Of a stretch of 64,000 bases of DNA, positions 1 through 64,000 are shown piece after piece. The number at the start of each line of letters is the position of its first letter. Positions within the stretch are counted from its first letter, which is position 1. A program made the translations under genes and the position numbers. The notes below the pieces were generated by a model. That model was given only the letters and a program-made list of their open reading frames with translations, searched no databases and was not told the DNA's origin. Origin of the DNA: an uncultured Acidimicrobiia bacterium (GTDB lineage Bacteria > Actinomycetota > Acidimicrobiia > IMCC26256 > JAENVU01); NCBI GenBank assembly GCA_963820025.1, contig CAWFYL010000005.1, forward strand, positions 19,757-83,756, given 5' to 3'.

Positions 1-691
1 CTCGACGACGCGGTGCTCGGGTGCGGTCGCCTGCTCGCCGAGCATCCGGGCGCGACGGTCATCACGGTCTACGCCGGCGCGCCGGGCGCCTACCCGGAGC
101 CGATGACCCACTGGGACACGATCTCGGGCTTCCGCGCCGGCGACGACGTGCTCGCGATCCGGCGCGGCGAGGACCGCGGCGCGCTCGTCCGAGCTCGGCG
201 CGACGCCGGTCTGGCTCGATTTCGTCGAGCACCAGTACCTGGATCGTCCGGACTGGGTCGGCGCCGACCAGACGGCCGACGCGCTCGAGGCCGCCGTGCG
301 TGAGGCGAATCCCACCTCGGTCCTCGCGCCGTTCGGGATCGCGAACCCGGATCACGTCGCGACCCACGACGCGGCGCGCGTCGTGCGCGAGCGGGTGCCC
401 GGACCGGCGTGGTTCTGCTACGAGGACATGGGCTACAAGCACATCCCCGGGTTGTTGGCGTGGCGGGTGTCGCAGCTCTTCCGGGCCGGGATCTGGCCGA
501 CGCCGGCCGCGCCGACCGTGGACCACGGCGACGAGCGGAAGCAGCGCGCCCTGGCGCACTACGGCTCGCAGCTGCAGGCCCTGGAAGCGGACTGGCAGCT
601 CGGCGAGAAGCTCGCCGCGCCCGCACCGGAGCAACTCTGGCGCCTCGCACCGCCCCCGCCCGGCTGGGAGCGCCTGACGCACGCCGGGTGA
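1..691 (+). CDS. PIG-L/LmbE family deacetylase (5' partial, frameshift near 190)
   Basis: Frame 1 reads LDDAVLGCG (HxDD-type motif cut by the window edge) and RRGED. After a +1 shift near 188-190 it continues LGATPVWLDFVEHQY...NPDH...YEDMGY...KQRALAHYGSQ. Confidence 0.75.
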
Positions 692-728
692 CCGCCTACC
701 CTCTTGCACGAGTCGTGCAACCGGGGGG

Positions 729-2073
729 ATGCAGATGGTGGTGAGTCGGCGAGGACCGCGGTCGACGACGATCGGAACGGTGCTGCGGTGGACGGTCGCC
801 GGCCTGATGGTCGGGGCGGCCGCGATCCACTTCGGGATGATGGGCGAGCACGCCGGCGTCTCGTGGACGCACGGCCTGTTCTTCGCGGCCTGTGCATGGG
901 CGCAGCTCGCACTCGCCGCGTTGATCGTGTTCCGTCCGTCCCGCACGGTGGTCGCGGCGGGGATCGTCGGCAACCTGGCGATCCTCGCGATCTGGGTGAT
1001 CAGCCGCACGGTCGGCATCGCGATCGGCAGCGACGGTACGCCCGACGCGTGGGGGCGGGTGGACGGGCTCTGCGCGGTCTTCGAAGGGTTGGCGGTCCTG
1101 GCCAGCTTCGCGTTGCTGAGCACGAGCATCAGCCGCCGGCCCGTCAGTGCGGGCGTCGGGTTCGCGGGTGCCGGCGCCATCGGCCTCGCGGTCGCCGTCG
1201 TCACGACGATCATCTTCAGCCCGGCCGCGACGACCGTGAGCGCGACCGGGCTCAGCCCCGACGGCCACAACCATGGGGCCGGGGGCACCGTGTCCGCCGA
1301 CGGGCACAACCACACCCATGTCGCGGTCGCCGGTGCAGGCGGGCTCGTCGACACCGGCGCCGGCATCATCGTCACCGGCGCGCTCACCGGCGACTCGCCG
1401 TGCGAGCTCTCCGGTCCGCCCGCGTCCGCGGGTCAGACCGGCAAGGATGCGGAAGGCCACAACCACCGCGGTCCCTTCAAGCAGGATCCGGTCACGCGGG
1501 ACGAGGCGATGCAGCTCGAGGCGGAGCAGACCGTCGCCCGGACGGTCGCGCTGAAGTACCCGACCGTCGCGAGCGCCGAGGCCGCGGGCTACAACAAGTC
1601 GACTCCGTACGTCCCCTGTATCGGCGCGCACTACACGAACACCGCGACTGGCGGCATCGTTCCGCGTGGACGCGCCTTCCGAGCTGCTGTACGACGGCAC
1701 GACGCCGGACGCCAAGATCGTGGGCCTCAGCTATCTCGTGTTCCACGCCGGCGGCCCGCCGCCCGGTTTCACGGGGCCGAACGACCGGTGGCACCAGCAC
1801 AACTTCAACGGCGGCCTGTGCCTCAAGGGCGGTGTCGTCATCGGTGCCGAGACCATGAGCGCCAAGCAGTGCACCGCAGCGGGCGGGGGCAAGGTGGCAC
1901 TCAACGACATCTGGATGCTCCACGACTGGATCGTCCCCGGCTTCGAGTGCACCTGGGGCGTGTTCGCGGGGGAGTGCCCGGAGCTCGGCGGCCGCACCGG
2001 CGGCACCGCGTGGGATCCGCCGGCTCCCCGCGCCGCCGCTCGGCTCCAGACCGCGACCCAAGCCGCGGGCTAG
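729..2073 (+). CDS. Membrane-anchored His-rich hypothetical protein (frameshift near 1647)
   Basis: N-terminal hydrophobic helices and three GHNH motifs. ORF 1666-2073 continues the protein (ELLYDG...WHQH...WMLHDW) after removing one base. Confidence 0.6.
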
Positions 2074-2173
2074 CCAGAGATCAGCGCGACCACGTCGTCA
2101 CGCTCCAGGTGCACGCACCGCGGGTCCCACATCCCCGCGGTGTCGGGCGCGCCGTGGACCGGGACCGCCGACA

Positions 2174-2887
2174 TCAGGACAGCGGCGACCAGGTGGCAGT
2201 GCGCAGGAGCCGGCTCTCCCAGTCGTCGCGCACCTGGAGCGCGTCGTGCATCCAGGTGCCCGGCGCGCGGTGCTCGGCAGGGATCTCGCTCATGACGAGG
2301 CCGGTGATCCCGGCCGGCTTCATCACCCGCTGCCAGAGGATCACCTCGCGGCGCCGTGCGCTCGTCCCCCAGGCCGGCGTGAGGACGGCCTGCAACTCGA
2401 GCAGCGAGCGCCCGCCGTGGCGGCCCTCGGCGAGGCTCGGCGCGTAGTTGTCACGGGCCGCGGTGAGGTAGTCCTCCATCTTGCCTTCGTGGGGCCACGC
2501 GGTGTCCTCCATGAACAGGGTGGCGTCGTGCTCGTCGCCTCCCATCGGGACGTTCGCGAAGTCGATCGACTGGAGCGGCGACCACTCCACGGGAACGAGG
2601 ATCTTGCTCGTCACGTCGTGACGCATCCCGTCCACCTTGGTGGCCCAGGAGCGGAGGTCACCGGTGCGTATCCGCGTCAGCAGTCGCTCCCACCCGGCAC
2701 CATCGGCGACGCCGGTGAGCGTGATCATGTTGTACGCCCGCCCGGTGCCGTGCGCGAGGCGCATGAAGTAGAGGAGGCGTGCGTCCTCGGTCTCCGCGAG
2801 CCGTGGCATCCACACCGTGCGGTACTCGTCCTCGAACTCGTCCTCGTGCAGGCCCATGACGCGGTGGATCTCGTGTACGAACAGCAT
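2174..2887 (-). CDS. NIPSNAP-like dimeric alpha/beta barrel protein
   Basis: Two related halves (LFVHEIHRV.../LFMEDTAWP...), ending ESRLLRTATWSPL. Confidence 0.55.
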   Translation of the reverse strand: MLFVHEIHRVMGLHEDEFEDEYRTVWMPRLAETEDARLLYFMRLAHGTGRAYNMITLTGVADGAGWERLLTRIRTGDLRSWATKVDGMRHDVTSKILVPVEWSPLQSIDFANVPMGGDEHDATLFMEDTAWPHEGKMEDYLTAARDNYAPSLAEGRHGGRSLLELQAVLTPAWGTSARRREVILWQRVMKPAGITGLVMSEIPAEHRAPGTWMHDALQVRDDWESRLLRTATWSPLS

Positions 2888-2904
2888 GACGGGGATCTTG
2901 CCAG

Positions 2905-3198
2905 ATGCCGGAAGCGCACGCGGCGGGGCGCATCGCCGCTTTGCGTGACCTGCAATGGCGTCGGCGACGGTTCCTCATCGCCGTGCTCGGGACCGCGCTG
3001 GTGCTCTCGATGACCCTGGTGCTCGCCGGCCTCTCGGCCGCGTTCGTGAATGAGGTGGATCGTACGATGACGGCGCGGGCGAGGACGGCGTCCGTGGTCG
3101 CCGGCTACTCCGTGCGGGACTTCCGCCAGCGCATCGGCCCGCAGGGCATGGGGGACCTGCTCTCCCACGCGGGCGACGCGACCATCGCCGCCGAGTAG
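2905..3198 (+). pseudogene. Truncated ABC transporter permease N-terminus
   Basis: AALRDLQWRRRRFLIAVLGTALVLSMTLVLAGL resembles the start of mycobacterial Rv0072/Rv2563-type permeases, but the ORF is only 97 aa. Confidence 0.5.
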
Positions 3199-3208
3199 CG
3201 CGCTCGAC

Positions 3209-4348
3209 TCAGGCCGGGCCGAGCCGCTCGACCAGCCAATCGATCGCGCCGGTGAGCGTCGCGACGTCGTCGGGCTCGACCGCGGGGAAGATCCCGATCC
3301 GCAGCTGGTTGCGACCGAGCTTGCGGTACGGCTCCGTGTCCACGATGCCGTTGGCGCGCAGCGCCTGCGCCAGCGCGGCCGCGTCGACCGCCTCGTCGAA
3401 GTCGATGGTCGCGGTGACGTGACTGCGCTCGTCCGGCTTCTCGACGAACGGCGTCGCGAACGCGCTCGCCTCCGCCCATCCGTAGAGGATCTCGGCGCTC
3501 CGGTCGCATCGCGACACCGCCCAGTCGAGCCCGCCGTGCTCGAGCATCCACTCGACCTGGTGCGCGAGGAGGAAGAGCGTGGCGAGCCCGGGCGTGTTGT
3601 ACGTCTGGTCGAGTCGGGACTGCTCGAGCGCGATGCCGAGGTCGAGGCTCGGCGGCACCCACCGGTCCGACGCCGCGATCCGATCGATGCGGGCGATCGC
3701 GTCGGGCGAGCACGCGGCGAGCCACATGCCCCCGTCGCTCCCGAAGCACTTCTGCGGCGCGAAGTAGTAGACGTCGGTCTCGGTGGGGTCGAAGCGCAGC
3801 CCGCCTGCACCGGACGTCGCGTCGACGAGCACGAGCTGACCCGCGGTCGCGCCCTCCGGCCGGCGGGGATCGAGCATCACGCCGGTTGACGTCTCGTTGT
3901 GCGGGAAGCAGTAGGCGTCGACGTCCGCGCTCGCGTGGGGGAGCGGGTGCGTGCCGGTCGGGGTCTCGACGACCTCGGGGTCCGCGAGATGGGGTGCGTT
4001 CCTCGTGACGGCGGCGAACTTCGAGGAGAATTCGCCGAAGACGAGGTGCTGGCTGCGCGCCTCGACGAGCCCGAACGCCGCGGAGTCCCAGAACACGGTG
4101 GTGCCGCCGTTGCTCAGCAGGACCTCGTAGCCATCGGGCAGCGAGAACAGCGCCGCGATGCCTTCGCGCACTCGCCGGACGACCGAGCGCACGCCGTCGC
4201 GGCGGTGCGAGGTGCCCAGGAACGTGGGCGCGGCGTCCGCCAGCGCGGCGATGGCCTCGGTGCGGACCTTCGACGGTCCCGAGCCGAAGCGGCCGTCGCC
4301 GGGGACGAGGTGGGCGGGGAGCACGGGGGCGGAGGGTGTCGTCGTCAC
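3209..4348 (-). CDS. serC: Phosphoserine aminotransferase
   Basis: DGRFGSGPSK, HNETSTGV, DATSGAGG, FAPQK (PLP lysine), QTYNTP, PYRKLGRNQLR: actinobacterial SerC. Confidence 0.95.
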   Translation of the reverse strand: MTTTPSAPVLPAHLVPGDGRFGSGPSKVRTEAIAALADAAPTFLGTSHRRDGVRSVVRRVREGIAALFSLPDGYEVLLSNGGTTVFWDSAAFGLVEARSQHLVFGEFSSKFAAVTRNAPHLADPEVVETPTGTHPLPHASADVDAYCFPHNETSTGVMLDPRRPEGATAGQLVLVDATSGAGGLRFDPTETDVYYFAPQKCFGSDGGMWLAACSPDAIARIDRIAASDRWVPPSLDLGIALEQSRLDQTYNTPGLATLFLLAHQVEWMLEHGGLDWAVSRCDRSAEILYGWAEASAFATPFVEKPDERSHVTATIDFDEAVDAAALAQALRANGIVDTEPYRKLGRNQLRIGIFPAVEPDDVATLTGAIDWLVERLGPA

Positions 4349-4357
4349 CCACCGAGC

Positions 4358-5026
4358 CTATGCGTTGGGGTCCTCCGCACCTCGGGTCGTTTCCTCGTAC
4401 CAACCCGGGCGCTTGGTGCGCGCCCACCGCGCGCTGATCGTGCCGCGCCACATCGCCCGGAGCGCCTCCGGGTCCGAGAACGCGAACCAGATGTGTCCGA
4501 GAACGGCCGCCCAGATGAAGAACGCGAACCAGTCGTGGACGAAGGTCGCGCCGGTGCGCAGGTCGATGGGGAACGGCTCGAACCACTTCATGATCGACCC
4601 GGTGCCCACCATCACGAGTGCCGCGCCGACGATGAACGCGGCATTGAGCTTCTGGCCGGCGTTGAACTTCCCGAGCCGGACCCGCTTGTCGCGGCCGAGG
4701 GTGCGGAACCAGCGCTTGTCGTCGTGGGTCCAGCGGTTGATGCGGCCGAAGTCCCGGCGCAGCGCCCGGCCCCAGCGCGGCACGAAGGCGACGAGGAACA
4801 CGACCGGGATCGCGAGCCCGCAGTACACGTGCAGCGTGCGCACGACCTCGCGGTCGCCGAACAGGACGGAGAGCTCACCGATGTAGAGGATCGAGCCGGT
4901 GAGCATCACGACGCCGAAGAGGCACGCGTTCACCCAGTGCGCGACGCGCTCGGTGCGGTCGAAGCGCAGGATCGGGGTGTCGGGCGGGAGGTCCTCGGCG
5001 TCAGGTGGCGTCGTCGTCGCGGCCAT
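4358..5026 (-). CDS. Cytochrome b subunit (FdnI/Ni-Fe hydrogenase cytochrome b family)
   Basis: ERVAHW, LHVYCG, GKFNAGQKLN, FVHDW, GHIW heme-ligand pattern in 4 TM helices. Confidence 0.85.
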   Translation of the reverse strand: MAATTTPPDAEDLPPDTPILRFDRTERVAHWVNACLFGVVMLTGSILYIGELSVLFGDREVVRTLHVYCGLAIPVVFLVAFVPRWGRALRRDFGRINRWTHDDKRWFRTLGRDKRVRLGKFNAGQKLNAAFIVGAALVMVGTGSIMKWFEPFPIDLRTGATFVHDWFAFFIWAAVLGHIWFAFSDPEALRAMWRGTISARWARTKRPGWYEETTRGAEDPNA

Positions 5027-5699
5027 TCGACCGTCCCACCCATCCGTCGACGTCGTAGCCGTAGTGCTCCCAGTACCCGGGCTCCACCTTCTCGGTCAGC
5101 TCGATCGCCTCGAGCCACTTGCAGGACTTGTAGCCGTACATCGGCGCGACGTAGAGCCGCACCGGCCCGCCGTGCTCGGACGAGATGTCCCCGCCCTCCA
5201 TCCGATAGGCGACGATCACGTCGTTGCGACGGCCCTGGCTCAACGTGAGGCTCTCGGTGTAGGTGCCGTCGAAGCTCTTGAACCGGATCGCCCCCGCCTC
5301 GGGCTTCACGCCGGCCCGGTCGAGGAGGTCGGCCAGGCGCACGCCCTCCCAGGCCACGTCGTGGACGCGCCAGCCGGTGACGCACTGGAAGTCGCGGGTC
5401 ATCCGGGTCGGCGGCAGCGCGCGGAGCTCGTCGTAGGTGAGCGTGTACGGCGCGTCGACGAGCCCGCCGACCTTCAGCCGGTACGCGTCCTTGCTCTTGC
5501 CCGGCAGGTCGCCGGTGACGGTGTAGATCCGGAACCGGCCGATCGGCAGGAACCCCGACAGGCCGGTGCCGTCCTTCGAGACGACCGGGGCGACGGTCTT
5601 CTCGAGCCAGTCCTGGGCCTTCGCGCCCCACAGCACGCCGACTGCCCCCACGCCCAGCACTCCGAGGAACACCCGGCGTCCGATCGGCGTGCCATCCAT
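5001..5699 (-). CDS. Molybdopterin-dependent oxidoreductase (sulfite oxidase/MsrP-like), Tat signal
   Basis: GRRVFL twin-arginine signal, DFQCVTGW, EHGGPVRL, YGYKSCKWL, PGYWE. Confidence 0.9.
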   Translation of the reverse strand: MDGTPIGRRVFLGVLGVGAVGVLWGAKAQDWLEKTVAPVVSKDGTGLSGFLPIGRFRIYTVTGDLPGKSKDAYRLKVGGLVDAPYTLTYDELRALPPTRMTRDFQCVTGWRVHDVAWEGVRLADLLDRAGVKPEAGAIRFKSFDGTYTESLTLSQGRRNDVIVAYRMEGGDISSEHGGPVRLYVAPMYGYKSCKWLEAIELTEKVEPGYWEHYGYDVDGWVGRSNGRDDDAT

Positions 5700-5784
5700 A
5701 CGCGACCCAGCGTACGACCGCCCACCCGCCCCCCACCCGCGCCGATCCCTCAACATTCTCGAAACTCCCCGACCCGCCTCTCCG

Positions 5785-5831
5785 TTCTCGGCACGCTGAA
5801 CCACACAGGATGTGGTTGAGCGTGCCGAGAA
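5785..5831. repeat. 47-bp palindromic REP-like element, copy 1
   Basis: TTCTCGGCACGCT-G-AACCACA-cagga-TGTGGTT-G-AGCGTGCCGAGAA. Near-identical copies at 6645 and 39006. Confidence 0.9.
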
Positions 5832-5883
5832 TCCCAGGGGTTCGTGGCTCGTAGCTGTCCCAGCACGGCGAGAGGCTCAGACC

Positions 5884-6636
5884 ATGGATGAGCACAGGGC
5901 CGTGGAGCTGGCGGCGCGCCAACACGCATTGATCACCTACGGCCAGGCACGTCGCCTGGGCTTGTCTGCACGTCAGATCGAGCACCAGTTGGTCCGTCGA
6001 TTCCTCGCCTCGGTCCACGAAGGCGTCTACCGGTTCACAAGCGCTGCGCCATCGCGGAACCAGCGGATGCTTGCGGCATGCCTCGCGGTCGGGCGACCGT
6101 CGGCGGCCTCGCACCGATCGGCAGCCACGGTTCACGGGATCTGGTCGGTGTCGGACGATATGGTCGAGATCACCGTCGGACGGGACCGGTCGCCCGACCT
6201 TGTCGGCGTGACGGTGCACCGCATCGCGGACCTCTCCGATCGTTGGATCGTCGAAGTCGACGGGGTGCCCGTGACGACGTCGGCGCGCACCCTGGTGGAC
6301 CTCGGGGCGGTGCTCCCGCTCGGCTCGGTCGGCCGCGCCCTCGACCGGGCCATTGGTCGGAAGCTCGTGACGCTCGTGGAGGTACGCGCCGCGCTTGACG
6401 CGGTCGCGCGCAAGGGACGCGCCGGAGTGGGAACGATCCGCGGTCTGCTCGATGAGCGGGGCGGTCTGGTCCAAGCGACCAGCGTGCTCGAGGCGCGCAT
6501 GGCTGTGCTCCTCCGGATCCACGGCGTGCCGATGCCGGTGCGGGAGCACACGGTGCTCGACGAGCACGGTCAGTTCGTTGGCCGGGTCGACTTTGCCTAC
6601 CCGGAGCTGCGCTACGCGATCGAGGTCGACGGCTAA
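5884..6636 (+). CDS. AbiEi-N / DUF559-type protein, C-terminally truncated
   Basis: LAARQHALIT, VHEGVY, ASHRSAATVHG, VTTSARTLVDL, SVLEARM, GRVDFAYPELRYAIEVDG, then stop. The usual H...D..R...GW tail is missing. Confidence 0.8.
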   Translation: MDEHRAVELAARQHALITYGQARRLGLSARQIEHQLVRRFLASVHEGVYRFTSAAPSRNQRMLAACLAVGRPSAASHRSAATVHGIWSVSDDMVEITVGRDRSPDLVGVTVHRIADLSDRWIVEVDGVPVTTSARTLVDLGAVLPLGSVGRALDRAIGRKLVTLVEVRAALDAVARKGRAGVGTIRGLLDERGGLVQATSVLEARMAVLLRIHGVPMPVREHTVLDEHGQFVGRVDFAYPELRYAIEVDG

Positions 6637-6644
6637 CCGCCAGC

Positions 6645-6691
6645 TTCTCGGCACGTTGAACCACACCACATGTGGTTGAGCGTGCCGAGAA
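6645..6691. repeat. 47-bp palindromic REP-like element, copy 2
   Basis: TTCTCGGCACGTTGAACCACA-ccaca-TGTGGTTGAGCGTGCCGAGAA, 8 bp after the stop of the AbiEi/DUF559 gene. Confidence 0.9.
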
Positions 6692-6719
6692 CAGGGCGGA
6701 ACCGGGCGGGAACGGAATC

Positions 6720-8111
6720 TCAGGCGAGGGTGAGGACCTCGGTGAAGCCTTCGTCGAGGCAGCGGAGGAAGGCGTCCGAGTCGGGGACGGCGACGGAGTC
6801 GACGTTGACCCCGATGCAGCAGGTCCCGCAGCTGGAGAGCAGCGTGACGTTGACCGCGGCGCCGGCGAGGGGAGCGAACGCGTACATCCGCTCGAGCCGC
6901 GCTCCGGCGGAGAAGATCTCGAACGGCGCGCCGGGCACGTTGCTCGTCACGAAGTCCGCGCCCTTCAGCATCGAGCCGAACAACGCGGTCGTGATCGTCG
7001 TCGGGAGCTGGTTCAGGATCCCGGCGAGCGCGTCGGTCAGGTGGACCGCGGGCTCGGCCCGGATCTCGCGGGTGAGCCGGCCCACCGCGACGATCCGTTC
7101 CGCGGGGTCCTTGATCGTGACCGGGACGAGGAATCGGGCCGGCGTGAAGTGGTTCCCGCCCAGCGCGGCGCCCTCGGCCCGGAGGTTGATCGGCATCACC
7201 ATTCTCAGCTCGTCGACGCTCACCCCGTGGAGGTCGTGGTAGCGACGCATCCCGCCGAGCACCGACGCGACGAAGGAGTCGTTGAGCGACCCGCCGACGG
7301 TCTTGGCCGCCTGCTTGAGCGAATCGAGTGGGACGTCGAGCGTGCTGAGCTGCCGGGCGAGCGTGCGGGCGCGCATGATCGGCGAGTGGGGGTCCGTGGC
7401 GGGCTGCAGGAACCGGACGACGGACCCGGCGATGCGCCAGGCCTCCTGCAGCGTGTGCACCGGGTCGTCGAGGATCGCCCGGGTCACGCCGACCGAGTCG
7501 ATGACACCGCGGCGGGCGATGCCGAGCGCGCGGCGCTGGTTGTGTCCGAGCGCGCTGAGCACGAGGTCCATCGGCCCGAAGGCGGGAACCGCGTCCACCC
7601 GGTCCGGGGGCGGGACCGGATCGGGTTCGCGCTCGAAGTCGAACAGCATCAGCAGGAGCTTCATCCCGCCGACGCCGTCGGTCATCGAGTGGTGGACCTT
7701 CAGGATCATCGCCGACCGGTCGCCTTCGAGCCCCTCGACGACCGTGTACTCCCACAGCGGGCGCGCCCGGTCGAAGCCCGCCATCGCGGCGGTGCGGGCG
7801 AGGTCGAGCACCGCGTCCAGCGACGGCTCGCACGCCCGCACCCGGCGCAGGTGGTAGCCGAGGTCGAAGTTCGCGTCGCCCGACCACTGCGGCGGGCCCA
7901 TGTGCAGCAAGGGCGTCGCGATGCGCTGGCGCAACCGGGGGATGAGCCAGGTCCCGCGCTCGATCTTGTCGACGAGGCGGTCCCAGTCCGGCGCGCGGTC
8001 GAGCAGCAGCACGGTGACGATCGTCGACCGCAGCAGCGGGTCCTTCTCGATGTTCCACATGAGCGCGTCGGAGTCGCTCATGTGGGTCTCGAAGCGCTCG
8101 TCCCCGCTCAT
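6720..8111 (-). CDS. Wax ester synthase/diacylglycerol acyltransferase (WS/DGAT)
   Basis: HHSMTDG catalytic motif, FDRARPLWE, TSNVPG. Confidence 0.92.
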   Translation of the reverse strand: MSGDERFETHMSDSDALMWNIEKDPLLRSTIVTVLLLDRAPDWDRLVDKIERGTWLIPRLRQRIATPLLHMGPPQWSGDANFDLGYHLRRVRACEPSLDAVLDLARTAAMAGFDRARPLWEYTVVEGLEGDRSAMILKVHHSMTDGVGGMKLLLMLFDFEREPDPVPPPDRVDAVPAFGPMDLVLSALGHNQRRALGIARRGVIDSVGVTRAILDDPVHTLQEAWRIAGSVVRFLQPATDPHSPIMRARTLARQLSTLDVPLDSLKQAAKTVGGSLNDSFVASVLGGMRRYHDLHGVSVDELRMVMPINLRAEGAALGGNHFTPARFLVPVTIKDPAERIVAVGRLTREIRAEPAVHLTDALAGILNQLPTTITTALFGSMLKGADFVTSNVPGAPFEIFSAGARLERMYAFAPLAGAAVNVTLLSSCGTCCIGVNVDSVAVPDSDAFLRCLDEGFTEVLTLA

Positions 8112-8184
8112 TGCGCCCGACCGTAACGTCTCCGCGGAGGTGGGAGAACAGGCCTCACCACGAAACCCGGTAGGTTCCCGGGCC

Positions 8185-9081
8185 GTGACGATCCCGCCGG
8201 GTGCGCGCGACGGCTACGTGGTCACGAACGGTGTCCGGCTGTACTTCGTCGAGCAGGGCGAGGGGCCGCTGGTCCTGCTGTGCCACGGCTTCCCGGAGCT
8301 CTGGTACGCGTGGCGCGACCAGCTCGGACCGCTGGCGGAAGCCGGCTTCCACGCGGTGGCGGTCGACCTGCCGGGGTACGGCCGTTCGGACAAGCCCGAC
8401 GTGCACTACGACGTGGAGTGGGTCAACGCCTGTCTCGCCGGCGTGATCCACGGGCTCGGCCACGAGCGGGCGGTGATGGTCGGCCACGACTGGGGTGGTC
8501 TGCTCGTGTGGCCGTTCGCGCGCCGCTACCCGGAGCGCACCGCCGGCGTCATCGGTGTCAACACCCCCGACCTGCCCCGCACCCCGATCCCCATGGTCGA
8601 GATGCTGCGTCAGGTGTTCCCCGACGAGCCGCCGTACATCGTGCAGTTCCAGGAGCCGGGCGTCGCGGAGTGGGTCCTGTCGTGGGGACGCGGCGCGGTC
8701 GACTTCCTCGAGATGACGCTGCGCGGACCGGTCACGGCCCACCCGGAGGTGTTCACCGACGACGTGATCGCGGTCTACGCGGACGCGCTGAGCCCCCGTG
8801 GTGCGTTCACCCCGCCGCTCGGGTACTACCGCAACCTCGACCGCTCCTGGCACCTGACCACGGACCTCGCGGACCGCACGATCGACGTGCCGTGCCTCAT
8901 GATCAGCGCCGCGGACGACCCGGTGCTCACACCGGCGATGACCGCGGGGATGGAGGAACGGGTCCCGAACCTCGAGAAGGTCGTCATCGAGGACTGCGGT
9001 CACTTCACCCAGCAGGAGCGGCCGGCGGAGACGAACGCCGCGATGCTCGGCTACTTGCGTCGGCTCGAGCCCTGGGCCTGA
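8185..9081 (+). CDS. Alpha/beta hydrolase, epoxide hydrolase type
   Basis: HGFPE, DLPGYGRSDKP, GHDWGG, YYRN, CGHFTQQERP. Confidence 0.9.
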   Translation: MTIPPGARDGYVVTNGVRLYFVEQGEGPLVLLCHGFPELWYAWRDQLGPLAEAGFHAVAVDLPGYGRSDKPDVHYDVEWVNACLAGVIHGLGHERAVMVGHDWGGLLVWPFARRYPERTAGVIGVNTPDLPRTPIPMVEMLRQVFPDEPPYIVQFQEPGVAEWVLSWGRGAVDFLEMTLRGPVTAHPEVFTDDVIAVYADALSPRGAFTPPLGYYRNLDRSWHLTTDLADRTIDVPCLMISAADDPVLTPAMTAGMEERVPNLEKVVIEDCGHFTQQERPAETNAAMLGYLRRLEPWA

Positions 9082-10127
9082 ACGTCGTCCCAGCCGTACC
9101 AGGCCACCGGCGTCTCCCACAGCACGTCCGCAAGATCCGCCTCGGACATGCCGTGCTCCGCGGACTCGTGGAGAAACGCGGTCACGGCCTCGGGGTAGAG
9201 CGCGTCGGGGTGCGGGAAGTCCGAGGCCCACATGACGTGGTCCGCGCCGACCTGGCCCACCACCCACGCCGCGAGCGGGTCGTCGGGATCCGTGCAGATC
9301 ACGCACTGGCGGGCGAAGTACTCGGACGGACGCAGCGTGAGCGACGCGGTCTCGCTGTCCTCCATCCACTCGGCGTGGCCGTCCAGCCGGGCGAGCCAGT
9401 ACGGCAGCCATCCGGTGCCCGACTCGAGGAACGCGACGCGAAGCCCCGGATGCCGTTCCAGCGCGCCGAGGAGCATCAGGCTCGCCATCGCGGCCATCTG
9501 CTCCATCGGGTGGCTCATCGCGTGCCGCATCCCGAACGTGTCGCCGCGGTCGCGCCCGATCGTCGGCCCGATCACCCCGAGGCCCTCGTGCACCGAGAGC
9601 GTGAGGTCGAGCTCCTCGAGCGCGGCGTAGAGCGGGTCGAAGGCCGGATCGCCGAGGTCGCGCCCGTAGAGCAGGTTCGGCCGGACCATGACGCCGGGCA
9701 GACCGAGCGCGGCGGCGTGCTCGGCCTCGCGAACCGCCAGCGCACCGTCGACGGTCGGTACGAGCGCGACGCCGGTCAACCGGCCGGGATCCTCGGCCCG
9801 GTACTCGGCGAGCCACTCGTTGTACGCACGGCACGCGCCGGCGGACTCCTCCGGTGTGAGCGACGGGAGGAACGGCACGAACAACCCGATCGACGGGTAG
9901 AGCACGACCGCGTCGATGCCTTCGCGGTCCATGCAGCGGAGGTACTCCCGCGCCGAGCAGCCGTCGGCGAGGAAGTCCGCGAGCACCGCGGGGTCACCGC
10001 ACGGGACCATCGGCGTGGTGGCCGGCAGGTCGATCACCGAGACCCCCGAGGGTGCAGCCTCGCCGAACAGGCCCGCCGGCTCGATGACGTGCGCGTCGGC
10101 GTCGAGGACCCGGAAGCCGTCGTGCAC
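9051..10127 (-). CDS. Amidohydrolase family 2 protein
   Basis: DADAH, VLYPS, CRAYNEWL, SVHEG, FLESGTGW, WASDFPHPD. Confidence 0.88.
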   Translation of the reverse strand: MHDGFRVLDADAHVIEPAGLFGEAAPSGVSVIDLPATTPMVPCGDPAVLADFLADGCSAREYLRCMDREGIDAVVLYPSIGLFVPFLPSLTPEESAGACRAYNEWLAEYRAEDPGRLTGVALVPTVDGALAVREAEHAAALGLPGVMVRPNLLYGRDLGDPAFDPLYAALEELDLTLSVHEGLGVIGPTIGRDRGDTFGMRHAMSHPMEQMAAMASLMLLGALERHPGLRVAFLESGTGWLPYWLARLDGHAEWMEDSETASLTLRPSEYFARQCVICTDPDDPLAAWVVGQVGADHVMWASDFPHPDALYPEAVTAFLHESAEHGMSEADLADVLWETPVAWYGWDDVQAQGSSRRK

Positions 10128-10129
10128 CG

Positions 10130-10900
10130 TCAGCTCCGCCGCGCCGCGAGCCCGCCGTCGAGCGGGACCGTCGTGCCACTGATGTACGACGCTTCGTCGG
10201 ACAGGAGGAACATGATCGTCTCGACGACGTCCGCCTCGGTGCCGAGCCGGCCCATCGGCGTCCGCTCGGCCACCATCCGCTTGATGGCATCCGGGTCCGG
10301 TGCGCGCGACACCATGTCGAGGAAGAGGCCGGTCTCGCACGCGCTCGGCGACACGACGTTGACCCGGACGCCGTCGGGTGCGTGCTCGATCGCAGCCTGC
10401 TTGGCCAGGTTCACGAGCGCACCCTTCGACGCGCAGTACGCCGCGTAGCCCGGCGAGCCGATCGCGCCGAGCACCGATCCGAGCAGGACCACGGCCCCAC
10501 CACCACCCCCCACCATGAGGGGTAGGCCGTGCTTCATGCAGAGGAACGGGCCCTTGAGGTTCACGTCCAGCACCTGGCGCCACGCCGCGTCGGTCGTGTC
10601 CACCACCGACGCGCGCGTCTCCACCGCCGCGCTGCACACCAGCACGTCGAGGCGTCCGTGCTGCTCCGCGATCGCCTCGAACATCGCCGCGACCTCACCC
10701 TCGTGGGTCACGTCCATCGCGGTGGGCTCGGCGTCGCCGCCTTCGTCGGCGATCGAGATCGCCACGTCCCGGGCGCCGTCCTCGTCGATGTCGGCGACGA
10801 CGACGGTGGCGCCCTCGGACGCGAGTCGCCGCGCCGTGGCCGCGCCGATGCCGGACGCACCTCCGGTGACGACGCTGAGCTGGCCCCGGCGCGCCTTCAT
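10130..10900 (-). CDS. SDR family oxidoreductase
   Basis: TGGASGIG, YCASK, VRVNVVSP, DGG. Confidence 0.9.
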   Translation of the reverse strand: MKARRGQLSVVTGGASGIGAATARRLASEGATVVVADIDEDGARDVAISIADEGGDAEPTAMDVTHEGEVAAMFEAIAEQHGRLDVLVCSAAVETRASVVDTTDAAWRQVLDVNLKGPFLCMKHGLPLMVGGGGGAVVLLGSVLGAIGSPGYAAYCASKGALVNLAKQAAIEHAPDGVRVNVVSPSACETGLFLDMVSRAPDPDAIKRMVAERTPMGRLGTEADVVETIMFLLSDEASYISGTTVPLDGGLAARRS

Positions 10901-11661
10901 CGGAACGCCGCCAGCCCGCCGTCCGCGGGGATCACCGCACCGGTCGTGTACGCGGACAGGTCCGAGGCGAGGAACAGCGCGATGCCCGCGACGTCCTCCG
11001 CCGTGCCGAGGCGGTGCAGGGGGATGGTCTGCTCGAGGCCCGGGACGAACTCCGAGGGCATCGTCTCGGCGACCTTCCGGAACCGCGGGGTGTCGATCGA
11101 GCCGGGCGCGATCACGTTCGCCCGGACCTCGGGTCCGTACTCGGTGGCGATCTGGCGCATCAGGGCGACGAGCCCGGCCTTGGCGGGACCGTAGGCCGCG
11201 TAGCCCTCGGAGCCGATGAGGCCGAGCACCGAGGCCGTGCTGATGATGCTCGCGTTGCCACCCGCGACCAGGTGGGGCAGCGCGGCCCGGCAGGTCCAGA
11301 ACACCGCGTCGAGGTTCGTCGTGATCGTGAGGTCCCAGTCGTCCTCGGAGGTGTCGACGAGCCGGCCGGACATCTGGACGGCCGCGTTGTTGTAGAGGAT
11401 GTCGAGGCGGCCGAACTGCGCGATCGCCGCGGCCACCATCGCGTCGCAGTCGGTGCGGCGGGAGATGTCGGCGTGGATCGCCATGCCGCTGCTCCCGGTG
11501 GCGTCCACGCGCGCGATGGTCTCGCCGGCTCCGTCGTCGTCGATGTCGGCGACGACGATGCGGGCGCCCTGGTAGCCGAAGAGCACCGAGGCGGCGCGTC
11601 CCTGTCCGGATGCGCCACCCGTGATCAGCGCGACCCGCCCGTCCAACAGTCCCCCGGACAC
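10897..11661 (-). CDS. SDR family oxidoreductase
   Basis: TGGASGQG, NNAA, YGPAK, IAPGSIDT. ATGA overlap with the downstream SDR. Confidence 0.9.
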   Translation of the reverse strand: MSGGLLDGRVALITGGASGQGRAASVLFGYQGARIVVADIDDDGAGETIARVDATGSSGMAIHADISRRTDCDAMVAAAIAQFGRLDILYNNAAVQMSGRLVDTSEDDWDLTITTNLDAVFWTCRAALPHLVAGGNASIISTASVLGLIGSEGYAAYGPAKAGLVALMRQIATEYGPEVRANVIAPGSIDTPRFRKVAETMPSEFVPGLEQTIPLHRLGTAEDVAGIALFLASDLSAYTTGAVIPADGGLAAFR

Positions 11662-11696
11662 GTTGAGACAGTAGGCACCGTCTTAGGCTGCGCGCC

Positions 11697-12489
11697 ATGA
11701 CGGAGCCCGAGTCCATCTACGTCCCGGAGGGTGACGGCTTCGTCGCGACCGAGCTCGCGCGAGGGCCGTGGGACCCGAACGCGCAGCACGGCGGTGCGCC
11801 CTCTGCACTGCTCGCCCGGGCGATCGAGGGGCACGAGTCCGACGGATCGACGCGTGTGACCCGCCTGACGATCGAGCTGCTGCGCCCCGTGCCGATCGGC
11901 CGGGTGGACGTCCGGACGCGAACCCTGCGGCCCGGCAAGAAGGTCCAGCTGATCGAGGGGTCGCTCGAGGTCGGCGGCACCGAGGTCGCGGCGCGCGACG
12001 GGGTTGCGGATCCGCGAGAAGGACCTCGCGCTGCCCGCGGCGAGCCGGGTCGACGAACGGCTCCCGTCGGGTCCCGAGGGCGAGCCGTACGTGTTCGAAC
12101 GGGTCGGACCGATCAGCTTCGGCGGCGCGATGGACATCCTCGTCGCCGATGGTGGGATCGACCGGGTCGGGCGGGCGACGGTCTGGTTCCGGCTCCGCGT
12201 ACCGTTCGTCGCGGGCGAGGAGATCTCGCCCCTCATGCGGGTCGCGGCCGCGGCCGACTTCGGCAACGGCATCAGCTCGGTCGTCGACTGGAACGCGGGG
12301 TGGCTGTTCATCAACCCCGACCTCACCGTCTACCTCGATCGCCATCCCGTCGGCGAGTGGGTCGCGCTCGACGCGCGCACGTATCCGTCGGACGGTGGGA
12401 TCGGGTTCGCCGAGTCCGCGATCTACGACGAGCAGGGCCGCATCGGCCGGTCGGTCCAGAGTCTCCTGTTCGACCGCCTGGAGGGGTGA
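11697..12489 (+). CDS. TesB-like thioesterase family protein (frameshift near 12000)
   Basis: ARGPWDPNAQHGGAPSALL in the first frame, then AADFGNG...FINPDLTVYL...GRSVQSL in the second. Confidence 0.8.
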
Positions 12490-12502
12490 GCCGAGCGGGG
12501 GC

Positions 12503-12537
12503 TTGACCCGGTGAATCCGGATACTTACTATCCGGAT
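12503..12537 (+). promoter_or_regulatory. Sigma70-type promoter with overlapping Rrf2 operator
   Basis: TTGACC (12503-12508), 17 bp, TACTAT (12526-12531), 7 bp, ATG. Perfect inverted repeat ATCCGGATA-n5-TATCCGGAT at 12515-12537. Confidence 0.85.
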
Positions 12538-12538
12538 A

Positions 12539-13028
12539 ATGAAGATCTCCGATGGGGTCGAGTGGGGCTTGCACTGTGGCGTCCTGCTCGGGTTCCTGCC
12601 GCCGGACGCATCGCTGCCGACGGCGCGCCTGGCCGAGTACCACGGGGTTCCCGCGGCGTACCTGGCCAAGCACCTGCAGGCGATGAGCCGCGCCGGGGTG
12701 CTCGCATCGGTGCAGGGCCCGCGCGGTGGGTACCGGCTCGCCCGCCCGCCGGCGGAGATCTCGGTGCTCGACGTCGTCGAGGCGATCGACGGGCGGGAGC
12801 CCGCGTTCGTGTGCTCGGAGATCCGTCGGCGCGGGCCGGCGGCACGCCCCGCGCGGCGAGTACCGCGTGCCGTGTGCCATCCACGCCGTGATGGACGACG
12901 CGGACGCGGCGTGGCGCGAGTCGCTCCGCCACGTCTCGGTCGCCGACCTGATGGACCGGGTGGTCGCGGGCGCTTCGCCCAAGGGGCTCGCGCTGGGCGC
13001 GGTCTGGATGCAGGAGGTGTTGGGATGA
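12539..13028 (+). CDS. rsrR: RsrR-type Rrf2 family [2Fe-2S] redox regulator (frameshift near 12850)
   Basis: GVEWGLHC (Glu8, Trp9, His12), GPRGGY, FVCSEIRRRGP, then PCAIHAVM...AWRESL in the shifted frame. Matches the Streptomyces RsrR pattern. Confidence 0.8.
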
Positions 13029-13951
13029 GGATCTTCGTCACCGGCGGGACCGGAGTGGTGGGTCGGCCGACAGTGGCCGGGATGCTGGCTCGGGGTCACG
13101 AGGTCCGGGCCGCCGCGCGCAGCGATCAGGCCGCCACCAGCTTGCGCGCGGCCGGAGCGGTACCTGTCGACGTCGATCTCTTCGATCCGCACTCGGTGCG
13201 GGACGCGGTCTCGGGCGCGGACGTCGTCGCACACCTCGCGACCAACGTGCCGCCGTTCCCCGCGATGCTGAAGGCCGCGGCGTGGGAGATGCACAACCGC
13301 CTTCGCATCGACGCGACGCGCAACCTCGTCGACGCGGCGCGCGCGGCCGGTGTTCCCCGCTTCCTGAAGGAGTCGATCACGATCGTGTATGCCGACGGCG
13401 GACCGGAGTGGCTCGACGAGCGCTCGCCGGTGGCGGCGGAAGGGTTGATGACCCCGGCGCTGGAGGGCGAGCAGATCGCGCGGGCGCTCGAGGACGTCGC
13501 CACCGTCGTCGTGCTCCGGTTCGGCCTCTTCTACGGCGGGGTCGGCAACCGGGGGACGGACGAAGCGCTGCGCATGGCCCGCTGGCACCTCTCGATGGTC
13601 GCGGGGAAGTCGTGGGCGTTCACGACCGCGGTCCATGCGGACGACGCGGCCAGTGGCGTCGTGTCGTGCCTCGCGGCGCCGACGGGGATCTACAACGTCT
13701 GCGACGACGAGCCGTTGACCCGCGGCCGCGCGATCGACGCGTTCGCGAAGGCGTTCGGTACGGGCCGGCTCTTCCGGACCCCGAACTGGATGATCCGGCT
13801 TGCCGGTGGCGCGCCCAGCTCGGCGTTGACCGCGTCGCAGCGCGTCTCCAACCGGAAGCTGACGGCCTTCACCGGGTGGACGCCGGCGTACCGGAGCCAG
13901 GTCGAGGGCTGGCACGCCGAAGCGGGGATGCGGGAGGCGACCCATGCGTGA
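13025..13951 (+). CDS. NAD-dependent epimerase/dehydratase family protein
   Basis: MRIFVTGGTGVVG, LRFGLFYG, VHADDAA, YNVCDDEP. Confidence 0.85.
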   Translation: MRIFVTGGTGVVGRPTVAGMLARGHEVRAAARSDQAATSLRAAGAVPVDVDLFDPHSVRDAVSGADVVAHLATNVPPFPAMLKAAAWEMHNRLRIDATRNLVDAARAAGVPRFLKESITIVYADGGPEWLDERSPVAAEGLMTPALEGEQIARALEDVATVVVLRFGLFYGGVGNRGTDEALRMARWHLSMVAGKSWAFTTAVHADDAASGVVSCLAAPTGIYNVCDDEPLTRGRAIDAFAKAFGTGRLFRTPNWMIRLAGGAPSSALTASQRVSNRKLTAFTGWTPAYRSQVEGWHAEAGMREATHA

Positions 13952-14411
13952 CACGGTGCTGCGGATCGGTCTGGCGGTGCTCGCCGTGCCCGCCCTCGTC
14001 ATCGGCCTCTGGGCGGCGTTCGCGCCCCGGTCGTTCTACGCCGACTTCCCCGGGCTCGGGCGCACCTGGGTCGCGCCCGACGGCCCGTTCAACGAGCACC
14101 TCGTGCGTGACGTCGGTGAGCTGAACCTCGCGCTCGCGGTGGTGACGGTGGTCGCGCTGGTGGTGCTCACGCCGGTGCTCGTGCGCGCGGTGCTCGCGGG
14201 CTGGCTCGTCTACTCGGTGCCGCACCTCGTGTACCACCTGCGCCACATGCAGCCGTTCGCCACCGACGACCAGGTCTCGATCGGGACGAGCCTGGCGATC
14301 GTGCCGCTCGTCGCGGTGGCGCTGCTCCTCGTCGACCTGCGGACGCCGCGGGAGCCGGAGCCGGTTCCCTCCGTGGCGGGCCCCCGAGGGCGGCAGGGCG
14401 CCCGACGGTAA
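13944..14411 (+). CDS. Hypothetical membrane protein
   Basis: About 4 hydrophobic helices, with PFNEHLVRDVG and PHLVYH motifs. Confidence 0.7.
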   Translation: MRDTVLRIGLAVLAVPALVIGLWAAFAPRSFYADFPGLGRTWVAPDGPFNEHLVRDVGELNLALAVVTVVALVVLTPVLVRAVLAGWLVYSVPHLVYHLRHMQPFATDDQVSIGTSLAIVPLVAVALLLVDLRTPREPEPVPSVAGPRGRQGARR

Positions 14412-14418
14412 GGGAGGG

Positions 14419-14505
14419 TTACCGGCGGCCGACGTTGGGCCGCTTGCCGTGGTTCGCCTTGTTGCGGCGGGCCCGCAGCTTGCGCTTCTTCGTCTTCTTG
14501 CTCAA
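14419..14505 (-). CDS. 50S ribosomal protein bL37
   Basis: Not in the ORF track. TTG start after GGAGG; MSKKTKKRKLRARRNKANHGKRPNVGRR contains the KANHGKRPN signature. Confidence 0.88.
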   Translation of the reverse strand: MSKKTKKRKLRARRNKANHGKRPNVGRR

Positions 14506-14564
14506 GTCGAGTCCTCCGAACGGCGAAGCGGGTCAGCGTAGTCGAGCGTCCTAGAGTCCTCCTC

Positions 14565-15587
14565 ATGGAGCACCTCGGACTCGTGGGCCTCGCCGACTCG
14601 GGCCACGCCCGGCTCTTCGCGGCGCTCACGGGACTGGACGCGTCGACATCCTCGGATCGCGTGCTCGGCGTCGTCCAGCTCCCGGACGACCGCCTCGACG
14701 CCCTGGCGGCGATGTCGGCCTCGAAGCAGGTGGTGCCGGCGACGTTCGAGATCATGTTCATCCCGGGCCTGTCCACCGAGCCGGGCAAGGGGCTCGGCAG
14801 CCGCCTGCTCGGCTCGTTGCGGGACTGCGACGCGGTCCTCTTCGTGCTGCGCGCCACGGATGGCAACGACCCCGCGTCGGACCTCGCGACCCTGGAGTAC
14901 GAGCTGGTCCTCGCCGACCTGGCCTCGGTCGAGCAACGGCTGGCGAAGCAGAAGCGCCTGGCCAAGGGCGACAAGAGCCTGGGTCCGGAGCTCGACGCAC
15001 TCGAGCGGGCGATCGCGGTGCTCGGTGACGGCACGCCGGTGTACCGATCGGACCTCACCCCGGACGAGCGCGGGCTGCTGGGCCCGGTGTTCCTGCTCAC
15101 GAACAAGCCGGTGCTCGCGGTGATCAACATCGGCGTCGAGCAGCTCGACGAGGCGGACACGATCGCCAAGCAGCTGGGAGACGACGCGCTCTCCGTGTGC
15201 CTCGAGCTCGAGGCCGACCCCGACGTCGTCGCCGCGCAGGGCGTAGAGCGCGCCGAGCTCCTGGCGGACCTCGGCGTGCCCGAGAGCGTCGTGCCCCGCC
15301 TCGCGCGCGCCGCGTACCAGCTCCTGGGGCTCCGCACGTTCCTGACCACGGGGGACAAGGAGAGCCGCGCGTGGTCGTTCCGCGCGGGCGCCAAGGCCCC
15401 GGAGTGCGCGGGGGTCATCCACTCGGACCTGGAGCGCGGGTTCATCCGGGCCGAGGTGATCCGCTGGGACGAGCTCCTGGAGGTCGGCTCGTGGGCCAAG
15501 GCCAAGGAGCAGCACAAGCTGCGCGTCGAGGGCAAGGAGTACGTGGTCGCCGACGGCGACGTGCTGGAGATCCGGTTCAACGTCTAG
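14565..15587 (+). CDS. ychF: YchF/Ola1-family protein with degenerate G motifs
   Basis: LLTNKP, TFLTTG, AGVIHSDLERGFIRAEV, EGKEYVVADGDVLEIRFNV. P-loop reads GLADSGHA. Confidence 0.8.
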   Translation: MEHLGLVGLADSGHARLFAALTGLDASTSSDRVLGVVQLPDDRLDALAAMSASKQVVPATFEIMFIPGLSTEPGKGLGSRLLGSLRDCDAVLFVLRATDGNDPASDLATLEYELVLADLASVEQRLAKQKRLAKGDKSLGPELDALERAIAVLGDGTPVYRSDLTPDERGLLGPVFLLTNKPVLAVINIGVEQLDEADTIAKQLGDDALSVCLELEADPDVVAAQGVERAELLADLGVPESVVPRLARAAYQLLGLRTFLTTGDKESRAWSFRAGAKAPECAGVIHSDLERGFIRAEVIRWDELLEVGSWAKAKEQHKLRVEGKEYVVADGDVLEIRFNV

Positions 15588-15603
15588 GGGGACCAGGTAC
15601 GAC

Positions 15604-15930
15604 GTGTGGTTGGTCCGTGACGGTGAGGTGCTCGCGGCGGCGCAGACCGCTCGGAGCCGGCGTGAGCGAGCTCGCGGCCTGCTCGGGCGCGACGGCTTCA
15701 CCGGAGCGCTGGTCTTCCGCCGCTGCCGGCAGGTGCACACCTTCGGGATGCGCTTCGCGATCGACGTGGCCTTCTGTCGCGCCGACGGCGTGGTGCTGCG
15801 GATCTCGAACCTGCGGCCGTGGCGCCTCTCTCGTCTCGTCTGGCGGGCCGCCTTCGTGATCGAGGCCGAGGCCGGCGCCTTCGAACGGTGGGGGTTGCGG
15901 GTGGGCGACCAGGTCGAGGTCAAGGAGTGA
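15604..15930 (+). CDS. DUF192 domain protein
   Basis: RARGLLGR, VHTFGMRFAIDVAF, VIEAEAG. Confidence 0.85.
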   Translation: MWLVRDGEVLAAAQTARSRRERARGLLGRDGFTGALVFRRCRQVHTFGMRFAIDVAFCRADGVVLRISNLRPWRLSRLVWRAAFVIEAEAGAFERWGLRVGDQVEVKE

Positions 15931-15952
15931 CGCCCCCCGGAGCGGTGGTGTC

Positions 15953-16790
15953 GTGCCCCTCGTCCTGATCGGCACCCCGATCGGCAACCTCGGTGACCTC
16001 TCGCCGCGGGTGGTCGACGTCCTGAGGAGCGCCGACGTGATCGCGTGCGAGGACACGCGGCGGACGCGGAAGCTGCTCGCGCACACCGGCATCGCCGCAG
16101 CGGGCCGCCTGCGCGCGGTGCACGCGCACAACGAGGACGAGCAGGCCGAGCGGGTCGTGGACGAGGTGCGAGCCGGGCGCACGGTCGCCTACGCCACCGA
16201 CGCGGGCATGCCCGGGATCAGCGACCCGGGCGCGCGCCTCGTGCGCGCGTGCCGTGCCGCCGGCCTCCCGGTCGAGGTCGTCCCCGGACCGAGCGCCGCG
16301 CTCGGCGGCCCTCGTGCAGTCCGGGTTCGCGGCCGACCGGTTCGGGTTCGAGGGCTTCCTTCCCCGCAAGGGGGCCGAACGACGGGCGCGGCTTGAGACG
16401 ATCGCGGGCGACGAGCGCACCGTGGTGGTCTTCGAGGCGCCGAACCGGGTGGTGGCGACGATCGACGACCTGCTCGCGGCGTGCGGCGGGGAGCGGCGGG
16501 TGTGCGTCGCCCGCGAGCTCACCAAGCTCCACGAGGAGGTGCTGGTCGCGCCGCTGTCCGAGGCGGCCGCCGTCGCGCGCCTCGGTGAGCCGCGCGGCGA
16601 GCACGTCCTCGTGATCGAGGGGCGTACCGTCGTCGCGGTCCCGGTGACCGACGACGCCGTCGCCGCCTCGGTGGCGGATGCCCTCGGCCGGGGCCTCTCG
16701 GCCCGGGATGCCGCGGCCGAGGTCGCCACGACGCTCGGTGTCGCCAAGCGCCGGGCCTACGACGTCGCGGTCACACTTCGGAGGCGATGA
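15953..16790 (+). CDS. rsmI: 16S rRNA C1402 2'-O-methyltransferase (frameshift near 16305)
   Basis: TPIGNLGDLSPR, CEDTRRT, DAGMPGISDPG, VPGPSA, then FEGFLPRK, FEAPNR, RELTKLHEE in the shifted frame. Confidence 0.9.
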
Positions 16791-17028
16791 GCTTCTCGAC
16801 GCACGGCTCGCAGACGAGCTTCTGCTGGAACTCGCGCAGCTCGGCTTCGGGGGGTGTCGAGCCGCAGAAGACGCAGCGCAGCGCCACCTTCCGGAGCACG
16901 ACCCGGTCGTCGTCGTCGACCGCGATCTCCATGAGGTCGCCCTCCCGGATCTCGAGCTGCTTGCGCAGCTCGGCGGGCAGCACGACCCGACCGAGACGGT
17001 CGATCTTGCGCGAGACACCTGTGCTCAC
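16771..17028 (-). CDS. abrB: AbrB-family transition-state regulator with C-terminal CxxC/CxxC
   Basis: STGVSRKIDRLGRVVLPAELRKQL...CVFCG...VCEPC. Confidence 0.8.
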   Translation of the reverse strand: MSTGVSRKIDRLGRVVLPAELRKQLEIREGDLMEIAVDDDDRVVLRKVALRCVFCGSTPPEAELREFQQKLVCEPCVEKLIASEV

Positions 17029-17088
17029 GTGCGCTCACTCCTCATGAATTTGGGCCGAGCAGAACGAGCGGTCGGTATCCTGAGGGCG

Positions 17089-18612
17089 GTGTCCCGCCCC
17101 TTCTTCCTGACGACGCCGATCTACTACGTCAACGACGTACCCCACATCGGGTCCGCGTACACGACGGTTGTGGCCGACGTGCTCGCCCGGTGGCGTCGGC
17201 TCTGGGGTGACGACGTGGTCTTCCTCACCGGGACGGACGAACACGGGCTCAAGGTGCAGCGCGCCGCCGAAGCCCGAGGGGTCACCCCCCAAACGTGGGT
17301 GGACCAGACCAGCGAACGCTTCCGGGAGACCTGGAAGCTCCTGGAGATCACGAACACCGACTTCATCCGGACCACCGAGACCAGGCACACGGTCGCGGTG
17401 CAGGCGTTCCTCCAGCAGGTCTACGACCACGGCGACATCGAGCTCGACACGTACGAGGGCCTGTACTGCGTGGCCTGCGAGCTGTACTACACCGAGGCCG
17501 ACCTCGTGGACGGCGCCTGCCCGATCCACGGCACCCCCGTCGACCGCGTGGTCGAGGAGAACTACTTCTTCCGCCTCTCGCGCTACCAGGACCGCCTGCT
17601 CGAGCACTACACCGCGCACCCCGAGGCGGTGGAGCCCGCAGGCAAGCGCAGCGAGGTGCTCGGGCTCATCAAGCAGGGCCTGCTCGACTTCTCGATCAGT
17701 CGCACGTCGATCTCGTGGGGCATCCCCCTGCCGTGGGACCCCGCGCACGTGACCTACGTGTGGTTCGACGCGCTGGTGAACTACTGCACCGCGATCGGGT
17801 ACGGCACGGATCCCGAGCGGTTCGCGCGCTTCTGGCCGGCGGACTACCACCTCATCGGCAAGGACATCCTGCGACAGCACGCGGTCTACTGGCCGGCGAT
17901 GCTGATGGCGGCAGGGGAGGCCGCGCCGAAGTGCGTGTTCGCACACGGGTTCCTCCTCGTCGGTGGCGAGAAGATGAGCAAGTCGCGCGCGAACCAGATC
18001 GCACCGGACGAGCTCGTCGCTGAGTTCGGGGTCGACGGCTACCGCTACCACTTCGTCGCCGACCAGCGTTTCGGACCCGACGGCGACTTCAGCTACGAGG
18101 CGATGCTCGCCCGCTACAACAGCGATCTCGCGAACAACTTCGGCAACCTCGCGAGCCGCGTCCTGAACATGGCGACCAACTACGTCGACGCGACCACACC
18201 CGAAACGCGCGAGGACGGTCCGTTGGTCGCGGCATCGGTCACCGCGTTCGACGTGCTGACCGGCGCGCTCGACCGGCTCGAGGTCTCGTCCGGCTTCGGC
18301 GCGGTCTGGCAGCTCATCAAGGATGCGAACGCGTACATCGAGGAGCGTCAGCCGTGGGCGCTCCACAAGGCCGGCGACGAAGCAGCGACCGCGGCCGTGT
18401 TGGGCGACTGCCTCGAGGTGTTGCGCATCGTCGCGCTCCTCGCATCCCCGGTGATCCCGAACGCGGCCTTCGAGCTCTGGCGCCGGCTCGGCCTCGACGG
18501 GACGCCCGAGGGTCAGCGGCTGCCCGACGCCGCGGTCTGGGGGAGCGCGGCCACCGCGGGCGCCGCGCTCGTGAAGGGCGACGCGCTCTTCCCCCGCCTC
18601 GACCGCTCGTGA
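17089..18612 (+). CDS. metG: Methionine--tRNA ligase
   Basis: TTPIYYVN, HIGS, GTDEHG, YVWFDAL, GKDI, KMSKS. Confidence 0.97.
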   Translation: MSRPFFLTTPIYYVNDVPHIGSAYTTVVADVLARWRRLWGDDVVFLTGTDEHGLKVQRAAEARGVTPQTWVDQTSERFRETWKLLEITNTDFIRTTETRHTVAVQAFLQQVYDHGDIELDTYEGLYCVACELYYTEADLVDGACPIHGTPVDRVVEENYFFRLSRYQDRLLEHYTAHPEAVEPAGKRSEVLGLIKQGLLDFSISRTSISWGIPLPWDPAHVTYVWFDALVNYCTAIGYGTDPERFARFWPADYHLIGKDILRQHAVYWPAMLMAAGEAAPKCVFAHGFLLVGGEKMSKSRANQIAPDELVAEFGVDGYRYHFVADQRFGPDGDFSYEAMLARYNSDLANNFGNLASRVLNMATNYVDATTPETREDGPLVAASVTAFDVLTGALDRLEVSSGFGAVWQLIKDANAYIEERQPWALHKAGDEAATAAVLGDCLEVLRIVALLASPVIPNAAFELWRRLGLDGTPEGQRLPDAAVWGSAATAGAALVKGDALFPRLDRS

Positions 18613-19364
18613 CCTGGGTCGACAGCCACTGCCACCTCCCCGCGGACGGGTCCGAGGCGGACCTGGTCCTCGACCGGGCCCGGGCCGGTGGGGTCGCATG
18701 GATGGTCTGCGTGGGCACCGACCTCGAGACGTCCCGGGCCGCGGTCGCCCTGGCCGCCCGGCATCCGGACGTCCGGGCCACCGTCGGTCTCCATCCCCAC
18801 GACGCGAGCCGGCTGGAGGCCGAATGGCCCGCGCTGGTCGATCTGGCCGCAGCCCCCGAGGTCGTCGGGATCGGCGAAGCCGGGTTCGACCTGCACTACA
18901 ACCACTCGGGCTTCCACGAGCAGGAGGCCGCGTTCCGCGCCCAGATCCAGCTCGCCCACGCGACCGATCGGGCGCTCGTGATCCACTCGCGCGAGGCGTG
19001 GGACGACACCTTCCGCGTGCTGGCCGACGAGGGTGTGCCGCGCCGCACGGTGTTCCACTGCTTCACCGGTGGCGCGCCCGAAGCCGAGCGCGCGCTGGAC
19101 ACCGGTGCGTACCTCTCGTTCAGCGGCATCGTCACGTTCAAGAACGCGAACGACGTGCGCGCGGCAGCTGCACTCGCGCCGCTCGAGCGCATGCTCGTCG
19201 AGACGGACTCGCCGTATCTCGCACCGGTGCCGCACCGCGGGAGCACCAACGAGCCCGCGTTCGTCGCAATGGTGGGCGCGGGTCTCGCGGCCGCGCGTGG
19301 TGCGAAGGTCGACGACGTCGCCGCCGCGACCCGAGCGACCGCGTCGTCGGTGTTCCGCGACTGA
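18609..19364 (+). CDS. tatD: TatD family hydrolase
   Basis: DSHCH, GLHPH, IGEAGFD, IHSREA, HCFTG, ETDSPYLAP. Confidence 0.93.
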   Translation: MTWVDSHCHLPADGSEADLVLDRARAGGVAWMVCVGTDLETSRAAVALAARHPDVRATVGLHPHDASRLEAEWPALVDLAAAPEVVGIGEAGFDLHYNHSGFHEQEAAFRAQIQLAHATDRALVIHSREAWDDTFRVLADEGVPRRTVFHCFTGGAPEAERALDTGAYLSFSGIVTFKNANDVRAAAALAPLERMLVETDSPYLAPVPHRGSTNEPAFVAMVGAGLAAARGAKVDDVAAATRATASSVFRD

Positions 19365-19492
19365 CGGCTCGCTGACCTGGGAAATCGCCCGTTCGCTGGG
19401 GGAAACCCCCTGGTCGTAGCAGATTCTGGAATCCGGATTGACCCTCCGTCGAAGGCGTCGGTACGTTCCGACCTTCCCCGAGCGAGGTCGCG

Positions 19493-21151
19493 ATGCGCTC
19501 GCGCGAGGGGAAGGCGGAGTCAGGCAAGGCGGAGCCACGGGAGGCGGACCCGATCGCCGAGCACGGAATTCGGAGACCGGCGCGTCATGCGCACGGCCAC
19601 AACCACGACGCTCGCGCGCGTCATTACGCGTTGCGCGCCGTGCGACCGTCGCCCGCCCGGGTCGATGCACCGGAACCCGACGTGTGGCTGCCGATCCTCG
19701 GGATCACGGGAGAGCTCGAGGCCCTCGACCTCACCGCGGAGCTCGAGGCACTCGACCTCGAGGTCAGTCGCGCGACGTTCGACGCCGAGCTCCACGCGCT
19801 CGAATCAGACTTCTGGCGGACCGCGCCCGCCGGGCTCGAGGACGCGGTCGCCCGCATCCGCTTCGTCGAGCCCGTCATCGCGATCGTGGCGCCGCCGGTC
19901 CCGGACCCAGAGACCGAAGCACCGCCGGCCGCGGTCGAGCCCGCCCCGGTCCTCGGGCCGGAACCGGAGCCGGCCCCGGTCCCGGTCCCCGGCCCGCCCG
20001 TACCGGAGCCGGAGAAGTCCAAGGGGCACCGGCTACGGCTCGCGATCATCGGGACGGACGCCCGGACCCGGTTCATCGGCACGGTGCTCGTCCTGGCCCT
20101 GCTGGGGACGCTCGCCACCGCGTTCCCGAACGTGGTCGGCGCTTCCGTGCCCCAGCGCTACGTCACGATCTCGCTCGACGGCCGGACCGTCGCCCGATCG
20201 GTCCGGCTCGACACCGTCGGCGAGGTGCTCGCCCACGAGCACATCACGCTCCGACACGGCGACGTGGTCGTCCCGAACGCGGGTACCGAGCTGCGCGAAG
20301 GGATGCACGTTCGCGTCCTGCGCGCGTTCCCGATCGACGTCGACGTCGACGGCTCGGTCACGACGCTGCGCACCACGCTGCGCTCCGAGGCCGAGCTCCG
20401 GCGCGCGCTCGGCATCAGCGGCGCGCTCGTCGCGACGACGCCGCGCGTCCTCGCCGCGGGCGCGACGGTGACGTTCCGGACTCCGCACGACGTCACCCTC
20501 GCGGTCGACGGTAAGTCGTCTGCGGTGTCGAGCACCGATGCGCTCGATGTCGCCGAGCTGCTGCGCGACCACGGCATCGCGCTGGGCCCGCGTGACGAGG
20601 TGATGCCCGCCGCGAACACGCGCCTCACCGATGGCATGCAGGTCGAGGTGCTGCGCCTCGCGGACGACCAGGTGGCCGACCGGGTGGTCGTGCCGTTCAC
20701 GACCGAGATCCGCGACGACCCGAACCTGCAGGTTGGTCAGAGCCGCACGATCCAGTCCGGGGTTCCCGGGCTGCGCCGCGACATCTTCCGGGTGACGACC
20801 CGCAGCGACGGCGCCGTGGCGGCGCGGACCCAGGTCGGTTCCGAGCTGCTCACCCCGCCGGTCGCGCAGGTCGTGGTCAAGGGCACGCAGCCCATCCCGC
20901 CGCGCGCCACCGGCTCGGCCACCTGGTACGGGACCGCGCCCGGCCGGGGGACGTGTGCGCACCTGACGCTTCGGTTCGGCACCATCGTGACCCTCACGAA
21001 CGTCGCGACCGGCGCGGTCGCCCGCTGCCGGGTCGCCGACCGTGGCCCCGAGGCCTGGACCGGCCACATCATCGACCTCGCGCCGGACGTCTTCCGACAG
21101 CTCGCCCCGCTCGGGCAGGGCGTCATCTCGCGAATCGCGCTCTCGTACTGA
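19493..21151 (+). CDS. RpfB/YabE-like protein: DUF348 repeats, G5 domain, RlpA-like DPBB domain
   Basis: TM helix, TVGEVLAHEHITL and DVAELLRDHGIALGPRDEV repeats, G5-like QSGVPG...VVVKGT. C-terminus ATWY...CAHLTLRFGT...ADRGP...IIDL. Located between tatD and rsmA; start uncertain. Confidence 0.75.
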   Translation: MRSREGKAESGKAEPREADPIAEHGIRRPARHAHGHNHDARARHYALRAVRPSPARVDAPEPDVWLPILGITGELEALDLTAELEALDLEVSRATFDAELHALESDFWRTAPAGLEDAVARIRFVEPVIAIVAPPVPDPETEAPPAAVEPAPVLGPEPEPAPVPVPGPPVPEPEKSKGHRLRLAIIGTDARTRFIGTVLVLALLGTLATAFPNVVGASVPQRYVTISLDGRTVARSVRLDTVGEVLAHEHITLRHGDVVVPNAGTELREGMHVRVLRAFPIDVDVDGSVTTLRTTLRSEAELRRALGISGALVATTPRVLAAGATVTFRTPHDVTLAVDGKSSAVSSTDALDVAELLRDHGIALGPRDEVMPAANTRLTDGMQVEVLRLADDQVADRVVVPFTTEIRDDPNLQVGQSRTIQSGVPGLRRDIFRVTTRSDGAVAARTQVGSELLTPPVAQVVVKGTQPIPPRATGSATWYGTAPGRGTCAHLTLRFGTIVTLTNVATGAVARCRVADRGPEAWTGHIIDLAPDVFRQLAPLGQGVISRIALSY

Positions 21152-21185
21152 GATAGGCAGTCCCGGGACCTGCGAGCATGGCGCC

Positions 21186-22076
21186 GTGGCGCTGCTGACC
21201 CCGGCCTCGATCACCGAGCTGCTCGAACGCCACGACCTCCGGCCCAGCCGCGCGCTCGGCCAGCATTTCCTCGCTGATCCGAACACCGCCCGCCGGATCG
21301 TGCGGCTCGCGGGTGTCGAGGCAGGCGACCACGTGCTGGAGATCGGTCCCGGCGTCGGGTCGCTCACCATCGCGCTCGCGGAGGCCGGCGCGTCGGTGAC
21401 CGCGCTCGAGCTCGACCGCCACATCCTGCCGGCGCTCGCCGAGGTCGTCGCACCGTGGCCGGACGTGCGCGCCGTCCAGGGTGATGCGCTCGAGGTGGAT
21501 CTCGCGTCACTGCTGACCCCCCACAACCGAACTTGCGTCGAAACAGCCGCGTCAGGCGGCTCTTCTGACGCAAGTTCGGGGGAGGGCGGGTGGAAGCTCG
21601 TCGCCAACCTCCCGTACAACGTGGCGACACCACTCGTCGCGCGCGTGCTGGAGACCGCGCCCTCGGTCGGCTCGCTGCTCGTGATGGTGCAACGAGAGGT
21701 CGGTGAGCGCCTCGCTGCCGGGCCGGGCGGCCGCGACTACGGCGCGATCTCGGTCAAGGTCGCGTACTACGGCCGTCCCCGGTTGGTGGGGGCGGTGCCG
21801 CGTACGGTCTTCCTGCCGCCACCCAACGTCGACTCGGTGCTGGTGCGGATCGACCGTCACGCGGCTCCGCCGGTGGAGGTGCCCTCCCCGGACGCACTGT
21901 TCCGTCTGGTGCGCGCGGGGTTCGGCCAACGCCGCAAGATGCTGCGTCGGTCGCTGCAGCCCGAGCTCGCCGACCGCACGCTCGCGGTGCTCGACGCGGC
22001 AGGTGTGGACCCGCGCCAACGGGCCGAGGCGCTCGACCTCGACGCGTGGGCCGCGGTCGCGCGGGCTGCGGCGTGA
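21186..22076 (+). CDS. rsmA: 16S rRNA adenine dimethyltransferase
   Basis: LGQHFL, EIGPGVGSLT, ANLPYN, MVQREV, RRKMLR. Confidence 0.95.
   Translation: MALLTPASITELLERHDLRPSRALGQHFLADPNTARRIVRLAGVEAGDHVLEIGPGVGSLTIALAEAGASVTALELDRHILPALAEVVAPWPDVRAVQGDALEVDLASLLTPHNRTCVETAASGGSSDASSGEGGWKLVANLPYNVATPLVARVLETAPSVGSLLVMVQREVGERLAAGPGGRDYGAISVKVAYYGRPRLVGAVPRTVFLPPPNVDSVLVRIDRHAAPPVEVPSPDALFRLVRAGFGQRRKMLRRSLQPELADRTLAVLDAAGVDPRQRAEALDLDAWAAVARAAA
21527..21579. repeat. 53-bp palindrome embedded in frame in rsmA
   Basis: Perfect 13-bp arms CCGAACTTGCGTC / GACGCAAGTTCGG around an inner AGCCGC-gtcag-GCGGCT stem. Confidence 0.75.
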
Positions 22077-22924
22077 CACTGGAGCTGCTCGCCCCGGCCA
22101 AGCTCACACTCTCGCTGCGGGTGCTCGGTGTCCGAGACGACGGCTACCACGCGCTCGATGCGCTGACGGTCTCGGTCGACACGCCGTACGACGCGCTGCA
22201 CGTCGAGCCGGGACCGCCCGGTGTGCGGCTGACGGTCGGCGGCCCCGCGGCGGACGGGGTCCCGGTCGACGACACCAACCTCGTCGTCCGGGCGGCGCGT
22301 GCGGTGCTGCCCGACGGCGCGGGCCTCGAGATCAGCCTGCGCAAGCAGATCCGGCCGGGCTCGGGTCTGGGCGGCGGGTCATCGGACGCGGCGGCGGTCC
22401 TGCGGGTGTGCGCCGAGACCTACGGCCTCGACCCGGACACGGTCGCCGACGCGGCGGCGGCGATCGGCTCGGACGTGCCGTTCTGCCTGCACCGGGGACC
22501 GGCCTGGATGCGCGGCCGCGGCGAGGTGATCGACCCGGTGGCGCTGGCCGAGCCGCTGCGGGTCCTGGTCGTGGTCCCGCCGTTCGCGGTCAGCACGCCC
22601 GCGGTCTACCGGGCCTGGGACGCGTTGGGCGGCCCCGAGAGCACACGGGTGCAGCCGGCCCCGCGCGCGGTCGCGGCGGTCGTCGGTTCGCTCGCCAACG
22701 ACCTCGAGCCCGCGGCCGAGCACGTCGAGCCTCGGCTCACCCCGTTCCGGGTCGCGCTCGAGCGCGCCGCGGGGTCGCCCGCGCTCCTCGCCGGCAGCGG
22801 CGCGGCCTGGTGGATCCCGATCGACGATCCCGATGAGGGCCGGGCCGCCGCGGCCCGGGTCGAGCGGGAGCTCGGCGTCGCGGGGCACCTCGGCATGACG
22901 CTGCCCGCGATGACGGCATCGTGA
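22073..22924 (+). CDS. ispE: 4-diphosphocytidyl-2-C-methyl-D-erythritol kinase
   Basis: APAKLTLSL, DGYH, GLGGGSSDAA, GSDVPF, NDLE. Confidence 0.93.
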   Translation: MTLELLAPAKLTLSLRVLGVRDDGYHALDALTVSVDTPYDALHVEPGPPGVRLTVGGPAADGVPVDDTNLVVRAARAVLPDGAGLEISLRKQIRPGSGLGGGSSDAAAVLRVCAETYGLDPDTVADAAAAIGSDVPFCLHRGPAWMRGRGEVIDPVALAEPLRVLVVVPPFAVSTPAVYRAWDALGGPESTRVQPAPRAVAAVVGSLANDLEPAAEHVEPRLTPFRVALERAAGSPALLAGSGAAWWIPIDDPDEGRAAAARVERELGVAGHLGMTLPAMTAS

Positions 22925-22951
22925 CCGGCGACGGCAGGGTCCGGACGCGAC

Positions 22952-22975
22952 GGGAGCCGCCCGGAGGCGGCTCCC
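22952..22975. terminator. Hairpin between convergent ispE and bS22
   Basis: GGGAGCCGCC-cgga-GGCGGCTCCC, perfect 10-bp stem, no U-tract. Confidence 0.55.
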
Positions 22976-23011
22976 TGATCTCGTGGCGCGCGGCCGGGGC
23001 CGGTGGCTCGC

Positions 23012-23113
23012 CTACCGGCCCTGCTGCCGGCGCTGCCAGCGCGTCTTCTTCAGAAGCTTCTTGTGCTTCTTCTTGCGCATGCGCTTGCGGCGCTTCTTGA
23101 TCAGGGAACCCAT
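23012..23113 (-). CDS. 30S ribosomal protein bS22 (AURKAIP1/COX24 domain)
   Basis: MGSLIKKRRKRMRKKKHKKLLKKTRWQRRQQGR. Confidence 0.92.
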   Translation of the reverse strand: MGSLIKKRRKRMRKKKHKKLLKKTRWQRRQQGR

Positions 23114-23202
23114 GAGGGTGCGGAGGGTAGCCGGGGCGCACGCGGCTGTCACATTCTGCGCACGGTGCCGGGGATGGCGCGGGGTAAGGTCGATCGGGTC
23201 GG

Positions 23203-23273
23203 TCGGGGGTGGTGTAACGGCAGCACGGGGTCCTTTGGAGTCCCAAGTCGAGGTTCGAAACCTCGCCCCCGAG
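23203..23273 (+). tRNA. tRNA-Gln(TTG)
   Basis: Acceptor TCGGGGG/CCCCCGA, anticodon loop CT-TTG-GA, T arm CGAGG-TTCGAAA-CCTCG. Usual position before glmU. Confidence 0.93.
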
Positions 23274-23326
23274 CACCGGAGCCACCGGAGACCCCAGGGA
23301 CGGTGCGAGATGGAGCGGACGCAGCG

Positions 23327-24748
23327 ATGAGTGGCTACCGGCCGTTGGCCGCGGTGGTCCTCGCCGCGGGCGAGGGGACGCGCATGCGCTCCGAGACGCC
23401 GAAGGTCCTCCACCCGCTGTGCGGCCGCCCGATGCTCCTGCACGTCGTCGATGCACTCGTCGCGCTGCCGCTCGAGCGCATCGTGATCGTCGTCGGCCAC
23501 GGGGCCGAGCGGGTCACGAAGACGCTCCAGGATCTGATCGCGAGCGAGATGCCGATCGAGTTCGTCGAGCAGCGCGTGCAGCGCGGCACCGGCGACGCGG
23601 TCAGCGTGGCCCTCACCGCGTTCTCGGACGATCCGGACCTCGACGGCGACGTGCTCGTGATACCCGGCGACGCGCCCCTGGTGCGTCCCGAGGTGCTCGC
23701 CCGGCTCGCCCGCGAGCACCGGGAGGCCGACGCGGCGGCCACGATGCTCACGGCCGAGCTCGACGAGCTGACGGTGGACTTCGGCCGGGTCGTGCGCGAC
23801 GACAAGGACCGGGTCGACCACATCGTCGAGAAGACGGACGCCAGCCCCGAGGAGCTCGAGATCGACGAGGTGAACACCTCGATCTACTGCTTCCGGCGCG
23901 GGCTGCTCGCCCCCGCGCTCCGGCGGCTGAGCCCGGAGAACGCTCAAGGCGAGTACTACCTGACCGACGCGGTCGCGGTGCTGCGCCAGGCCGGCCACGG
24001 TGTGCTCGCGGTCCCGGCCGACGACCGGACCGCCGCGATGCACGTGAACGACCGCGCGCAGCTCGCGGCCGCGGAGGCCGAGCTGCGGGCCCGCATCAAC
24101 GCGCGCTGGATGCGTGAGGGCGTCTCGATGGTGGATCCCGCGTCGACGTACGTCGACGCCGCGGTCGAGATCGAGCCGGATGTGCGCCTGCTCCCGGGGA
24201 CGATCCTCGAGGGGCGGACGGTGGTGAGCGCAGGCGCGGTCGTGGGCCCCGACACCCAGCTCGTCGACACGATCGTCGGCGAGCGCGCGGTGGTGCGCCA
24301 GACCGTCGCCCGCGAAGCGGAGATCGGCGACGACTGCACCGTGGGGCCCTACGTCTCGCTGCGCCCGGGCACCCGCCTCGCGCCGCGGGCGCACGTCGGG
24401 ACGTTCGTCGAGACGAAGAACGCGGAGATCGGGGAGGGCGCGAAGGTGCCGCACCTCGCGTACGTCGGTGACGCCGAGATCGGTGCCGGCGCCAACATCG
24501 GGGCCGGGACCATCACGGCCAACTACGACGGCCGCTCCAAGCACCGCACCGTCGTGGGGCCCGACGCGCGCATCTCGTCGAACACCGTCCTCGTCGCACC
24601 GGTCGAGATCGGGAGGGGTGCGTACACCGGTGCCGGCGCGGTCGTGAACCGTGACGTCCCGCCGGGCGCGCTCGCCAAGGGTGTGCCGGCCGAGATCGAA
24701 GAAGGGTGGGCGGAACGCCGCGCCCGGCGCGACGAGGAAGGCGACTGA
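23327..24748 (+). CDS. glmU: Bifunctional UDP-GlcNAc pyrophosphorylase/acetyltransferase
   Basis: LAAGEGTRMRS, PKVLH, GTGDAV, QGEYYLTD, KVPHLAYVGDA, NYDG, hexapeptide repeats. Confidence 0.96.
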   Translation: MSGYRPLAAVVLAAGEGTRMRSETPKVLHPLCGRPMLLHVVDALVALPLERIVIVVGHGAERVTKTLQDLIASEMPIEFVEQRVQRGTGDAVSVALTAFSDDPDLDGDVLVIPGDAPLVRPEVLARLAREHREADAAATMLTAELDELTVDFGRVVRDDKDRVDHIVEKTDASPEELEIDEVNTSIYCFRRGLLAPALRRLSPENAQGEYYLTDAVAVLRQAGHGVLAVPADDRTAAMHVNDRAQLAAAEAELRARINARWMREGVSMVDPASTYVDAAVEIEPDVRLLPGTILEGRTVVSAGAVVGPDTQLVDTIVGERAVVRQTVAREAEIGDDCTVGPYVSLRPGTRLAPRAHVGTFVETKNAEIGEGAKVPHLAYVGDAEIGAGANIGAGTITANYDGRSKHRTVVGPDARISSNTVLVAPVEIGRGAYTGAGAVVNRDVPPGALAKGVPAEIEEGWAERRARRDEEGD

Positions 24749-25737
24749 TGGACCTGGTCAGCAAGAAGCGGCTCCTGCTCTTCGCCGGCTCCGGGAACCC
24801 GGAGCTGTCGCGGGAGATCGCCGCCAACCTCGAGCTGCCGCTCGGTGACATCAAGCTCTCCCGCTTCGCCAATGGCGAGCTGTACTGCCGCTACGGCGAG
24901 AGCGTTCGCGGCGCGGACGTCTTCCTGCTCCAGAGCTACTGCGACCCGATCAACGACCGGATCATGGAGCAGCTGATCATGATCGACGCCGCGAAGCGCG
25001 CGTCGGCGAAGCGCATCACCGTCGTGTGCCCGTTCTACGGCTACGCCCGCCAGGACCGGAAGGCGGAAGGTCGCGAGCCGATCACGGCTCGGCTGGTCGC
25101 GGACCTGCTCACGGTCGCGGGCGCGGACCGCGTCGTCACGGTCGACCTGCATACCGGGCAGATCCAGGGTTTCTTCGACTTCCCGGTGGATCACCTCACC
25201 GCGGTGCCCCTGCTCGCGAACCACATGGCGAAGGACCTCGAGACGAGCCACCGCGTCACCGTCGTCTCCCCCGACGCCGGCGGCGGCAAGCTGGCCCGGC
25301 GGTTCGCGAACTGCCTCGAGGAGCACGGCATCGACGCCGATCTCGCGTTCATCGACAAGCGGCGACCCAAGGGCACGCACAACGTCGCGGTCGCCGAGGA
25401 GGTCGTCGGCGAGGTCGCGGGGAGGCAGTGCCTGCTCGTCGACGACATCATCGACACTGCGGGCACGGTGGTGAGCGCGGCCGAGCTGCTCACCAAGCGG
25501 GGTGCGGACTCGGTGTCGATCGTCGCCACGCACGCCCTGCTCTCCGGCCCCGCGGTCGACCGCCTGAAGAACGGCCCCATCCGCGAGGTGATCGTCACCA
25601 ACACGCTCCCGATCTCGGACGAGAAGCACTTCGACTCGTTGCGGGTGCTCTCGATCGCGCCGATCGTGGCCGATGCGATCGACGCGGTCTTCGACGACAC
25701 CTCGGTCTCCGAGCTGTTCAAGGGCGACAACGTCTGA
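24748..25737 (+). CDS. prs: Ribose-phosphate pyrophosphokinase
   Basis: FANGE, YARQDRK, DLHTGQIQGFF, SPDAGG, VDDIIDTAGT. Confidence 0.97.
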   Translation: MDLVSKKRLLLFAGSGNPELSREIAANLELPLGDIKLSRFANGELYCRYGESVRGADVFLLQSYCDPINDRIMEQLIMIDAAKRASAKRITVVCPFYGYARQDRKAEGREPITARLVADLLTVAGADRVVTVDLHTGQIQGFFDFPVDHLTAVPLLANHMAKDLETSHRVTVVSPDAGGGKLARRFANCLEEHGIDADLAFIDKRRPKGTHNVAVAEEVVGEVAGRQCLLVDDIIDTAGTVVSAAELLTKRGADSVSIVATHALLSGPAVDRLKNGPIREVIVTNTLPISDEKHFDSLRVLSIAPIVADAIDAVFDDTSVSELFKGDNV

Positions 25738-25845
25738 CGTCCCGGGGCCCGGGCCGCGCGGCCCCGGGGGCCCTGTTTGGATCGGGCCCGTCCCAGCGGG
25801 CACAATGGTGGGTCCCCCCCGATCCTCCGAAGGACCTCACGCGCC

Positions 25846-26523
25846 ATGCCCGACGTCATCATCCAGGCCGAGCCCCGCACCAAGCTGGGCTCCCGCAACG
25901 CCGGTCGCATCCGCCGCGAAGGGCTCCTCCCGGCAACCGTGTACGGCCTCCAGAGCGACACGCTCTCCATCACGGTGTCGGCGCGCGAGCTCGACCACGC
26001 GCTCCACAGCGCGTCGGGCGCGAACACTCTCATCACGCTCAAGATGGACGGTCAGGACGACGCGCTGGCACTGGCCCGCCAGATCCAGCGGCACCCGACG
26101 CGCAACGAGCTGGTCCACGTGGACTTCGTGCGGGTCCGTCGCGACGTCGCGGTCGCAGCCGAGATCCCGCTCAACCTCGAGGGTGAGCCGCCGGGGGCGA
26201 AGGAGGGCGGCGTGCTCGAGCAGCTGTTCTTCACCGTCACCGTCGAAGCGCTCCCCGGCAACATCCCGACCGAGATCGTCGTCGACGTCTCGCACCTCGC
26301 GCTCGGCGACCAGCTCCATGTCGCGGACCTGCCGATCCCGGCCGGGGTCACGGTGCAGCACGAACCGGACGAGCTCGTCGTCCAGGTCTCCATCCCCCGC
26401 GGGCTCAGCGAGGAAGAGGAAGCCGCCGAGGGCGAAGAGGGTGCCGAGGGCGAAGAGGGTGCCGAGGGCGGCGAGGCGAGCGCGTCCGACGACGGCGGCG
26501 ACGGCGGAGACTCCGAGGAGTAG
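25846..26523 (+). CDS. rplY: 50S ribosomal protein L25/Ctc
   Basis: RREGLLPATVYG, QRHP, HVDF, acidic tail. Confidence 0.93.
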   Translation: MPDVIIQAEPRTKLGSRNAGRIRREGLLPATVYGLQSDTLSITVSARELDHALHSASGANTLITLKMDGQDDALALARQIQRHPTRNELVHVDFVRVRRDVAVAAEIPLNLEGEPPGAKEGGVLEQLFFTVTVEALPGNIPTEIVVDVSHLALGDQLHVADLPIPAGVTVQHEPDELVVQVSIPRGLSEEEEAAEGEEGAEGEEGAEGGEASASDDGGDGGDSEE

Positions 26524-26526
26524 TCG

Positions 26527-27147
26527 GTGGCCCTCCGCCGGTCGCGTTCCTCACCGCGCACCGGAACTCCGGCCGATGTGCTCGTGGTCGGGCTCGGCAA
26601 CCCGGGCGAGGAGTTCGCCCGCACGCGTCACAACGTCGGCGCGGAGGTCGTGGAGCTGCTCGCCGTCCGTCACGGGGCCAAGCTCAAGAAGGGGAAGGAG
26701 CGCGCGCGCGTCGACGAGGTCCGCGTCGGCGACCGGCGGGTCGCACTCGCGATCCCGCTCACCTTCATGAACGACTCTGGGGAGTCTGTCGGGTTGCTCG
26801 CGCGCCGCTACGGCGTGGAGCCGGAGCAGGTCGTGATCGTCCACGACGAGCTCGATCTGCCGGTCGCCACGCTCAAGCTCAAGTCCGGGGGCGGGCTCGC
26901 GGGCCACAACGGCCTGCGCTCGATCAAGTCCCACCTGCACAGCGACGCGTTCCGGCGGGTGCGGATCGGCGTGGGCAAGCCGGTGAGCAAGGAGCGCGGT
27001 GCCGACCACGTGCTGAACCGGTTCGGCAAGCGCGAACGCGCCGAGATCGACGTCACCGTCGAGCGCGCCGCGGATGCGGTCGAGATGATCGTGACGGACG
27101 GGATCGACCCCGCGATGAACGCCTTCAACACCAGCGCCGCCGGCTGA
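26527..27147 (+). CDS. pth: Peptidyl-tRNA hydrolase
   Basis: VGLGNPG, TRHNVG, FMNDSG, HDELD, GHNGLRS, RVRIGVG. Confidence 0.96.
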   Translation: MALRRSRSSPRTGTPADVLVVGLGNPGEEFARTRHNVGAEVVELLAVRHGAKLKKGKERARVDEVRVGDRRVALAIPLTFMNDSGESVGLLARRYGVEPEQVVIVHDELDLPVATLKLKSGGGLAGHNGLRSIKSHLHSDAFRRVRIGVGKPVSKERGADHVLNRFGKRERAEIDVTVERAADAVEMIVTDGIDPAMNAFNTSAAG

Positions 27148-27199
27148 CACCGGTCGCGGAGCGCGCGAGCGCGCGGACCGCGCGAGCGCGCGGACCGCG

Positions 27200-27736
27200 T
27201 CAGGGTTGGGCGAGCAGCCAGCCGGCGAACGCCGCGAGGTCGTCCCAGACCGGGACGTCCGGGTGCTCACGCTCGGTCACCGCGCCCTTGCCGGTGCGGA
27301 CGAGCGCCGGCCGCACGCCCGCGTGGCGCGCCGCTTCAATGTCACGCGGCGCGTCGCCGACGAACCACGTCGCGGCGGGCTCGAACGGCCACGCGACTCG
27401 CGCCTGCTCGAGCAGCAGCGTGCCGGGCTTCCTGCATGCGCACCGAATCTCAGGGGTATGAGGGCACACATGGAATCCACGGAGGGTATTCCCGAGGCGG
27501 CGGTCGAGCTCGCTGTTGATCGTGTGGAGCGCGTCGAGCGTCAGCCGTCCCCGTCCGACCACCGACTGGTTGGTCACGACGAGCAGCTCGTAGCCGGCCG
27601 CGCGGAGCACGGCCGTGGCGTCGTCCGCGCCCGGGACGACTTCGAGGTCTTCGACCGTTATGACCGAGTCGGTTCGGTCGACGTTGAGCACTCCGTCACG
27701 ATCGAGGAGAACTACCCGGTTGCTAACCTCAAGCAC
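27200..27736 (-). CDS. gmhB: D,D-heptose 1,7-bisphosphate phosphatase
   Basis: DRDGVLN, VTNQS, CPH...CACRKPG, VGD..RD. Confidence 0.88.
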   Translation of the reverse strand: MLEVSNRVVLLDRDGVLNVDRTDSVITVEDLEVVPGADDATAVLRAAGYELLVVTNQSVVGRGRLTLDALHTINSELDRRLGNTLRGFHVCPHTPEIRCACRKPGTLLLEQARVAWPFEPAATWFVGDAPRDIEAARHAGVRPALVRTGKGAVTEREHPDVPVWDDLAAFAGWLLAQP

Positions 27737-27763
27737 GACAGTGCGCCCGTCGAGAGACAGTTC

Positions 27764-28333
27764 GTGGAATTCCAGCAGGCTATCGATGACCATCAGGTGG
27801 TGATGACGGCTCTCGCGACACTCGAACCGCAGGTCCGGGGCGTCGCCGACCGGATGGTCGCCGCGCTCCGTGGCGGTGGCACCGTCCTCTGGTTCGGCAA
27901 CGGTGGGAGCGCTTCCCAGGCTCAACACTTCGCGACCGAGCTCGTCGGGCGCTACCTCGTCGACCGGCCCGGCCTCGCGTCGGTGGCGCTGACGACCGAC
28001 GGAAGCCTCCTCACCGCGGTCGCGAACGACGGTGGCTTCGAGGACGTGTTCGCGCGCCAGCTCGACGCGCTCTGCCGCCCGGGCGACGTCGCGGTCGGCC
28101 TTTCCACCTCCGGGACGAGCCCGAACGTCGTGCGCGGGCTCGAGGTCGCGAACGAGCGTGGCGCGTTCACCGTCGGGATCACCGGCGGCGACGGAGGCAA
28201 GCTCGCGACCGTGGCCCAGGCGACGCTGATCGTGCCGAGTACGGCGACACCCCGGATCCAGGAGGCGCACCTCTTCCTGGGGCACGAGCTCTGTCACCTG
28301 GTGGAAGCCGAGATGGCCGGCGAGGACGCCTGA
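27764..28333 (+). CDS. gmhA: Sedoheptulose 7-phosphate isomerase
   Basis: GNGGSASQAQH, TAVAND, FARQ, STSGTSPN, TPRIQEAH. Confidence 0.93.
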   Translation: MEFQQAIDDHQVVMTALATLEPQVRGVADRMVAALRGGGTVLWFGNGGSASQAQHFATELVGRYLVDRPGLASVALTTDGSLLTAVANDGGFEDVFARQLDALCRPGDVAVGLSTSGTSPNVVRGLEVANERGAFTVGITGGDGGKLATVAQATLIVPSTATPRIQEAHLFLGHELCHLVEAEMAGEDA

Positions 28334-29823
28334 TGTTCGACCGGTCGGACCTGGTGCACGCGAGCGTCCGCGGCGGCTTCGCCGGCGCCCGCATGCTCGT
28401 CGTCGGTGACCTGATGCTGGACCGCTACCTCGTGGGCGAGGTGGCGAGGATCTCCCCGGAGGCTCCGGTGCCGGTGGTCCGCCTCGGTCGCGAGAGCGCG
28501 TCCGTCGGCGGGGCCGGCAACGTCGCACTGAACCTCGCGGGGCTCGGAGTCCATGCGGACGTCGCGGGTTGGACCGGTGACGACGCGTCCGGTGCTCGCA
28601 TCCGCGAGCTCCTCGGAGCGTCGGGGGTCCGCGTGCACGGTGTCGCGGTCGTTCCGGGCCGCGCGACGACCACCAAGACCCGCGTGCTCTCCAAGCACCA
28701 GCAGCTCGTCCGCATCGACGACGAGGACACGGACTTCCCCGACAACACCGAACGCTCGGGATGGGACGAGCGCGTCATGCTCATGCTGGACGACGGGTAC
28801 GAGGCCGTGGTCCTCTCCGACTACGCCAAGGGCGTGCTGGACGCTCCGCTGTGCCAGCGGCTCATCGAGCGCTGCAGGGAGCGGGGCGTGCCCGTGCTCG
28901 TGGATCCGAAGGGCCTGGAGTTCGAGAAGTACCTCGGTGCCACCACGATCACCCCCAACGAGGGCGAGCTCGCGATCGTCAGCGACACGCCCGAGCACGA
29001 CCGCGACGCGCTCACCGCGGCCGCCGGCGTCCTGTGCGACGGGCTGCAGCTGGACTTCGTCACCCTGACCCGCGGTGAAGCGGGCATCACGATCGTCGAC
29101 GCCGAGGGTGTGCACCACGTACCTGCCCGCGCTCGAGAGGTGTTCGACGTCTCCGGCGCCGGCGACACGGCGATCGCGACGATGGCCGCCGCGATCGCGG
29201 TGGGGCTCGAGCGCCACGACGCCGCGGCGCTCGCGAACCTCGCCGCCGGGATCATCGTCGGCAAGACCGGGACGATCCCGATCACCCAGGCCGAGCTGCT
29301 CGACGCGCTCGGCCGGGGTGAGCACCACGCGGTGGTCCCGCTGGCCGACAAGGTGTCGGAGCTCGCGGCGCTCGCGGACACGGTCGAGCGGTGGCGCAGC
29401 GAGGGCGAGGTCATCGGGTTCACGAACGGCTGCTTCGACCTGCTCCACGCGGGCCACGTCAACTACCTCGATTGGGCCCGCCGTCACTGTGACCGCCTCG
29501 TCGTCGGGCTCAACACCGACGCGTCCGTGCGGGAGCAGAAGGGCCCGCAGCGCCCGGTCAACACCGAGGCCGCACGCGCCGCGGTGCTCGCGGGGCTCTC
29601 GGCCGTGGACGCGATCGTGCTGTTCTCCGATCCCACGCCGTTGCATCTGATCGAGGTGCTCCGGCCGGACGTGCTCGTGAAGGGCTCCGACTACGCCGAG
29701 GGTGACATCGTCGGCGCGCCCGAGGTACGCAGCTGGGGCGGGCGCGTCCTGCGCGCACCATTGCTCGAGGGCTACAGCACGACGGACATCCTGGGTCGCA
29801 TCGGTCCGGTCTCCTCGGGCTGA
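28333..29823 (+). CDS. hldE: Bifunctional heptose 7-phosphate kinase / heptose 1-phosphate adenylyltransferase
   Basis: RISPEAPVPVV, SDYAKG, DVSGAGDT, TNGCFDLLHAGH, KGPQRPVN, GYSTT. Confidence 0.95.
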   Translation: MFDRSDLVHASVRGGFAGARMLVVGDLMLDRYLVGEVARISPEAPVPVVRLGRESASVGGAGNVALNLAGLGVHADVAGWTGDDASGARIRELLGASGVRVHGVAVVPGRATTTKTRVLSKHQQLVRIDDEDTDFPDNTERSGWDERVMLMLDDGYEAVVLSDYAKGVLDAPLCQRLIERCRERGVPVLVDPKGLEFEKYLGATTITPNEGELAIVSDTPEHDRDALTAAAGVLCDGLQLDFVTLTRGEAGITIVDAEGVHHVPARAREVFDVSGAGDTAIATMAAAIAVGLERHDAAALANLAAGIIVGKTGTIPITQAELLDALGRGEHHAVVPLADKVSELAALADTVERWRSEGEVIGFTNGCFDLLHAGHVNYLDWARRHCDRLVVGLNTDASVREQKGPQRPVNTEAARAAVLAGLSAVDAIVLFSDPTPLHLIEVLRPDVLVKGSDYAEGDIVGAPEVRSWGGRVLRAPLLEGYSTTDILGRIGPVSSG

Positions 29824-29839
29824 GCGGCCTGCCGTCGTC

Positions 29840-30997
29840 ATGAGCCAGCCGGCCCAGCTCCAAGCCGACCGCGGCAATGCACGCCTGAAGTTCCTCGACC
29901 GCTACGCGGGGATCCCGGTCCTGGCCGCACTCGGGGTCGCGCGCCACGCCCGTGGATTGCATCACGTCCCGGAGGGTTGGAAGACGATCGGGCTCGTGAA
30001 GACGGTGGGGATCGGCGACACCGTGCTGCTGAGCGCGGTGATCCACGACATCCGCCATGCGCGGCCCGACGCGCGCATCGTGCTGTTCGTCAGCGCGAAC
30101 AACGCGGGGTTCGCCCGACTGCTCGACGACGTGGACGCGGTGGTCGTGCTGCCGGTGCGCAACATCCCTCGTGCGGTCCGGTTGTTGCGGGCCGAGCACT
30201 GCGACGTGGTCGTCGACTTCGGCGCCTGGCCGCGCCTCGAGAGCCTCTTCACGGTGCTGTCCGGCGCCGACTGCACCGTCGGCATGCGCACCAAGGGCCA
30301 GCACCGTCACTACGCCTACGACGTCGTCGTCGACCACGGCACCGGTCACGAGATCGACAACTACCGCCGCCTCGTCGCCGCGGTTGGGATCGACTCGACC
30401 AGCAACCCGGTGCTGCACGCCGATCCGGGTGCGCCGCGCCCGCTCGCGACCCGGTACGTCGTGCTCCACCTGTGGCCCGGCGGCGCGAACTTCGACGAGC
30501 GCTCATGGCCGGCAGATCGCTGGCGCGCGGTGGCCGCGGCGATGAACGACCGCGGGTTCGAGGTCGTGCTCACCGGCGGTCCCGGCGACATGGGGCCGAC
30601 CGGCGCACTGGTCGCCGACTGGCGCGCGCTCGGCATCCGGGCCCGGTCCGCGGCCGGCACCACGCCGGCCGAGACGCTCGTGTGGCTGCGCTTCGCGTCG
30701 GGGGTGATCAGCGTGAACACGGGTGTGATGCATCTCGCCGCGGCCGTGGGCACGCCGGTCGTGGCGCTCAACGGCCCGACGCCGGTGGCCCGCTGGGGCC
30801 CGGTCGGCGCACCGGCGCGCTCGGTCGTCTCGCCGCTGGTCCCCGGGGGCTACCTCAACCTCGGCTGGGAGGAGGACGACCGGTTCCGGGACGCGATGTC
30901 GGCGATCACCGTCGACACCGTCGTGTCGGCCTGGGACGACCTCATGGCCGAGGTCGACGACGGCGAAGCCCACCCCGAAGAGGTCACGTCCTCCTGA
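29840..30997 (+). CDS. Glycosyltransferase family 9 (heptosyltransferase-like)
   Basis: GIGDTVL, RSWPADRW, VNTGVMHLAAAVGTPVVALNGPT..RWGP. Confidence 0.88.
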   Translation: MSQPAQLQADRGNARLKFLDRYAGIPVLAALGVARHARGLHHVPEGWKTIGLVKTVGIGDTVLLSAVIHDIRHARPDARIVLFVSANNAGFARLLDDVDAVVVLPVRNIPRAVRLLRAEHCDVVVDFGAWPRLESLFTVLSGADCTVGMRTKGQHRHYAYDVVVDHGTGHEIDNYRRLVAAVGIDSTSNPVLHADPGAPRPLATRYVVLHLWPGGANFDERSWPADRWRAVAAAMNDRGFEVVLTGGPGDMGPTGALVADWRALGIRARSAAGTTPAETLVWLRFASGVISVNTGVMHLAAAVGTPVVALNGPTPVARWGPVGAPARSVVSPLVPGGYLNLGWEEDDRFRDAMSAITVDTVVSAWDDLMAEVDDGEAHPEEVTSS

Positions 30998-31011
30998 TCT
31001 GGTCGCTCCGG

Positions 31012-31057
31012 GCTCCGCACTTCGACCGCCCCGGGCATGGTTGTCCGCCCTCCGCTC
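31012..31057 (+). repeat. Bipartite intergenic motif shared with 47281-47314
   Basis: GCTCCGCACTTCG ... TCCGCCCTCCGCTC occur in the same order at both loci. Confidence 0.55.
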
Positions 31058-31138
31058 CGCAGCATCCGACCTGCGTCGAGCGCGGCACGCCCCCGGCAAG
31101 ATGAGCGAGCCGGAGGTCGCACCGGTCATAGTGCGGCG

Positions 31139-34100
31139 GTGACGTCGCCGCCCCTGTCCGAGCTGCCCCGGCTGCTGGCCGAGGATCCGAGCGTCGGCGC
31201 GGTCGCGTCCGGGCGCGCGGAGGTCGTCGCGGTCTCCGACGCGGCGCGGGCGCTGTTCACCGCGGGCATCCACCGGCTGACCGGGGCCCGCCCGATCCTG
31301 CTCGCGGTCCCGACCGCGGCCGAGGCCGAGCGGCTCGCGGGCGACCTCGTCCCCATGCTCGGCGCCGCGGCGGTGGAGCTGTTCCCGGCGTGGGAGACCT
31401 TGCCGTTCGAGCGGGTCTCACCCGCGCTGGAGACGATGGGGCGGCGGCTCCGCATCATGTGGCGCCTGCGCGAGGGTGGCGACGAGCTCCCCGCGGTCGT
31501 CGTCGCGCCGGTGCGGGCGCTCGTCCAGCGGCTCGGTCCCCAGGTCGAGGACGTCGAGCCGGTGGTCCTGCGCTGCGGCGACCAGGTCGACCGTGACGAG
31601 CTGCTCGAGCGGTTCGTCGCCGCCGGCTACCGGCGCGAGTACCAGGTCGAGGGGCGAGGTGAGATCGCGGTGCGGGGCTCGATCGTGGACGTCTTCCCGT
31701 CCACCGCGGACCACCCGGTGCGTGTGGATCTGTGGGGCGACGAGATCGACCGGCTCTCCGAGTTCTCGGTCGCGGACCAACGCAGCACGCACGAGCTCTC
31801 GCACGCCATGGTGTTCCCGAGCCGTGAGCTGCTCCCGACCGCGGCGGTGCGCGAACGCGCGCGGGAGCTCGTCACCGCCGCGCCATGGGGGCGAGCGCAG
31901 TGGGAGCGCCTCGCCGAGGGCCAGGCGTTCGACGGCATGGAGTCGTGGCTCCCGTGGCTCACCGAGGACGAGCACCTCCTGCCTGACCTCCTGCCCGGGG
32001 GCGCACGGGTCTTCCTCGTCGAGCCGCGCCGGATGCGGGACCGAGCGCAGGAGCTGCTCGACGAGGAGGCGAGCCTGGGCGAGACGCTCGCGGGGACGTG
32101 GGGTGCCGAAGGGCACGCCTTCCCGCACCTGTCGCTGCCCTTCGAGCGGCTGCTCGCGCACACCCGGGCGCAGGCCACGAGCCTGCTCGCGGCCCCGGAC
32201 TCGCCCGATACGCCGCAGCTCGCGGCGGCCGCGTTCGACCCGGTGGTCGGCGATGTCGAGGCGCTCGCGGCGCGCGTCCGCGCGCTGCGCGACACGGGCA
32301 CGCGCGTCGTCATCGCGACGGAGGGCACCGGGTCGGCGGCGCGCCTGCGCGACGTGCTCGCGGGCGAGGGCGTGCAGGTGCCGATCACCGAGACACCCGG
32401 CCTGGAGCCGGGGAGCCTGTCGATCGTCGTCGCGCCGCTCGAGCGCGGCGTCGTCATGCCCGGCGCGGGGCTCGCGCTGATCGCCGAGTCGGACCTCACC
32501 GGACGCCGCCGCGTCCATCGCCGTCCACGGGAGGCGCGCAAGGCGGTCGACTACTACGAGGATCTCAAGCCCGGCGACTTCGTGGTGCACCAGGTCCACG
32601 GCGTCGGCCGTTACGAGGGCATGGTCGCCCGCGCGATCGGCGGCGTGGAGCGCGACTACCTCCTGGTCGCGTACCGCGGCGGCGACAAGCTGTACGTCCC
32701 GACCGACCAGGTCGGCACCATCCGGCGCTACACCGGGGGCGATGCTCCGTCGCTCAGCAGGATGGGCGGCACCGAGTGGCAGAAGACGCGCAACCGGGTG
32801 CGGAGCGCGGTCCAGGAGGTCGCGGCCGAGCTCGTCATCCTGTACCGGCGGCGGCTGGCCGCGCCCGGGTTCGCGTTCTCGCCCGACACGCCGTGGCAGA
32901 TCGAGATGGAGGACGCGTTCCCGTACGAGGAGACGCCCGACCAGCTGCAGGCGATCGCCGACGTGAAGGCCGACATGGAGCGCTCGGTGCCGATGGACCG
33001 GCTGATCTGCGGCGACGTCGGGTACGGGAAGACCGAGGTCGCGATGCGCGCGACGTTCAAGGCGGTGCAGGACGGCAAGCAGGCCGTGGTCCTCGCGCCC
33101 ACGACCCTGCTCGCGAACCAGCACGGTCAGACGTTCCGCGAGCGGTTCGCGGGCTACCCGGTGCGGGTCGAGGTGCTGAGCCGGTTCCTCAGCCAGAAGG
33201 AGCAGAAGGCGATCGTCGCGGACATTGCGAGCGGCGCGGTCGACGTGGTGATCGGGACGCACCGGCTCCTGTCCGACGACGTGGCGCTCAAGGACCTCGG
33301 GCTCCTCGTGATCGACGAGGAGCAGCGGTTCGGCGTCCAGCACAAGGAGAAGATCAAGCGGCTCCGGGCGAACGTGGACGTGCTGACGCTCACCGCCACG
33401 CCGATCCCGCGCACGCTCGAGATGAGCCTGACCGGCATCCGAGACCTGTCGCTCGTGCAGACCCCGCCCGAGGAGCGCCAACCGATCCTCACCTACGTCG
33501 GCGAGTACGACGAGCGCGCGGTGTCCGAGGCGATCCGCCGCGAGCTGCTGCGCGAAGGCCAGGTGTTCTTCGTCCACAACCGGGTCCAGGACATCGAGCA
33601 CGTCGCCGCCGGCGTCCGCGAGCTCGTGCCCGGGGCACGGGTCGCGACCGCCCACGGCCAGATGGACGAGGGCCGGCTCGAACGGGTGGTGCTCGACTTT
33701 GCCGCACGTGACTACGACGTCCTGGTGTGCACCACGATCGTCGAGAGCGGCCTCGACATGCCGACGGTCAACACGATGGTGGTCGACCGCGCCGACATGC
33801 TCGGGCTCGCCCAGCTCTACCAGCTGCGCGGCCGGGTCGGACGACGGGGTCAGCGCGCGTACGCGTACCTGCTGCATCCGGCGGACCGCGTGTTGAGCGA
33901 AGAGGCGTACGAGCGCTTGAAGGCGATCGGTGAGTTCACCGACCTCGGCTCGGGCTTCAAGCTCGCCATGCGCGACCTCGAGATCCGTGGCGCCGGGAAC
34001 CTGCTCGGCGGCGCGCAGAGCGGCCACATCGCCGCGGTCGGCTTCGACCTCTACTGCGAGCTGGTGACCGAGGCCGTGAGCGAGCTGAAGGGCGAGGCGC

Positions 34101-34561
34101 CGGAGCAGTCGGTCGACGTGGTGATCGACGTCCCCCTCGACGCCCACCTGCCGCGGGACTACGTCGACCGCGACGACGTGCGGATGGAGGCGTACCGCCG
34201 GCTCGCGGCGGTCAGCGCGCCCGCCGACGTGGAGGACATCCGCACCGAGTGGCTCGACCGCTACGGACCGCTGCCCCCGAGCGCCGAGGCGCTGCTCGCG
34301 GTGGCCCGGCTGCGGGCCGAGTCCGTCCGGATCCGGGCCACGACGGTCTCGGTCCAGAAAGGCGTGGCGCGCATCGAGGGCCTCGAGCTGAAGGAGAGCC
34401 AGAAGGTCCGGCTCCGGCGGCTCGCGCCCAAGGCGGCGGCGAAGGAGGGCGGCGAGGTGGTGATCCCGCTGTCGGTGCAGGCGGCCGCCGTCCCCGACAC
34501 GCTGGTCGAGCTGCTCCACCAGCTCGTGCCGGTCGGCGCCGGAGAGCCCGCGGCCGGGTGA
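31139..34561 (+). CDS. mfd: Transcription-repair coupling factor
   Basis: FPAWETLPFER, GDVGYGKTE, DEEQRFGV, TATPIPRTL, QLRGRVGR, DLEIRGAGN. Confidence 0.97.
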   Translation: MTSPPLSELPRLLAEDPSVGAVASGRAEVVAVSDAARALFTAGIHRLTGARPILLAVPTAAEAERLAGDLVPMLGAAAVELFPAWETLPFERVSPALETMGRRLRIMWRLREGGDELPAVVVAPVRALVQRLGPQVEDVEPVVLRCGDQVDRDELLERFVAAGYRREYQVEGRGEIAVRGSIVDVFPSTADHPVRVDLWGDEIDRLSEFSVADQRSTHELSHAMVFPSRELLPTAAVRERARELVTAAPWGRAQWERLAEGQAFDGMESWLPWLTEDEHLLPDLLPGGARVFLVEPRRMRDRAQELLDEEASLGETLAGTWGAEGHAFPHLSLPFERLLAHTRAQATSLLAAPDSPDTPQLAAAAFDPVVGDVEALAARVRALRDTGTRVVIATEGTGSAARLRDVLAGEGVQVPITETPGLEPGSLSIVVAPLERGVVMPGAGLALIAESDLTGRRRVHRRPREARKAVDYYEDLKPGDFVVHQVHGVGRYEGMVARAIGGVERDYLLVAYRGGDKLYVPTDQVGTIRRYTGGDAPSLSRMGGTEWQKTRNRVRSAVQEVAAELVILYRRRLAAPGFAFSPDTPWQIEMEDAFPYEETPDQLQAIADVKADMERSVPMDRLICGDVGYGKTEVAMRATFKAVQDGKQAVVLAPTTLLANQHGQTFRERFAGYPVRVEVLSRFLSQKEQKAIVADIASGAVDVVIGTHRLLSDDVALKDLGLLVIDEEQRFGVQHKEKIKRLRANVDVLTLTATPIPRTLEMSLTGIRDLSLVQTPPEERQPILTYVGEYDERAVSEAIRRELLREGQVFFVHNRVQDIEHVAAGVRELVPGARVATAHGQMDEGRLERVVLDFAARDYDVLVCTTIVESGLDMPTVNTMVVDRADMLGLAQLYQLRGRVGRRGQRAYAYLLHPADRVLSEEAYERLKAIGEFTDLGSGFKLAMRDLEIRGAGNLLGGAQSGHIAAVGFDLYCELVTEAVSELKGEAPEQSVDVVIDVPLDAHLPRDYVDRDDVRMEAYRRLAAVSAPADVEDIRTEWLDRYGPLPPSAEALLAVARLRAESVRIRATTVSVQKGVARIEGLELKESQKVRLRRLAPKAAAKEGGEVVIPLSVQAAAVPDTLVELLHQLVPVGAGEPAAG

Positions 34562-34593
34562 CGCCGGCACGGACCGGTAGAGTCCCGATTCCT

Positions 34594-35633
34594 GTGAAGC
34601 GCACGCTCCCCGTCCTCGCGGCCGCCGTCGGCGCGGCGCTCCTGCTCTCGGCGTGCAGCAGCACCGGCGACCCGCTCGCCGCGAAGGTCGGATCGACGAC
34701 GATCAGCCGCTCATCGGTGAACGACGACCTGCGCGTGATCACCGACAACGAGGCGGTCACCGCGTCCTTGAGCAAGTCGCTCGGGAACGTCAAGCCGACC
34801 GACGGCGGGGTCAGCCGGCAGCTCGCGACCATCTGGCTCACGACGCTCGTCAACCAGGTCGTCGTCGACGACTACTTCGCGAAGCACCATCTCAAGGTCA
34901 GCGACGCGGACAGGACGGCGGCCCGGCAGGCCGCGTACAGCAGCTTCGTGAACCAGAAGACCTTCAAGGATCTCCCGAAGTGGTTCCAGGACCAGACGGT
35001 CTCGCGCCAGGAGCGGCTCCAGGCCGTGCAGGCCACGCTCCCGGAGCCCAAGGCGCCATCCGACGCGGCGCTCCAGCAGGCCTTCGACGCCAACAAGGCC
35101 CAGCTCTGCCCGAGCGGTGAGGCGATCGCGCAGATCCAGGCGACGACGCAGGCCGACGCCGAGGCGATCGAGGTGCAGCTCGCGGCCGGCGCGGACTTCG
35201 GGACGCTGGCCCAGCAGCGCTCGTCGGATGCCGGCTCGGCGGGGGTCGGCGGCCTCGTCGCCTGCACGAACTCCGACCAGTACAACCAGCTGCCGGCCGC
35301 GTTCCGTCAGGGTGCGGACGCGCTCCAGCTGGGCCAGGTCTCGCCGCCGGTCCAGTCCGACCTCGGCTGGCACGTGATCAAGCGCGAGCCGTTCGACCTC
35401 GCGAACTCGAAGCTCCTGATCGCCCGGATCCTCACCCAGCAGCAGACCCGCCCCATCCAGACGTTCATCAACAACCAGCTGGTGCGGCGCAAGGTCTGGG
35501 TCGACCCGCAGTACGGCACGGTGCGGCGGGGCAAGGCGGCCATCACGATCGTCCCGCCCCAGCCTCCGAAGACGCGCAGCGAGCCGGCAGAGCCGGACAG
35601 CACGACGACCCCCGCGGCGGGCGCGACCAGCCC

Positions 35634-35637
<4 letters not shown>
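34594..35637 (+). CDS. PrsA/SurA-like peptidylprolyl isomerase lipoprotein
   Basis: Lipobox LSAC, FGTLAQQRSSD...GG, GQVSPPVQSDLGWHVIK. Confidence 0.8.
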
Positions 35638-38982
<3,345 letters not shown>

Positions 38983-39005
38983 CCCGCCGTCACCCACCCC
39001 GCCCG

Positions 39006-39052
39006 TTCTCGGCACGTTGGACCACACCTGGTGTGGTTGAGCGTGCCGAGAA
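39006..39052. repeat. 47-bp palindromic REP-like element, solo copy 3
   Basis: TTCTCGGCACGTTGGACCACA-cctgg-TGTGGTTGAGCGTGCCGAGAA. Confidence 0.9.
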
Positions 39053-39081
39053 GGTGAGGGCGGGCGCGTAGCCTCCCCGGC

Positions 39082-39549
39082 GTGCCTGCTTCTGCCGCAG
39101 ACGTCGCCCGGGTGACCGAGCTCCTCGGCCGCCCGCCCCGGGCCGAGTTCGACGTGGTCGTGCGATCCCAGGACGGGGAGCCCGCGGTGATCCGCAACGC
39201 GCCGTTGCTCCTCGACGGCACCCCGATGCCGACGCGCTTCTGGCTCGTGGCACCGCGGCTCGTGCGCAACGTGGCGCGCCTCGAGGCCGACGGCGGCGTG
39301 CGCGCCGCGACCGAGGACGTCGATCCGGACGCGCTCGCCGCCGCGCACGTGGCGTACGCCCGGGAGCGGGACGCGGCGCTCCCTGCGGGTTGGTCGGGCC
39401 CACAGCCCTTCGGCGGCGTGGGCGGCACCCGCCGGGGCGTCAAGTGCCTCCACGCGCACTACGCCTGGTTCCTCGCCGGCGGGCCCGATCCGGTCGGCCG
39501 ATGGGTGGACGAGCGCATCGACGGTGGTGACGCGGCGCGCGGGGCATGA
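39082..39549 (+). CDS. DUF501 domain protein
   Basis: DGTPMPTRFWL, GVGG, VKCLHAH. Conserved eno-divIC-DUF501-ppx order. Confidence 0.9.
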   Translation: MPASAADVARVTELLGRPPRAEFDVVVRSQDGEPAVIRNAPLLLDGTPMPTRFWLVAPRLVRNVARLEADGGVRAATEDVDPDALAAAHVAYARERDAALPAGWSGPQPFGGVGGTRRGVKCLHAHYAWFLAGGPDPVGRWVDERIDGGDAARGA

Positions 39550-40478
39550 GGGTCGCGGCGATCGACATCGGGACCAACTCGACCCGCCTGCTGGTCGGGG
39601 GCATCGAGCGCCGCGACGGGCCGCTCGACCAGATCGACCGCCGGATGACGATCACCCGGCTCGGCCAGGGCGTCGACGCGACGCGCCGCCTGGCACCCGT
39701 CGCGATCGAACGGACGCTCGCCGCGCTGCGCGAGTACCGCGCCGCGATGGATGCGCTCGGCGGCGTCGACGCGGTGCGTGCCACTGCGACGAGCGCGGCG
39801 CGGGACGCAACGAACCGCGACGACTTCTTCGGTCCCGCAGCCGAGATCGTCGGCGTCGAGCTCGAGCTGCTCTCGGGAGACGACGAGGCCGCGCTCTCCT
39901 TCCTCGGCGCGACGACAGGGCTCGACGGCTCGGTTGCGGCGCCCTATCTCGTCGTCGACATCGGCGGCGGCTCGACCGAGTTCGTCGTCGGTACCAGCGA
40001 GCCCGAGGGGACGATGTCGGTCGACATCGGATGCGTGCGCCTCTCGGAGGCCTGGCTGCACTCGGACCCGCCCACGCCCGAAGAGCTGAGCCAGGCCGTG
40101 CACGTCGTGCGCGAGCACATCATCGACGTGATGCGCGAGGTGCCGGCGGTCAAGGAGGCCAAGACGCTCATCGGGCTCGCGGGGACAGTGACCACCGTCG
40201 CCGCGATCGAGCTCGGTCTGCGCGAGTACGACCCGAAACGCATCCACCACGCACGGCTGGCCCACTCGGCGGTCGAGGACGTCTTCCGCACGCTGGCGAC
40301 CGAGTCCGCGGCCGAGCGCCGCCACAATCCGGGCCTCGAGCCGGGTCGCGTGGACGTCATCGTGGGCGGGGTCATCATCCTGGTCACGATCCTGCGGTCG
40401 ATCGGGTTCGACGAGCTCCTGGTCTCGGAAGCGGACATCCTGGACGGCCTGGCCCGGAGCCTCGCCCCGGCCCGCTGA
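39546..40478 (+). CDS. ppx: Ppx/GppA family phosphatase
   Basis: AAIDIGTNSTRL, ATSAARDA, DIGGGSTE, GRVDVI. Confidence 0.92.
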   Translation: MRVAAIDIGTNSTRLLVGGIERRDGPLDQIDRRMTITRLGQGVDATRRLAPVAIERTLAALREYRAAMDALGGVDAVRATATSAARDATNRDDFFGPAAEIVGVELELLSGDDEAALSFLGATTGLDGSVAAPYLVVDIGGGSTEFVVGTSEPEGTMSVDIGCVRLSEAWLHSDPPTPEELSQAVHVVREHIIDVMREVPAVKEAKTLIGLAGTVTTVAAIELGLREYDPKRIHHARLAHSAVEDVFRTLATESAAERRHNPGLEPGRVDVIVGGVIILVTILRSIGFDELLVSEADILDGLARSLAPAR

Positions 40479-40506
40479 GCCCACCCGGGAGCCGGGCAAA
40501 GTCCCC

Positions 40507-40533
40507 CTCAGTCCGGTCCCGCACCGTGCCGAT
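40507..40533 (+). promoter_or_regulatory. Possible FliA/WhiG (sigma28-family) promoter
   Basis: CTCA-n17-GCCGAT, 8 bp before GTG 40542. Confidence 0.35.
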
Positions 40534-40541
40534 GATCTGGC

Positions 40542-40913
40542 GTGGAGCTCGAAGGGTTCGTGACTGCGCTGGCGCGCCTCGACGGTGACGACATCCGTGC
40601 CGTGGCGATCGCGATCGACGATCACCACCAGACCGTCGCCGACGAGGTGGAGGCCTGGGAAGCGGTGATGTGCATCGACGACGCGCTGCGCCTCGCCGGC
40701 CGATCCCGCGTCGCAGCCCGAGCCGCGCACGAAGCGGTGCAGGCGGTGCGCACCGCCGCGGAGCGATCCCACCTGGACATCCCCGACGCGGTCGTCATCC
40801 GGGTCGCACGCGAAGCCGCGATGCTCGCCCGCGCGCTCGTCGCCGGCACGGCGGCCGATCCCGCGCTCGAGCACCTGACGCGCATCTGGGGTCGAGTCGC
40901 GGCTCCCGCCTGA
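40542..40913 (+). CDS. Hypothetical protein
   Basis: 123-aa ORF with host-like codon usage filling the gap between ppx and the aminotransferase. Confidence 0.7.
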   Translation: MELEGFVTALARLDGDDIRAVAIAIDDHHQTVADEVEAWEAVMCIDDALRLAGRSRVAARAAHEAVQAVRTAAERSHLDIPDAVVIRVAREAAMLARALVAGTAADPALEHLTRIWGRVAAPA

Positions 40914-40963
40914 CGGGCGCGTCGAACGGGGTGGCCCCTGGGGGCCGGTTCTACGATGCCGCG

Positions 40964-42055
40964 ATGCCACTGACCGACCGCCTGCTGCTGGGACCCGGAC
41001 CGTCCAACCCGTACCCCGAGGTCGCGGCGGCGTTCGCCCGGCCGCTCCTGGGGCATCTGGACCCGGACTTCCTCGCGATCCTCGACGAGACGTGCGAACG
41101 CCTGCGGACCGTCTTCCGCACCGCGAACTCCCTGACCCTGCCGATCTCCGGCACCGGCTCGGCCGGCATGGAGGCCTGCTTCGTGAACCTGCTGGAGCCC
41201 GGCGACACCGCGATCGTCGGGGTGAACGGCGTCTTCGGCGAGCGGATGTGTGAGGTCGCCCGGCGCTGCGGCGCGGAGGTCGTGCGGGTGGACGCGCCCT
41301 GGGGCGCGGCGTTGGACCCCCAGCGCCTGGTCGACGCGCAGCGCGCCCACCCGAAGGCGCGCCTGCTCGCGGTCGTGCACGCGGAGACCTCGACCGGGGT
41401 CGAGAACGACGTCGCGCCGCTGCGCGTCCTGCAGGAGACGGACACGCTGCTGCTGGTCGACACGGTCACGTCGCTCGGCGGGATCCAGGTGGACGTCGAC
41501 GGCTGGGGGATCGACGCGTGCTACTCGGGCACCCAGAAGTGCCTCGGCGTCCCGCCCGGGCTCTCGCCGCTCACCTTCTCGCCCCGTGCCGTCGAGCGCG
41601 TGCACACCCGGCCCGCGCCCCCACAGTCCTGGTACCTGGACCTCGGCCTGATCGGCGACTACGTCGGCGGCGCCCGCAAGTACCACCACACCGCGCCGAC
41701 GGCCATGGTGGTCGCGCTGCACGCGGGGCTCGGCGCGGTGCTCGACGAGGGGCTCGAGCCGGCGTGGGCGCGGCACCGGGCCGCCGGCACCCGCCTCCAG
41801 GCCGGTCTGGTCGACCTGGGCTGGACGCTGATCGCCGAGGAGGGTCACCGCCTGCCCCAGCTCACGTCCGTCCGGCTCCCGTCGGGCGTCGACGAGGGGG
41901 CGCTGCGGTCCGAGCTGCTCCACGGCTCGGGAATCGAGGTCGGCGGCGGGCTGGGAGAGTTTGCCGGTCTGGCCTGGCGAATCGGGCTCATGGGGCATTC
42001 CGCCCGGGAACGCTCGGTCACCACCCTCTTGGGGGTGCTGCGGGAGCACGACTGA
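40964..42055 (+). CDS. Alanine--glyoxylate aminotransferase family (class V PLP)
   Basis: LLGPGPSN, GTGSAGME, HAETSTGV, SGTQKCL, YHHTAP, WRIGLMG. Confidence 0.92.
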   Translation: MPLTDRLLLGPGPSNPYPEVAAAFARPLLGHLDPDFLAILDETCERLRTVFRTANSLTLPISGTGSAGMEACFVNLLEPGDTAIVGVNGVFGERMCEVARRCGAEVVRVDAPWGAALDPQRLVDAQRAHPKARLLAVVHAETSTGVENDVAPLRVLQETDTLLLVDTVTSLGGIQVDVDGWGIDACYSGTQKCLGVPPGLSPLTFSPRAVERVHTRPAPPQSWYLDLGLIGDYVGGARKYHHTAPTAMVVALHAGLGAVLDEGLEPAWARHRAAGTRLQAGLVDLGWTLIAEEGHRLPQLTSVRLPSGVDEGALRSELLHGSGIEVGGGLGEFAGLAWRIGLMGHSARERSVTTLLGVLREHD

Positions 42056-42117
42056 CCCCCGGAACAACGGGACGTTCGGCTCTCCAGGGCACCCGGAATC
42101 GTGTCGACAACCGGACC

Positions 42118-43866
42118 GTGAGCAGGAACATGCACGCCTCCCATCGCTGGCGGCGCGTGGCGCGCCGGATGGGGGCGATCGCGCCCCACCGCCAGCTCCA
42201 GATCCTCTGCGCGTCGTCGCTGGTCTCGGTGGGGGTCATCGTCGCGGGAGTCTTCTTCACGCTCGTCCCGACGCACGCCAGCCTGGACGGCTCGAACCGC
42301 GGACTCGTCCCGCCGGTCGAGGCGCTCGACCAGAGCCACGCGGCGTACAGCAAGACCAGTGACGCCTTCCAACTGGTGGTCAACCCGTCACCGACCGTCC
42401 GGGCCGCCGGCCTCAACCGGCTCGCCCAGCTGACCTCGACCGCCGAGGCCGGGTGGAACGCGTTCGAGCGGCGGTCGTCGCACCTGCCGGGCGAGAAGGC
42501 ACTGCGACGCGACTTCGTCTCCGATCGGGAGGCTGCGACGCGGGTGGGCTCGGTCTTCATCACCGAGAAGAACCCGTCGGCCGTCGAGCTCTCGGACGTC
42601 ACGGTCGCCACCGACCGCCTCACGCGCGACCTGAGCCGGATCCGGGAGCTCTACCAGACGCGGGTCCAGAACGTGCTCCGCGACGCGGCCGCCGACGTGC
42701 GTGCCACCGAGGTGCGGATCAGGCTGCTCAGCGGGGTGGTGCTCGTGCTCCTGCTCGTCGCGTTCGGAGTGGCGATCCGCTCCGCGGTCACCCGTGAGGA
42801 GCGCGTGACGAGGCTCGATCGCTCGATGCGAGAGGACGCCGAGCGCAACGAGCTCGAGGCCCGGGTCCAGCGGGCGCTCGAGATGGTGCCGGACGAAGGC
42901 GCGTCCTACGTGCTCGTCGAGCGGGCCTTGGCGAACGCGGCGCCGGACAACCCCTCCGAGCTGCTCCTGGCCGATTCGAGCCGGGCCCACTTCCGCCAGG
43001 TCGTCAGCAGCGACGAGCACGGTGGTCCGGGCTGCCCGGTGATGTCGCCGAAGGAGTGCCCGGCGACGACGCGCAGCCAGACCCTGATCTGGGACAGCAG
43101 CCGCGCGCTCGACGCCTGCCCGCACCTGCGCGACCGCCCGACCGGCGACTGCTCGGCGGCGTGCGTGCCGATGACTGTCGGCGGGAACACGATCGGGGTG
43201 GTGCACACGACCGCGCCCGACGGGGAGCCGCCGGACGAGTCCGTGCTCGCCAAGCTCGAGCTCATCACGCGCCGCGCCGGCGAGCGCATCGGGATGCTGC
43301 GGGCCTTCCTGCGCTCCCAGACCCAGGCCCACACCGATCCCCTGACCGGGCTCATGAACCGGCGGAGCCTCGAAGAGGAGGTGCGCGAGATCTCGGGCGA
43401 CGCCCGGTCGTACGTCGCGACGTACGGCGACCTCGACCACTTCAAGCAGCTCAACGACGTGTACGGTCACGACGCCGGCGATCAGGCGCTACGCCTTTTC
43501 GCCCGCGTGCTGCGCGACAGCGTGCGACCCGGCGACCTGGTCGCCCGCTACGGCGGTGAGGAGTTCGTCGTCATCCTGCCCGACTGCACGGTGCCGGACG
43601 CCCGGGCCGTCGTCGAACGCGTCCGCGAGCGGCTGTCGGCCGCGCTGGAAGGAGCGGCGGTGCCGCGGTTCACGGTCAGCTTCGGGCTCACGGTCTCCCG
43701 CCCGGAGCAGACGTTCAGCGAGACGCTCGAGGTCGCGGATGCGGCACTGCTCGACGCCAAGGCGACCGGCCGCGACCGGGTGGTCGTCGCCGGCACTGAG
43801 ACAGGTCCGAGCGAGGCGGACGCGCTGCGCACAGAGTCCTCCGAGCTGATGCCGCACCTGCAGTGA
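42118..43866 (+). CDS. Membrane-bound GAF + GGDEF diguanylate cyclase
   Basis: Two TM helices, Cys-rich GAF-like region, TDPLTGLMNRR, DLDHFK.LND.YGH, RYGGEEF. Confidence 0.88.
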   Translation: MSRNMHASHRWRRVARRMGAIAPHRQLQILCASSLVSVGVIVAGVFFTLVPTHASLDGSNRGLVPPVEALDQSHAAYSKTSDAFQLVVNPSPTVRAAGLNRLAQLTSTAEAGWNAFERRSSHLPGEKALRRDFVSDREAATRVGSVFITEKNPSAVELSDVTVATDRLTRDLSRIRELYQTRVQNVLRDAAADVRATEVRIRLLSGVVLVLLLVAFGVAIRSAVTREERVTRLDRSMREDAERNELEARVQRALEMVPDEGASYVLVERALANAAPDNPSELLLADSSRAHFRQVVSSDEHGGPGCPVMSPKECPATTRSQTLIWDSSRALDACPHLRDRPTGDCSAACVPMTVGGNTIGVVHTTAPDGEPPDESVLAKLELITRRAGERIGMLRAFLRSQTQAHTDPLTGLMNRRSLEEEVREISGDARSYVATYGDLDHFKQLNDVYGHDAGDQALRLFARVLRDSVRPGDLVARYGGEEFVVILPDCTVPDARAVVERVRERLSAALEGAAVPRFTVSFGLTVSRPEQTFSETLEVADAALLDAKATGRDRVVVAGTETGPSEADALRTESSELMPHLQ

Positions 43867-43872
43867 CGAGGT

Positions 43873-45714
43873 TCAGGCGCGAGGCGGCTTCTTCGAGTTG
43901 CGGGCGCGGCCGCGCTGGGCCTGGTCGAGGACGACCTTGCGCAGGCGTACGTTCTCGGGCGTGACCTCGACGCACTCGTCCTCGGCGATGAACTCGAGCG
44001 CCTGCTCCAGCGACATGGGTCGGGGCGGGGTCAGGCGGATCATGTCGTCGGCGCTCGCGGAGCGGGTGTTGGTGAGCTTCTTCTCGCGAGTGACGTTGAT
44101 GTCCATCTCCTCGCGGCGCGAGTTCTCGCCGACGATCATCCCCTCATAGACCTCGATGCCCGGGCCGATCAGCATCCCGCCGCGCTCCTGCAGGTTGAAG
44201 AGCGCGTAGCCGGTGCTCATGCCGCGCCGGTCGGACACGAGGCTGCCGTTCGGGCGGGACCGCATCTCGCCGAACCACTTCTCGTAGCCCTCGAACACGT
44301 GGTGCAGGATGCCCGTGCCGCGGGTCTCGGTGAGGAACTCGGTCCGGAACCCGATGAGCCCACGCGCCGGGACGACGTATTCCATCCGCACCCAGCCGGT
44401 GCCGTGGTTCACCATCTGCTCGAGCCGGCCCTTGCGCAGCGCAACGAGCTGGGTGACCACACCGAGGAAGTCCTCGGGCACGTCGATCGCCACCCGCTCG
44501 ACCGGCTCGTGCAGCTTCCCGTCGATCTCGCGCGTGACGACCTGCGGCTTGCCGACCGTCAGCTCGAACCCCTCGCGTCGCATCGTCTCGACCAGCACCG
44601 CGAGCTGCAGCTCGCCCCGGCCCTGGACCTCCCAGGCGTCGGGCCGCTCGGTGGCGAGCACGCGGATCGAGACGTTGCCGACCAGCTCGGAGTCGAGGCG
44701 CTGCTTCACGAGCCGGGCGGTGAGCTTCGAGCCCTCCTGGCCGGCGAGCGGTGAGGTGTTGATACCGATCGTCATCGACAGGCTCGGCTCGTCGACCGTG
44801 ATCGCGGGCAGCGCCACGGGGTTGTCGGCGTCCGCCAGGGTCTCACCGATCGTGACTTCGGCGAGCCCGGCGATCGCGCAGATCTCGCCCGCGCCGGCCT
44901 CGGCCGCGTCCACGCGGTCGAGTGCCTCGGCGACGTACAGCTCGGTGATCCGCACCTTCTCGATCGTCCCGTCGAGCCGGCACCACGCGACGGTCTGGCC
45001 CTTCGCGAGCGTGCCGTGCTGGATGCGGCAGAGCGCGAGCCGACCGAGGTACGGCGACGCGTCGAGGTTCGTGACGAGGGCCTGCAACGGGTGGCCCTCC
45101 TCGTAGCTCGGCGCGGGGATGTGGTCGAGGAGGAGCTCGAACAGCGGCTTGAGGTCGCTGCCCTCGGCTTCGGGGTCGAGCGACGCCCACCCGGCGCGCG
45201 CGTTCGCGTAGATGATCGGGAAGTCGATCTGGGTCTCGTCGGCGTCGAGGTCGAGGAAGAGCTCGTAGACCTCGTTGACGACCTCGCCGATGCGCGCGTC
45301 GGCCCGGTCGACCTTGTTCACCACGAGGATCACGGGCAGGCGGGCCTCGAGCGCCTTGCGGAGCACGAACCGGGTCTGGGGGAGCGGGCCTTCGCTCGCG
45401 TCGACGAGCAGCAGCACCCCGTCCACCATCGTCAGGCCCCGCTCGACCTCGCCTCCGAAGTCGGCGTGGCCGGGGGTGTCGACGATGTTGATCTTCACCC
45501 CGCCGTAGCGGACCGCGATGTTCTTGGCGAGGATCGTGATCCCCTTCTCGCGCTCGAGATCGTTCGAGTCGAGGACCCGGTCGTTGACCTCCTGGTTGTC
45601 GCGGAACGCGCCCGTCTGCCAGAGCATGGCGTCGACCAAGGTCGTCTTGCCGTGGTCGACGTGGGCGACGATGGCCACGTTCCGGAGATCGTCTCGCTGG
45701 GCGCGCGCGGACAT
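43873..45714 (-). CDS. typA: Translational GTPase TypA/BipA
   Basis: [42 protein letters not shown]. Confidence 0.97.
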
Positions 45715-45780
45715 GAGCCTTCTCTCGAACCTGGGCCGAACCGGCCCTGCGCCGCCGGGGTGCAGCGCGAACGCACCATT

Positions 45781-46413
45781 CTAGCGGTCCGCGGCGGCGT
45801 GCCCGTCCTCGGGGGAGGTCGCGGTCGCGGCGGCGGGAGCAGTCTCCTGCGCCGGCTCCGGCTTCGGCTCGGGCGGGAGGAGCATGTGCTCGCGGTAGAA
45901 GCGCAGCTCCTCGATGGACTCCCGGATGTCGTCGAGGGCCCGGTGCGTCTCCGTCTTGTCCGGCCGCTTCTTGTACACCGAGGGGTACCAGCGCCGGCAC
46001 AGCTCCTTGAACGAGCTCACGTCCACGCTGCGGTAGTGGAGGTACTGGTCCACCTCGGGCAGGTACCGGTCGAGGAAGCGGCGGTCGACGCCGATCGAGT
46101 TGCCGCACAGCGGGGTCGTGCCCGGCCCGGGCAGCCGCTCGGCGAAGTAGGCGAGCACCGCGGCACCGGCATCCGCGAGCGACCGCGTCGAAGCCTCGAT
46201 CGCGGGGAGGAGCCCGGACTTCGTGTGCATCTTGGTGACGAAGTCGTCCATCTGCGCGAGCGCCTCGGGCGGCGCGTGCACGACCAGGTCGATCCCTTCG
46301 TCGACGAGCTCGAGCTCCGAGTCCGTGAGCAGCACCGCGATCTCGACGATCGTGTGGCGCGCGGTGTCGAGCCCGGTCATCTCCAGGTCGATCCACACGA
46401 GCAGGTCGGACAT
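45781..46413 (-). CDS. orn: Oligoribonuclease
   Basis: WIDLEMTGLD, MHTKSGL, LHYRSVDVSS, HRALDDIRESI. Confidence 0.95.
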   Translation of the reverse strand: MSDLLVWIDLEMTGLDTARHTIVEIAVLLTDSELELVDEGIDLVVHAPPEALAQMDDFVTKMHTKSGLLPAIEASTRSLADAGAAVLAYFAERLPGPGTTPLCGNSIGVDRRFLDRYLPEVDQYLHYRSVDVSSFKELCRRWYPSVYKKRPDKTETHRALDDIRESIEELRFYREHMLLPPEPKPEPAQETAPAAATATSPEDGHAAADR

Positions 46414-46460
46414 CTCGGGGCGGCGCGCCACGCCCGCACCCTAACCGGGGACCTCCTCGT

Positions 46461-46576
46461 CGAAGATCTCCGACGGCCGATCGCCGGACGCATGGAGCCG
46501 AGAGGCCGTCGGCGGTTCCGAAGTTCTCCGACGGCTCATCGCCAGACCGCGTGGTGCGAGCGGCCGTCGGCGGTTC
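46461..46576. repeat. Tandem pair of imperfect 58-bp palindromic units
   Basis: 46461-46518 and 46519-46576 both read CGAAG.TCTCCGACGGC...GGCCGTCGGCGGTTC. Confidence 0.8.
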
Positions 46577-46634
46577 GGGCCGTGTCCGATGACCGGCGGG
46601 CCCCGGCGCTTCCGTCCTACGATCCGGCGACGGT

Positions 46635-47249
46635 ATGAGATCCCAACGCGATGCCCCCTGTCTGGAGGGCCCCAGGGTCGTGCTGCGGCCGCTGCGCGCC
46701 GCCGACTTCGACGCGTGGCACGCGGTGCGGGTCCGCAGCCGCGAGTGGCTCGAGACCTGGGAGCCGCTCCCCGAGCCCGGCAGCACCGATCCCGCGACGG
46801 ATCCCGACGCGTTCCGGGCCCGGTGCGGCGCGTGGGACCGTCAGCGCCAGTTCGACGCCGCCTACGGGTTCGGCGTGTTCCTGCGTGACGGCGAGCGGTT
46901 CGCGGGCGAGGTGAGCCTGGGCAACGTGCAGCGCGGCCCGTTCCAGTCCGCGTACGTCGGGTACTGGATCGACGAGGGCGCGGCCGGACACGGCTACATC
47001 CCCGAGGGCGTCGTGCTGATGCTGCGGTACGCGTTCGACGACCTCCGCCTGCACCGCATCGAGGCCGCGATCGTTCCCCGCAACGCGCCCAGCCGCCGCG
47101 TCGCCGACAAGCTCGGTCTGCGTGACGAGGGCGTCGCGCGCCGGTTGCTGCAGATCCGCGGGGTCTACGAGGACCACGTCCGCTACGCGATCACCTACGA
47201 GGAGTGGGAGCAGCGGCGCGCCGAGCTCACCGAGACCTTCCTCACCTAG
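46635..47249 (+). CDS. RimJ/RimL family GNAT acetyltransferase
   Basis: LRPL, WLETWEP, RGPFQSAYVGYWID, LHRIEA, N..SRRV..KLG, DH. Confidence 0.88.
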   Translation: MRSQRDAPCLEGPRVVLRPLRAADFDAWHAVRVRSREWLETWEPLPEPGSTDPATDPDAFRARCGAWDRQRQFDAAYGFGVFLRDGERFAGEVSLGNVQRGPFQSAYVGYWIDEGAAGHGYIPEGVVLMLRYAFDDLRLHRIEAAIVPRNAPSRRVADKLGLRDEGVARRLLQIRGVYEDHVRYAITYEEWEQRRAELTETFLT

Positions 47250-47280
47250 ATCCCCGCTCCACCGCTCGGGGCCGCTGCAC

Positions 47281-47314
47281 GCTCCGCACTTCGTGCCCGC
47301 TCCGCCCTCCGCTC
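47281..47314 (+). repeat. Bipartite intergenic motif shared with 31012-31057
   Basis: GCTCCGCACTTCG-tgcccgc-TCCGCCCTCCGCTC. Confidence 0.55.
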
Positions 47315-47348
47315 GACCGGGTCGAAGGGCTGCAGGGCTCGCGTCGGC

Positions 47349-47981
47349 TCAGTGCAGGCCGAGGATCGAGAAGCTCTTCGACAGCCGGGCGAACGGCGCC
47401 GTGTCCGGGCCCTTCACCTTCGCCTGGACCGCGAACAGGCGGTCCTGGGTGAGGAAGAGCGAGGTGCGGTAGTACTCGGTCCCCTTCCGGAAGACGACGT
47501 CCTTCACCGCGACCGCGCCGAACGGGACCGGGTCCGTCTGCGACACGATCTCGCCGCCGACCTGGTCGGCGAGGGATCCGGCGGCGGTGTTGAGGGTGGC
47601 GGTGAAGCTCTCGAGCGCGGTCTCGGTCTGCGGCTCGCGGGTCACGGAGAACTGGTAGCCGGTGCCGGGGGTGCTGACCACGACGATGGTCGGGCCGCCC
47701 GCGCTCGCATGCTCGGTGCGGCGGGGCGTGGTCGGGAGCTCGACCTTGAACCCGTCGCGCAGCGACTCGTAGAGCTGGCCCGTCTTGCCCTGGGCGTAGC
47801 GCTCGACGACGGACCCCCCGCTCGACGCGAAGACCTGGCTCCACACGAACCAGATGGCGCACACGGCAACTACCGCCACACCGATCCAAGCGACGACGAG
47901 GCCGATCGTGCGCCCGGTGCCGGGACCGACGGGGATCGCGTCGATCGCATCGGCGTCAGTCGGCTCGGTGACCTGGCTCAC
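47349..47981 (-). CDS. Hypothetical single-TM protein
   Basis: N-terminal TM helix, host-like codon usage, GAAAGGG upstream of the GTG start. Confidence 0.65.
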   Translation of the reverse strand: MSQVTEPTDADAIDAIPVGPGTGRTIGLVVAWIGVAVVAVCAIWFVWSQVFASSGGSVVERYAQGKTGQLYESLRDGFKVELPTTPRRTEHASAGGPTIVVVSTPGTGYQFSVTREPQTETALESFTATLNTAAGSLADQVGGEIVSQTDPVPFGAVAVKDVVFRKGTEYYRTSLFLTQDRLFAVQAKVKGPDTAPFARLSKSFSILGLH

Positions 47982-48077
47982 GCGGTGCCCTTTCGTGGTC
48001 GGTGCGGGCTCCACGACCGGGCCCGTCCGCCGCCTGCGCCCGGCAGCGTAGGCGCGGCCGTACCCGAGATCAGACCG

Positions 48078-48833
48078 TCAGCGCTCCCGGCGTGCCGCGC
48101 GCACGCGCTCGGCGAGCTCGGGCTGGCGCAACGACCACACCTGGTGCTCGAGCTCGAACCGCAACGCCTCGTCGAATCCGGCGTGCCAGGGCGCGTGGCG
48201 CAGCGTCGCCTTGACCCGGATCGCGAGCTCGCGGGGCGCGTCGGCGGCGCGAGCGGCGAGCTCGGCAGCCCGGTCGACCAGCTCGGCGTCCGGGACGCAC
48301 TCCCACGCCAGCCCGGTCTGCGCGGCGCGCCGGCCGTCCAGCCGCTCGCCGAACAGGTTCATCGCGGCGGAGGTCTGGGGCCCGACGGCCCGGTCGAGCA
48401 GCCACGTGTGCCCGCCGCCAGGGTGGATGCCGATGCGGAGGAAGCGTGCGTCGAACCGTGCGCTGACCCCTGCGATCCGGACGTCGCACGCGAGCGCGAG
48501 GTTCAGGCCGGCCCCGACCGCGGGCCCGTTCACCGCCGCGATCGTCGGGAGCGGGCAGTCGAGCACGCGCAAGAAGCCGGCGTAGATGTCGCGCACGTCG
48601 TGCGGGTCCTCGCCGGTCTCCCCGAGCCGGGTCAGCGCGGTGACGTCCGCGCCCGAGCAGAACGCCGGTGGCGTGCCCGTCACCACGAGCGCGCCAATCC
48701 CATCGTCCACGGCGAGCGTGTCAACCGCTCCGGTCAGCGCCTCGACCATGTCACGGCTCAGGGCGTTGCGCCGCTCGGCATCGTCGAGCGTGATGACCGC
48801 GACGCGCTCGCGCCGTTCGACGTGCAGCGCCAT
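48078..48833 (-). CDS. Enoyl-CoA hydratase/isomerase family
   Basis: RNAL, FCSGAD, AVNGPAVGAG, ACDVR. Confidence 0.9.
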   Translation of the reverse strand: MALHVERRERVAVITLDDAERRNALSRDMVEALTGAVDTLAVDDGIGALVVTGTPPAFCSGADVTALTRLGETGEDPHDVRDIYAGFLRVLDCPLPTIAAVNGPAVGAGLNLALACDVRIAGVSARFDARFLRIGIHPGGGHTWLLDRAVGPQTSAAMNLFGERLDGRRAAQTGLAWECVPDAELVDRAAELAARAADAPRELAIRVKATLRHAPWHAGFDEALRFELEHQVWSLRQPELAERVRAARRER

Positions 48834-49868
48834 CTATTGGTCGCGGATCACGGCGGGCGAGTGCCGGAAGAAGGTCTCGACGTCCCGCTCGAACTTGTAC
48901 GCCGGGTTCTTGTCGCCGACCGCCCGTTCCAGGCGGAGCCCGCGGGCAAAGGCGTCGACGGTTCCCGCGGTGCTGTAGCGGTACCGGAACCCGGTCCGCT
49001 TGAACGGGCTGTTGTCGACGCCGCGCCCGTAGCGCAGGATGCTCAGCACCTCGGGCGGCAGCTCCACGATCCGCAGCATCCGCAGGGGCTCGGCAGCCCA
49101 CGCGGTGAGCAGCGGCGGGAGCGGGAGGCGCCGCTTCCCGACGATGGTGCAGACCTCGCTCCACGGCATCGCGCCGTCGCCGGCGATGTTGTAGATGCCG
49201 GGCACGTCGTTCAGGGTCGCGTGCAGGAGCGCGCCGGTGACGTCGTCCTCGTGGGTGAACTGGAGGCGGGGGTCGAAGCCGAAGATCTCGGGGACGATGG
49301 GGAGCCGGAGCGCGTGGGAGAACGTCGTGGAGATGTCGTCGCCGAGGACGTTCGAGAACCGCAGCTTCGTGACCGTCATGTGGGGGTTGTCGATGGCGAA
49401 GTCGCGCACGAACGCGGCCGCGTCGAGCAGCGACCGCTCGACCCGGGTGCGGGGAGGGCGGGTCCGCGGCATCGACTCGCGGAAGAAGTACGGGTCCTTG
49501 TAGTTGGCGCCGTACATCAGCGTCGAGCTCTTCACGATCAGCTTGCGGACCGGGCTGCCGGCGGAGCCCGCCGCTGCGAGCAGGTTCATGGTGCCGATGA
49601 CGTTGATCTCGTGGAGCGCCCGGCCCGAGATCTCGGTCGAGTCGACGATGAGGTGCGTGTGCAGGATCGTGTCGACCTTGGTCGCCCGCACGATGCGCTC
49701 GAGGATGGAGTAGTTCGAGTCGGCCCGCACGAACTCGGTGCGCTCGAGCGGCAGCCGGGGCTCGTCGCTGTCGAGGCCGACGATCGTCTCGACCCCGTCC
49801 ATCTGCTCGAGCTGCTGCGCGAGGCGGCTGCCCCAGAACGTGCCGAGCCCGGTGACGAGGATCCTCAT
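48834..49868 (-). CDS. NAD-dependent epimerase/dehydratase (Rv0501-like)
   Basis: ILVTG, INVIGTMNL, KSS..YG, GFDPRLQF.HEDD. Confidence 0.85.
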   Translation of the reverse strand: MRILVTGLGTFWGSRLAQQLEQMDGVETIVGLDSDEPRLPLERTEFVRADSNYSILERIVRATKVDTILHTHLIVDSTEISGRALHEINVIGTMNLLAAAGSAGSPVRKLIVKSSTLMYGANYKDPYFFRESMPRTRPPRTRVERSLLDAAAFVRDFAIDNPHMTVTKLRFSNVLGDDISTTFSHALRLPIVPEIFGFDPRLQFTHEDDVTGALLHATLNDVPGIYNIAGDGAMPWSEVCTIVGKRRLPLPPLLTAWAAEPLRMLRIVELPPEVLSILRYGRGVDNSPFKRTGFRYRYSTAGTVDAFARGLRLERAVGDKNPAYKFERDVETFFRHSPAVIRDQ

Positions 49869-49869
49869 C

Positions 49870-50895
49870 TCAGCCGAACCAGACGCTGCGACGGGTGCGC
49901 AGCATGTCGTAGAGCGCTTCCTGGACCTGCTCGCGGATCTTCTCCGCCTCCTCCATCACGAGGGCACGCGGGTAGCGCTCCTGGTCCGGGTGCACGTCGA
50001 AGTGGACGGGCGGCAGGACGCGCAGCCGGAACTTCGCGGGCAGGTAGATCCCGAGGCCCGCGGGCCCGAACGCGAGCATGTTCGCGGTGACGGGGAAGTA
50101 CGGGACGTTGAGCAGCGCGGCGAGCCGACGGCTCTTGAAGAGCATCGGCATCGACTCCTCGGCGCCGACGACCGCGATGGGAACGATCGGCACGCCGGAG
50201 CGCATGGCGATCTCGACGAAGCCGCCCCGACCGAACCGGTGGAGCTTGTAGCGGTCGCGGAAGAGCTTGCCGGTGCCCTTCGCACCTTCGGGGAACACGA
50301 GCGCGAGCTGCTGGTCGTCGTGCAGCAGCCGGTAGGCATTGTCGGGGTGCGCGGGCACGCCCCCCGAGCGCGCCCAGAGCGTGCCGATGACGGGCAGCGC
50401 GCGGAACAGGTACTCGGCCATCCCGTACACGGGCCGGCGGAGCTCGGTCTCGATCCCGTGCATGATCACCGGCACGTCGGAGGGGATCGCCGCCGCATGA
50501 TTCGCGATCAGCAGGGCGCCGCCTTCGCGGGGGACGTGCTCGAGGCCCTCCCACTCGGCGCGGAACCAGTGCTTGTACACCGGGTCGTAGAGCGTCCGCG
50601 CGAGCGCGCGCAGGCTCTCGCTGCGCCCCCACGCATCGACGTCGCCGCGGCGGATGCGGTGGTCCTCGGGCTCGAGGTCGAGCCGCTCGGGGCGGGGCGC
50701 GGGCACCAGCGACAGCCCTGGCGCGTCGGGATCGATCGCGTCGCCGTCGAGCATCTCGATCGGCGCGGGTGGCTCGGCTTCGATGTTCGGCGTCCCGGAC
50801 GCGGACGCGTCGACGTCGCGCGGCGGGAGGAACTGCGCCTCTCCGTCTCCAGGGCGATCGCTCACCGTCAGAGGAAACCGCGTCGGGCCCGGCAC
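49870..50895 (-). CDS. Lysophospholipid acyltransferase family (Rv0502-like)
   Basis: NHAAAIPSD (HxxxxxD), VFPEG.KG, FGRGGFV. Confidence 0.88.
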   Translation of the reverse strand: MPGPTRFPLTVSDRPGDGEAQFLPPRDVDASASGTPNIEAEPPAPIEMLDGDAIDPDAPGLSLVPAPRPERLDLEPEDHRIRRGDVDAWGRSESLRALARTLYDPVYKHWFRAEWEGLEHVPREGGALLIANHAAAIPSDVPVIMHGIETELRRPVYGMAEYLFRALPVIGTLWARSGGVPAHPDNAYRLLHDDQQLALVFPEGAKGTGKLFRDRYKLHRFGRGGFVEIAMRSGVPIVPIAVVGAEESMPMLFKSRRLAALLNVPYFPVTANMLAFGPAGLGIYLPAKFRLRVLPPVHFDVHPDQERYPRALVMEEAEKIREQVQEALYDMLRTRRSVWFG

Positions 50896-50932
50896 CGCAA
50901 GCCAAAGCCTTCCGCCGCAGGGACCGGTCGGG

Positions 50933-52264
50933 TCAACCCCGCACCGCGCCGGTCACGAGCCACCGATCCGTGACGTACCGGCTGCCCATCCCGACCAGGC
51001 GCGCGAGCACCCAGAGCGAGAAGGCGGCCCACAGCAGGAGCAGGCCCCCGTCGGCCGCGACGACGACCCCGACCGCCGGGAGGTAGACGACCGTCGCGAC
51101 CGCCATGGCCGCGGCCAGGTACCGGGAGTCCCCGGCGCCGATGAGGATCCCGTCGAGCACGAAGACCGCGGCTGCCGCCGGCTGGAGCGCGGCGACGAAC
51201 CAGAGGACCTGCTCGGCGAGCGTGGCCACCGCCGAGCCATCGGTGAACAGGGGAACCAGCACCGGGCGCAGCACCGCAGTGAGGGTGCCGAGGATCAGGC
51301 CGGCGGCGATCCCGATCTCGAGCATCCGACGTGACGCGTCGCGGGCCCCGGTCTCGTCGTCCGCCCCGAGCAGCTTGCCGATCAGGGCCTGACCCGCGAT
51401 CGCGATCGCGTCGAGCGCGAGCGCCAGGAACGTCCAGATCTGGAACGCGATCTGGTGGGCCGCGACCGCGACGTCCGAGATGCGGGCGGCGACGGCGGTG
51501 GTGAGCAGGAGCGCGAGGAGGAGCGAGCCGGTCCGCACGATCAGGTGGCTGCCCACGACCGCCGTGGCCTTCACCCCCGCGGCGCGGGGCCGGATCGACG
51601 CCCGGGCCCGGCGCGCCGTCCGCCCGACGATCACGAGGAAGGCGGCCGCGGCCAGCACCTGGGCCGCGACCGTGCCCCACGCCGAGCCCGCGATTCCGGT
51701 GTCCAACCCGTAGACGAGCAGCACCTCGAGCGCGAGGTTCACCGTGTTCGCGGCGACCGCGATCACGAGGGTCGTGCGCGTGTCCTGCAGGCCGCGCAGG
51801 TAGCCCGCACCACCGAGCGCGACGAGCACGAACGGCGCCCCGAGCAGGCTGATGCGCAGGTAGGTGAGCGCGAACGGATGCACCGACGCGGAGGCCCCCA
51901 TGACGTCGACGACGACCGGCGCGAGGAGGATCCCCGCGAGCATGAGGACCAGACCGAGCCCGGCGGCGAGCCAGATCCCGTCGATGCCCTGCTCGGCCGC
52001 AGCGCGCTCGTCGCCCGCGCCCAGCCGGCGCGCCACGGCGCTCGTCGTGGTGTAGGCGAGGAAGTTGAAGATGCCGAATGCGGCGGTGAGCACGATGCTC
52101 GCGACGGCCAGCCCGCCGAGCGGCCGGACCCCGAGGTTGCCGACGATCGCGGTGTCGGCGAGGAGGTAGAGCGGCTCGGCGATCAGGGCTCCGAAGGCCG
52201 GTACCGCGAGCCGGGCGATGGACCGGTCGTGCGTACGGCGGTGGGCTGGCGGTCGGCGAGGCAT
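50933..52264 (-). CDS. MATE family efflux transporter (DinF-like)
   Basis: ALIAEPLYLLADTAIVG, GYLRGLQDT, AAHQ, DGILIGAGD, about 12 TM. Confidence 0.92.
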   Translation of the reverse strand: MPRRPPAHRRTHDRSIARLAVPAFGALIAEPLYLLADTAIVGNLGVRPLGGLAVASIVLTAAFGIFNFLAYTTTSAVARRLGAGDERAAAEQGIDGIWLAAGLGLVLMLAGILLAPVVVDVMGASASVHPFALTYLRISLLGAPFVLVALGGAGYLRGLQDTRTTLVIAVAANTVNLALEVLLVYGLDTGIAGSAWGTVAAQVLAAAAFLVIVGRTARRARASIRPRAAGVKATAVVGSHLIVRTGSLLLALLLTTAVAARISDVAVAAHQIAFQIWTFLALALDAIAIAGQALIGKLLGADDETGARDASRRMLEIGIAAGLILGTLTAVLRPVLVPLFTDGSAVATLAEQVLWFVAALQPAAAAVFVLDGILIGAGDSRYLAAAMAVATVVYLPAVGVVVAADGGLLLLWAAFSLWVLARLVGMGSRYVTDRWLVTGAVRG

Positions 52265-52316
52265 CGCGCCGGACGCTACCGGCGTAGCTGTCCCAGGCCC
52301 GTGAGAGATTCGACGA

Positions 52317-52694
52317 GTGGAAGGGGTCCCTGCGCTGCGCTTCGCCACCGCCGCCCGGCGGCTCGGCGCGGCCGCGCGGGCGTCGGGGCTCGTAGTCCCC
52401 GCGTTCCGCAGCCCGCCGCGCGTTCGCGGCGCGCGGCGGACGCTGAAGCGGTACCCGGGCGGCGCGGTGGTCTCGGTCCAGCTGCGCGGCCGTAGCTACG
52501 GCGACGTCGTCGCCGACATGATCGACGGGGTGCTCGCCGCGAACCGGGTCGGCACCGAGTCCGGGCCCCGCCTACGCCGCGCGTTCCAGCTCGCGCTCGG
52601 CGAGCCCGACGTCGACCTCACGAGCCCGGAGCCGGATCCGCCTACCCTGGTCGCCCACGCCCGGGTGGCGGAACGGCAGACGCAGGCGGCTTAA
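52317..52694 (+). CDS. Hypothetical protein overlapping the 5' part of tRNA-Leu
   Basis: FRSPPR, VVADMIDGVLAAN, host-like codon usage. Its stop codon TAA (52692-52694) is the tRNA anticodon. Confidence 0.6.
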   Translation: MEGVPALRFATAARRLGAAARASGLVVPAFRSPPRVRGARRTLKRYPGGAVVSVQLRGRSYGDVVADMIDGVLAANRVGTESGPRLRRAFQLALGEPDVDLTSPEPDPPTLVAHARVAERQTQAA

Positions 52695-52743
52695 ACCCGC
52701 CGGTCCCCTCGGGGGCGTACAGGTTCGAATCCTGTTCCGGGCA
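52659..52743 (+). tRNA. tRNA-Leu(TAA), bldA-type
   Basis: Acceptor GCCCGGG/TCCGGGC-A, anticodon arm GGCGG-CTTAAAC-CCGCC, long variable arm CCCCTCGGGGG, T arm ACAGG-TTCGAAT-CCTGT. Confidence 0.95.
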
Positions 52744-52898
52744 CGCTGACCAGGACCTATAGGTTCGGCGCTGGACGCGGAGTTGGCTGCCGAACCGCGT
52801 TTGCGAACGCCTTACTCACCAACTCAGCGCTACGCAGACGGGATCGGCAGACGCGGAGGACGACCGGTCACGTGCTGTCCCTGCCCGACGACCGCGAT

Positions 52899-53738
52899 TC
52901 AGTGGCGTTGCAAGAATTCGATTGCGAGATCGGTGACTTCGTCGGGCGTGACCATGACGCCGCCGTGGGCTTGCCCTTTCACTTCTATGAATTCGGCTCG
53001 GGGCATGTGCGCCGCCGCCTCTTCGGAGATGCGGGGCGGGAAGATGATGTCGTGTTCGAATGCCATGACCAGTACCGGGCAGCGCACTGCGGCCCAGCAC
53101 GCCTCCCAGTCCTCGCGCTCACCCCAGCTCAAGGCGGCGTGGGCTTGTCCGAACCGTCCGGGCCCTTTCCATTCGCGCGCGCCCGCGAGTTCGGCCCACA
53201 CGCTGACGAGTTCCTCGTCTTGAAGCTGGGTGCTCGACAGGCTTTCGTGCAGCATGCCGAGGACATCGAGGAAGGGTGGAACGTGCTCGAGGGCCGCGAG
53301 CTCCAGTTCAGCTTTGGACAGCAGTCGTTCGTACGCGCTTGCGCGACCCGCGCCGCCGATCAGAACTGCTGAGCGCATGAGGTCTGGTCGGCTTCTGGCG
53401 AGCGCTTCTGCGGTCATCCCGCCCAGGGACAATCCGATGACGTGACACGGTGCGACGCCGAGATGGTCGATCAGTCCGGCGGTGTCGGCGGCCAGGTCTT
53501 CGACTGAATACGGTCCGTCGGGCGCGCTGGAGTCCCCGACGCCTCGGCTGTCAAAGGCGATCGTTCGGTATCCAGCCGCCTCCAACCGAGAGCGGTGTGC
53601 GAACCATGCGATGCCCGGCATGCCGGTCCCACCGACCAACACAACCGCGTCTCCGTCGCCTGAGACATCAAACGCGAGCTCCACGCCGTTCACGTTCACA
53701 CGGTCCGCGAATCGGGTCCGCCGTCGTCTGGGCTTCAT
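52899..53738 (-). CDS. Alpha/beta hydrolase
   Basis: GGTGMPG, FDSRGVGDS, GLSLGG, EHD, AHG. Confidence 0.85.
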   Translation of the reverse strand: MKPRRRRTRFADRVNVNGVELAFDVSGDGDAVVLVGGTGMPGIAWFAHRSRLEAAGYRTIAFDSRGVGDSSAPDGPYSVEDLAADTAGLIDHLGVAPCHVIGLSLGGMTAEALARSRPDLMRSAVLIGGAGRASAYERLLSKAELELAALEHVPPFLDVLGMLHESLSSTQLQDEELVSVWAELAGAREWKGPGRFGQAHAALSWGEREDWEACWAAVRCPVLVMAFEHDIIFPPRISEEAAAHMPRAEFIEVKGQAHGGVMVTPDEVTDLAIEFLQRH

Positions 53739-54233
53739 CACGTCTCCTGGTGGCGTTGATCGCTCGCCGAGTCGGTGCTCGGTGTCCGCCGTGGTCGAAG
53801 TGCGATGGTGAAGGTGCAGGTACCGGTCGCCCGGCCGGAGAGGTCGGTGAGCGCGACGTCGGCATCGAGCCGCGTCGGCTCGCCATGCTCGACCGCGGCG
53901 CGCGCGCGCGGTCGCGACGGAGGGGTCGACACGGCTCGTCGCGACGAGACCCGCCGTCGCAGATGCCGAATAGGCGATCTTCGCCTCCTCCACGACGGTG
54001 TAGGTGCTCGGAAGGAGGTCGAGGATCCCGAGGACTGCCGCACCGAGACCGGCGACCTCGGCGACCCCGTACGCGACTGCACCGTTGATCACGTTGTTGT
54101 GGTTGACGTGTTCGGGCTTCGGTCGAGCCAGCGTGACGACGAGGGTGCCGTCGGACTCGATCGTCGTGTCCAGATCGAGCCAACGGATCCATGGCATCTC
54201 GGTCATCGCACTCGGCGCGCCGGCTGCGGTCAT
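53738..54233 (-). CDS. PaaI/DUF4442-like hotdog-fold protein (frameshift near 53905)
   Basis: HVNHNNVINGAVAYGVAE, then DVALTDLSGRATGTCTFTIALRP in the shifted frame. Confidence 0.6.
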
Positions 54234-54271
54234 CGAACACCCCTTTCGTCGGTGCGCCACACCGTATCTAG

Positions 54272-54289
54272 TTGCGACAGATGTCGCAA
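54272..54289. promoter_or_regulatory. Putative TetR operator
   Basis: Perfect inverted repeat TTGCGACA-ga-TGTCGCAA between the divergent hotdog-fold and TetR genes. Confidence 0.7.
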
Positions 54290-54306
54290 TAGCGTAGATT
54301 GGCGGC

Positions 54307-54912
54307 GTGGCCGTCCAGAACGCTCCCGACGTTGGGCGAGGAACAGATCGCCGCATGCGCCGCCCGGGCGGACGAAACGAACGGATTCGCCAATCAGTCG
54401 CGCACGCGGTGCTCGAACTTCTCAGCGCCGGAGACACCGGAATGACCGTGGCCTCGATCGCAGAGAAAGCAGGAGTGCATCGAGCCACCGTCTACCGACG
54501 CTGGCCGACGGTCGGTGATCTCCTCCGTGAGGCCCTCACCGTTCACACGGCCGCACTTCAGATCCGGGATACCGGGCACTGGGAACGAGACCTGCATCGG
54601 CTCGTGGACGACCTGGCCGAGTTCTTCTCCGATCCGGCCGAACTCGCGATGAACACCGCGATGGCCGGGAGGTCAGACGAGTTGCTCGCAGAGGTGCTGA
54701 CCGAGCATTGGATGCCGGTGATCGGAGAGATCGAATCGCTCGTTCGCAATGCCATCGAACGGAACGAAATCACCGCGGCTACCGATCCAGCCACGATCGT
54801 GCAGCTCATCATCAGCCCGCTCCTTGTGCAAACGATCTTCCTCCGGACTCGCCCAGCGAAGTCGTTCCTCCGGAACCTTGCCGACACGATCATCCGTGCG
54901 ACGCGGCCCTGA
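54307..54912 (+). CDS. TetR/AcrR family regulator
   Basis: RPGGR, IAEKAGVHRATVYRRW, DTG..E.DL, AIERNEI. Confidence 0.9.
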   Translation: MAVQNAPDVGRGTDRRMRRPGGRNERIRQSVAHAVLELLSAGDTGMTVASIAEKAGVHRATVYRRWPTVGDLLREALTVHTAALQIRDTGHWERDLHRLVDDLAEFFSDPAELAMNTAMAGRSDELLAEVLTEHWMPVIGEIESLVRNAIERNEITAATDPATIVQLIISPLLVQTIFLRTRPAKSFLRNLADTIIRATRP

Positions 54913-55055
54913 CATTGCAGACGAGACCGCGCACGATGGATCGACTTCATCTGACCACGACAACCCTCGGAGTGTGCCGGTTCAGCAGCGATGTGCCCCA
55001 TGGAGGTCCTCGCAGGTGGGACCGGAATGCCTCCGATCGCGTGGGGTTACGCGCC

Positions 55056-55116
55056 GCGGCTTCAACCCGCCGGTCCCTTCGGGGGGCGTACAGGTTCAAA
55101 TCCTGTTCCGGGCACG
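55056..55116 (+). repeat. Degenerate copy of tRNA-Leu 3' part (att-like)
   Basis: Matches 52686-52745 with 3 substitutions and 1 inserted G. No acceptor 5' strand or D arm. Confidence 0.9.
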
Positions 55117-55374
55117 TCTGACCAGCTCATATTGTGTGCGTCGTTGTCAGCAACTGGCAGCGCCGGTCGACTGCGAGGCGGTCCGACTGCTTGCGAAGCG
55201 AGCACGCGGTCAGATCGTCCCCGGTTGCGGATGTCGAAGAACGCGACTCGCCGGTTCGCGAAGTGCGCCTCGAAGTCTTCGTCACGCTGGCGTTCGGGAT
55301 GCCCGCACTTGGTTGCAGTGGCCAACGCGAAAGTCGGTGGACGCTCGACGGCTCGCAAGCACATGCTCGCGGCT

Positions 55375-56240
55375 ATGACGAATCGCCATTTCGGGCGAGT
55401 CAGTGAGGTGTGGAAGCACCTCATCTTGGCGGAGGTGCTTGCGGCTGAGCAACCCGCGTCGTTCTGGATACTCATGCCGGGGATGCCCTCTACGGTGTCG
55501 TCGAGGACCCGGAGCGCCAGTTCGGTGTGCTCGGCTTCGATCAGCTCCTTGACCAAGAGCCCGAACTCCGGCACTCGGCGTATGCGGCGGTGTTGTACTC
55601 GTTGCGGACGGAGGGGACGCTTCTGGGCATTCCCGGTGGTCCCCTCGTCGCGATGGCAGTTCTCCAGCACACAGCCGAGTACCTGTTCTGCGACCTCGAC
55701 CCAGCTAGCGCAAGCAACGTCAGGAGGGTTGCATCGCAGCGCAGGGTGCACTCGGCCCGTGTACTCACCGCCGACGGGATGGCCTCTGTTCATGACGAGC
55801 TGGGTAGCCACGATCCGACGACTGTTGTGGTGTTCATCGATCCTTTCGATCACTACAGCGTCGGGGCTGCAGGCCTGTGCGCCCTGGATGTCGCCATCGA
55901 GGCCGCACAGGCGGGCGCGGTGGTCGTCTACTGGTACGGCTACAACCGCGTCGACCAAAGGGCCTGGATCCTTCATCAGCTCGTCGAGCGAGACCCCGCA
56001 CTCACGTTGTGGTGCGGCGATCTGATGGTGTTCGCCGACGGCGAGGACATGAGCACGGGCGACCTCGGTGTGGCGTCGTCGCCCGGTACCGGTTCCGGAG
56101 TCGTATGCGCGAACGTCTCGCCGGTCACGGCCGATCGATGCACCGCGTTGGGAACCGCCGTCGCAGCCGCGTACCGGAACCGGTGCTTGCCATCGGGAGC
56201 TGTAGGCGCTCTCGATTTCGTCGCGATCCAACACCCGTAG
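55375..56240 (+). CDS. RlmJ-like adenine methyltransferase (frameshift near 55463)
   Basis: HFGRVSEVWKH, then DTHAG after the shift, PGGP, CDLD, VFIDPF. Parallels RlmJ HAGN.ADV.KH / DTHAG / DPPY. Confidence 0.55.
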
Positions 56241-56262
56241 CAACGCCGGGCGGCAACCCGAA

Positions 56263-56846
56263 GTGCTGCTCCCAGAGCCGACGGCAGGATCCGCGGCCGG
56301 CGAGGACCCGTCGTATCCGGACGGCCCGACCGGTCCGTCGACGACAACGACCTCCACGAGCGAGTCGACGTCCAGCACCTCGAGCAGCACTAGCTCGACC
56401 ACCTTGCCCCGACGTCCACGTCCGAGCCGACCGCTCCGGCCCACAGTGTCTTGACGGTGACGGGGACCCATGCCGGTGTCGAGCACTTCGCGCTCAACAC
56501 TGGGCGCTGTTCATTCATGGATCACCGCCTCGACGAGACCTGGACCCTCGACAACGGGACGACATGGCACTACGTCGACCTGTACTGCGGCACCATCACC
56601 GATGGCAACGACTGGAGCGGCACCGGGACCTTCACACTCACTGCACCTGATGGGACCCTCACGGGGCGATCCACCAGCGCCGCGGTCATCCCGAGCTCCG
56701 GCGTGCCGTATCACCTCGACCTCGACGGCGGAACCGGCACCTATGCAGGAACCACCGGGACGTGCACCATCGACGAGCATCTGCACGTCGAGTCCTTCGG
56801 CACTCAGGACCACTCCGGCGGTTTCCAGTGTGACCTCACCGGGTGA
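56263..56846 (+). pseudogene. Disrupted Ser/Thr-rich extracellular protein
   Basis: T/S-rich linker (56263-56454), then a beta-rich Cys-containing domain in another frame (56451-56846). No clear start. Confidence 0.4.
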
Positions 56847-57107
56847 CAGAGCCCGGCACTCAGCGTCGAACCCATCGAACCCGACGCGACTGCGCTGGCA
56901 ATCGCGGCGGATGCACTGACGTCCACGTTCGCAACGCAACATCCCGAGCTTGTCGGCGAGGTTGACTCACTGACTCCGGTCGTGTGGCTCGATGTCGCCA
57001 CCGGTCGAACGGAGGCACCGACAGAACTCGCCCACGCGCTGCCCGTCATGACCTGAGCAGACGCCTTCGCAGTTCCTACGGCGTCGCACCCGCACCACTA
57101 CCCGGCG

Positions 57108-57668
57108 TTGTGGGCGATGATGCCCGCAATGCGCTGGATCGAGTTCGAGGAGAGACAAGGTCGACTCGCCGCGCTCGGCCGCGAATCACTCGGCGATCCG
57201 GGCGTGGTACTTGTTGCCACGATCCGAGCCGACGGCGCGCCGAGGCTCAGCCCCGTAGAGCCCTTGTTCTGGAACGGGGACCTCTGGCTCTCCATGGGCT
57301 GGGGCACGCTGAAGGCTTTGGACCTCGGCCGTGACGACCGCGTGCTCGTGCACAGCATCGTGACGAGCAGGGTCGGGACGAACGGTGAGTACAAGCTGCG
57401 CGGCAAGGCAATCGCCGAACTGGAGCAGCGAACTCAGCGGCACTATGCCGGTGTGGTCGCCGCTCAACTCGGCTGGCAACCCGTGCCGGGTCGATTCCAT
57501 CTCTTCCGCGTCGACGTCATCGATGTCACATTCATCAGATGGGATGACTCCACGAACGACCAGTACGTCACACGATGGCCCGAAGGCGGCGAGTTCGTGC
57601 GACGAGGGACTTCACCGACGAGCCTCGGCGATCCTGAACCAATCCACGATCTGCTCGGCGAATCGTGA
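57108..57668 (+). CDS. Pyridoxamine 5'-phosphate oxidase-like (split beta-barrel) protein
   Basis: VATIRADGAPRLSPVE, KALDL.RD.RV.VHS, LFRVDV. Confidence 0.8.
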   Translation: MWAMMPAMRWIEFEERQGRLAALGRESLGDPGVVLVATIRADGAPRLSPVEPLFWNGDLWLSMGWGTLKALDLGRDDRVLVHSIVTSRVGTNGEYKLRGKAIAELEQRTQRHYAGVVAAQLGWQPVPGRFHLFRVDVIDVTFIRWDDSTNDQYVTRWPEGGEFVRRGTSPTSLGDPEPIHDLLGES

Positions 57669-57732
57669 CGCGGCCTGTCGCCGAAGTGGTGTTCCATGGG
57701 CGCGGGCGAGCCGACTTCGCGATGCTTGAGGT

Positions 57733-58494
57733 GTGGTCAGGTTCGAGACGTTGGTCGAGGAGTCGCTGAGGGTCCCGTTCTGCGGGTGGGACTTCTCGGT
57801 GCTCGGCGCTCGGATCTCCCTTGAGCCGCCGCCCTGGTCGTTCGAAGAGCTCGTCGACATCGAGGCGACGCGGGCCGATTCGATGCTGGATCTGGGCACC
57901 GGTGGCGGCGAGTGGTTGAGCGCGAGGCATCGTGCTCGTCGCACCGTCGCGACCGAGAGCTGGCTGCCGAACCTGTCCGTCGCTTGGAGCCGGTTGGCAC
58001 GGCTCGGTGTGGCAGTGGTGCATACGGAAGGTGCAACGGACAACGCACAGCAGAGGGAGTGCAATCCGAGTGGCCGGCTCGCGTTTCGCGACGGTGCGTT
58101 CGACCTCGTCGTGAGCCGGCACGAATCCTTCGTTGCGAGTGAGCTGGCGCGCGTCCTGCGATCGGGAGGCGTGTTCATCACACAGCAGGCCGGTGCCGGC
58201 GGCGAGTCGTTCGATGCGTTGCTCGGCCTCGGACCTGCGCCCGATGATGACTTTCACCCCGACCTTGCGGTCGCGCAGTTGCAGGTCGCCAGGTTCCAAA
58301 TCGAGGATGCCGCGGTCGGGAGCGCGACGACGGTCTTCGCTGATGTTGGCGCGCTCGTCTGGTATCTCACGAACGTGCCGTGGGCCGTCAACGACTTCTC
58401 GATCGAGCGTTGCCAGGACGCCCTGACACGTCTTCATGACACCGGTCCGATCCGTGTCACCGCCGAGCGGTTCTGGATCCGGGCTCGAGGTTGA
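57733..58494 (+). CDS. Class I SAM-dependent methyltransferase
   Basis: GWDFS, LDLGTGGGE, FDLVVSRHES, RVLRSGG.FITQQ. Confidence 0.85.
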   Translation: MVRFETLVEESLRVPFCGWDFSVLGARISLEPPPWSFEELVDIEATRADSMLDLGTGGGEWLSARHRARRTVATESWLPNLSVAWSRLARLGVAVVHTEGATDNAQQRECNPSGRLAFRDGAFDLVVSRHESFVASELARVLRSGGVFITQQAGAGGESFDALLGLGPAPDDDFHPDLAVAQLQVARFQIEDAAVGSATTVFADVGALVWYLTNVPWAVNDFSIERCQDALTRLHDTGPIRVTAERFWIRARG

Positions 58495-58673
58495 GAAAAC
58501 GCGGCACGTCCGTCGATCGCAGACTCAGAGCAGTTGTACCCGGTGGCTAACGCCTTGCTCACGAACTCGGCGCGATGCAGGCGCGCGGCGTAGACACGAT
58601 AGACAGTCGCCGAGCGAAGTCCCTGCTCAGGTGGTCACGGCGGATTCCAGCGTGCGCCGTAGACGCACGCGCC

Positions 58674-58732
58674 GCGGCTTAAACCCGCCGGTCCCCTCGG
58701 GGGCGTACAGGTTCGAATCCTGTTCCGGGCAC
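58674..58732 (+). repeat. Perfect 59-bp copy of tRNA-Leu 3' part (att-like)
   Basis: Identical to 52686-52744. Confidence 0.93.
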
Positions 58733-59104
58733 TGGAACACTCGCGGTCGTCGTCGTCCGTACCAACGCGACCGCTCTCGAACCACCCGATGCCCCCGTCC
58801 AAGCCCTGTCTGATTTGCCCCGATCAGGAGCTACACGGATTTGCCACTTCTGCTAAGAGGAAGTTGCAGATGGCATCTCGTGTGTATCTCTGGTGGACAG
58901 CTGTGCAACCTGCGTGGCGAGAACATGTGGCAGTCAGTCCGAATTGTCGGGTCTCGCCTTTCGTTCGTTCCCGTTCAGCCGGGCGGGTTGACCCCGGTCA
59001 GGCCGGCGTACGAGCGGGGTCATCTCGGCGCCCAAGGTTCGGGCAGTCAACAACGGCGGCACACGAACGGCGCAGGCGCATCTAGGGTCCTATAGACAGA
59101 GCGC

Positions 59105-59673
59105 ATGGTTCGATGGCTTGACCATCACGCTGGTGCGGTGACGGCGTTTGCCACGAGTGTGTTGGTGATCGTGACGGCGTGGTATGTGAGGCTCACGCGA
59201 GCTCTCGTGCGAGCGCAAGCGACTGCAGTCCGGATGTCTCGTGAATCAAACGACCTGGCGATGGAGCAGAATCGGCTGGCGTACGAGGCCCTCCGGCACG
59301 ACATGGAGCAGCGGCTGCGTGGTCAAGCCAAACTCGTCAGTGCGTGGCCACGTGGAGGCGCACGCTCGTCTTCCTCGGGTGCAGTGGCGGTGGTCGAGTA
59401 CTCGAACGGCAGCGCGGAGCCGGTTTTTGATTGCGTGTTTGAACTTGCATTTCGAGATCGTGGGCCCGTGGAGCCGATGACGCTCGCGGTGATACGCCCA
59501 ATTGCCGGGGCGAGTTGGAGGTTCCAATCGGTGCGCCGTCGCACCTGAACGACCAACTGCTGTTGGACTTCACGTTTATGGACAACGCGGGTGTGCGGTG
59601 GCACCGCGCGAGCGACGGCGACCTGCATGTTGCCGGTTCGGCTGGCCCAGCTGGTGTCGGCGGCGACGGCTGA
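59105..59673 (+). CDS. Hypothetical protein with N-terminal TM helix (frameshift near 59500)
   Basis: TM helix, QAKLVSAW, NGSAEPV. The shifted frame continues FTFMDNAGVRWHR to a stop at 59671-59673. Confidence 0.5.
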
Positions 59674-59793
59674 CTCCACCTTGCGGAAGGCTGGTGCTCG
59701 GTGTCTTGAGCCGTTCCTCCTTAGGGAGGACCCAAACGCGGGGAGTGGCTGGCTATCGGGCGTGTCGCTCACAGCGCGCTCCCCGCTTGGATA

Positions 59794-60951
59794 TCAAGGC
59801 CTCCGGGGATTGCTGAGCGCTCGAATGTGCGGGCTACGCCGAAAGCTTGATGATGAGAACAGCCCGCCACAGTCGTCACGGGCGGCGCAGCGATGGCATT
59901 CGGGAAGGAACTCGCTTTTCCAGTCGCTGATTGACTTCACTGCGAACTTGCGCACCGACGGTTCAAGAAGGCATAGCGGATGGTTGTAGATCATTGTGTG
60001 GACTCCCGCGACATCGAGTACGCGCACCGCGCGGCTGAGGTCGTGCTGGTACTCGTGCGGATCGATCCATACGAGGTCGACGTTTGGTCGTGCGAGCCCT
60101 GTCATCTCAAGGCCCATGAACGCCACTTGCTCGACGAACGGGAGGTTGCGGCGTATGAACTCGGCGATCGCGATGAGCTCGGGCGCCGTTTGCTTGTGGA
60201 CCACGACCCTGAGCTCGACGCGCTGGTCGAGTGCGATGAGGTTGAGGATCCCCAGGACGGTTTCGTCGAACGCGCCGTGTGCTTGCACGACGTAGTCGTG
60301 GAGGGATGGTTCTGCTCCGTAGAGCGGTATTCCGACCATCACTCGACTGCCGGCGGCACGAGCGTAGGACTCGGCGAAGGTGGCGTCTTCGAATCGCCGA
60401 CCGTTCGACAGAATGTGCACCTCTGCTGTTGGAAGCCGAGCGGTGCATCGAGCGAGCAATCGCAGGAAGTCTGCGCCGAAGATCGTGGGTTCTCCGCCGG
60501 TGAGGATCACTTCGGGAGTGTCGGCGGGGAGAAGCTCGATGAGGTTCTCGGCGCGCTGGAGCAGCCACATGTCGTCTCGCGTTTTCGGAGGTTGGGAGCA
60601 CATCAGGCAGTAGTTGTCGCACTGCTCGGTGATCAACACGCTGTTCTGGTGCGAGTTCGTTCGCCAGAGCACGCTGATCTCGATGCCGTCGGGCGAGACG
60701 GCGATCACATCGCCGGGCGAGAGATACGACAGTTCTGGTGGAAGCTCGACGTGTTCGGTACCCGGATCTAAGGGAGCTAGCCCCGTCTTCACGAGATATA
60801 GCGGATACCCAGCGGGTACCGGCCGTTGTTCCCTTACCAGCGCTGCGTGTCCCTCCGATGGGACGGAGTCGGCGTCGTCGATGACCCACAAGGATCGTCT
60901 GAGGTCTCGCGACAGAGTGACCGAGACTGAGCGTCCTCGCAGCGCGATCAA
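59794..60951 (-). CDS. hxsC: His-Xaa-Ser system radical SAM maturase HxsC
   Basis: TEQCDNYCLMCSQPP, TGGEPT, HILSNGR, HDYVVQ, MGLE.TG.A, SISDWK, C..C....CGG.F. Confidence 0.92.
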   Translation of the reverse strand: MIALRGRSVSVTLSRDLRRSLWVIDDADSVPSEGHAALVREQRPVPAGYPLYLVKTGLAPLDPGTEHVELPPELSYLSPGDVIAVSPDGIEISVLWRTNSHQNSVLITEQCDNYCLMCSQPPKTRDDMWLLQRAENLIELLPADTPEVILTGGEPTIFGADFLRLLARCTARLPTAEVHILSNGRRFEDATFAESYARAAGSRVMVGIPLYGAEPSLHDYVVQAHGAFDETVLGILNLIALDQRVELRVVVHKQTAPELIAIAEFIRRNLPFVEQVAFMGLEMTGLARPNVDLVWIDPHEYQHDLSRAVRVLDVAGVHTMIYNHPLCLLEPSVRKFAVKSISDWKSEFLPECHRCAARDDCGGLFSSSSFRRSPHIRALSNPRRP

Positions 60952-62399
60952 ATCGCAGCCCAGCGATCGAAGAGTTCGCGCGCAAACGGATCGGCTTCGT
61001 AGCGTGTCAGTATGCGCTCGAAGACGCCCATGTTTCGCGAGCAGAACTCGGACACCGCCTTGCGACCGAGGAAGTCACCGGCCGTCGCGTAGTGGTAGAC
61101 GGGGTCCGCGCCGCAGTAACACTCGAACGCGCAGTCCGAACACATTGGCGCGCTCCCGGTGAAGGATTGCTCGAGCGGTTCGAGGAGCTTCTCCGAGGTG
61201 AAGATGTCGCGGTAGGACGTGTCGGCGACGTGGCCGAGCCGGAAGGAGGTATCGCCCATCTCGGCGAGCATTCTGCCTTCGTCTGATGCGTACACGTTTC
61301 CGTCGTAGTTGTAGACGATCGCGCCGATTCCAATTCCCGACGGTGACATGAGATCGACGTAGCGCAGCGGGTCGTTCGTGAGGATCTTCCTTACTGCGAT
61401 CGTCGCGAACAGCTCCACCATGGGCTCGCCGCGGCGATTCAGATCGATGATGTAGTCGAGGCCGCGTTCGTAGAACGCGAGCCATCGCTCAATCCCATAG
61501 CCCGGCTTCGTGCTTCGGACGGCGAACCCGTACGGAGAAATTGGTCGTAGGAAGATCTCCGACAAGCCAGCCGCACGGTACGAGTCGACGATGTCCTCGA
61601 CGCTCGAAAGACTCGCATCGGTTGTGGTCATCAGGGCCGAGACCCGGTGAGGCCCCAGGCGGGACCGAATCGCTTCGATTCCGCGGATTGTCCGTTCCCA
61701 GCTGTCACCCCCAGGCCTTGGCCGGTTCGCGTTGTGGAGCTCCGCTGGACCGTCAAGTGATGCCGAAAAACTCAGCGCGTGGTCAGCTGCGAAGTCGAGT
61801 ACCTGATCGGTCAACACGGCGAGGTTGCTCGCGATCACGAACGACAGATCTTTCTGCGCGGCTTCGTTCAACGCCTCTGCCTCTTCGACGATTCGGCGAA
61901 CCAGACCGAAGTTCAGCAGCGGCTCGCCACCTTGAAACTCGATCTTGAGCGTTGGCGATGGACTCTGGAACGCGAGGGCTAGGGATCGGGCTGCAGTGTC
62001 CCAGGACATGTCGAAGGCCGTCTTGTTGGAGCTCTGCCGTGAAACTTGGCAGTAAGGGCAAGCGTGTTCACATCTGAGCGTGACTACGAAGATGTGCAGC
62101 CCAGTGAACTCCGGCAAGCGCCGGTACCGAGTGCGCGTCTTGAGCGCAAGCAGTTCGATTGGAACCGAGTCACCCTCTGCCATGGCAAAGTGCCTGGCTC
62201 GGAGCACGCGCAACAGGCTCTCGTCGACAAGCGACCTCGAAGTGAATCGCTGAAACTCGTCATCCGAGAGGAAGAGGTGCTCACCGACGAAGTTCGTCAG
62301 CAGAACGCGGCCGTCACCGAATCTGTGGAACCGGAACGGCAGAAGCACAAGAGCATCGTCGGCGCGGCGAAACTCGATCGGCTGATACTTGATGCTCAT
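60948..62399 (-). CDS. hxsB: His-Xaa-Ser system radical SAM maturase HxsB
   Basis: LLPFRF, LHIFVVTLRCEHACPYCQVSR, KIEFQGGEPL, YASDEGRML, CSDCAFECYCGADPV. Confidence 0.92.
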   Translation of the reverse strand: MSIKYQPIEFRRADDALVLLPFRFHRFGDGRVLLTNFVGEHLFLSDDEFQRFTSRSLVDESLLRVLRARHFAMAEGDSVPIELLALKTRTRYRRLPEFTGLHIFVVTLRCEHACPYCQVSRQSSNKTAFDMSWDTAARSLALAFQSPSPTLKIEFQGGEPLLNFGLVRRIVEEAEALNEAAQKDLSFVIASNLAVLTDQVLDFAADHALSFSASLDGPAELHNANRPRPGGDSWERTIRGIEAIRSRLGPHRVSALMTTTDASLSSVEDIVDSYRAAGLSEIFLRPISPYGFAVRSTKPGYGIERWLAFYERGLDYIIDLNRRGEPMVELFATIAVRKILTNDPLRYVDLMSPSGIGIGAIVYNYDGNVYASDEGRMLAEMGDTSFRLGHVADTSYRDIFTSEKLLEPLEQSFTGSAPMCSDCAFECYCGADPVYHYATAGDFLGRKAVSEFCSRNMGVFERILTRYEADPFARELFDRWAAI

Positions 62400-62722
62400 T
62401 CTGCGGTCGGTTCGATGAGGCCGGTGTTGGAGAAGGCAAGAGAGAGAATCAGGTTGCGCACGCCCGCAGTCTCCTCGCGGATCCGCTCCCGAAGCGATTG
62501 ATCCACGACTTCAGCCAAGAAGTCGTTGGTGTCAGCAGCCGGATCCGTCTGCGCGCCAAACCGCAGCACGCAGCGGTAGTTGGGGCCATCGCGGCTGAGC
62601 TCGAGCGCCAAGCGGTCCGCGAACCGGTAGGCAGCTCGTTGGATCGCGTCGGCTGAATGTGCGGACTCATCGAGGTACAGAACAACCTCGGAGACGTGGC
62701 TTCCTTGGCTCAAACTACTCAT
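62396..62722 (-). CDS. hxsD: His-Xaa-Ser system protein HxsD
   Basis: AIQRAAYRFAD, DQSLRERIREET..VRNLILSLAFS. Lies between the precursor and hxsB. Confidence 0.85.
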   Translation of the reverse strand: MSSLSQGSHVSEVVLYLDESAHSADAIQRAAYRFADRLALELSRDGPNYRCVLRFGAQTDPAADTNDFLAEVVDQSLRERIREETAGVRNLILSLAFSNTGLIEPTAE

Positions 62723-62773
62723 CGGTTCCGCGATGTTCTGCCACGGGCCGACTGCGTGACGCGGTCCCGCGCA

Positions 62774-64000: not shown

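Follow-up and report, generated by a model that had tools for sequence, protein, structure and literature searches.

A truncated AbiEi/Vsr-like nuclease gene between two palindromes: probably a decayed member of a REPtron-like system in Actinomycetota

The gene at positions 5884 to 6636 of the window, a stretch of 64,000 nucleotides from an uncultured Acidimicrobiia bacterium, lies between two copies of one long palindrome, and this locus is probably a decayed member of a REPtron-like system in which a PD-(D/E)xK nuclease takes the place of the HUH transposase. The decisive evidence is the recurrence of this arrangement across the paralogues of the gene, not the single pair of palindromes seen in the window. 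Few unexplained features of bacterial genomes are commoner than REP-type repeats, and REP families are normally spread by an HUH transposase (RAYT) gene flanked by its own REPs; to our knowledge, RAYT transposases are the sole partner enzymes described for such repeats. The first-pass annotation of this DNA had suggested a REPtron-like unit with a nuclease replacing RAYT, and this suggestion gains support from paralogue-specific families, framing of relatives throughout the genus, a genome without RAYT and empty sites in related genomes.

The framed gene and the palindromes of the window

The window belongs to a genome (G000; 4.42 Mb in 7 contigs, 70-71% G+C, 98.5% complete) that was compared with ten others of the same genus (11 genomes in all, G000 to G010). 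The upstream palindrome (positions 5785 to 5831, plus strand), which we assign to family A, consists of 21-nt arms around a 5-nt centre and stands 52 nt ahead of the start codon. The downstream copy (6645 to 6691, plus strand) begins 8 nt past a premature stop; the two are 91% identical and 860 nt apart. In each family-A arm of the window, 13 paired positions are followed by one G/G clash and 7 further paired positions, which is the anatomy given by the first-pass annotation. A repeat search and the strand of the clash bear out its statement that a 47-nt palindrome stands on both sides of one gene in the same orientation, since the G/G clash is on the plus strand in both flanking copies. The third copy that it placed alone in the DivIC-DUF501 junction is found at 39006 to 39052 (plus strand), within the 99-nt gap separating the DivIC (38557-38982) and DUF501 (39082-39549) genes. 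A palindrome occupies the same site in G010, in G001 and, partly deleted, in G004, and is missing from G006.

Taken with flanks of 20 nt, the three copies have folding energies of -47 to -58 kcal/mol (z -5.7 to -6.7, on either strand; -50 kcal/mol and z -6.2 for the upstream copy), and their flanks fold onto each other. The window holds six half-sites of family A, versus none in 100 shuffles. It also holds a solo palindrome of a second family, D, at 21529 to 21577 (strand not assigned); a family-D pair frames a paralogue elsewhere in the genome (G000:C4:281004-282046). A search of Rfam with positions 5600-6900 matched nothing up to E 10, and scans of positions 5650-6800 for sigma-70 promoters and T-tract terminators found neither.

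The open reading frame at 5884-6636 (plus strand; 250 aa) matches the PADLOC AbiEi model at E 9e-30, and Pfam AbiEi_4 gives 20.3 bits, under the cut-off of 25. It stops at ...AIEVDG*, within the nuclease motif. Relative to the orthologues of G010 and G006, which run about 50 codons further, into the downstream palindrome, about 150 nt (about 50 codons) of the 3' end are gone, by a deletion between GACGGnTA and ACCGCCA. The orthologues are 312-313 aa long, and most of the relatives listed have 303-316 aa. The window copy ends after E-V-D-G, without the conserved His and Asp of the catalytic motif (E, D, H, D), and it retains only the first strands of the Vsr-like fold. Judged from this alignment, the window gene is a decayed copy, in which the predicted DNA-binding part is kept and about half of the nuclease motif is lost, and its predicted product cannot be an intact nuclease. 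As the deletion removed the nuclease half, family A in this genome is now without an intact cognate nuclease.

The label 'AbiEi/DUF559-type' given to the gene by the first-pass annotation therefore holds in its AbiEi part; its DUF559 part is right for the relatives and applies to a remnant only in the window copy. The gene neighbours are an Oxidored_molyb gene (molybdopterin oxidoreductase, MsrP-like) and a WS/DGAT acyltransferase gene, in agreement with the earlier remark that no AbiEii toxin gene is adjacent. AbiEii is matched twice in the genome, at C5:85184 and at C1:456204, and none of its five paralogues has an AbiEii partner next to it.

The architecture of the full-length protein was derived from an AlphaFold model of the G010 orthologue (mean pLDDT 86.5). 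Over the N-terminal ~195 residues it is similar in fold to the AbiEi antitoxin (6y8q, Foldseek E 5e-6) and to Rv2827c, and AbiEi sequence models match the same region at E 1e-27 to 1e-30. For the last ~100 residues, the structural neighbours are the catalytic domain of I-Bth0305I (3r3p; TM 0.67 on the target), Vsr (1vsr) and 3hrl, a DUF559 protein. The best hits, both weak, were again 3hrl and 3r3p when PDB sequences were searched with a profile. Among 10 family members, Pfam recognizes AbiEi_4 in nine, MTES_1575 in eight and DUF559 in five, and it finds no transposase domain in the framed proteins. In an alignment of 10 sequences, R234, D236, E247 and D249 never vary and H254 and D263 hardly do, and full-length relatives keep all four motif residues (E, D, H, D). 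Each lineage's gene is thus modelled as an AbiEi-type DNA-binding module fused to a Vsr-like (EDxHD, PD-(D/E)xK) nuclease, for which I-Bth0305I is the closest characterized enzyme. The family is large, with 1072 proteins at E <= 1e-10 among 8000 candidates scored, and its members bear public names such as 'DUF559', 'very-short-patch-repair endonuclease', 'AbiEi antitoxin', 'regulator of viral defense system' or 'hypothetical'.

Palindrome families and their genes across the genus

In G000, family A comprises 26 complete copies (52 half-sites; 0 with a reversed-pattern control). Most of its solos occupy very short intergenic spacers, and for 21 of the 26 copies a GC3-rich ORF ends within 80 nt, pointing to the palindrome. 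Uniform placement of 26 copies over the 4.42 Mb would by chance give about 0.13 pairs no more than 860 nt apart; thus, the double flanking in the window is not significant when taken alone. However, a protein search of G000 revealed four further paralogues (38-42% identical) and one fragment, and all five near-full paralogues are framed by a pair, each of a different family, four of them strongly and one weakly. None of the four other paralogues is near a family-A copy. Family A (motif TTCTCGGCACG...) frames the window paralogue at 5785 and 6645; family B (motif TTTCGGCGTGA..., 19 copies in G000) frames the paralogue at C5:134092 and 135076; family C (motif TTTGGCGTCA..., 26 copies) the one at C1:90422 and 91448; and family D (motif GAACTTGCGTC..., 21 copies) the one at C4:281004 and 281998. 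For family F (motif GTTTGTTGCGA...), the motif scan gave 0 paired copies, and the weak pair at the C7 paralogue (29 nt, 86%) was detected by BLAST only. The palindromes that frame each lineage measure ~45-55 bp, and the gene-less copies, about 17-24 per family, lie just past stop codons across the chromosome.

For families A to D, only five same-family pairs lie within 1.5 kb, and four of them frame these genes, the fifth enclosing an unrelated membrane-protein gene. The repeat is accordingly not so abundant that double flanking is to be expected, which had been named at the outset as a possible objection. The other objection, a RAYT elsewhere in the genome, is answered by a search of the 98.5%-complete G000 for the Y1 transposase (Y1_Tnp, PF01797), which found none, while the control gave matches in 6 of 14 reference genomes.

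Some minor features of these palindromes can be recorded here. The centre of family A is often CCWGG-like. Every copy has a C-rich left flank and a G-rich right flank, which are not copy-specific. The idea of copy-specific outer stems, or of insertion into pre-existing hairpins, was rejected, as true flank partners pair no better than swapped ones: for family A, 7.39 versus 7.16 of 14 positions, a value reached or exceeded in 295 of 2000 permutations, and likewise for B, C and D.

Each of the 11 genomes of the genus has paralogues. Because many imperfect palindromes escape a strict hairpin scan, framing was counted by BLAST between the upstream flank (350 nt around the gene start) and the downstream flank (330 nt past the alignment end). 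Framed loci are those whose two flanks share a repeat 20 nt or longer with E <= 1e-4, and 37 loci were included, fragments being left out. Under this definition 25 of the 37 loci are framed, versus 2 of 400 random G000 ORFs of 250-400 aa, and neither of the two control hits comes from these palindrome families. The framing repeats sit about 40-130 nt ahead of the start and just past the full-length stop. Together with the five framed paralogues of G000, these counts show the enrichment for flanking palindromes by which the first-pass annotation had proposed to check its reading, in genomes of one genus that are non-independent samples.

Several observations count against the REPtron-like reading. 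Twelve loci fail the strict criterion, eight with shorter hits and four without any; seven of the eight shorter hits lie at the usual positions with the same end motifs, and the eighth, of 18 nt at L076, runs across the match start. Palindromes are lacking in one well-supported clade of three proteins and in one protein on a long branch. Moreover, the flanking pair can be direct or inverted depending on the locus, a variation that no simple mechanism predicts.

The palindrome family tracks the protein clade. Mapped on a 36-row protein tree, these labels require 16 changes, against a minimum of 11 and a shuffled mean of 26.2, and none of 200 shuffles was as low; clade A has a support of 100/100. 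Two labels had been mis-assigned by regular expressions (G002_C21 is F-type and G001_C5 is C-type). The labels thus cluster on the tree, in line with the expectation that each clade has its own palindrome family, although this clustering is weaker evidence than the within-genome result because kin share labels.

The history of the cassettes can be followed at the window site, the A site. In G010 (68% identical), G006 (65%) and G005 (63%, frameshifted), the window gene has an orthologue next to the same MsrP-like gene, and each orthologue is framed by family-A copies whose outer 11 nt are conserved and whose inner arms are species-specific. The gene is absent from this site in G002, G003, G007, G008 and G009. 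G002 has a naive 56-nt spacer, G008 an F-like solo, G004 just the downstream palindrome with ~130 nt of the gene's 3' end, and G001 part of one arm adjoining a B-like palindrome. The empty sites that were to be sought in relatives are thus present at this very locus, both naive (G002) and decayed. In the empty spacers of G007 and G009, short TTTCG...CGAAA palindromes are seen. The B cassette is syntenic in all five relatives searched, again with species-specific palindromes. Since the A and B cassettes are syntenic, their genes are inherited vertically and decay in place like RAYTs; the cassette genes are fixed in place and do not hop.

The solo copies turn over. The number of family-A copies with exact outer stems varies from 29 in G005, 24 in G000, 20 in G010, 14 in G004, 11 in G002, 9 in G006 and 6 in G001 to 1 each in G007 and G003 and 0 in G008 and G009. 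Among the 14 hairpins of G004, 12 could be placed in G000 by both flanks, where nine sites hold a type-A copy, one a variant and two no copy, with no large gap. For the 18 solos of G010, 15 were placed in the same way: four sites hold a type-A copy, one a variant, one a remnant and seven no copy, and two have a large gap. A G000 counterpart is hence lacking for seven of the 15 solos placed from G010 and for two of the 12 from G004. Alignments of filled against empty sites for nine solos are too diverged to show borders or target duplications, and no fresh insertion with clean borders is among them.

Where copies are shared, their arms differ between species in the same manner. At the 13 shared placements (9 G004 and 4 G010 hairpins, on 12 distinct G000 sites), the G000 arms are of the CCACA/TGTGG type, with two CCCCA variants, whereas at those sites, the DivIC/DUF501 site included, the arms of G004, G010 and G001 are of the CCGC type. 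The same paired change is not independently possible in about two dozen copies, and family A has therefore evolved in concert within the G000 lineage. Either conversion or replacement would produce this, one arm type being presumed ancestral. Seven relatives carry genes of a further family, E. G000 has none, and there the family survives, decayed, as nine imperfect copies.

The inner-arm identity of family A is 0.65 in G004 (n=14), 0.75 in G010 (n=20) and 0.89 in G000 (n=24). G004, which has no intact A gene, thus has the most degraded copies. However, G000 has the tidiest family of the three despite its truncated gene, and copies with exact outer stems persist without a detectable cognate gene in G002 (11) and G004 (14); both facts weigh against the REPtron-like reading. 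The tidiness of G000 indicates either that the deletion is recent or that homogeneity needs no cognate nuclease.

Possible mechanism, alternative explanations and known systems

The observations suggest a way in which such a nuclease may recognize, cut or mobilize its palindromes. The AbiEi-like module would bind the cognate palindrome by reading its family-specific arms; the substrate might be an extruded hairpin, or else duplex DNA to which the protein binds as a symmetric dimer in the manner of I-Bth0305I. The Vsr-like domain would then nick or cut the palindrome, repair templated by another member would homogenize the family, and the same templated repair might occasionally copy the palindrome to a new site. 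More generally, we tentatively propose, at somewhat less than even chances, that these genes encode a large class of sequence-specific nucleases, so far undescribed, which maintain their long palindromic targets and spread them by break-induced copying between family members, module and arms co-evolving so that each lineage acquires a private site of ~45-55 bp.

Three other explanations have to be weighed. That an ordinary REP-like family landed on both sides of a dispensable orphan antitoxin gene, by coincidence or at a hot spot, could draw on the chance expectation for 26 copies given above, on the same-family pair around the membrane-protein gene and on the spacer between the MsrP-like and WS/DGAT genes, which has palindromes of other families in G001 and G008. 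Yet one genome has five paralogues with five different families, framing at the window site is conserved in four species, and the genus-wide count far exceeds that of the control ORFs; the paralogue-specific families and the genus framing exclude coincidence, to which we give hardly any credence. It is also unlikely that the whole palindrome-gene-palindrome cassette is mobile, like a free-standing homing endonuclease, with the solos as scars of lost cassettes. Presence, absence and decay at one site (naive in G002, remnants in G004 and G001) and the resemblance of the nuclease domain to a homing endonuclease would fit such a cassette, but the cassettes are syntenic across the genus and most solos sit in very short intergenic spacers. 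Moreover, the protein search of G000 finds only the five paralogues and one fragment, so that the ~24 family-A solos carry no detectable gene remnants.

A DNA-binding regulator or chromosome organizer, with the upstream palindrome as its operator, in the way that AbiEi regulates itself, and the solos as sites kept by the host (e.g. terminators or mRNA stabilizers) and not spread by the protein, would account for the strong AbiEi-like module, for the upstream palindrome 40-130 nt ahead of the start at nearly all loci and for the 21 of 26 family-A copies within 80 nt past a stop codon. It would also agree with the truncated G000 gene, which keeps its binding module and whose family is intact. 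This explanation is, however, about as improbable as a mobile cassette, given that the same palindrome stands 3' of the gene too, that the nuclease residues are conserved, that T-tract terminator signatures are lacking in the region scanned, and that the families turn over, show concerted change from species to species and decay in genomes that have lost the gene. We therefore retain the REPtron-like reading as the probable one.

Among known systems, REP/RAYT is the closest in arrangement. Two accounts of REPIN/RAYT (10.1101/2022.05.22.493013; PMC8266576) describe a vertically inherited single-copy gene framed by its own palindromes, species-specific dispersed families and several pairs per genome. 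The present system likewise has short imperfect palindromes dispersed in intergenic DNA, one gene per family framed by its own palindromes, several gene-family pairs per genome, vertical inheritance and species-specific families. It differs in that the gene encodes an AbiEi-like module and a Vsr-like PD-(D/E)xK nuclease, not an HUH Y1 transposase, in that the flanking pair may be direct or inverted, and in its hosts, which are Actinomycetota, whereas REP/RAYT occurs mainly in Proteobacteria. REP/RAYT itself is reportedly the subject of work by Nunvar in 2010 and by Bertels and Rainey in 2011. As the enzyme is unrelated to the HUH Y1 transposase, the chemistry cannot be that of REP/RAYT, and with the defining enzyme absent and an unrelated nuclease instead, the locus is not a member of that family.

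I-Bth0305I shares with the present proteins a C-terminal Vsr-like catalytic domain with an E-x-D...H...D motif and an N-terminal DNA-binding part. It is described as a homodimer with a footprint of ~60 bp that prefers a pseudopalindrome, which matches the palindromes here in size and symmetry. However, its gene lies in a phage group I intron and the enzyme cuts the intron-less allele, whereas the genes studied here are chromosomal, have no intron and are accompanied by intact target-like palindromes on both sides and by dozens of dispersed copies. Of the hallmarks of homing endonucleases, presence and absence at one site is seen among the genomes of the genus; a gene that disrupts its own recognition site is not, as complete palindromes stand on both sides and there is no intron context. 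The intact sites on both sides and the many dispersed copies set these genes apart from classical homing endonuclease genes.

The type IV AbiE systems resemble the family in its first ~195 residues, by sequence models and by fold (6y8q, Rv2827c), and AbiEi is said, in work attributed to Hampton (2018), to bind inverted repeats in its own promoter. Here, by contrast, a nuclease domain is fused in place of the AbiEii partner and, as there is no toxin gene, the locus is not an AbiE toxin-antitoxin pair. Vsr and the stand-alone DUF559 proteins (E. coli YcjD, N. gonorrhoeae 3hrl) have the same nuclease fold and motif, and VSR, DUF559 and DUF2726 are grouped together in one publication (PMC3424549). 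Vsr, however, is a housekeeping repair nickase without an AbiEi module. No description of an AbiEi/DUF559 nuclease-palindrome pairing was found in the literature covered, to which subscription journals and supplements did not belong, so an earlier description is possible. The pairing of an AbiEi/Vsr-like nuclease with palindromes thus appears new, its arrangement being known so far only for the REP/RAYT system.

If correct, the tentative proposal of such a nuclease class would mean that the REP/RAYT way of life was invented twice, by independent mechanisms, and that the second version is widespread in Actinomycetota. A second partnership of repeat and enzyme would explain palindromic families in genomes without RAYT and would give a role to a very large protein family now annotated as 'DUF559', 'AbiEi antitoxin' or 'hypothetical'. 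The genes and their palindromes would form a natural library of matched pairs of nuclease and long recognition site, and such protein-DNA pairs would serve the study of how long-site specificity evolves.

Relatives in other taxa

In E. coli, ycjD has one 17-nt inverted repeat upstream and a 39-nt partial gene duplication, and no clear framing pair was seen there. A search of sequencing runs returned five soil-metagenome runs with 5-9% of the sampled words, with no RNA run among those listed. An alignment-based scan with one genome per species yielded 519 confirmed relatives, and the best 80 of these were taken, 76 having enough flank. Thirty of the 76 testable loci, from other Actinomycetota, are framed by a repeat pair, which favours the REPtron-like reading, and many of these pairs are plainly palindromic; the other 46 are unframed, which argues against the REPtron-like reading. 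The carriers are mostly metagenome-assembled genomes labelled Acidimicrobiia, Thermoleophilia or Solirubrobacterales, and Actinomycetes. They include the cultured Rhodococcoides kyotonense JCM 23211, which makes the system testable: a 73-nt palindrome frames its gene and is present in seven complete copies (two flanking and about five solo) and two half-sites.

Palindromes of families C and D

In G000, the genome that carries the window, a pair of family-C palindromes lies outside the window, on contig C7 (C7:576779-578266), with a spacing of 1443 nt. The gene inside this pair encodes a predicted membrane-anchored protein of ∼430 aa and not a nuclease paralogue, and this is the sole close pair (same-family palindromes <1.5 kb apart) of families A-D in this genome that does not frame such a paralogue. 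Family D is represented in the window by a solo palindrome of the CCGAACTTGCGTCG...CGACGCAAGTTCGG type (21529-21577), and its cognate cassette is located on a different contig of the same genome (C4:281004-282046).

Variation within family A

Two family-A-like copies with a divergent inner arm of the GGAGCAC/GTGCTCC type were found outside the window, on contig C3 of G000 (C3:483150-483196 and C3:836377-836423), the latter lying 1.5 kb from a fragment of a nuclease paralogue (C3:837932-838213). This inner arm is similar to sub-types present in two other genomes of the genus, G010 and G001. The 5-nt centre of the family-A copies of G000, G004 and G010 is often CCWGG or a variant differing by one transition (TCWGG, CCWGA). 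In E. coli, Vsr acts in a CCWGG sequence context; the match may be a coincidence.

Spacers without a cassette

The spacers between the MsrP-like and WS/DGAT genes that lack the cassette in G007 (L051) and G009 (L052) contain short palindromes of the GTTTCGC...TTCGAAAG form, which could be either collapsed scars or preferred targets. These short palindromes resemble the outermost bases of palindromes with GTTTCGG...CCGAAAC ends.

Other relatives

No clear framing palindrome pair was found at ycjD, a stand-alone DUF559 gene of E. coli K-12 (L213, 1351030-1351840). A perfect inverted repeat of 17 nt spans the ycjD start, and part of the 3' end of the gene is duplicated 106 nt downstream (39 nt, 90% identity). 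Among the matches listed, many close protein relatives are carried by metagenome contigs just 1-2 kb long, roughly the size of a single cassette. Assembly breaks at the repeats on either side of the gene would produce such contigs.
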